In this document: positions 1-42,875 of the stretch, in pieces
Numbering within the stretch: position 1 is the first letter of the stretch
How the letters are laid out: every line of letters starts with the position of its first letter
Source of the DNA: Amoeboaphelidium occidentale
Taxonomy: Eukaryota
Assembly (NCBI GenBank): GCA_023515795.1
Contig: JALGPX010000095.1
Coordinates: forward strand, 1 to 42,875
Reading direction: 5' to 3'
Length of the DNA stretch: 42,875 bases
Position numbers and translations under genes: made by a program
The notes under the pieces: model-generated
Told to the model about the DNA's origin: nothing
The model's database searches: none
Seen by the model: only the letters and a program-made list of their open reading frames with translations

Positions 1-1
1 A

Positions 2-737
2 CTGAAGGAGAATACGAGACCGGAGATGATCAAACTGAAGAATGAATTGGAAAAGAACAAGCAGAGGCAGCTTTTCAAAATTGTCAATGTCTTGGTGGCA
101 CATGCTGAAGCACTTCGTGGAACAAAGACTGGCGTTCCTTTGATCGTTGCAGGAAATCCTACATTCTCTCCTTCAGTCAAAGGCCAAAGAAGTGTTGCTC
201 CAAAAAGTTTACTCAGGTGGTTGTCGAAATTCTTTACGGTACTGGTTGTTGATGAATACAACACGTCAAAGGTAATACTTTGTTGCTCAGAGAGTTTGAA
301 CTTCTTAGAATTGTCCGATGTGCTTTNNNNTGCTGAAGCACTTCGTGGAACAAAGACTGGCGTTCCTTTGATCGTTGCAGGAAATCCTACATTCTCTCCT
401 ACAGTCAAAGGCCAAAGAAGTGTTGCTCCAAAAAGTTTGCTCAGGTGGTTGTCGAAATTCTTCACGGTACTGGTTGTTGATGAATATAACACGTCAAAGG
501 TAATACTTTGTTGCTCAGAGAGTTTGAACTTCTTAGAATTGTCCGATGTGCTTTAAGCCTCTTGACAATTACGGTAATGAAGGAACTAGAATGTGGAAGT
601 GTAAAGATTGCAAGACTTCAACTGGACACGATCTCATTGTTAACAAGGATGTATCAGCGGCTAATTTCATGGCAAATATCGCAGTTTATCACTTTTTAAC
701 AAGAGAAAGACACCCCAGTTTCAGTAGGCAAGTCTGA
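2..737 (+). mobile_element. Fanzor (eukaryotic TnpB/IS200-IS605-derived RuvC nuclease), 5'-truncated by window edge; one 37-nt intron; internal gap-flanking duplication
   Basis: The frame is open from nt 2 and reads GNPTFSPSVKGQRSVAPKSLLRWLSKFFTVLVVDEYNTSK (RuvC-II Glu motif). Removing the GT..AG intron 500-536 (its duplicate is 272-308) joins TSK to NCPMC...MWKCKDC (C4 Zn finger), IVNKDVSAANFM (RuvC-III Asp) and RERHPSF*. This motif order is typical of TnpB/Fanzor C-termini. Confidence 0.88.
103..554. repeat. 224-bp duplication flanking an N-gap (103-326 vs 331-554), probable assembly artefact
   Basis: Near-identical copies on either side of nnnn (327-330), differing by about 4 substitutions. 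Confidence 0.85.
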
Positions 738-824
738 GCCAAAAAAATGTGACCGCTGCATAAAAGACGCAGCTTTTTCTATTCACAAAATAAAGCTTTT
801 CCTTTTCAGCGAAATTTCTTGTGA
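721..824 (+). ncRNA. candidate Fanzor omega-RNA region
   Basis: Lies directly 3' of the Fanzor ORF. Nested stems tgtga(748-752)/tcaca(783-787) enclose gctgc(755-759)/gcagc(769-773), followed by a T5 run. Position matches known omega-RNAs; boundaries are unknown. Confidence 0.3.
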
Positions 825-830
825 TCAAAA

Positions 831-1556
831 ATGGACGTCGACAACATGGACTTTCCGCTTACCGGCACCTTAGACTCAGTAGATAGAGTAAATGAGAAGA
901 TGCAAAGTCTGGAAATAACGGAACAATTAACTGGAAGTAAATTAGATTTTGAAAAGTTCAAGGACGCAATCGTTCTTTATCCTGCTTACTTCGATGCTCG
1001 CAAGTCAGAAAAGCAAGGAAGACGAGTACCGCGGGACTTGGCAATTAACACGGATGTTACTAAAGGCGGCATACCTTTGACTGCCTGGCAACTTGCGATG
1101 GCATGTGGAAGACTAGACATGCACGTTTTAGTTGAAGAAAGGAAGCGATACCCGAGAGATTATTGGGGTTACGGCAGAATACGCGTTAAACCGAAGGGTT
1201 CTTCTGTAATGAAAAGTAATTTGCTGTTTCAAATTTGTTTACATGTAGAGCGTCAATTGCTAAAAGAGATAGCCAGAATCTTGCCTACCGTTCAAACGGA
1301 GGTTTTACAGAGTTTGGAAGCCAAGGCAAAAGAGAGTGGCGTTGATATCCCAAAATCTGCCTACTCCATCCCTATTTCACCTAATTACTTTCCTTATGGT
1401 AATGATCCTCTAGCGTCCACTGCTCTGAAGTACGAGTATGGTGCTTTGCCGATGGAAGATTTGAGACCTAAAGTTACAGCAAAAGAGCAAACATCGTCTA
1501 CTACAGGGGCATCTTCCAGTTCTACTTCTAAAAAGTCAAAGAAGAACAGGAAATAG
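831..1556 (+). CDS. SRP19: signal recognition particle subunit SRP19/Sec65; probable in-frame 33-nt intron 1216-1248
   Basis: Motifs LYPAYFDARKSEKQGRRVP and KRYPRDYWGYGRIRV; basic C-terminal tail. Removing 1216-1248 gives MKKRQLLKEIA. Confidence 0.92.
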   Translation: MDVDNMDFPLTGTLDSVDRVNEKMQSLEITEQLTGSKLDFEKFKDAIVLYPAYFDARKSEKQGRRVPRDLAINTDVTKGGIPLTAWQLAMACGRLDMHVLVEERKRYPRDYWGYGRIRVKPKGSSVMKSNLLFQICLHVERQLLKEIARILPTVQTEVLQSLEAKAKESGVDIPKSAYSIPISPNYFPYGNDPLASTALKYEYGALPMEDLRPKVTAKEQTSSTTGASSSSTSKKSKKNRK

Positions 1557-1574
1557 ACTTCGTTTATTCCCTTT

Positions 1575-3138
1575 TCAGTTCATCAAATTGATAGCCTCTT
1601 CTCCAACGCGCTTCAACTTCAAATCATTCCAAATTTCATCCAAAGCGTTGCACAAATGATCCAACATCATCTCATCGTGACCCGGAGTAGGAGTAATACG
1701 TAAACGTTCGCCTCCAACAGGAACTGTAGGGTAATTGATACCTTGGACTAAAAATGAGGAATCTACGAGAGTTAAACTTACCATAGATGTTGTACTTGCT
1801 CAAAAGCAAGTCACTAGCCAATTTTGTGAGTTCAGCATTTCCAACTAAAACAGGAACAATGTGACTTGGATTATCTACAACTGGAATTCTGAGTTCTTTT
1901 AATCTGTTCTTCAGTAAAGCAACATTACGACGTTGTCCCATACGCTCATTCTCAGAATGTTTCAAATATTCAACACTAACAAGAGCACCAGCAACTATCG
2001 CAGGCGGTAGAGACGTGGTGAAGATAAATCCTGGAGCATATGATCTAATCATATCAACTAAACGAGAGGAACCAGCGATGTATCCACCTACAACACCATA
2101 CGCTTTTCCAAGTGTTCCAGAAATGATATCAACTTTGTCTAGTACAGATGAATCATTCTCTGCAATGCCACCGCCACGAGGACCATACATTCCAACAGCA
2201 TGAACTTCATCAAGGAAAGTTAAGGCGTTGTATTTACGGGCCAAATCACAGATTTCATCAATAGGACCGATCGAACCACACATGGAATATACCGACTCGA
2301 AAGCAATAACTTTAGGAACATTAATGTCAACTTGCTTAAGCTGTTCTTCCAAGTGGGCAACATCATTGTGTTTAAAAACAAACTTTTTCGCTCTTGAATT
2401 CCTAATTCCTTGGATCATAGACGCATGATTAGAACTATCAGAGAAGATAACACATTCAGGCAGCCTAGAGCAGAGTGTTGACAAAGTAGCATCATTAGCC
2501 ACAAAACAGGATGAAAACACCAGCGCCGCTTCTTTACGATGAAGATCAGCCAAACTGTTCTCAAGCGCCAAATGATACTCTCCATTTCCAGCGATGTTTC
2601 TAGTTCCACCAGCACCAGAACCGTGCTTATCAAGAGTCTTCTTAATCGCATCAACAACAATGGGATGTCTGCTCATGCCCAAATAGTCGTTGGAACACCA
2701 CACAGCAACTTTGCCTTTAGCTGATGGCGACTCAGCAAGCGGAAACTTCGAAGCCAACCGGTTGATATTATTAAAGTATCTGTAACTTTTATCACGGCGC
2801 TTCTTTTCCAGTTCCCTTTCAAAGATCCCATCGTAATTAATCGGTTTCTTCTTTGGTTCAGATTTTGGCTTTGCTTTTGGCGCAGCATTCGACAAGAACT
2901 CATTCATTCCCATCGGTTGCGGCGCTTTAAATTCATTCTCCAACGCCTTCGACATGACAGGGCAAGTTTTAGCAGCCATCGCCAATAAATTTGAATCGCT
3001 TTGGCTTTCATGAAATCCGTATTCGTTCACTTTTGTCTTTGCCATACTCTTCAAGCGGCTCATTGGCGTCTTGCGTAAGAACGGGCACAATAATTTGTAT
3101 CGATTATACTGACTGCTGAGTGTTTCTGCTTTGTTCAT
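1575..3138 (-). CDS. HEM1: mitochondrial 5-aminolevulinate synthase; intron 1748-1781
   Basis: Motifs [30 protein letters not shown] and SGTLGKAYG (PLP Lys); spliced [15 protein letters not shown] at 3138. Confidence 0.96.
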
Positions 3139-3588
3139 TGCGAAGCTTTTGGAAGTCAATCAATTGGACGCTAAGAAATGGTGATCGGAGTTGCGTAATC
3201 CGCAGTCATGATCGGGACACTCGCGCCACCAAAAGCACATGGAGACGTGCAACTCGCTTTAAAAGTACTGATAAAGACGTCATTGCGTAATTTAAAGGAG
3301 TTACGGCGAAGGTTCGGCTTGCTGCTGTTACGTGAGCAACTTAGTTTAGTCATAGGAACCTTACAAGAGTCATGTATTACAATTTTCTTCATAGTTTCAA
3401 GAGTCATATCTCTAAATATTTAAAGCCATTCAGTTTTTGTGGCTGGAAGTGCGCCCAAAAGAATTAAACTGTTTGATTAATCCAATTGGCTAAACTGAAA
3501 ATAACACGGCATCATCGTGACAACCTGTTCAGTTTCAGATCGACCAGTTTGATTTCTCCAAGTCACTTCAAAAGTACTGATTATCACA

Positions 3589-4095
3589 ATGTCTTGGCAA
3601 GCATACGTCGACGGAAACTTGGTTGGAACAAAGAAGATCGTTAAGGCAGCGATCCATGGTCATGATGGAAATCCTTGGTAAGTTCTTCATACATGTCTTC
3701 GCATCATATACTAATCCTTTAGGGCTACATCTGCTGGCTTCTCTGTAAGATCCAGATCTCGATCTTAGTTACTTATATTCTATAGTTGAAACCAGCTGAG
3801 GTTCAAGAATTGATCAAGGGTTTCAAGGACGCTGGTCCATTGAGAGCTAGCGGTTTGCGCTTGAATGGTGTCAAGTACATCGTCTTGAGAGCAGATGACA
3901 GAAGCATCTACGGAAAGCAGGTGAGCTTCTATCCTGTTTATGTGGCTTATGGTGATCTAGGGTACTGGTGGTATTGTGTGCGTTAAGACCAAGGCTGCTG
4001 TCTTGATCGGTGTCTATGATGAAACCGTTCAACCTGGAGAAGCTACCAAGGTCGTTGAACAACTTGCAGACTACCTTATCAGTGTCAACTACTAA
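3589..4095 (+). CDS. PFY1: profilin; introns 3678-3722, 3745-3785, 3921-3960
   Basis: Spliced product [14 protein letters not shown]...W|ATSAGFS|LKPAE...[26 protein letters not shown]...[13 protein letters not shown]. Confidence 0.96.
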
Positions 4096-4179
4096 AGTCT
4101 GAGCAATGAGATGAAGTGGAAATAAAGCGCAATTTGTGTACTTGTCCTACCTTAAAGTTTGTCTTTCTTTCTATCTCTC

Positions 4180-4578
4180 ATGCCCAACAATTGTCTGAAG
4201 TGTTCAAAAGTCGTTCTTGAACTTCCGAGTAAAGTTGGACCAGGATTCGTTAAGCAAGGATCTTACTCATGGCATTCTGCTTGTTTTGTGTGCACAAAAT
4301 GCAATAAGGCTTTGATCAATTCCAAATTTGTGATAACTGATGATAGTGCGTTACTATGCGAAGGCTGTGATACTGTACCTAATAGTCCAGCTTCTGGATC
4401 GCTTATCTGTAAAGGTTGTTCTAAATCAATCGAAGATAAGACGTACACCAACGCTTATGGTTTCAACTACCACAAAAAATGCCTCAATTGCGGAGTGTGT
4501 AAAAAAGCCCTCAACACAGGCGATGGGTTTTATGATGAAGATTTCGGATATGCTCTTCATTTGACCTGTTTGAAATAG
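4180..4578 (+). CDS. small protein with two LIM domains
   Basis: Two CxxC...HxxCxxCxxC...CxxC/HxxC LIM patterns (WHSACFVCTKC; YHKKCLNCGVC). Confidence 0.88.
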   Translation: MPNNCLKCSKVVLELPSKVGPGFVKQGSYSWHSACFVCTKCNKALINSKFVITDDSALLCEGCDTVPNSPASGSLICKGCSKSIEDKTYTNAYGFNYHKKCLNCGVCKKALNTGDGFYDEDFGYALHLTCLK

Positions 4579-4598
4579 ATCTCTTTGTTCCAAAGGCA

Positions 4599-5490
4599 AT
4601 GACGATGTTCGATCATTTGGAGCCAGCATCGGAAGCAGCGTCCACTGCCGGCGCTTTCTCATGGAATTATGTTAAACCGGCAGCATTAGAATGTCTCAAG
4701 TACGCTGTGTTTTATTCCGGTGTACATCTTGCAGCTGAGTACGGGGTTATCAGAAGACGAATTTCTGCGTCCAAGCTTGCTTCACTGAAGTGGTCAGAAA
4801 GAGTTTACATTGGCGAAAAGGTCTGTTCCACACTGAATGGATTGATTACAGGGCTCATAGGTAAATGTTAATCTTTGGGATAAGCTGAACTTGTTAGGAA
4901 CTTACATGTTGTTCGTGGCACCTGGATTTCAGGGTGAATTTGGAGTATTTCGATTCTATCCAAGGATTCTCGATATGGTCTTTAGCTCCTATGTTGGATA
5001 TTCTATTTATGACATGGGCACCATGGTTATTGTAGGCGATGAACCAATGGCAATGTGGTTTCATCATATTGTTGGTGCTTTCGGGGCCTTCGCGATGATG
5101 ATGTACAGACAGGCTGCGTTCTTTCCAGTCACTTTTCTCGCAACGGAACTCACGGTTGTTCCTACTAATTTAGTATGGTATTTAAGAACTCTAGATGTTG
5201 ATAAAAAATCTGCACTTTACCGTTGGAATGTCACAATCAGGAACATTGTATTCCTCACCGCAAGGTCAATTGTGGCACCAGCTTGTTTATCATATGCGTT
5301 ACAACAAGTAGAGGGCGCTTCTATTTCTGAAAAGATTTCTCGTTTGAAAGCAATATTTGCAACTTTACCACGCTTTTTGGTCGCAGGAACGGTGCTAAAT
5401 GTTGTGGGCTTGGGCGCATTAAACACATTCTGGAATATCATGGTTATTCGTAATGCCTTGAAAAAGTCAAGAGGCGCAAAGAAGGAATAA
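4599..5490 (+). CDS. TLC (TRAM/LAG1/CLN8) domain membrane protein, TMEM56/TLCD4-like; intron 4861-4897
   Basis: Motifs EKVCSTLNG, GYSIYD, MWFHHIVG, TELTVVPTNLVW and LNTFW; multiple hydrophobic helices. Confidence 0.85.
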
Positions 5491-5646
5491 ACCAAGCGCT
5501 TAATCTTTCTGTTTCAAGTAGCGCGGTGTCTGTCTCATGCAGATCTTTGCCTGATGGCGTGACATTGAACAACATAAGAGTTTATTAACAATGGGCCTTT
5601 CAACAGAGAAGTAAACAGATAATAATGAAGTGAGACGTTTCGCATG

Positions 5647-6138
5647 CTAAGTTTTTGGTGCAGCAGATGAGGGCGTACCAAATATCATGGGAAATCGCGT
5701 TGTAGCCTTCTCTTGTCGTTCCAGTCTGGCTTTGAGATCTTTAATCTGTTCCTCAAGGCTTTTAAGTGTATTCTCTAACTTATCTTGTTGTTCTTTTGTT
5801 ATGGCACGCTTTTCCATGTCATCCAGACGCTTTCGGTAAGTTTCTGCAACAACAGCCGCAACAGCTGCCCCAAAAATAATACTTTCACTAATAAAACTTG
5901 CAGCCAAGTCGATTGCTCGTTTGTCATCAAGCGGCATAATGTTTGGTTCAGGCCTTTGAACCTCTGCTTGTCTCCGCTTCAGCTTGATTTCAGCGCGATG
6001 ATATGCTTGAGCAAACTGAATGATCTTTCTCCGGAACAGGGGGTGTTCTGTGGCTTGAGTTTTGACGTATTTCGCTATTGGTTTCGAAATTTGTTTTATT
6101 ATCAGCAGGCCAATTTTGAATATGGGAAAGCTTATCAT
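5647..6138 (-). CDS. OPA3: OPA3-like mitochondrial protein
   Basis: FPIFKIGLLIIKQISKPIA...HPLFR...PLDDKRAIDLAASFISESIIF followed by a C-terminal coiled coil. Confidence 0.9.
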   Translation of the reverse strand: MISFPIFKIGLLIIKQISKPIAKYVKTQATEHPLFRRKIIQFAQAYHRAEIKLKRRQAEVQRPEPNIMPLDDKRAIDLAASFISESIIFGAAVAAVVAETYRKRLDDMEKRAITKEQQDKLENTLKSLEEQIKDLKARLERQEKATTRFPMIFGTPSSAAPKT

Positions 6139-6172
6139 CTTTGCCTCAATCTTTTGTACAAGAAAAGCGAGA

Positions 6173-8722
6173 TTACAAAACACTTGCGGCTGGTGCAGTC
6201 GGTTTGTAAAAATCTTCGCTCTTACATTTTCTTAATTTAGATCCTCCCCATCCGAAATCAATTATGTTCGTTTTAAAAGTCGATGCGATTGTATCACGTA
6301 AACCTTCAGCCTTTTGGTCTAGCGATTTGACCGTATCGTCTTGATTAGATGATTGCGAATTGCCACCAATGCTTGCGCTATTAGCCGAGCTTTTACTGCT
6401 TGTGTGTAATATTTTGGTACTGCTTCTAGGAGCTTCTATAATTTTGGTATCCTCCAGGAAAACATGTGAACCTGATCCAAATCCTATCGGAGCTGACAAC
6501 GCTTCTGAAAATGTTTGCCTTATTCTAGATTGCGAATAAGTTGTCGTTGCAGAAATCTTATTCATGTAATCTTCAGTAAGTGGTCTAGGAATTACAATAG
6601 CAAGATCTGGTTTGCTGATTCTTCTTTGTGCAGCGTTTTCGTTTTCTTTGAAAGCAGGTTCCATCAATAGTGTGGTTTTAACCAACTCAGGATTGGCGTC
6701 TTCAAGCTTTGTTGCAGACTCGCGCCTCTTTATATCTACATGGGATGCTGAATATGATGCAGTACTCTCTCGGGTAGTGGAGATCAAAGCTTCAACTTTG
6801 CCGATTTTCACACCCCATAGTTTCTCCGCAACCTCTCTTACCTCAAACCAATAATTTGCAAATACAGCCCTTTTTACAGATACATCATAACCAATTTTAT
6901 GAAGCCACCATCTTTCTAGATAGTTCAAACTACGGAGCTTTAAATCCGACATGATACTCTTAAAATCTACATTCCACACTGCTTGATCATCCCATACTTT
7001 GCTAGCCAACATAACTGATCCCAGTACAGCTCTAAAGCAGTTCAAGCCATGCAAACTAACACGGGCCTTGAACATCAATCTTTCCAAGTAAATTAATGCA
7101 ATTATTGCAATTTCTGCATTTAAATCAGCGGCGATGAAAATTTGCTTCAAAAATTGATTGAGTTCCTCTGCTGTTGGAGGCTGCATAATTTCTGGGCGCC
7201 GCACAACTTCATCTGGAATACCACGTACCTTCCAGATTGGATGTACCTTCTCGGATAAAATATCTGATGTGTAGAAAATTCTCGACGTATATCTTCTTCC
7301 TAGTTTGTTTTGTTTTTCATAAGCATGCAGCTCTGTGTATAGCGAGTATGTGCGTTGCAGATGTGTGGAAATCGCATGAGCAACCGATTTCAGTGTAATA
7401 TCCAAATTTCTAGGACTTGCCGATGGCTTAAATAATGTACTATCAACAGTGAAAAGCGTGCTGCATGAATTGAATTTGATTATTGTCCTGTTCTTAAATA
7501 CTTTGGCATTAAGGATGTCGTTCCTGTCTAACTTTTTAGGAAGCTTAGGTGCTTTTTGTAACGATTCTCTTCTTGTAACTGAGTCCAAGGAATCACTTGA
7601 TGCTTTTTTCTTTTCTCCAAAGCGAATATTGTCTTCAGCTTGTGTGACTTGAATGATTGCGTTGGTTGTAGCAGGTAATTGAACCAACTTCTCATCTTCT
7701 GGAACAGCATTCAGCAAAATCGCGTCCTTACGCAAAGTAGATGTAGCTGAGCCAATGTTTTCAGAGCTTTGTGATCTACTGCTTCCAGACTGTAACGAAG
7801 TGAAACTACCCGATAAGCTAAGTCCGCTTAAAAACTTGAGCGTTTTCGCAGCTTTAGATACATCACCCTCAAACAAATAGTCCATCACGTAGAACTCGTC
7901 TGTAATTAGTGGGGATCTCCATGTTTCTTCTTTTTTGTTGCTCCTTAATCTATCTAATAGCTCAACAGGATCTGGTATATCATCATCATCGGTTTTGATA
8001 TAATCTGACAGTGATAATTCGGTCGTCAGCTTTGCAAGTGATCCAGGCTGACTAGGCTGCAGTTTTTCCAAGCTCTCGATAACCTTTTCTGATGACTTAG
8101 CCCTAGAGAACCTGAAGAAGTTTAAGTACTTGTCTCTTAATCTTTCCGCCGTTGTTTGAGTACGCTGAGAAGGCACCTTTAATGATGTATGGCTACCGAC
8201 CAAATGGTTTGACGATCCCAAGTTGGATTTGCTCCCAGTAGCAAGTATTGACGAGCCACCCAATTTGCTCAATGACGCAGACGACGAGGCTGAGCGCGAT
8301 CTTGAAGTACCACCGGAACTTTGCATCACAATCTCTGCTGCAGCCCGTTTACTCTTTTCTGCTTTCTTCTTGTATTTCAACTCTTTCAAAAACGCGTCAT
8401 ATGGTTTCGATTCTGCAACAGTGTGTGATCTTTGACGAGGAGATGCTTCCTCGGGGAATTGAGAGTCTTGACGAGCAGCTTCATTCTCAGTTGTTTCAAC
8501 GACGCTTGTCTCGTTGCCTTGAGGAGTCTCCTCCAATACCTTCAATAGCGATAGCTTGTTTTCTAATCGCGAAAGGGGTTCCGTAGCTTTGAAACTGCCG
8601 ACAGGTTTCAGGTTGTCTTGACGCGAGATGTTTGCAGCGCCCTCGTTATTAGTTCCGACTCCTGGTTTAGGCCCATTATCGTTCTTAGATATAGGTGCGG
8701 GATAGATCGTTTCTCGTCCCAT
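6173..8722 (-). CDS. CCNY: cyclin Y-like protein with long Ser-rich extensions
   Basis: Motifs KFNSCSTL, IIALIYLERL, MLASKVWDDQAVWNVDF and VFANYWFEVRE are cyclin Y-type. Confidence 0.85.
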   Translation of the reverse strand: MGRETIYPAPISKNDNGPKPGVGTNNEGAANISRQDNLKPVGSFKATEPLSRLENKLSLLKVLEETPQGNETSVVETTENEAARQDSQFPEEASPRQRSHTVAESKPYDAFLKELKYKKKAEKSKRAAAEIVMQSSGGTSRSRSASSSASLSKLGGSSILATGSKSNLGSSNHLVGSHTSLKVPSQRTQTTAERLRDKYLNFFRFSRAKSSEKVIESLEKLQPSQPGSLAKLTTELSLSDYIKTDDDDIPDPVELLDRLRSNKKEETWRSPLITDEFYVMDYLFEGDVSKAAKTLKFLSGLSLSGSFTSLQSGSSRSQSSENIGSATSTLRKDAILLNAVPEDEKLVQLPATTNAIIQVTQAEDNIRFGEKKKASSDSLDSVTRRESLQKAPKLPKKLDRNDILNAKVFKNRTIIKFNSCSTLFTVDSTLFKPSASPRNLDITLKSVAHAISTHLQRTYSLYTELHAYEKQNKLGRRYTSRIFYTSDILSEKVHPIWKVRGIPDEVVRRPEIMQPPTAEELNQFLKQIFIAADLNAEIAIIALIYLERLMFKARVSLHGLNCFRAVLGSVMLASKVWDDQAVWNVDFKSIMSDLKLRSLNYLERWWLHKIGYDVSVKRAVFANYWFEVREVAEKLWGVKIGKVEALISTTRESTASYSASHVDIKRRESATKLEDANPELVKTTLLMEPAFKENENAAQRRISKPDLAIVIPRPLTEDYMNKISATTTYSQSRIRQTFSEALSAPIGFGSGSHVFLEDTKIIEAPRSSTKILHTSSKSSANSASIGGNSQSSNQDDTVKSLDQKAEGLRDTIASTFKTNIIDFGWGGSKLRKCKSEDFYKPTAPAASVL

Positions 8723-8935
8723 GGTGCTGTCGTTTTCTAGACAGGATATGAAGTCAAATGAGCAAGGTCATAACGTCCAGAGCAGCCAATCCCTGCAGTC
8801 CAAAACAAAGACCTCTTCTGATAACTGAAAACAAGATCCACATTAACGGAAACAAGTATTTGAACTTGTGTATGACGGCATTGCCTTTGTTTCAATCGCG
8901 CAAACGTTGATCTTCTTCTAGTGAAGTTGCTTGAC

Positions 8936-9560
8936 ATGGTGTCCATTCTTCAAGCATCCGGCTTAAACAGCAGCGACGAATTAGACACGAAAGAAAAGTT
9001 AAGAATAACTTTGTTGCCTTTGGACTTGAAAGCTATTTATGAGAAGCATGGGAGAGTCAATAGCCTTGTCTCATGGATTAAAGATCACTTAATAACCTCT
9101 GATGGATACAAGAACAAAATTATACTCACAACGGGAGTTAACTTTTCTGGGCACAGCTTTATAGAAACAGCTGCAATTGGTATGTCACTGTTTTACCAAA
9201 TTTTTTAATTGTTTAGAGGTTGTCCAAGCTGCAGAGTACTTAAGCGGTAAGGCAATACAACCAGATCTGAATGAATCTGGATTATTAGCACAAGACAATG
9301 CACAGAAAATTATGGAACGCATTGCGAGTATGCTTGAAAAGGAGAACATAACGTGCATGGTGGATGTCCAGTCCAGTGTGCATGATCAGAAATCATTCAT
9401 AATGAAGCAAGTGAAGCATTATGCTCCAGACATACTCTTGCTTTATGAGGAATCGGGATCTTTTGCTTCATCTGTAGAACATCACTTAATGAGCAGCGAG
9501 ACAAGCTTGGAGCAAAATGCCCAGTTTCCGGTGCTGGTTCATGTCCCTAAGCTTGATTAA
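8936..9560 (+). CDS. universal stress protein (USP)-like; intron 9180-9216
   Basis: Spliced ~195-aa ORF. N-terminal ITLLPLD strand and C-terminal DILLL...S...EQNAQFPVLVHVP resemble the USP fold; divergent. Confidence 0.5.
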
Positions 9561-9752
9561 TATAAATTTTGGTTACTAAGAGCGCTCGTAAGATATACTT
9601 TTGGTAAAGAGGCTCACAAAAGCACATAGTAGCGTGCACAGACTCTTAGCTTGTCGCGTGTTTGAACTCCAGCAATCAGCCAATCACGCTTGCGTCGCAC
9701 ATTTTTCGATTGTTGAAGCGCCAGACTTAATACTCTTCAAAGTTTCTCGTGA

Positions 9753-10517
9753 ATGAACAAAATGAACAGAAGCCGTGACAGATACGACAGCCGTGAAAAT
9801 CGCTACTACTCGCCTCAGTATGGCAACGTTCCACCTGAACAGGAAGATGATCTCTCCGTTGATGAGATTATTCAGAAAACAAAATCAAAGCGTAATGAGA
9901 CTCTTGAAGTAACAAGAGATGCTCTGAAAAGGCTCCAAACAACGGAGCAAAGTGGCATGGCAACGATGGAGAAGCTGAACACGCAATCTGATATTCTGCG
10001 AAAGGCCAAGACGTCGATGGATGTTGCAAAGGCACATCAAGAAGTCGCTAATGAACAAGTGTCTGAACTGAAAAAATACTCAAAGTTAATTCCGTGGGGT
10101 AATCCGTTCAAAAGAAATAACGCATCAAAGAAGCTTCGTGATGCAAAGACTAAACAGCAATACGAAGAGTCAATGCGCGAAAGTGATGAATTGCGTCGTT
10201 CTCAAAGAGATTCCGAGCGCAGGACTGCTGAAGTCAAGAACTCCGCAAATCGCGATCCTTCTGCTGGCAGAGGGCGTTCTGGGCAAAGGAAGCAGTATTC
10301 CGACTTGTTGGATGAAGACGATCGCCATGCTGAAGATGAAATCGATTCAAATTTGGATCAAATTAGCTCTATAGCTCAGCAGTTGAGAGGAATGGCAATG
10401 AACATGAACGATGAAATCAAAAGTCAAAGCAAGCTTGTAGACCATTTGACCAAAAATGCTGATGATGTTAATGTTAGTGTAAAATTGACTCAAAACAGGA
10501 TGAAACGGTGGAATTAA
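9753..10517 (+). CDS. SNAP-25/Sec9-like Qbc SNARE
   Basis: Two SNARE helices: TEQSGMATMEKLNTQSDIL and EDEIDSNLDQIS...MNDEIKSQSKLVD. Confidence 0.88.
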   Translation: MNKMNRSRDRYDSRENRYYSPQYGNVPPEQEDDLSVDEIIQKTKSKRNETLEVTRDALKRLQTTEQSGMATMEKLNTQSDILRKAKTSMDVAKAHQEVANEQVSELKKYSKLIPWGNPFKRNNASKKLRDAKTKQQYEESMRESDELRRSQRDSERRTAEVKNSANRDPSAGRGRSGQRKQYSDLLDEDDRHAEDEIDSNLDQISSIAQQLRGMAMNMNDEIKSQSKLVDHLTKNADDVNVSVKLTQNRMKRWN

Positions 10518-10527
10518 ATGCAATAAA

Positions 10528-13500
10528 TCAGTCTTTAATTAAGCTATTAATGAAGATGTTCTGAATAATTTGAGGCAATTCTGAAACATCAAGACACATG
10601 AAGGCTTTTCCTGGCATTCTTTGGACAAACGTCTTGGCTTGATCACCTAAACTCCCAATGAAGATTATGAAAGAGGCAGCTAAAGGGTTTTTGTTGAGAA
10701 TGCCCAGTAAATCGTCAGGATTTATCCCATATTGTTTGATATTGGCGTCGCTGATCATAATCACAAAATGATCATCATACTCTTCAACACCAGGGATCGG
10801 CTCACTTGATGTCACTGTATCAACACAGTGTTCCAAAGCCTTCATTGTAGAATCACCAGAAATACAATGTGCTGCATGAGCTCTCATTTTTTCCATAATT
10901 TGAAATGTTTCGTTTTCAGTCTTTGGAGGATTTCCTTCCGAAACAAATTTGACATCGTAAGAATCTCCAGAGTGGCCGGATATCATATAAGAAAACTTAT
11001 CTTCAAAGCCTCTGAAAGATTCAATAATCATTAGCGTCACATCCGTGCACCTGTCAAGCCGTCCATCATGTGCATTGTACCTAGACATGCTAGCACTAAC
11101 ATCAAATGAAAAGAAAATTCTTTTCGGGGAACGCTTCACCGAATGAAATTCAGATAAGTTGGAACGCCTCTTGTATACATTCTTTTCCCCAGTTAAGCCG
11201 TCTATGAGCCTTCTTTCATCAAAGTCTCCACTAGTTTGACGAGACACCCATACTCGCTCCTTTTTCTTCGCTTCAGTTGTCTCTAAAACATTTCTCAGCT
11301 GTTTGACGTATTTATCTATCCTATGCTTGGAATTGACGTACTTGTTATAATCTAACATATTCATCGAAATTTGTTTAAGGCGGCTATTCAAGAACGCTTC
11401 CCTGATACCTTTTGAAGATTCTGCCACATCTTGTCGAATATTAGGCGCAACGGATCTTTCTTTGAAGTGATCCTCCGACAAGTCTTCATCTTTTCTGGGA
11501 CCGTGGAATTCTCCATATTTTGCGCTAGTTCCTGATCCGCCTTCTAAAGATCCTTGTCCCTCGCCGCCAGCAGTTCCACTACCAGACCCGATTCCACTAA
11601 GATACTCCACGTTCAAAGTATTATTTTCTGCATCAATCGAACTGTTATGTTTTAATGCAGCTTGCAACATCTTCTGATTTAAAATAGGATCCAGTTCCAG
11701 CAAAAAGATCACACAGTTGATGTTATCAACAAGCGCTAACAAACCTTGCGCTGCATGTAACTTGATATAAGGATACTTGCCCAGAATATTCAGAATGTTT
11801 GTCTTGTATGATGCACCGAATTTAGTCCACCAACGCAAATCTCCACTAACTGTATTCAACGCTACTAAGATTCCATTGGGTAGGACTATTGTAGAACTAT
11901 CTATGCAACAATTCTTTTCAACTTGAAAGAGGTGCATTTCATTGCTTGTTGTCTTAAGCAGAAAGAGATCATTTTGTTTCGTGATGGCAAATCCAGGAAA
12001 TAATTTCGAACATTCTTGGCCCATATTCCCAGAAACACGGCGAATAACTTGAATTCCTATATCCAGCATGATGCAATCGTTGTCAGATAGAACAACAATT
12101 ATTGTCACTTCTCCAACATAGTGTGTATTCAAGATGGAACTTGAGCCCAAAGAGAAAACCAAAGACTTCTGCCGTGGGAAGTCTAGAACAACAACATCGT
12201 GGCCTCCAATTACATAGCAAAGTAAGATTCCATGGGACTCTGAACATGAAAAATCAACTCGATATTGTGAAGAAGCATCTCCTATGGTGTAAATGGAAAA
12301 TACCTTTCTCCATTCCTCGTAAACAAGAATTTGGTTATTCAAAAAATTAAAAACAGCCACAGCAACTTGGCCATCATTCACTTTCAAAAGAAAAATATCA
12401 AGGTTATCCGTCTTAATTCCGACGTATTCAAACAAATCAACCTCAGTTCCGACCTCATTGTCGGCCGAAAACATTATCATCGAACACGGAGCTTTGGTGA
12501 GAGCACAAAGCATAGAAGACGAAGTAGATGCACAGAAACTTTGAAAATAATTGTTGTTTTCTACAATAGAGGGCAACTTGATCGATTTTTTCAATTCTGA
12601 GAACACATTCATCCTCAAGTCTTCCGTGAAAACATAAACTCTCGATCTTTCACCTGTGGCTTTGAACGATGATTTTAAGGGAAGCCTAGATTCTTTTGGA
12701 ATAACTCGTTCAGCAGTACTCAACTTGTAGATTGTGTGCGGAGACACTCCATTAAGTCTTAAATCGTTAGAAACGAGAGAAGCTGTTTTGATGAGAATCT
12801 GTCCTTCAAAATTCTTGAGACCATGTCTTTTGAAAACGTCAAAGATAAGTTGCCTCTTTTCAGGCTCCCAAAGGTCAAAATCAAAAACGTTACCAATGCT
12901 CGTGACAACGGAATCGGTTGGAAACATTTGCATGTGGCGAAGAATATTGACTAATTCTCTTGTCGAATAAGGATAGCTAAGTTGACCTTCCTCGTGTAGT
13001 TTCCTAAGATCATCGAATACGTCAATAAGTTTCAGGATCAAATCATTATTAACATTCGGAGCATACCGTTTTACCAGTGCAAATTCGCTCTTTTTATCGG
13101 GATTGTCAATGGAATATGTTGTGAAAGCATCTCCAATTTCCTTGTAAAAATCGTTTCCTAAGAAAGGGAACCCGGGCCTGTTTGCAAGCATTATAATTCT
13201 GAATTTAGGATGAATGCGAATAATGCCGGCTTCACTCTGGCCATTTGATAGATGCTTCGTAATCTTTCTACCATCAGACAAAACCATGGTACCATCTTCA
13301 AGTAGAGTTTTGAGTATGTACGTAACCTGAACAGGTGCCTTGTCTGCCTCATCAATAACCAAAACATGCCCGAATTTACAAGCTTTTACTAGTGGAGAAT
13401 CTTCATACTGCAGAACGCCATTTTTTAAAGATGGAACTACCGTTAAAGATTGAACTGTAGTATCTCTATGGAGTTGGATGTATTGTCTAGGATAACGCAG

Positions 13501-15814
13501 CAACTGTAGGAAACGATCAGCGAGCTTGTTCTTCCCAACACCTTGGTTACCCATAAGCAAAAGATGCTCACCGAGTTTGAAATCCCGAAACATCTCTCGA
13601 AGCAAATGACTGTGTTTTCGATTATTGAAGAAAACAACATTGGGAATCAAAGCCTCATCTTGTTTGTCGACTGCATTTTGCGGAAAGGTTTCGTTCGCGA
13701 TTCTGACTATACCATCCGAAATTTCAGGCTCGTCAACATGATCAACAACACTTGGTGTCTCAATTCCAAGATTTCTAAGAACAAGCAGTAGACTTTGTTT
13801 TCCATTTTGAGGTAGAAAGTTGAGTAGAGTGGAATCTGAAATTGCGCTAAATAAATCATAGTCAGGATACGTCATATGCTTTCTGATAATCCTGATTATT
13901 TGTCGAAGACTCATAAGACCGATTATGTCAAGAAATAGCGCATCATCTTGTTCATGCAAAGTTTGTACAAACTTGAACAAAGTCTGAACAAATTCGTCAT
14001 TTTTGAATTCAGGAAATATCCCTTTAAGAATGGAAAGCTTGTCTGAAACTTCGTCAAGTACTACGCAAGGACCCAAATCAGATAAAATCTCAGCATTAGG
14101 CCAATTTTTAACCCATCTTCTTGAAGCTTGTAATCTACCAACACCAATGATTCTTAAATTGGGATGAATTGGATGAAACCCTCTTCTCTCAGGGGGATTG
14201 AGTGTCTCATAAAAACTCTTGGGAACCAACTTGGTGCCATCAGGAAGATCCAGCCGCCTAAAAGTAAGGTTAAACTCAGACGGGAAACCTTTCACTAAGT
14301 AAGCGACCAATAAACGCGATTGAGCTCACATGAACGGATTCAACTCCATCAAGTACAACAATACCACCTCTAATACATGTATCAACAAGCTGTGAATATT
14401 CCCATACTGTATCTCCAGACAAATTGGTTGATCTTCGCTGAAGCAAATCTCGACTCACCAAGTCTTTGTAAAGGGGGATTGTAGTTTTTTCTGAGCCCAA
14501 AAGCTTCGCGAAGACATCTAGCAACAAAGACTTTCCATTTCCTTTCACTCCCACAAGCAGAAAGTCTAATCCAGCTTTGTGCAGCATTAACATTTTTGAA
14601 AGTGCCTCTTCTTGTTCGAATGTTGGGACATAGTTAGAGAACGTCATTTTGGTAGCTGAAGCCTTAAATTCGGTTGGTACAATATCAACAGGTTTAAGTG
14701 TCACTTTTCCTTCTTCAATAGAGTAGCTATGGGAAAATGATAAACCAGAAACCATACCAAGCTGTTGGTATAATGCACGCAAAGCTTCCTTATGTTCCTC
14801 TCGAAAATTATTCAAGGAACCATAAGGATAACACATCTCGACGAGTTCAATAAGCCTTAATTCTGGGAATAATTTCAATAGAGAAGATACTTTAACGATG
14901 TCAACAGAAAAATCACTAGGAAGAACGCTTTTGTCTTCAGCTATTAAACCATGAACAGAACCAGAAAATTTAAGTAAAGCTTCCGCCTTTTCCCGTAAGT
15001 TCTCTTCATTTTCAAGGTCCATTATTCGCCCTATAGTTGAATATGCGGAATCATAAGAAGGATAGCCAATTGTCCTGCATTGAAACCTACTTCTAAACGG
15101 AGGATCCAATGGAAAACCATTATACGGAGGGACAGGTAGGCCTAAAGCAACAACCCAGAAATTCTCTGAGGCCCTAATCAGGCCTGCAGTAATTTGATGT
15201 TTCGCCTCTTTAGCTAAGCCATCATAAACGCGCGAGCTAATGATCATTCTACCATCTTCCAGTGACATTTCCCTGTTCTCCAGCAGATTATTGAGAATAG
15301 GCAACACATTTCGCTCGGCATTCTGTATGTTATCAAGTATCAGCATGCGACCGTAAATTGCAGCGCGGACTGCAGGCTGTTCCATGTATACCGCAGAACC
15401 ACTGATTATCTCTCTTCTTAATTTCAAGTCACTCTCAGACGTATCCGGTGTAATGCAAACATATTCCACCTCATATCGCAATAACTCTGCCAGTTTCAAA
15501 ACCAACAAGCGTTTATACTCAGAAGGCGGTCCTAATAGAAAAACGTCTTGTTTCAGCGCATACTTCTGCAAGAGCCACTTTAAATGTGCAACTGTCTCAT
15601 CCGTAGAATACATCAATTGAACATTGCGAGGTACCAAGGGCGAATTATTTGTGGCTGAGACTGTAGTGACGGAAACTGAGCCAATTCTAATTGAGCTGTA
15701 ATTAGACGAAGGCGGTGCTTCAATACTTTTAAAACCATCCAAATGAGTCTTCTTACTTTCCGCTGGTGGCGAAATAATGTGTTTCCGCAGAAGGTCGAGT
15801 CTTGATTTTGTCAT
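10528..15814 (-). CDS. VWA8: VWA8-like AAA+ ATPase (multiple AAA modules plus C-terminal vWA domain); intron 14258-14288
   Basis: QDVFLLGPP, AERNVLPILNNLLENREM, GNQGVGKNKL, QLHRDTTVQSL, YPYSTRELVNI and MIDAS-like DVSASM. A 31-nt intron joins the two long ORFs (LSER|RLDLPDG). Confidence 0.93.
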
Positions 15815-15822
15815 TCTGCGAA

Positions 15823-16267
15823 ATGATGTTGAGAACCAATTTCAAGATATTCCTTATAGCAGCGATATTTATCCTTCTGCCTGGAGTGCATTCAAGCAAT
15901 TTAATGATACTCGAAAGATCAACGCTGGGTAGTAATTGTAATGTCACTGTGGAATGCTCAAAGTGCGATTCGCTGGAAATGGTTGGCTTGATTAATAGTT
16001 TCTACTGATTATTCGTAGAATATCGAACCCTGCTCTGAGACGGGATGGAAAATACAAAAGACTTGCGTGGGGGAGGGAGGCAATTCGACTTTTATCGTTG
16101 AGGAATGGTGTGCTGTTCCGGAAAGTTACGAAACGTCCAACTTTGTTTGGTTCCTTGTTACAAATCTGTTATGCGCCATGCTTTTTGGTTACAACGTGCA
16201 CAGGCGGATAAGAATGCATCAGATGGCTTCATATGAACGAATAAGTAGCAGGCTAACAAGAAATTAA
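15823..16267 (+). CDS. JTB: JTB (jumping translocation breakpoint)-like small type I membrane protein; intron 15982-16018
   Basis: Signal peptide, Cys-rich ectodomain (ECSKCDSLEM|NIEPCSETGWKIQKTC...WC), TM helix and basic tail (RRIR...YERISSRL). Confidence 0.7.
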
Positions 16268-16282
16268 ATGTATATTTTTGTT

Positions 16283-17950
16283 TCAGTTTTTAAAGGAGTC
16301 TGTGAGGAACCATTCCATTGCAAAGGCAGGTGATATCAACTTGCAGAAGTGACATCCCTTAGCTATAATCAGCCTCGTACTTGTCATCAAAGTAGGAGAT
16401 CTGAGCTCACAACCAGAATCTGTTTTGATCACTCGCAAAGGCTCAAAGAATATCCAGCGAAACCCATTGATCATTGGGCCAATGTCTTTTCCTGTGTAAA
16501 GAATGGTACCCTTCTTGATGTATCTGTCAAGAGCACGTTTTGGAGATACCATAAATTCAGAATAATTAGATATTTGTATGTCATCAGAGTGCTGTTGCAA
16601 TAATCTTAAAGAATAACGAATTGCCATATTGTTGATTTTTCCGCACCAAGAATCTCCAACACCACCATCAGGAGAAGCATCTGTATTGTAATATGTGATG
16701 CCTTTCAAACCAGCCGCAATGTATGTCTTTTCTCTTGAAGATATTTTTGCTTTTATCTGCGTAGCTGAGATTTGTGGCGTGACGGTTTCAGTCGAGTCTT
16801 TATCAACTTTTCGTGTGTATTCTGATGGATTATAAATATTCTCTGAGAAACTCCTGAGCGTCAATCTTCTTTCTGTAGAGTCAAAAGAAACAGATGGGAA
16901 ATGCCCATTCTCAATATACGATAAATGCATCTCATTGCGTGACTCGATATCAACTGTGACATTTGTTCCATTTAAAACAGTATTCTGATACAAAGCAGGC
17001 CCAGAGTTAATATAAATAGCCGGGCCGTCTTTCCACATAGAGAACTCTTGGCCTGTTCTTTTCACAATGTCCTCAACGATGGAGTCAGAATCGTTCTTGA
17101 AAGTACCAGAAATAAACAACTGTGCATACTCCATCCATTTGGAAGCAAGAAAGCATTTCGTCTGATCAACAGTTGTCGGATAAGAATCAGAAAAGTCTGC
17201 ACACGGCGGTCTCAAGCCTGGATGAGATTCAACAAACAGAACTTGAAGGATCTTATCAACGTAAACTTTCGTGGCTTTCTTGAATCTATCAAAATCTTCT
17301 AAACTGTCTTCGCCTTCATCTAATAGCGAATGCTTTCTCAAAAACATATTTACCAAACTAGAAATCATCTGATGGCCCTTCTGCTCTTCATGCTCAGGGT
17401 TAAAATCATGCACCGTAATAATCTGAGGATGCGGAGAAGCTGCAAAACTTCTATGCGACATTCCGTTCAACAGAACAAAGTCGTGCTTGTTGTTTAAATG
17501 CCTAACGGAGAACTCATCCAAAGCGAAACCAAACACACGATACAAACCATCCAAATCTCCTCCAATATTCAAAACAGGAACGTCTGAGCCAAATTCTTCA
17601 GGTAAAACCAACGAATATCCAAGAACTATTACAGCAGCAATTCGAGATTTCGCTGACTTCAAATGCTGCCTTATTTTCAATGCAGCCTTCTTGCCATGCG
17701 CCACCAGCACTAGCCTTTTGCCAACCATTTGATCGCTTAGCCCTTCATTCATAACCAACTGGCGCATCTCAGAAGGCTCCTGTACGCGTGAAACAAGCGC
17801 TGCATTAACGTCAACGTAAGCGTATTGCGAGCGATCGTATTCCGGATAAGACGAGCACACGATGAAATGCAAAGGCACGGATGATATAGTCTTGCAGAAA
17901 ATGTATGAAAACAGTAAAGCAGACAACAGAGCGGAATTTATAAGTTTCAT
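16283..17950 (-). CDS. secreted alpha/beta-hydrolase-like protein of unknown function (paralog of 39730-41559); nucleophile Ser apparently lost
   Basis: Signal peptide; LVAHGKKA, IGGDLDGLYR, NGMSHRSFA and C-terminal HFCKLISPAFAMEW. Confidence 0.75.
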   Translation of the reverse strand: MKLINSALLSALLFSYIFCKTISSVPLHFIVCSSYPEYDRSQYAYVDVNAALVSRVQEPSEMRQLVMNEGLSDQMVGKRLVLVAHGKKAALKIRQHLKSAKSRIAAVIVLGYSLVLPEEFGSDVPVLNIGGDLDGLYRVFGFALDEFSVRHLNNKHDFVLLNGMSHRSFAASPHPQIITVHDFNPEHEEQKGHQMISSLVNMFLRKHSLLDEGEDSLEDFDRFKKATKVYVDKILQVLFVESHPGLRPPCADFSDSYPTTVDQTKCFLASKWMEYAQLFISGTFKNDSDSIVEDIVKRTGQEFSMWKDGPAIYINSGPALYQNTVLNGTNVTVDIESRNEMHLSYIENGHFPSVSFDSTERRLTLRSFSENIYNPSEYTRKVDKDSTETVTPQISATQIKAKISSREKTYIAAGLKGITYYNTDASPDGGVGDSWCGKINNMAIRYSLRLLQQHSDDIQISNYSEFMVSPKRALDRYIKKGTILYTGKDIGPMINGFRWIFFEPLRVIKTDSGCELRSPTLMTSTRLIIAKGCHFCKLISPAFAMEWFLTDSFKN

Positions 17951-18354
17951 TTGACAAGTAAAACAAAATTACAAGAGAATTACATCATCGTAATTTTAAC
18001 GATTGCGGGGCAAAAGATCGCACTGTTAAGACTCCACTTCTGTTGATCTTTAGATACTTTGAGGGCCTATAGCTCGTTTGTATGATGCCGAGTGTGACAT
18101 GCTCCACACTAGTCTTAAGTAAGCTTACATTGCGAGCGACAAAACGCACCGAAAGCATTCTTAACCGATAAGATCACCGAATGCGTCTATTGCCTTGCTA
18201 CTAAACCAAGTGCCTGAGAATGTACCACTGTAACATCCACCCACTTAAAAAATCGCGCGTCTTAAGAGTTTCAAACTTCCGTCTTAACCGTTCAAAGTCT
18301 CGAGGCAACCGAAGTAGCTGCCGATCAAAAAAATTTTTCTTTCAAAATTCGAAG

Positions 18355-19270
18355 ATGGTACGTTAATTGAACTGAAAACGCGGGCACAATTGGAGGAATG
18401 TCGTTAATTGGGAAAGGCCCCTGTCAGGCACGCCTCCAAATATGCCTTTGATCATAAGCTGAACAGTCACTAACTATTTCTTAGGCTCGTGGTCCAAAGA
18501 AGCACTTGAAGCGTTTGAATACTCCAAATCATTGGATGTTGGACAAAATGACCGGAACATGGGCGCCACGTCCATCTCCTGGTCCACACAAATTACGTGA
18601 ATGTTTGCCTATCATCATCTTTTTGCGTAATCGCTTGAAGTACGCTTTGACAAGAAAGGAAGTCATGTCTATTATGATGCAGCGTTTGGTCAAGGTTGAT
18701 GGCAAAGTGCGCACTGATATTACTTACCCTTCTGGTTTTATGGATGTCATCTCCATCGACAAGACTGGCGAGCACTTCCGTTTAATCTACGATGTCAAGG
18801 GTCGTTTCACTGTACACCGTATCACCGCTGAGGAAGCTCAGTACAAGTTGTGCAAGGTCAAGAAGGTTTTGATCGGAAACAAGGGTGTTCCATACGCCGT
18901 CACTCACGATGGTCGTACTTTGCGTTATCCTGATCCTTTGATCAAGGCTAACGACACTGTAAAGTTGGACTTGACCACTGGAAAGATCTCTGAGTTTGTT
19001 AAGTTCGACACTGGTAATGTTTGCTACATCACTGGTGGTCGCAACATGGGTCGTATCGGTGTTATTACTCACCGTGAACGTCACCACGGAGGTTTCGACA
19101 TTATCCACGTTAAAGATGCTTTGGGTCACGACTTTGCAACCAGATTAACCAACGTCTTTGTTATTGGAGAAGGAAACAAGCCATGGATCTCTCTTCCAAA
19201 GCAAAAGGGTTTGAAATTGAGTATTGCAGAAGAAAGAGATAGAAGAATTGCTGCTGCAACCAAAAATTGA
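18355..19270 (+). CDS. RPS4: 40S ribosomal protein eS4; 127-nt intron 18358-18484 after the ATG
   Basis: [22 protein letters not shown]...; canonical eS4 sequence throughout. Confidence 0.98.
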
Positions 19271-19323
19271 AAACAGTAACTAATAAATAGCAGAAAAGTC
19301 GACATTTAATTATTTTATCTTGA

Positions 19324-21943
19324 TTACAGACTCTCGTGCAAGACATTGCTGCACATTTGAGCAACTTGCGCCATGGGTTGTCTCTTGTAGGGCGAAGGAT
19401 TCCAGCATCGTTCCATGGTAGACATGATGGCATCAAGATAGGGATCTGCTTCTCTTCTGTCTGCCAATGCTCGGGGGAGTTGAGGTCTTTCGCCTCTGAT
19501 TACTCTGTTCTTGATATCCTCTAAGTCATTAACATCCCACCAAGGTATTCTTCTGTAAATAAGTTCAAAAACAATCATAGCGAATGCGTAAATATCAGGA
19601 CCACAAGCTTCCTCCTTCTGTACTTGATCTCCTTTGTTGATTTGAGCTTTTTTAAGTACTTCAGGTGCAGCATAAACTAGAGACGCTCCTTTCACTCGAG
19701 ATCTTTCATATGCTTTGACTCTTAACAGGTTGGTATTGTATATTTCTGTTACACCAAAGTCACATAAAACAGCAATTAATTGACCACTTGCATCATCTCT
19801 GTCCATCAAGATATTTCCAGGCTAAAATAATTAGAATTTTTAAATTATGTCGTACCTTGACATCGTTGTGAGTTAGACCGATTTCGTGCATATAAGCTAG
19901 AGCAGAAGAAATATCACCCATCATTCTGATAACAAACTTTGGTGTCCATTGATTCTCCGAAACCAGTGCTTCAGCATGTTTCCTATTATGAATAAGATGC
20001 TCCAAAGAACCAAGTTTGTAGTATTTCATTATAATTATTGGAGGCTCTGGACAATAGCCCCGGAGCTGTATGATGTTTTTGCTCTCATGCAGCAACCACA
20101 TTACTGCGACCTCTTGTTGGAATAAGTTTCTCATGTCATCCTCAGAAGCTTCATCAAATTTCTTCATAATTTTTACTACAATTCCAGAATCTCCTCCACT
20201 CCTTTGTAGTGCTTGTTGGTTTGTTAGCTGGCCCTTGTATATGACGCCGGCTCCTCCTTCTCCAATCTCCTCATCAAAAACGAAATCCAAATCTTTCATC
20301 AACATCAAGAATCCAGGAAGAGCCAAAGCTAAAAAAGATCAGTCATGAATTCTTCAGAAACTGTACATTTTCCTTGTGTCAACAATGTTCCCATGTTTGT
20401 TGTGAAGATATTTTTAGTTTCCTCTGGTTGAGCCGTTCGTATTGTTGAAGGTTCTTGGCCAGCAATGATATGGGACACAAAATAATTCTCAGCCGAGGCC
20501 CTGGCTTTACGGTTCCTTCTTCTGGATATTGTATAGTAACATGCAGTCCCAATTGCAACGATTGCTAAAACCAGTACTCCAAGAAGCGCTCCAATTACAG
20601 ACGCAGGTTGTTCGTTGATGAACTCCTGTAATGTTCGCCTAGGAGTATCTACTGCCGCCTCGACTACTGTCGGCTTAGGTCTCAAGCTTGTTGATGTAAC
20701 TCTCCTCGTTCTTGTAGTAATATTTACATAATCCAGGTAAGAAGATAAATCTAGAGCTCCCTTCAAAAGTTTCTTGTTTGGTATCAAATCGCTACCATTG
20801 AATAATCTTCCACCAAAAATTATGGCTGATGACTCTTGCTGTATTCCAAAAGAATTCGAAAAGCCCTGCAAACCAGCATTGCTAAGAGAGAATACTCTGC
20901 TTCTCTCTGTATCAATCAAGTAATCGTTGTCATACGTTGTTGTAAAGTATTGCTCAAGGCCACCTCCAAAAAGCAAAACGTGACCCCTGTAACTCATCAA
21001 AGTTGGGCCTTCTAGCTTCGGGACGTTTTCAAAGTACAGTGCCTCCATGCTCTCAGAATCGTCAATTTCGCTGATTCCTCTTGCTCGTATCACATCTGAT
21101 ACATCGTAACCAACATGCCCAACGTCACTTGAAGTGAACAAGCCATAAATGAATAGAAGATTTTGTTCAGTTATAACCATTTTCAGCAAGTCAGCTGCTC
21201 TGTAAGACGGTTCTGTATTCAAAAGAGCCCAGTCAACTGTATAATCGACCTCGTAATGGCCCGCGTCAACTCTGAAAGTCAGAAATTATAAAGTCAATTA
21301 GAAACTTACACATATAAACTAGTTTCTTGTTGGTATCTAACGAAGATCTTATTTCCTTTCACGACCGCAGCATCCACATCGCCACTATGTACTCCCCCAT
21401 GATTCTCCGAGACTACGAGCCAAGAGAGGTCAAACATATTGAACGAAAAAATTCTCTTGTTCAATGTTCCAGAAGAACAAGTGTAACCACCAAGTAGAAA
21501 CAAGTAAGAATTCATCAGAGTAACGTGCGACATCTTGAAATCTCTTATCGTCTCAGGTACTCTAGCTATATCCATTACAGCTGATATATTATTCCATGCC
21601 CACAAAGAAGTCTCACTTCCGCTCGTCAATGACGGCACCTCCATTATAAAGGCGTCCAGCATACAACTTGGGTCGGTCGCATTATGATCATATCGACTTC
21701 CTATCGAGAAGATCATGCTAGCATCTAACCTCATTCCAGGGTATAAGGTTCTTCTAAGTGATCCAGCTGGTATCTCAACAATCCTCGCTTGTTGTAAGAA
21801 CTGCGTTGTAGAATCATCAAACTCTTTGGCGACCATCCATTGCACATCTTAAGCGTCAAGCAGTACAAATCTGATAAGTTACTTGTACAAGTCGTCATAC
21901 ATATGAGGAGCGCTAGTATCGGTATCAAACCTGTTTTCGGCAT
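19324..21943 (-). CDS. single-pass receptor-like TKL-group kinase with kelch-like ectodomain; introns 21848-21882, 21272-21309, 20329-20366, 19822-19855
   Basis: Signal peptide MPKTGLIPILALLIC; kelch-like LFLLGG, LLFGG and IIFGG motifs; TM VIGALLGVLVLAIVAIG followed by RRR; kinase motifs GEGGAG, VVK, HNDVK|PGNIL, CDFG and YAAPE. Confidence 0.88.
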
Positions 21944-22021
21944 ACAAAAACAGTGAGCTATTTTTAGAAATCCTGTTCAAGACTCGAAGTTTGATGATAC
22001 GACTGGCTGGTTCCAAATGCT

Positions 22022-23037
22022 TTATTCGTCATTAGAGTGGTCATTGCCCTTTAAATGCCTATTCAAGGCGTCCATTCTCGAGAACCTCTTACGACAACCT
22101 TTGTGAGTACATACAAATGGTTTATCGCCAGTATGAATGCGGTAATGCCTCTTCAAATCATGACTTCTACCAAAGCGAGCACCGCAACCTTCAACATCGC
22201 ACGCATATGGTTTTTCACCCTACAGAAATCATTAATGAGAATCTTCATGATATAAATTACTGTGTGAGTTCTTTGGTGACTTTTAAGGTTGTAGAATCTT
22301 GCAAAGGACTTGTTGCATCCAGGATAATGACACGTGAATAGATTCTCGTTGTCAGAAGTGAGCAACGAAGGAGACGTGTCACAAAGTGTTTTCCTTCTGC
22401 GCCTTGAATAATTTGAAGTGGTTGGAGAAACAACAGCTGACTTGCCATCACTTGAAGACACGGCAGGGGAATTCTCCGATATCGTTTCCAGCCCAAACAC
22501 CAACTCGTTAGTATTGCTATTCTCGTTCTTGAAACCCTTTTGTGGCACGTAAGCTACCGTGGCAGCTCTTTTACGACCTCTTAATCCTTTCGACCTTAAG
22601 CTTAACCCAGACTTGCTTTCGAGCAATAGAGGTGTCTCTACATACGAAGATGGAACAGAGATGCAGCCCAAGTCCAACGACTCTTGAAAACAACTTAAAG
22701 CACCGCTTGCAGAGTTGATATCAAAGAACAAATCGCATTCCGGAGAAGGCACGCCAACAATTGATAAATGTTCCATTGTGTTTTCGATAAAGCAGTCTTG
22801 CCCGGAATCTAGAACATCAAAACACTCAGCTGGACTCGAGATGAGAGTGAGGAGTGTGGTATCAGATTCCAAGCTTTCGTTGCTTGATTTCGCTGGAGAA
22901 GGTTGATCCAAGCAAGACTCTGCCAACAGCATTTCCGATACAAAGGAGCTCTGGTCAACAGAGATACAGTTCGTAGAAGGAAGCACAGAGGACGAAATGT
23001 AGTTAAACACGTCCAAATTCTGTTCACCGACGACCAT
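22022..23037 (-). CDS. C2H2 zinc-finger transcription factor (3 fingers, KLF/EGR/Crz1-like); intron 22220-22260
   Basis: Spliced [38 protein letters not shown]...[31 protein letters not shown]. Confidence 0.9.
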
Positions 23038-23234
23038 TGCAGCGTGTCAGTGATCGACGACTGAACAAAAGCGTTTCACCGACGATCATGCACGCTTACG
23101 GGAGCCATTCTGAGCTTACTTTGATGGATAAATGGACTTATAATTATTCGGTCGAAGGCTGACCGCAATTCAACAGCTAGATTCTATTTATATCCGTGTC
23201 AAGATTGTTTGAACTTTCAAATCTTTGACATAAT

Positions 23235-25448
23235 ATGGAAGAGTTCAAGGTCATAGATAGAGATAGCCCTTTGAACCGTTTCATCAAGCAGACACGACCT
23301 GGTTCAGAGAGCATAGACAACAGAGGTGTAACCGTAACGAACGTTCGAACAGACAAACCGATAGCCCAGAAAGCAGAAAATAGGCAATCTATGCATGGCA
23401 AAGTGGAACAAATTGATATCTTGAGCAACCAGCCAAGAAGCGTCCAAGATTCTACATCGTCGTTTAATCAGAATGGTTACACTCCGTCTATAAGCACGCA
23501 GAAGTTCGAGTCAGGTGAAGATTCCGATCCACTTGAGCAAAGAGCAACAGTTAATGAAGCGCAGTTGAATTTCAATCTTGCAGAAAGAGAAAAGAAGATT
23601 AAAATGTTATTGCAAGCTAACAGGGATCTGATCACGAAATGGCACGCATTGTCTGAGGAAGAAAATGCGTTGAAACAGGCATTGGTTAGCAAAAGGTTTA
23701 TGATAAACATTTGGGATCTCATAAAAAAGGAATCAAATGGAACTTTGAAAGCATCAGGCGGCTCGCAAAAAGTTGAAAAGTCTGATATGGACAACGTCGT
23801 TGAAAAGCGAAAACCTAAGATTTTGACAAGTTTGGTCAGGTCTAATTCCTCCAGGACAAGTGTTAAGTCAGATGTTGGTCTTTCAAGAGAAACACAACTT
23901 AAGGATATAACGCTAAAGATCGCTGCATCAATCGAATCCTTAAGCGCGATATCGCCTTTGGATTCAACGCCAGGCTCTCCTGTGGAAGACGAGTCTTCGT
24001 TGAGCCGTGGTTTATATTCACAGAACCAAACGAAAGAAGAGCCAAAGCAGAATAATGATGCTATTGTGGTGGCGCCGAAACCTGTTTCGGCTTATCAAAA
24101 CCAGAAAGTGCGTGGCGCTTCACCAAGAGGTTCAGACAGAGGTCTGATAACCGAAGTCATAACAGAAGATAACGAAAGCCCTGAAAACAGCTTCAAAGCA
24201 ATACCATCACCTCTTGTCTCTGCATATAATGTCAACTCTACGAGGCGCACTTTTGATTTCTCCAGGTTTGCAGATAATGCCAGTGAGTCCTCAACTAGAA
24301 AAAGCTGGAACTCTGGCGCTGAAAAATCTCGCTCAAGTGCACAGGTACTATCGCATAAAGATTTACAAAGAGCCAGTACTGCCGAATCTTTCACGGTGTC
24401 ATTGATCGAAAAGTATGCCGATGAAGCAAGAACGCCCTCTGAAGCTAGTGATTCTTACATTCTAACAAAGGAAACAACGGGCTTAACCCAAGAATCATCT
24501 GTTGCAGTATCACGTGATGCGCGGAATGAAAAGAGAGATGAGCCATCGAACATAAAGGAAATAATCATTGACAACATAGACGGGGAACATATCAAATCTC
24601 GAATGTCCGCCTATGTAAAGCATGAAAGACAGGAAAGTGAAACTAGACCTGTTCAAAGATCCAATAGTGCGCGAGCAGCTTCTGGTCCGGTCCTAAAGGT
24701 TGAAATAGCCCCGAAACCAACTTTGGTGCGCAACAGTACAGTATCTTCAACAGGGCTCAAATCCAACGCTGCTGTATCTCCGAACAAGAGTTCTTCTCAG
24801 AATCTGCAGCATCATACTTCTGATAGACAGTCACATGTCTTGAATTCTGAAAGGTCTACGCGGACATATTCGGCCTCTTTTGCTTCTTACAGCGTGGTTT
24901 CTAAACCGCAGCTAGGCGGAGGAGACTCAACAAATAGTTTGACTCATGTTAACACAAGTAATCCAAAATTATCACGAGCTTTGCAAGATTTAGAAAGCCA
25001 AAAGATCGTTTCGAGGCTGGCTGCAAGATTTGAATCAGTCACAGAGAAACCTAAGAAGACAGCTATTAGTGACCGAGGATCTATGGCTAGTATCCATACA
25101 CAAGTTTCAAATTCATCATCTATTCAAGTTACTGGAGGAAATCCGGATCCAAACGGGTCATCAGAAGCATTGAATGGTTCCTCTTTTTATAACTATGTCA
25201 CAAATAACGATCGATTTCGGACCAGCGTCGCCAGCAAAGATTCTTCAAGCAGCAGTCAAACTAGAGAAATATTCTCAAGTGGTGCTTCAGTGCCAAGGCC
25301 TACAAGCAGCAGCCAGGGCCCAAACACTTCCAAGCCAAGATCATCTACTGTATCTATGCCGAAGCCTGTTATTTTGTCTCATAACTCATCCTATGCTGTT
25401 CCAGTGTCTAAGAACCGGAAAGGGTCAGCAGAACGGCAAACTCAATAG
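23235..25448 (+). CDS. hypothetical Ser-rich, largely disordered protein with short coiled coil
   Basis: 737-aa ORF with low-complexity composition and no recognised domain. Confidence 0.7.
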   Translation: MEEFKVIDRDSPLNRFIKQTRPGSESIDNRGVTVTNVRTDKPIAQKAENRQSMHGKVEQIDILSNQPRSVQDSTSSFNQNGYTPSISTQKFESGEDSDPLEQRATVNEAQLNFNLAEREKKIKMLLQANRDLITKWHALSEEENALKQALVSKRFMINIWDLIKKESNGTLKASGGSQKVEKSDMDNVVEKRKPKILTSLVRSNSSRTSVKSDVGLSRETQLKDITLKIAASIESLSAISPLDSTPGSPVEDESSLSRGLYSQNQTKEEPKQNNDAIVVAPKPVSAYQNQKVRGASPRGSDRGLITEVITEDNESPENSFKAIPSPLVSAYNVNSTRRTFDFSRFADNASESSTRKSWNSGAEKSRSSAQVLSHKDLQRASTAESFTVSLIEKYADEARTPSEASDSYILTKETTGLTQESSVAVSRDARNEKRDEPSNIKEIIIDNIDGEHIKSRMSAYVKHERQESETRPVQRSNSARAASGPVLKVEIAPKPTLVRNSTVSSTGLKSNAAVSPNKSSSQNLQHHTSDRQSHVLNSERSTRTYSASFASYSVVSKPQLGGGDSTNSLTHVNTSNPKLSRALQDLESQKIVSRLAARFESVTEKPKKTAISDRGSMASIHTQVSNSSSIQVTGGNPDPNGSSEALNGSSFYNYVTNNDRFRTSVASKDSSSSSQTREIFSSGASVPRPTSSSQGPNTSKPRSSTVSMPKPVILSHNSSYAVPVSKNRKGSAERQTQ

Positions 25449-25476
25449 AAATGCTTTCAATTATCTATTCAATCAT

Positions 25477-28445
25477 TTAGCTTTCACACAACTCTTTGTG
25501 AAATTTGATGTAATCCGCAGAAAAACACTTGTTGCATCTCTCACAGTGACTAAACTCACTCTGATGGTGCCAAAGCTTGCAAGCAAAACAAAAGTAGGCC
25601 GCTAAATCCCTGCAGCACCTTACGCATTTCTTTCCATTTTCTTTCGTGGGCTTAAACTCCTTGTAACAATAAAGACACTTACAGCTTGCAATCTCCGATG
25701 CCACATGGCCTGCTTTTTCTTGATGGCATTGAAGGCATGAGTAATAATCATCGCAGCAATCAAATTTTAAGTCCACATGATTTCGAAAATGTCTACATCC
25801 GATTCTGTTTGGATAATATTCTCCATCTAAAGACCAGCAAAGTTTCTTTGTGATGACTTCTTCGTAGCAATTTTGCTTCTTGTAAAAGATAACAACGATG
25901 TTAGAAATTGGATTAATATCTCTCACACTAGCGCTAGCAATTTGCTTCAAACCCATTACAAGTTTAGAGCAAGACTCCGGATGACGGATAATGTAAGACA
26001 TTCTAGCTTGATCTCCAGAAATGTTTAAATCAATGTATGCCTGATCTTTAGACTGAGAATATGATTGACCAGCAAACACACCATAGCTTAACCCTGCATT
26101 CGTGCCATATCCTCTGCCTGTTGATTTACTATTCACCAACTGGTAAGCCTTTGCTATTTCTGCGTTCCACGAGTTTCCAAAACTAGCTCCACCTCCAAAT
26201 GTCGTTCCAATATTAACGTCAACACCAGAAACATTGTTTAAACCAAACATGATATTATCCATATTTACATTGCCTTGTGTTGTTCCAGTGCTAAATGGAA
26301 AATCATGGCCTGATGATAGCCCAATGCTTTGACCACGACTAGAACCTTGCCCAACATTTGAAGATTGTCCAACATGATAACCTTGGGCTATAACGCTGGC
26401 TTTAGAGAACTCTTCTTGGAATCCGACAAGAGTATCCAAATCATTAACAACGATAACAGATTTTTTGTGACTCCAGTAGAATTCATTGAACGGGTTGATA
26501 GATGAGTATGGAATGACTGCACTATGGAACGATGCATGTGGCAGCAATTGATTAGGTCCCGATAGCTGAAACGAGGACCTAAACTTCAGCCTGTTGTGTA
26601 AATGATGAAGGAGAGAGTAGACTGAATTCTGAGGAATGCTCAACTTTCCATAGCCTTTGATTTGCCTGCGAATTAAATTCCTTTCAAAATTGGCGTTCAG
26701 TAAAGCCTGATCACTTTCAAGTCGAACAAAATGGATCACCTTGTTGTGCTTCTTGAAAGAGTGAACTATACTATCAACTACGCTCTCAATAGCGGGGCTA
26801 TAGACCAAGTCATCAAATACCCATTCAATGGATCCAGTGACAGCAGGGGCAAGTCCTTCGTATATAATCCTGGAACTTAAAACACGGCGAAGTCCCTCAG
26901 AAAAAGTAATTTTCGCAGCAGAATGTGGATTGGTATTAATTACCTCTTGGGCCATTGTGATCGCAACACTGAACGCAACTCTTCGTAAATCTGAAATAGA
27001 CATGTTGTGAAGCCGGTTGTATAACGCAGTCCTTTCTTCATCAGATAAGTATTCTGGCTGAGAAGCCAAAGATCTAACTTTCTCCACTACGTGAGGCTGA
27101 AATGCCAAACCTTTCATCTCGCTTACGGTCTTTTTGATAAAGTCACATCTTCGTGGTAACGACAAATCATAGACTTTTATAATTGGGAACTGCATTAATA
27201 TTGAAGGATAAGGAGCCATAATCATCGTGTCCTTGACCATTCCAGTGGCTGCGGATGTACANNNNNNNGTAACGACAAATCATAGACTTTGATAATTGGG
27301 AACTGCATTAATATTGAAGGATAAGGAGCCATAATCATCGTGTCCTTGACCATTCCAGTGGCTGCGGATGTACAGAATATAAAATATTCAAAATCAATTC
27401 GGCCTAAATGAAAATAAATCTGTCTCAAGTACTGGTCAGAGTCTTTTCCGCTGAGAATCAAGTCAAAGTTATCCAGAAGTGTGACAGATATTTTCCCCAA
27501 CTTCGCTCCTTGTCTCAATGAAGCAAAGAACTTTGGGACAGTCATGGAGTAATCATTTCCTTTTGCATTAACGACAAACTTTCCTCCATCGAAATACTTG
27601 GACGGAAATTCCAGGGGCTCAGAATCAATATTTCCACTTTCAGCCGGCTCAAAAGACTCTCTAGAGTTCTTTCTCGCAGCTTCTTCCTTTACAGGCATTT
27701 CTTCAGACTCTGGATACTGCACTACATTTACCAACCATGGGGCAACCGTCATTAGCGTATGAATAAACACGCGACAGAAAGCAGTCTTTCCGACTCCTCT
27801 TGGCCCTGTTGCAATGAAACCTGATGATCTACCCCAAGGCAATTTAACTTTTGTAAATGCATAATCATCGCGTCTGTTCAAATCTTGATTCTCCTTCAGC
27901 TCGACAACTAGCCACTCTTCCAATATTCTTTGTAATTCAACTTTGTCAACAGTTACCCATGAACTCTTGAGCGCTTCATCGAGAATTTCGTAAATAATGC
28001 AACGCCTCAATGCAAAGAGATGCTCTGGAACACCATCAATTACTCCCTCACTCTGAAGCAACCAAGCCAAAGCAAGGCATGAGTGTGAAATGGTAACATC
28101 ATCAACAAATTCAACATGAAATTCCGATATTTCTATGGCACTATCAGCATCCAAAGTGATCTCAGTTCCTTGCTCAATGATCCCGCCATTATCAGCAACG
28201 ATATGCAACAAATGGTTGAAGCATTGTCTGTGCCAAGTAAACTTGTCTATACCCGACAAATTGAAATCGCCTCCTTCAACAAAATGGTTCGCTACTGACC
28301 ATTCACGAATCTTGTTCTCAAGAAAGCCAACAATCAAGCGTTCCCACTTAGACGCATAGTCCTGCCAGACGAGACGGAGATCTTTCATATTATTGAGACG
28401 CACTATCACGCGAAACCGGCACTTCTTCAGAGATGGTTCGGTCAT
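25477..28445 (-). CDS. ~951-aa degenerate NSF/Cdc48-like AAA protein with Gly/Ser/Asn-rich insert and C-terminal CHY zinc finger (split only by a gap artefact)
   Basis: Removing the 113-nt gap duplication gives one 2856-nt ORF. It has Walker A GPRGVGKT (27783-27806), Walker B-like VTLLDNFD, a second VIVVNDLDTL and the CHY pattern GCRHF...CCDDYYSCLQCH...H...CLYC...CVRC...YFCFAC. Confidence 0.75.
27156..27374. repeat. 106-bp duplication flanking N-gap (27156-27261 vs 27269-27374), probable assembly artefact
   Basis: Copies differ by one substitution. Confidence 0.85.
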
Positions 28446-28519
28446 ATTCAATAAACAGAAATTTGATATCAGATTCAGGGGTAATCTTGTTCCAGAATCA
28501 CGTGTTAGTAAAACGGAAT

Positions 28520-29243
28520 CTATTCGATTTGAAACACTTCTTGCGGTACAACAGAAGTAGAAGATGTTGCCTGCGAAGATGCCGTCGTACCCGACTCCAC
28601 ATTAAAACTGCCCGTATCTTCAGCTGGCACGTACTCAATCTCAATCGACTAGAAAGATAAGTCACAATATTCAACACTTTAACTTACATAATCTACAACT
28701 GTGAAGAACGGAATTTCAAACCAAAAAACATCTGTAAAATTGCTCTTCCATTCGCGCAGATGCCAAACCATTTTGCCTTGATCGAAATTGTTGTAGTAAT
28801 CCAAGTTTGCTCGAACTTTCGACATGACCTACTCAAATTAGTCATCGCCTCGTTGCTTCTCTCGATCTTACTTCATTGCGGAATCTCTTGTGAGTGAAAT
28901 GGTAGACAGCTACGCCAGATATCAACGAGAACAGCGCCAATATAGTAAATAGAACAGTTGGCTTGGAATAATCAGCCGTAGAATCTGTGAACGGAAACAC
29001 AGACAGCATAATAATGACTGAGATTGCTAATGAAGCGAAACCGTAGAAGGCGCTAAATCTGTCTGGGTTGAACGTTGGCATGAGATCATTAATCGCGCCA
29101 ATTCTGCTCATAAACTGATCTTGGCTTATTAAGTGTTCCATTCTGCTGGTGTAAACACTTTCCGCTTGATATCGTCCAGTGATATTGGCCCGTTTTGGTC
29201 TTATTCGAACCGTGTGAATGCGCTTACGTTTTTGTGTCTGCAT
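28520..29243 (-). CDS. two-TM membrane protein, weakly ERF4/golgin-A7-like; introns 28829-28871, 28649-28687
   Basis: MEHLISQDQFMSRIGAIND motif and two TM helices; spliced continuation VMSKVRANLDYYN...|SIEIEY...FQIE*. Confidence 0.6.
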
Positions 29244-29281
29244 CAGGTTTGGAACAAAGAAGGCACCAATCGCAGTTCTAT

Positions 29282-30820
29282 TCACAATTTTGCATTCTTT
29301 GGGAAGTATCGCATAGCAAACTTAACGCCCAAATCAGCCATAACATCTTCAGCACCGCCAAGAATAGAAGCAAACTTGGAACCAGACATATATCTTTCGA
29401 TTACACCGCCCATTCCAGTCAAAGTCAAGCTTCTACCACCAAATATTTGAACAGCATTGTCACTGACATAAGATCCAACCTTAGTAGAAAGTAGTTTTAA
29501 AAGTGCAATTGGTCCAGCTAGAAGAGCACTTTGTTCTTGATACGTCATATTACACATTTGATATGTAATGTTTTCTAACCAAGCTTCGACAGCTTCAACT
29601 TGTGAAATCATCATGGCCAACTTGCTTCTGATAACAGGCTGGGCAATCAAAGGCTTATTAAACACTTTTCTCTGCATTGCCCACTTGAAACATTCTTCAA
29701 CAACAAGTCTTGAAGAGCGAACACTCTGTTGAACAATCAATAGTCTCTCATGATTAAAATTCTGCATGATGACTTTAAAGCCTTCATTCTCCTTACCCAA
29801 CAAATTCTCTACTGGAACTTTGACATTTTCCATAATAACATACGCGGTTCCAGCAGATCCTCCATAACTAACTTTAATTGGTTTAGTTCTCATACCTTCA
29901 GATCGTTCAATCAGCAAGACAGAAATTCCACCCATACCAGGACCACCAGTTCTAACAGCAGTTGTAAAATAATCTGAAAACATTCCATTGGTGATCCACT
30001 TCTTTACACCATTGACAATGTAATGCTTACCATCAGGGGTCTTGGTAGCAGTGCACTGAATTGAAGCAACATCAGATCCAGCAAATGGTTCCGTTATGCT
30101 CAGACAAATCTTTTTGTTACCACTCAAGACTTCATCAGCGATTCTTGTCGATAATTCTTTTGAACCAAAGTGCAAAACCGGTGGAAGTCCAATAACCATG
30201 CCGCAAGCCAAACCATCTTGATAACCAAAGAAACCCATTGAGGCCAATTCCTGATGAGCTATCAACTCATGAAAATAGTCAAATTCTTCAGGTTTAACAC
30301 CACCAGGTAATTTGCGACCCTGCAACCAAGGGCCAGGCCCAATTCTTGAAGCCCAATATCCAAACTCGCCACACTTCAAGAATATCTCCTTTGAAGGATA
30401 CTTGCCCATGATATCAAACTCTTTAGCCTCAGGTAGGACGACTTCATCAAAGAACTTTCGGATAGCCTTCTTGAAACGCAAGTGGGATTCCTTAAAATAA
30501 GGCGACTTGTATTTTTGCCAAGCTGAAGCTTCTGCGTACGGAACTCTTGAAAGATCCCCTGGCTTTGACGAAACAACAGATTTCTGTCCTTCAACGGTTC
30601 CGATAATATACTTTGGACCATACTTGTCTAGAACATCTGCCTTGTGCAGAGCGTAAAAGTCTTTTGTTGCATCCTTCCCTGCAAACGGAAACAGTATCGA
30701 TTCACCGCCCGGATGCATTGCAGCAAAGTTGGTCAAATCGTAAACCTTTCCATCGATTATCAGCCAAAGATCGTCTTCCTTGTTGTGCTTCGAAACTTCT
30801 TCAGCGCTGAATGTCTTCAT
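29282..30820 (-). CDS. cytochrome b5-fused acyl-CoA dehydrogenase
   Basis: N-terminal b5 domain (KVYDLT...HPGG...FYALH) plus ACAD motifs (CLSITEPFAGSDVA, VNGVKKWITNG, NFNHER, VQIFGG). Confidence 0.95.
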   Translation of the reverse strand: MKTFSAEEVSKHNKEDDLWLIIDGKVYDLTNFAAMHPGGESILFPFAGKDATKDFYALHKADVLDKYGPKYIIGTVEGQKSVVSSKPGDLSRVPYAEASAWQKYKSPYFKESHLRFKKAIRKFFDEVVLPEAKEFDIMGKYPSKEIFLKCGEFGYWASRIGPGPWLQGRKLPGGVKPEEFDYFHELIAHQELASMGFFGYQDGLACGMVIGLPPVLHFGSKELSTRIADEVLSGNKKICLSITEPFAGSDVASIQCTATKTPDGKHYIVNGVKKWITNGMFSDYFTTAVRTGGPGMGGISVLLIERSEGMRTKPIKVSYGGSAGTAYVIMENVKVPVENLLGKENEGFKVIMQNFNHERLLIVQQSVRSSRLVVEECFKWAMQRKVFNKPLIAQPVIRSKLAMMISQVEAVEAWLENITYQMCNMTYQEQSALLAGPIALLKLLSTKVGSYVSDNAVQIFGGRSLTLTGMGGVIERYMSGSKFASILGGAEDVMADLGVKFAMRYFPKNAKL

Positions 30821-30913
30821 TTGTCAACAACAAGGAAGATTCGGCCAAAGTTTGCTTGTTTCACACGCTTACAAATTCAATTGTGTAATTTTATTTTTCA
30901 TGTTCCCAAGTGC

Positions 30914-32455
30914 TCAAGAGAACAGCCTCTTCTCGTATGAATGCAGGCCATGAACACCACCCTCTAATTGAGCACTAGGAGAACGCTTTTCAAATCTGAC
31001 TAAGCCATCCGTCACTGCATTCTGTAACTCTGTAACAGATTTAACACCAATATCCTGTAAACCATGCTGTACACCTGCTTGCAAATAAGGCACAAACCTT
31101 TTGATACTTCCACGGTCTTCTACGCTACCTGTAACACCTTGAGCTACTTTAACTCGATCGCTCTCTGAAAAGTATCTTTTACCAGCAGCATCGCCCTTCT
31201 GCATGGCATCAATAGATCCCATGCCTCTGTACTTTTTCAAGCGTTTTCCATCCAAGTAAAAATATTCACCAGGAGATTCTGTAGTTCCAGCCAACAATGA
31301 TCCCATCATTACAGCAGACGCACCAAGAGCAAGCGCTTTAATAATATGCCCTACATTAGCAATACCGCCGTCAGCAATTACAGGGACACCGCGTTGTCTT
31401 GCATATTGAGCAACTTTCCAAACTGCAGTTCCTTGAGGTCTACCACAAGCCATCACTTCTTGTGTTATGCAAATAGACCCTGAGCCCATACCCACACGAA
31501 GTCCATCTACACCAGCTTCGATTAAACTCTTGGCTTGTTCTCTAGTAACAACATTTCCACCAATAACATCAACCTGTGGGAAAGTCTGTTTTATCCATTT
31601 AACCATATCAATTTGCCAAATAGAGTTGCCTTGGCTGCTATCAATAACGACCAAGTCCAAACCTGCCTTTACCAATGCTTCTAGTCTTTCGCGGTCATCC
31701 TGTCTCGTGCCAATAGCTGCACCAACTAATAGTTGCTTTGTGTTGGCTGTTTTGCTAGCCAACGGAAAGTCACGGTTCTTGAGTAAATCAGAACGTGAGG
31801 TCAATGCCACTAACTCAAACTTCTTGTTTACTATGGGCAATTTACCCTTCTTGCATTCCTTCAATTTCCTATTTGCTTCTTCCAATGTGATTCCTTCCAA
31901 ACCAACAACCAACTTATCAGCCGGAGTCATAATTTCTACCAAAGGCTTCTGTAATGATGCAGAGTCCTGTAAAAAGTCAACGTCGCGAGAAGTAACAATG
32001 CCCAGCAACTTAGAACCAAGCTTGCCGTTTTCCGTAATAGGAACACCACAAAAGCCAAAAGTTTTCTTTATGTTCAACACATCAGCGACGGTGCTTTGAG
32101 GCCCTAAAACCAAAGGGTCGGTAATGAAGCCATTCTCGTAAATTTTAACTTTGCGAACCATTGCAACTTGCTCTTCGATTGTGCAATTATAATGGATTAT
32201 ACCACAACCACCCAACAGCGCCATATTGATCGCCATATCAGCTTCCGTTACGGTATCCATAGGAGACGATAAGAAGGGTAGCTTAAGCGAGATACGCTTC
32301 GTTACTTTGCATTCCAATGATACAGTCTTCGCGTCAAAGTCAATGTAGCCAGGCAATATCAAGAAATCGTTGTATGTCAGGCCGCCATGGATTTTGCCAT
32401 CGAAAAGTTCCTGTCCGGTAAGTCCGTCTCTGTCTGTCATGTCAGCAGTTGTCAT
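30914..32455 (-). CDS. IMPDH: inosine-5'-monophosphate dehydrogenase
   Basis: Motifs [21 protein letters not shown], a CBS pair, [13 protein letters not shown] (catalytic Cys) and YRGMGS. Confidence 0.98.
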
Positions 32456-32612
32456 TGCGCTCAAGTTTGATCACTTTGCAAATCAAAAGTTGCTAAGCTC
32501 CGCAAGATTATGAGTAGCAGTTAGACGATGTTATCTTTTGATACTCGGAAAAATGATGCTGTGGCTTCTTTGAATTGAGCGCAATGAAACGTTATCCGTT
32601 ATTGTTTACTAA

Positions 32613-34592
32613 ATGATCGCATTCAGATCGTTGCTTCAGCTACGGAATAATGTCCGGCGAATTCCTCCTTTGAAGCTGACAATGGTGAATGCTTTTAAAG
32701 TTCAAATGAATGCACGGCATGTGATATTTCGGAGTTTTACTATTACGACGAAGAAGGCGCACTTGATACCGCAAAGCTTGCGACTTGGCACGATATTGCG
32801 ACAGATGAGCACCGCTAGCAACAGTAGCCCACAGCCTGATAAAGGAAAAATATCTGCGTACTTACGGAAACTCTTTGTGGGGCATCGACGGTGGACTTTT
32901 GATGATTTCCTGGCCCTGTTTTCATGGATTTTTGTTGGTAATACGCTCTTCATTCTGCTACGGACTACAGCGTTCGTTTCTGTTATTTTGGCTGTGGCAA
33001 GCCTGCTTCCATTTGAAAAGAATATTTCTGCATTGTTGAGTGAGTATGTTACGATGGCTACGGGGCTTAAAACGACGGTTGGTAGCGTTTCTTCTAATGG
33101 ACAAGATGGACGGATTCGTTTGAACGATGTTACGATAGAATACAGGACTGTTCCACTAACGAATTATTCTCACTTCAAGATCGAAGTAAAAACAGTTGAT
33201 ATTACGATCGATCTGCTTCGTTGGTTTAAAGGCTACGGGATCGTTAAAGAGTGTAAAATGCAAGGCGTGCGAGGAGTCTTGGATCGAAGGCATTTAGATT
33301 TCACAGGCGTAGACCCAGAAACTTGGTTAATTAAAAGGCAGCCTTTACGTGGGGATTTGCATTTAACAAATTTTGAGATTGAAGATTGTTTCATCAATGT
33401 TCTTGATATGAACGACTATAGACCATACACAATTCTGATACATCAAGCAAAAATGAAAAGGTTCCGCATCCAATGGTTACTATACGATCTTCTTGACGCT
33501 GAGAATATTACCGGAGAGTATGATGGTTCTTTGTTTAGTTTGACAAAGCCAAAGTTTATTTCTGGCGACTACAGTATGATGCCACAATACAAAAAACTTC
33601 CCTGGTCCCAGAAGAGTTTACGAGATAAACAGATCTCACTTATTAGGGTTTCTGGTATGAATATAGATTTGTTGAACAGAGGAGATTCTGGTCCTTTCGG
33701 TTGGATTACGCAAGGCTTGGCTGATTTAGACATTGTTTACATGCTCCCGTCCCTAGAACCTGAAAATGGCGATAATCATCTTATTGAAATGGATGATCCT
33801 ATAGACACGAAGGAGCCTTCTATAAAAAGAGTGTTTGAAGAAATGGAGGAAGTTAAAAAAGAGAACAATGAAGGGTCGGATGGTAGCGGCGAAACAACGG
33901 AGGTTTCAGATATTAGCGGTCAAGATCAAGAATCAAGTACAAATCAACAACGGGGGAATGAAGTAGTGGAACCAATCTCGCCTGCAGACGACAAAGATTT
34001 GAGGATTCCGTTCTTTGCAGATTTACGACTACATCATATCCGAGCAGCCTTGCCTCCTACACTACCATCAAACACTACAGTTCCTTCATTTCTTGTGAGG
34101 CCCATTGTTGCATATTTCAATGCACAACCAACGTCTCCAAGAAACAGAAAATCAAGTACTCCACCTCTTACTTGCTTGTTCACTTTGAATTTGACTGACT
34201 TTAATGGCGCATGGACTGTGTATCAAGCTCGCTTAATTGATGAATTCTCTAACGCTCTTGGCCAAGCTCTTATTGATAGTGTACTGAGCGAGTACCAAAA
34301 TTTTATCGATAAAGGAAAGAAAGGAAAATCCAATATCTCAACAAGAAGTATCGAGAAGGAAGCGGATTCAAATGAAAAGATTGTACAGGAGTTTGAGAAT
34401 TATTACAGAGAGAAGGGCATGAACGGTGAAGCGAAAAGTAGTGACCTCATCGCTAAAGTCGGATGGTTCAGTCTGCAACAGCTGAGTAAACAAGTGCTTG
34501 CTTACTATGGTGGCCAGTTTGGAGTTCCAAGAGATCCAGAAGACGAACAGTTTCTCAGCGTGTTTGAAGAAATCGTGCGTAGGACAGAATGA
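32613..34592 (+). CDS. MDM31: mitochondrial distribution and morphology protein Mdm31/Mdm32 family
   Basis: Basic presequence; RRWTFDDFLALFSWIFVGN, GVRGVLDRRH, RFRIQWLLYDLL, GPFGWITQG and DFNGAWTVY. Confidence 0.9.
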   Translation: MIAFRSLLQLRNNVRRIPPLKLTMVNAFKVQMNARHVIFRSFTITTKKAHLIPQSLRLGTILRQMSTASNSSPQPDKGKISAYLRKLFVGHRRWTFDDFLALFSWIFVGNTLFILLRTTAFVSVILAVASLLPFEKNISALLSEYVTMATGLKTTVGSVSSNGQDGRIRLNDVTIEYRTVPLTNYSHFKIEVKTVDITIDLLRWFKGYGIVKECKMQGVRGVLDRRHLDFTGVDPETWLIKRQPLRGDLHLTNFEIEDCFINVLDMNDYRPYTILIHQAKMKRFRIQWLLYDLLDAENITGEYDGSLFSLTKPKFISGDYSMMPQYKKLPWSQKSLRDKQISLIRVSGMNIDLLNRGDSGPFGWITQGLADLDIVYMLPSLEPENGDNHLIEMDDPIDTKEPSIKRVFEEMEEVKKENNEGSDGSGETTEVSDISGQDQESSTNQQRGNEVVEPISPADDKDLRIPFFADLRLHHIRAALPPTLPSNTTVPSFLVRPIVAYFNAQPTSPRNRKSSTPPLTCLFTLNLTDFNGAWTVYQARLIDEFSNALGQALIDSVLSEYQNFIDKGKKGKSNISTRSIEKEADSNEKIVQEFENYYREKGMNGEAKSSDLIAKVGWFSLQQLSKQVLAYYGGQFGVPRDPEDEQFLSVFEEIVRRTE

Positions 34593-34633
34593 CAATCAAC
34601 CCTCAATTTTATTTCATCATAAATTTTTTATAA

Positions 34634-35999
34634 TCATTGCGCTGGGAGAGGTGCAATTTTCTGTATTTCTCTTATAAGGAATGCCTTCTCTTCATTAAAT
34701 TGCTCATCATCTTGTCTGTCATTATGAAAGTCACCCAAAAAGACTAAAAGTTTATCCTGGTTCCTTTGCAATATATCAAGAATAGGGCGAGGCTTATTGG
34801 GATTTGCAACAAACACTTTAAATACATGAAATGCCTCAAACTGAATGTTGCGAGACTTATCACGAAGAAGGTCCATCATTAGTTTTAGATTTGTTGCATT
34901 CGCGATATATCTTGTCATGATGTTAAAGTTAGATCTGTCTAAAAGAAGTTCACCAAGAAGCTACACATAAGAATGAAACGGCGAGACAAACCTTCAAACC
35001 CTGTCGCTTAGTAACGTAATTATTACTCTTCAATAGAGCGGTATACTTTTCAAAAAACAAGTCATAATTCTTCTCCAAGAACTCCGCCACGACAGCCTAA
35101 AACAGTTAATGAGGCAGAAAGGTAAGAAGAAACCTTGTGTCTTGTCAACAACTCTTTGAAAGTAGCAAACGCATCCGAAGCAATATCAAAGGTTGACAAA
35201 TCGACGTACTGGAAGAACTTGAAGAAATACTGCGACTGTTGTGTGTACAGAATGATCTTTGTCAAAGATTCATGCCTGATACACTCACGCAAAATCATAC
35301 CACAATTCAAAGCGATTTCCTGATTCTCATATCTTTAAAGTATTATACAATGAAGACCACAAGAAGTTACCCATTTATCAGAGTTGTAAGGATCTCTTCT
35401 CTTGTGGAAAGATATTCTACAGTAGGCGATCTAGTACCAATCTGTCTTCTTAGCAAGTTATTAAACACTTGAGCAACATCTTTTTTGGCCTAGCAATAAG
35501 GAACATACACTTCAGTAAGCAGACCTCAAATTCGAACTTTGAAATATTCGAAACCAAAAGCTGAAGCAAATCGTTTTGATAGACTTCCTGTGACAACTGC
35601 GACACCAACTCAGGTACAGGTTCGCTTTCTACAATTGCAAAGAATAAGAGCGCTTGAGGCATTCAAGATTACCAGCATCACCGTACAGAATAGCCTTCAT
35701 AGACACTAAATTCTTTGATATTTCCTCCAGATACTTCAGAATAAGTCATCAGACAAGCAGTTAAGACTATAAACCTTCTCAACAGATTTCCTGTCCAGTG
35801 CAGGGCTGCTCGGATTAGAATCCCTCTGTGCTGCCAAAGCAGATAACTGAGTTTGCGATGTCGACGCAGGCACAGATGTAGCCAAAACAGCTGATAAGGG
35901 CTGGCCCTGTAAACTCTCGTTCAACTTTTGGATGAGTTCCTTTGTGGATCTGACTAATTCCTGTGGAGAGCGCTGCTTTGACCTGAAAAGGAATGACAT
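34634..35999 (-). CDS. CAB39: MO25/CAB39/Hym1 scaffold protein, 6 short introns
   Basis: Spliced [17 protein letters not shown]...[20 protein letters not shown]...[19 protein letters not shown]...[19 protein letters not shown]...[16 protein letters not shown]. Confidence 0.95.
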
Positions 36000-36063
36000 T
36001 TTAAGCTGCGGTCAGTCGTTTGAAGTTTTCGAAAGCTTTGGCGGTTGTTGTCTAAAAACGCTA

Positions 36064-36294
36064 ACGCAAACACTTAAGTCCTCTTCACAATCGAGGACTG
36101 TGACTTTTATAGATAGTGCGATTACGGCTAGCACGATGATAGAGCAATGCGATGAGGGAAGCTCACGGNNNNNNNNNNNNNNNNNNNNNACGCAAACACT
36201 TAAGTCCTCTTCACAATTGAGGACTGTGACTTTTATAGATAGTGCGATTACGGCTAGCACGATGATAGAGCAATGCGATGAGGGAAGCTCACGG
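36064..36294. repeat. 105-bp duplication flanking N-gap (36064-36168 vs 36190-36294), probable assembly artefact
   Basis: Copies differ by one substitution (aatcgagg/aattgagg). Confidence 0.85.
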
Positions 36295-36388
36295 TTTCAG
36301 GTCGAAACGGAATGAAACGTCAAGCACACAATAGATAAAAAGATTGCAACGCGATATATTAAAGTAATTCTAACAAATTTTACTTCAA

Positions 36389-36992
36389 TTATGCTTTAGC
36401 GTGTTGGCGAGTCCATTGTTTCGCTTCAAAATTAACCATCTCATACGAAACTGTTTACCTGTTTCAATCGCTGCCTTCTCATCCTCCTTCCAGTGAGCTG
36501 CGACATCATTCGCTAAAGGATCGTCTGGGTTTGGTGCAGATAGAAGCGCCTGGATCGAAAGCAAAACTGTTCTAATTTGCAAAGCTGGACTCCACTTATC
36601 CTTCAGAATATCTAAACAGATCCGTCCCAGTTTATCGATGTTTGGGTGATAAATTTTTGTGAGGAAACGGACTTTTGGTGCAGTCATTGGCTTCGCAGGA
36701 GTTAGTGGTCGATGCAGGTGCAAATGGTTACGTAGTCGTCTGGTAAGAAGAGTTCCAGTTTGAATTCTCCGCCTGTGATAATTAGACCTCCCATGAATAT
36801 TAAATTGGAACCTTCGAATGGGGATGAACCTGGGCCAGACATGAGAACATCAAAGTATCTGGCATTGTCGTCTTTTGGGGTTGCCTTGATTCCAGGCACA
36901 GGATCTGCCAGAAGCCTTTCGGTTTCCTTTGAATATCAGCGGAATGCTTTCATTTTGTGAATTACTTTAATTATTCTCTTTGATAATGACAT
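36389..36992 (-). CDS. UBC13: ubiquitin-conjugating enzyme E2 Ubc13/UBE2N, 4 introns
   Basis: [22 protein letters not shown]...[52 protein letters not shown]. Confidence 0.96.
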
Positions 36993-37096
36993 TATTTATT
37001 GCGGTGGGATGACTGTAGGGAAACAATTTTTTGGCTTGCTCGACACCGTCAAACATCGGCAAGCTTGTTCGGTCTGCCTTTTGATAGCGACAGCCA

Positions 37097-39700
37097 CTAA
37101 ATTCGCTTCATTAAAGCTTCCTCCAAGTCGCGCCTTGTTGTAAATATCTTTGCTGACTTCAATTGCTCCTCTGGAAGTGCACTTATTGCCCTGTTTACTG
37201 TGTTCTGGAATGTATCAACACTCAAAGCATAAAAATCAGCTCCAGTCCATTCAGTGTTCTGTAAATACTTGAGACAGATTTCATGTAAAAAATCATCATT
37301 CAACTCATCAACTTGTAATGGTAACTTGGACAGAACAGATTTTAGAACCGCCATTTTATCTTCCGGAGATTTGGGTGGCCCAATTAATACATGTCTGTCA
37401 AATCTGCCAGGACGCAATAGTTTAGAATCAAGCATATCAGGTCTGTTGGTTGCGCCTACAACCAGCACAAACCCGTCCTTCTTAGAGTTATCAATGTTAT
37501 CCATTTCTAATGTGAACTGTGAAACAATTCGACGTGATACTCTGTCTCCAACTTCAGATCCTTTAGAAGATGTTCCAAGTAGTGCATCAATTTCGTCAAA
37601 GAATAAGATACATCGATTAAGCTCCCTTGCATATTGGAAGAGCTCTCTGACACTCTTTTCTGTTTCTCCGACATACATGTTCATCAGCTCTGGTCCTTTT
37701 ACCTGCAAGAAGGAACAGTTCAATGAAGAGGCCATTGCTTTCGCCAATAATGTTTTGCCACAACCAGGCGGCCCATAAAATAAAACGCCCTTTCTAGACT
37801 TGGACATTATTGCATCCTGTATTTCTTGCTTGGCTGTGGAGAGCCCGCCAATATCTTCTAGGCGAACATTTGTGCTAGATAAAGAGAATTTTGCGTGTTC
37901 AAGTTCATTTTTGCCAGAAACAACACACTCTTTGTATGATGATATAAGTTTTTTGAGAAGAGAATTGTTCAGGAGAATGTTGTCATTTCTGGCGAGTTCT
38001 AACTTGATGAGTTTCAGTAATGTTTTGATATCATTAAAATTGAACTTGATCATGTCATCAAAGTGAACCTTTTGTGTTTCTTTTGCATAAACTGGCTGTC
38101 TTGGACAGGATGATACCAGTAACTGAAACTTCATGTTTTTTGATATCTGTAACGGAACACTAACATCGGCTTTATCTTTCACAGAATTATAAATATTTTC
38201 ATCTTCGTTCTCAGAAACTCTTATAATTGTAATGAGTTGCTTACTCCGGGCAAGTCGAAGAGCATCTTCCCAATTGAAGGATCGGTCATAGTTCAAGTAA
38301 ACAACTCCGATGAACGCATTCTCGTAACTGGAATTAAAACGATATCCATACAAGCCGCAAAATAAACGAATAACGTAAGTGGTTGCACTATTATCTCTGC
38401 AATCTAAATGTATCATCTTATTTCCTTTCTCCATCGTAAGCACAAATTGCAGTTGAGTTAGAACATTTTCTAACAGAGGTATCGTGTCGTAAACCGACAA
38501 CACATCTTCCTTGATGTCATCGTTGCGTATTTGAAACATTAAACATTCTGTGGAACCACTATAAGAAAGCTTAGTGTGTCCAAGTTTGAATTTAAATGAT
38601 CCTTCCATGCCTGCGGAACCGTTAATAGAAATAACTTTAAAATAAAGCTTCTTGCTTTCAGCATTACCAAATGGACCCTTGATACCATATATCAGTTCGC
38701 TTTCTGTGAAGGTAAGAGAAATATTATCATGGACAGAAAATGCTAGCGCTTCTGCATTGTTGGAGAAATAGTCTTGGAGTTTCTTATCGACCACTTCAGG
38801 ACAGTCGATACCAACAGAGCTGCTAAGAAGTTCTAGTTCGAAAGATTGTGCTTCTTTTGTAACATCAACATGTTGGGCACTCACACTGATGTAATCAACA
38901 GTGCCATCGTAATCAGAGGTGTTTCTTAATGACTCGGAAACAGTGTTTGAAACAAAAATTGAGGGGTCTCCTTTTAAGCCATTGGTATGTACGACTTGTA
39001 CGATAACTTTTACGCTGTGGCCACCCGCTTTTAGGAGCATAACAGAGCCATTCGACACGCCGCAAAGGAACATGTGATTAAGCGACATGTATGCAACACG
39101 ATCATTTTCGCCTTGGTAATTCTGTATAGTAACGACTCGTACCTTTCTGTTTTCTGGTATAAAATCCTCAAAGCCCTCCGCTGGGTCTTCCTCTTTCGGG
39201 TCTCCATTAACGAATACAAGTTTCGTGCGACCCGTTAATATACCACAATAATTACTCATCCCATCTTTTAAGAGGCTTATAGCTTTCACAGAACCATCCG
39301 CGTAATAGTCGCCCAGACGTACAATTTCCTTGTGGTCAATACCATTCCGTAAATAATCATCTTTGCCTTGGAACAAAACCGAATCCAACTCATAAGACAT
39401 AATATCCTCCACAGGTCGCACATAACATTCCTGGCTGTATTGCAATCTCAGGTAGTTTGGCCCTGAAAGACCAACTTGAATGGGACATGAATCGTCGTCG
39501 AGATGTTCAGCTCTGAATAGAAAAGCATAATCGCGTGGTTGGATAAATGCAACTTCAGTTTCGCCTACTTTTAGAAGGCTGAGTTCCTTATTTCCTTTAA
39601 ACTGAACTGTAACGAAGGCGCTAGTAAGCCCGATGGACTTTGGCAGTCCAATTGTTTGCGCTTCAGCCTCTACAATGTCGATTCGATCAAGTTTGAACAT
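37097..39700 (-). CDS. PEX6: peroxisomal AAA ATPase Pex6-like (degenerate D1, intact D2)
   Basis: Motifs GVLFYGPPGCGKTLLAKA, VKGPELMNMYVGE, FFDEIDAL, ATNRPD, LLRPGRFD and the Pex6-type TGADFYAL. Confidence 0.82.
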   Translation of the reverse strand: MFKLDRIDIVEAEAQTIGLPKSIGLTSAFVTVQFKGNKELSLLKVGETEVAFIQPRDYAFLFRAEHLDDDSCPIQVGLSGPNYLRLQYSQECYVRPVEDIMSYELDSVLFQGKDDYLRNGIDHKEIVRLGDYYADGSVKAISLLKDGMSNYCGILTGRTKLVFVNGDPKEEDPAEGFEDFIPENRKVRVVTIQNYQGENDRVAYMSLNHMFLCGVSNGSVMLLKAGGHSVKVIVQVVHTNGLKGDPSIFVSNTVSESLRNTSDYDGTVDYISVSAQHVDVTKEAQSFELELLSSSVGIDCPEVVDKKLQDYFSNNAEALAFSVHDNISLTFTESELIYGIKGPFGNAESKKLYFKVISINGSAGMEGSFKFKLGHTKLSYSGSTECLMFQIRNDDIKEDVLSVYDTIPLLENVLTQLQFVLTMEKGNKMIHLDCRDNSATTYVIRLFCGLYGYRFNSSYENAFIGVVYLNYDRSFNWEDALRLARSKQLITIIRVSENEDENIYNSVKDKADVSVPLQISKNMKFQLLVSSCPRQPVYAKETQKVHFDDMIKFNFNDIKTLLKLIKLELARNDNILLNNSLLKKLISSYKECVVSGKNELEHAKFSLSSTNVRLEDIGGLSTAKQEIQDAIMSKSRKGVLFYGPPGCGKTLLAKAMASSLNCSFLQVKGPELMNMYVGETEKSVRELFQYARELNRCILFFDEIDALLGTSSKGSEVGDRVSRRIVSQFTLEMDNIDNSKKDGFVLVVGATNRPDMLDSKLLRPGRFDRHVLIGPPKSPEDKMAVLKSVLSKLPLQVDELNDDFLHEICLKYLQNTEWTGADFYALSVDTFQNTVNRAISALPEEQLKSAKIFTTRRDLEEALMKRI

Positions 39701-39729
39701 TTCGCGAATACAAAACAAAAAAGATATAT

Positions 39730-41559
39730 TTACAACCGCAAGCCGTCTGTATAAATCCATTCAAGAGCTCTAGCAGGGGATAATAATTTACAGAAATGGA
39801 TTCCACCGGCAGCTTTAATGAAGAAATCAACTGGAAACATCATAGTTGGTGATTTGACTTCAAAACGATCTGGCTTGCCATCACTTCCACTTTGTTGAAC
39901 AGCATCATAGTTCAAGTCAGTCCAAATCCATCTTGCACCATTTAGGATTACTTGATCTTCTGTGTTGAAACCTAATGGGACACCGAAAGATTGAAAACGC
40001 ATAGCCATTGGTTCTGTAAATTTTCTTTCATCTTCTGAGCCAGCATTTCTAACAAGAGGCAGACCTTCTGTCTTGTACAAGTCATTAAGAATTTTTTCAG
40101 TTTCGCTCCAAGTTCTATCATTCTCTTCGACAGCCATCAAACCAATGCGTTTCAAAGCCCAATTCCAAGAATACAAATTCATCTATATGTTAGTGTCTGA
40201 AGCAAGATATCATTTTACCTTTGCGCATCTCATTTTATCATCAGAATCTAGATATTCATAGTTTGCAGTTTTGTTGCCTGCAGCTCTGTGTGCTGCTTCA
40301 CGGGACAAGAGCTTTGCTTTGATCTCAGATGCACTAACAGGTGCTTGTAAAAGAGTATCTTTTGAGGACTCATATTTGTTTTCACTCACAGAATTTACCA
40401 ATAAAAGGCACTGATCGTCAGGATGGCGACATCTTGTTCTAACATCAGGAAAGTGCAATGGAAAATGAACCCAACTCTTGTGGATCTCATTTCTAGAAAT
40501 AATGTTCACATTTCTTGCTATTAGACTTCCCATATCATTTTCATCGTCACCAACCATATGTCTCTGGACAAACATTGCCCAAGGTGATGATAACCAACAT
40601 GCATCCTCAACAGTTTCAGGCTTCGCATCATTAAAATCAGAGCATGGTCTGTGAAGTGAGTATGAAGCTTCAAGAAGCAAGCTGTCGATTATCGGGCCGA
40701 GAAGTCTAGAAGTCTCTTCATGATGCAAGTTTAACAATTGTTGATAATTTTCACTATTGCTAGAGAGCAGAGCGTACATTAAATCTGCGGTTTCTTTGTA
40801 TACTTTGTTATCTTTCTGTAAAGGAGTGAAGTCTGCCTTTTGAATCAAAGCGGAACCAGCATTCAAACTCGCAAAGCTTCGGTGCGAAACACCAGGAAGA
40901 ACCAAAACTTTGAATTTGGTAGAGCGTGTAGTCGCTTCATAGTATAACTCTTCTGCGTATTTGAACACTCTTGTAACACCGTCGAGATCACCACCAACCA
41001 CTAGAACATCATGATCGTCATGAGCAATAGTGTAATTTTTGAATTCAGGTGTAGTTACAGCGCCAAGAAGTGCAACTTTCTTAATAGGTGGAACATCGAT
41101 ACTTCCTGCTTTACAGTGCATAAGCCAGTCTTGAACTGTGTACGCTGCTGAGGAATGAGCGACTAGAACAACTTCATCAAGACCATCCATTTGATGCAAC
41201 ATTTTCTTGTAGCTTGACCATACACGCTTCGTAAAGGCAGAATATTTCGAACCAAGAGGAAGCTGGAAACCTGAGTGGTCTGAAACCAAACCAACTATAG
41301 CTGATACTCCGCGACTTTGGCCCTGAGCCTGTAGAGTATTAATAAGAGGATAATAATCAGTCAGTTTAAAATTCTCAGTACCAACAGCAAAAATAAAGCC
41401 AACTTTAACATTCTCAATGGATTTCGGGGAGATAATTATAACATCTTGTGCTTTTGAATCACCCATTTGATACTGATCCACTTCTCTGGGCAAGCATGCA
41501 GCAAGAGCAACCATGAACAGCAGCAGGTACATCCTTACCGACGTCGAGCAAAAATTCAT
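39730..41559 (-). CDS. secreted alpha/beta-hydrolase-like protein of unknown function; intron 40183-40218
   Basis: Signal peptide; LVAHSSAA (putative nucleophile), VGGDLDGVTR, PGVSHRSFA and C-terminal GIHFCKLLSPARALEWIYTDGL. Confidence 0.8.
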
Positions 41560-41596
41560 TTAAAGTTCAAGAGCTTACGATAAGCTAAACAAGAAA

Positions 41597-42466
41597 ATGA
41601 CTTTCAGCTTCCCACGCATCCCCAGTCTCGTCAAACTTGTCTGTGGCTTGAGGGCGCAAACAAGGCAGCTTTTGGGCGCAAACATGAGGGTAACTCTGAT
41701 TTTGAGTGGCACAATTAAATTATTCTCAGTATTTAACGCAAAAGATTGCACAAGATATCGACGTCAAGTTAATGTCCGCTGAAGGAGGATTTTCTTTGGA
41801 CCAATTGATGGAGTTGGCTGGCTTAAGCGTTGCTACCGCAATTTATGATGCTTACAAACCAGACATATTCAAAAGGCCGTTGATATGTTGCGGTATTCTT
41901 ATTTTTGGCTGTATGTGATATTTATCTTGTTTACGGTAGGGCCTGGAAATAATGGAGGCGATGGTCTTGTCGCAGCGCGGCATTTACACCATTTTGGTTA
42001 CAGCCCTACGGTGTTATATCCGAAACCGTCATCAAAAGATATTTATAACAGGGTTATCATTCAGTGCAAGAATCTGGGCATACCTTTCCTTGACAACTTA
42101 TCATCATCAGATTTGCAAACACACAAACACTACGATTTCCTGGTTGATGGCATCTTTGGCTTCGGATTTAAAGGGGACATTCGTCCGCCATTTGATCATA
42201 TACTGAAGGTTATGAAAAGCACAACGCTTCCAATCGTTTCAATTGATATTCCATCTGGTTGGGACGTGGAGAATGGCGACTTTACCGGTAACGGCATTAA
42301 GCCGGAAATGCTTGTGTCCCTGACTGCGCCTAAGCTGTGTGCCAAAAGCTTTAATGGGAAATATCATTACTTGGGCGGCAGGTTTATTCCCCCTTCAATC
42401 GCAAAAGAATATGAGTTGGAAATACCAAAATACGAAGCGCATAACCAATTCGTAAAGCTAAACTAA
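41597..42466 (+). CDS. NAXE: NAD(P)H-hydrate epimerase (YjeF-N); introns 41690-41729, 41893-41939
   Basis: Motifs FSLDQLMELAGLSVA, C|GPGNNGGDGLVAARHL, VDGIFGFGF, DIPSGWDVE and LVSLTAPK. Confidence 0.95.
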
Positions 42467-42581
42467 TTTATTACATCATATCCATCACACGGGTCCGAAA
42501 CCAAATAGATAAACCAAATAGCTCCTTTAACGCGAAATTTAATGATTTTTCGAAATAATGCTTTACTCCAGCTAGCCAAGG

Positions 42582-42875
42582 TTATCCACCGACAATGAAG
42601 TCGTTTCCCTTGCTTTTTTGTTGTTTCTTCGTTAGAAAATTAAATGGTCTTTCTCCCTTGTTCTCCTCCATGTGAATCAGAATCTTCCTTATGTTGTTAG
42701 CAGCGTTGAAGTCGCGATTCCAGCGTATCTTGCAAGTCTTGCAAATTCTGACCTGCCATCTTTTGCCTTCAGGTAACTCGCCTTCACACTGACAGCAAAA
42801 AAGTTTGCTTGTACGATGTTCCCAAACCAGACGGACAAGAGCATTCTTCTGTTTCAACGCTTTAAACAAACCCTT
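42582..42875 (-). mobile_element. second Fanzor/TnpB-like nuclease, C-terminal fragment, 5'-truncated by window edge
   Basis: The frame is open from 42875: KGLFKALKQK...VRLVWEHRTSK (RuvC-II Glu), CCQC...CKTC (Zn finger), WNRDFNAANNI (RuvC-III Asp), GERP. Confidence 0.88.

Follow-up and report, generated by a model that had tools for sequence, protein, structure and literature searches.

A Fanzor1-like gene fragment with a likely spliced 37-nt intron at the start of an Amoeboaphelidium occidentale contig

The locus and its record

What kind of gene lies at the very start of the window (the whole 42,875-nt stretch of Amoeboaphelidium occidentale DNA analyzed here): a host-adapted, potentially active RNA-guided nuclease, as the original prediction proposed, or one copy of a mobile element? 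We consider it very probable that the window opens within the 3′ portion of a Fanzor1-like gene in which the RuvC-II Glu, the C4 zinc finger and the RuvC-III Asp are kept across a likely spliced intron, and that this gene likely represents one copy, now drifting, of a selfish element that exists in multiple copies. The layout of the locus is given in Table 1.

Table 1. Features at the start of the window and its downstream neighbor
Feature	Position	Strand	Remarks
Fanzor penultimate exon, 5′ open, 90 aa	2..271	+	helix, lid, RuvC-II strand; Fanzor1 Gly; rearranged catalytic Glu codon 254-256
First assembled intron copy, 37 nt, identical to 500-536	272..308	+	
Last-exon stub at end of left contig	309..326	+	
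Scaffold gap NNNN between overlapping contig ends	327..330	.	
Second assembled exon copy	331..499	+	RuvC-II Glu codon 482-484
Predicted 37-nt phase-0 GT-AG intron	500..536	+	junction scores, relatives' register, database gene models
Last exon, 66 aa	537..737	+	C4 zinc finger Cys codons 540, 549, 600, 609; RuvC-III Asp 648-650; stop 735-737
Spacer, 93 nt, before SRP19	738..830	+	expected element right end and omega-RNA, by analogy with SpuFz1
Host SRP19, downstream neighbor	831..1556	+	PF01922 E 3.4e-17

The intron-split Fanzor tail is already catalogued, and Fanzors with introns have been published. Row 631 (node80) of Supplementary Table 1, file 3, of Saito 2023 lists an A. occidentale hypothetical protein of 232 aa with coordinates 2-737:+, whose letters, down to the XX at the gap and the splice junction, agree with the window by eye; the table holds 38 Amoeboaphelidium rows, and row 631 is labelled '-'. 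Because the spliced model was listed there, the expectation that the gene would be easily missed by ORF-only mining is unsupported. As found, the gene matters little, since Fanzors, their introns and their aphelid abundance were already recorded. Two small additions can be made: the entry left unassigned by Saito 2023 is a real 3′ piece of a Fanzor1-like gene, which an assembly overlap has probably obscured, and the row-631 gene falls in a clade that is largely unannotated, comprises 58 representatives at 50% identity and has an unusual RuvC-I motif.

Family identity and comparison with known systems

When the exons were searched separately against Pfam and PDB sequences, nothing significant was returned, the best relevant Pfam family being PF07282 (E 0.27). 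A search with exon 1 collected the 58 representatives (E up to 0.001, clustered at 50% identity), and the profile of this family matched the Fanzor1 proteins PpFz1 of Parasitella parasitica (PDB 9CF0-9CF3; E 5e-12) and SpuFz1 of Spizellomyces punctatus (PDB 8GKH; E 6e-6) first among PDB sequences. Far weaker matches were obtained for the IS200/IS605 TnpB of ISDra2 (PDB 8H1J; profile E 0.0037) and for mimivirus Fanzor2 (PDB 9B0L; E 0.061), which share the split RuvC and the zinc finger and rank 47 and 23, respectively, in the fold search with P0003; typical TnpB has the canonical Glu, unlike the rearranged Glu seen here. The family Glu and Asp align to SpuFz1 chain positions 935 and 1000, which are 65 apart as counted on the printed alignment, and the catalytic residues E541 and D606 described for SpuFz1 are likewise 65 apart (Saito 2023 PMC10432273). 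Moreover, the top six Foldseek matches of the AlphaFold model of P0003 (653 aa, pLDDT 83) are Fanzor1 chains, and the top four matches of the model of P0060, which is 96% identical to exon 1, are SpuFz1. These profile and fold matches, which belong to P0003, P0060 and the family profile rather than to the joined window peptide, lie nearer to solved Fz1 than to Fz2, TnpB or Cas12 and bear out the assignment that the original prediction had made from the TnpB/Fanzor motif order.

The two Fanzor1 proteins (Saito 2023 PMC10432273; Xu 2024 PMC11423790) resemble the present family in having Gly at the canonical RuvC-II site, a rearranged Glu that precedes the first CxxC by six residues, the C4 finger, the RuvC-III Asp and a C-terminal Arg-containing tail. 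In contrast, the family has NKD where they have NRD, its RuvC-I motif is mostly DLG or DFG rather than DPG, and here a predicted intron separates RuvC-II from the zinc finger; the structural alignments show about 11-15% identity. A quick tree of 44 rows, drawn with 2 TnpB outgroups only, with long-branch joins and without a solved Fz1, placed the family as one group (SH-aLRT 98, L029 included) beside DPG-type rows; loci lacking an intact motif ORF were left out, as were short fragments of the family. By sequence and fold the gene is a real Fanzor1-like 3′ fragment, and a possible member of the Fz1 clade in the strict sense.

In the ESM Atlas, P0001 is placed with eukaryotic clusters, most commonly of Zoopagomycota, and with giant-virus clusters. 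Metagenome scans for close DNA relatives gave at least 4 loci, all distant, and viral scans gave distant Fanzors or nothing. A prokaryote scan returned 2 short contigs, L028 and L029, with Fanzor-type ORFs on 1-3 kb in bacterial MAGs, and these are likely eukaryotic or viral contamination. None of 905 candidates was a longer relative of P0060. At locus L003, an ORF at about 150-1040 lies directly upstream of an uninterrupted Fanzor; it carries IS630/Tc1-like DDE motifs, a known association. The host had been described as belonging to an early fungal lineage, and this agrees with MDM31, which is encoded within the window, with the near-identical family copy annotated in the aphelid A. occidentale and with the published table.

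Catalytic residues

The residues said to be intact in the original prediction are present: the window contains the RuvC-II Glu (482-484), the four Cys and the RuvC-III Asp (648-650), and the E-x6-C spacing arises only once the intron is removed. The RuvC-I position falls outside the window, and in the 96%-identical P0060 it is an intact Asp. The Fanzor/TnpB motif D-X(125,275)-[TS][TS]-X-X-C4 zinc finger-X(5,50)-RD (Bao & Jurka 2013) appears after splicing as TS-K-N-C, four Cys and KD, with the first Asp beyond the window; in P0060, the first Asp is at 28 and the Thr at 206. The residue before the RuvC-III Asp is Lys in 31 of 41 relatives and Arg in 10. Fanzors have also been defined by a change of the canonical RuvC-II Glu to Gly or Pro together with an alternative Glu located six residues ahead of the zinc finger (Jiang 2023 PMC10530073; Yoon 2023), and here this Gly and this Glu are invariant in two family alignments. 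The DPG at RuvC-I that is described as near-exclusive to Fanzors (Yoon 2023) is not the family rule, P0060 having DFG and only 9 of the 31 rows that reach this column (38 rows in all) having DPG.

In the 18 residues that follow the RuvC-III Asp, five positions of the window are unlike those of all three nearest exon-2 relatives. Among the five are a private Phe (666-668), at a site that is Asn in 31 of 41 family members and Phe in none, and a private Arg (702-704), at a site that is Gly in 38 of 41 and Arg in none. The activity of the window copy is questionable because these two family-conserved residues are missing; catalytic competence is possible, although on balance we lean against it. 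Over shared spans the window scores 40.3 bits compared to 50.2 for P0062, and about the same as P0061 (57.1 versus 56.3 bits), which has lesions of its own. The changes past RuvC-III would fit a pattern of individually drifting transposon copies.

Multiple copies and the case for domestication

The copies share 96%, 96% and 73% identity with the window in exon 1 and 81%, 83% and 89% in exon 2. P0002 and P0001 agree at 28/81 residues upstream, 68/90 in exon 1 and 11/12 intron codons, which suggests mosaic elements with a common 3′ end and divergent 5′ halves. The 375-aa model P0063 combines the Fanzor tail with an N-terminus that is unrelated and with another, dissimilar zinc-knuckle fragment; this protein is probably a truncated copy or a mis-model.

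The original prediction called the gene host-adapted, and the corresponding alternative is that of a domesticated, single-locus, active Fanzor that serves the host beside SRP19. Such a gene would account for the host-like intron, with a 3′ end akin to that of the host intron at 4861-4897, for the retained catalytic residues, for the tight 93-nt spacing to SRP19 and for three of the four allele differences being synonymous. Introns are common in mobile Fanzors, however, as described in Jiang 2023 (PMC10530073), the synonymous excess amounts to P 0.04-0.10, and the private changes fall at conserved sites. Domestication is not supported because several diverging copies exist, one of them chimeric or truncated, and we regard it as very unlikely. 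In CrFNuc of Chlamydomonas, spliceosomal introns are reported in a Fanzor gene as they are predicted here; CrFNuc is Helitron2-borne, and it was without cleavage in the assay of the same study (Jiang 2023 PMC10530073).

A probable assembly overlap at the scaffold gap

Across the NNNN gap, 224 nt are duplicated, 103-326 being equal to 331-554 with 4 differences. One of these, at 173/401, exchanges Ser and Thr, and the others, at 211/439, 235/463 and 259/487, are synonymous. The two other N gaps of the window, at 27262-27268 and 36169-36189, are also flanked by overlaps, of 106 nt and 105 nt with 1 difference each. Because these gaps show the same overlap-with-SNP pattern, the two Fanzor 'copies' most likely represent ends of contigs or haplotypes that were left unmerged, and the 224-nt repeat is likely an assembly overlap of two alleles; two real paralogues as the source of the duplicated segments were rejected on the same pattern. 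As a result of the overlapping ends at the other two gaps, false duplications would arise in gene models. A real tandem duplication that breaks the window copy could explain why the two arms differ at four positions, and the length of the NNNN gap is not fixed, but the recurrence of the pattern at both other gaps makes this explanation highly improbable. The original prediction had thus counted the differences correctly (three synonymous, one Ser/Thr) but had taken for two assembled copies what is most likely an overlap at a scaffold gap. Its further reading of the synonymous differences as coding constraint carries little weight: the probability of at least 3 of 4 being synonymous is 0.044-0.098 under neutrality, depending on transition bias, in the expected direction but weak, and two assembly ends are being compared. 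A perfect 11-nt inverted match is also present between positions 1-11 and 167-177, and may be due to chance.

The predicted 37-nt intron

The segment at 500-536 begins with GT, ends with TAG and lies in phase 0, and its excision links DEYNTSK to NCPMC and leaves the frame open to the TGA at 735-737. Junctions were scored with a profile of 37 uninterrupted relatives, in the finding of which the last exon had played no part. With 185.4 bits, the 500-536 junction is the best of 25 in-frame GT-AG junctions (runner-up 154.6). Among 38 one-base frameshift readings the highest score is 175.1; the unspliced frame reaches 111.6 and the last exon alone 64.6 bits. The other splice junctions and the frameshift readings were dropped on profile score. 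In addition, the spliced form has the register of the family, with Cys two residues past TS[KQ] in 49 of 53 motif-bearing relatives (57 examined).

Relatives point in the same direction. P0001, P0060 and P0002, which come from JGI and were called without splicing, read through a segment of equal length and then stop, and their tails are all compatible with NCPMC in the +1 frame, as judged from protein rather than DNA. The window and P0060 agree at 86/90 residues of the exon but at 6/12 intron codons, and among the window and three close relatives the intron segment diverges faster than the exon in 5 of 6 pairs. The last exon recurs as the separate short ORFs P0061 and P0062. P0063, an annotated A. 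occidentale protein, has the identical junction, the gene model being itself a prediction. Seven candidate host introns, six chosen by eye from 30 heuristic candidates and one (ALAS) by hand, are 29-38 nt long, and three of the seven presumably restore a recognizable motif on removal. The original prediction of a phase-0, host-sized GT-AG intron therefore agrees with the best junction score, the restored family register and the lengths of these candidates, and 500-536 is likely spliced as an intron.

We give the least credence to the view that the 37 nt remain in the message, leaving a frameshifted pseudogene or requiring ribosomal frameshifting: the in-frame segment resembles a zinc knuckle beyond shuffles (4/500 reach its score in a post hoc test) and the frameshift readings are just about 10 bits lower, but the ends are canonical, the size is host-typical, removal gives the exact family register, three relatives keep the segment while it diverges faster than the exon, and database gene models, as predictions rather than reads, carry the junction. 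In all four close copies, the in-frame intron keeps Cys and Leu at the following zinc-knuckle positions. This hints that the intron arose through a tandem duplication at an AG|GT site, but its DNA matches the 37 nt that follow at just 13/37 positions. In the distant relatives P0036 and P0059, the ORF goes on with Val past the TS[KQ]-type motif, without a knuckle, and soon ends; these genes possibly have an intron at the same position.

The 3′ flank and a possible mechanism

The omega-RNA of SpuFz1 is encoded at the 3′ end of the element (Saito 2023 PMC10432273). If the present element follows that example, intact family members would cut DNA under the guidance of an omega-RNA, the spliced mRNA yielding a nuclease that binds RNA from the 3′ end of the element, at about 738-830 and possibly overlapping the end of the ORF. 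The variable tail of this RNA would be the adjacent host flank upstream of SRP19. We propose that, as a consequence, empty TAM-flanked alleles would be cut by the complex and that repair would then copy the element, favoring its spread. Predicted folding of the 93 nt from the Fanzor stop to the SRP19 start was no stronger than that of shuffled sequences, and no Rfam family matched. A repeat search gave no omega-RNA signal, and a 25-nt 3′ probe had a single match in the window. A sigma-70 scan was empty, which is not relevant to a eukaryote.

Possible FEN1/XPG-like heads on long relatives

Two of the 58 representatives, P0014 (1069 aa; region 1-330) and P0055 (1300 aa; 1-300), have a common N-terminal region. 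The head of P0014 matches Pfam XPG_I_2 with E 0.037, and that of P0055 gives no such match; Atlas XPG_I clusters at 0.86-0.88 and FEN-1 matches at E 0.5-1.4 were also found. One further search of these heads for an XPG/FEN1 signal returned nothing. Together, these results hint weakly at a FEN1/XPG-like N-terminus fused to Fanzor in both proteins. Row 630 of the Saito table, which adjoins row 631, is a 1219-aa unassigned A. occidentale protein, the start of which resembles P0055 by eye. Judged by titles and the starts of abstracts, none of the papers listed reported a FEN1/XPG or flap endonuclease fused to Fanzor.

A bolder reading of the window gene, which we advance tentatively and think rather unlikely, makes it the 3′ terminus of a fusion between two nucleases, a FEN1/XPG-like 5′ flap nuclease and a Fanzor whose lineage, marked by the rearranged Glu, a mostly non-DPG RuvC-I and NKD, is separate from the published FZ1 and FZ2 branches. 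If that were true, a single protein would couple an RNA-guided cut to resection and so drive homing. FEN1-like/Fanzor fusions may occur among the long members, and such a fusion would be a natural cut-and-resect editor.

Other genes in the window

Two similar-looking ORFs with signal-peptide-like starts lie on the reverse strand, at 16283-17968 (-) and 39730-41559 (-); the first has no Pfam match at E 1e-5. Between them, 19324-21848 (-) encodes a receptor-like kinase in several exons, for which a membrane segment is predicted, the kinase domain being identified by Pfam and the remainder by eye.
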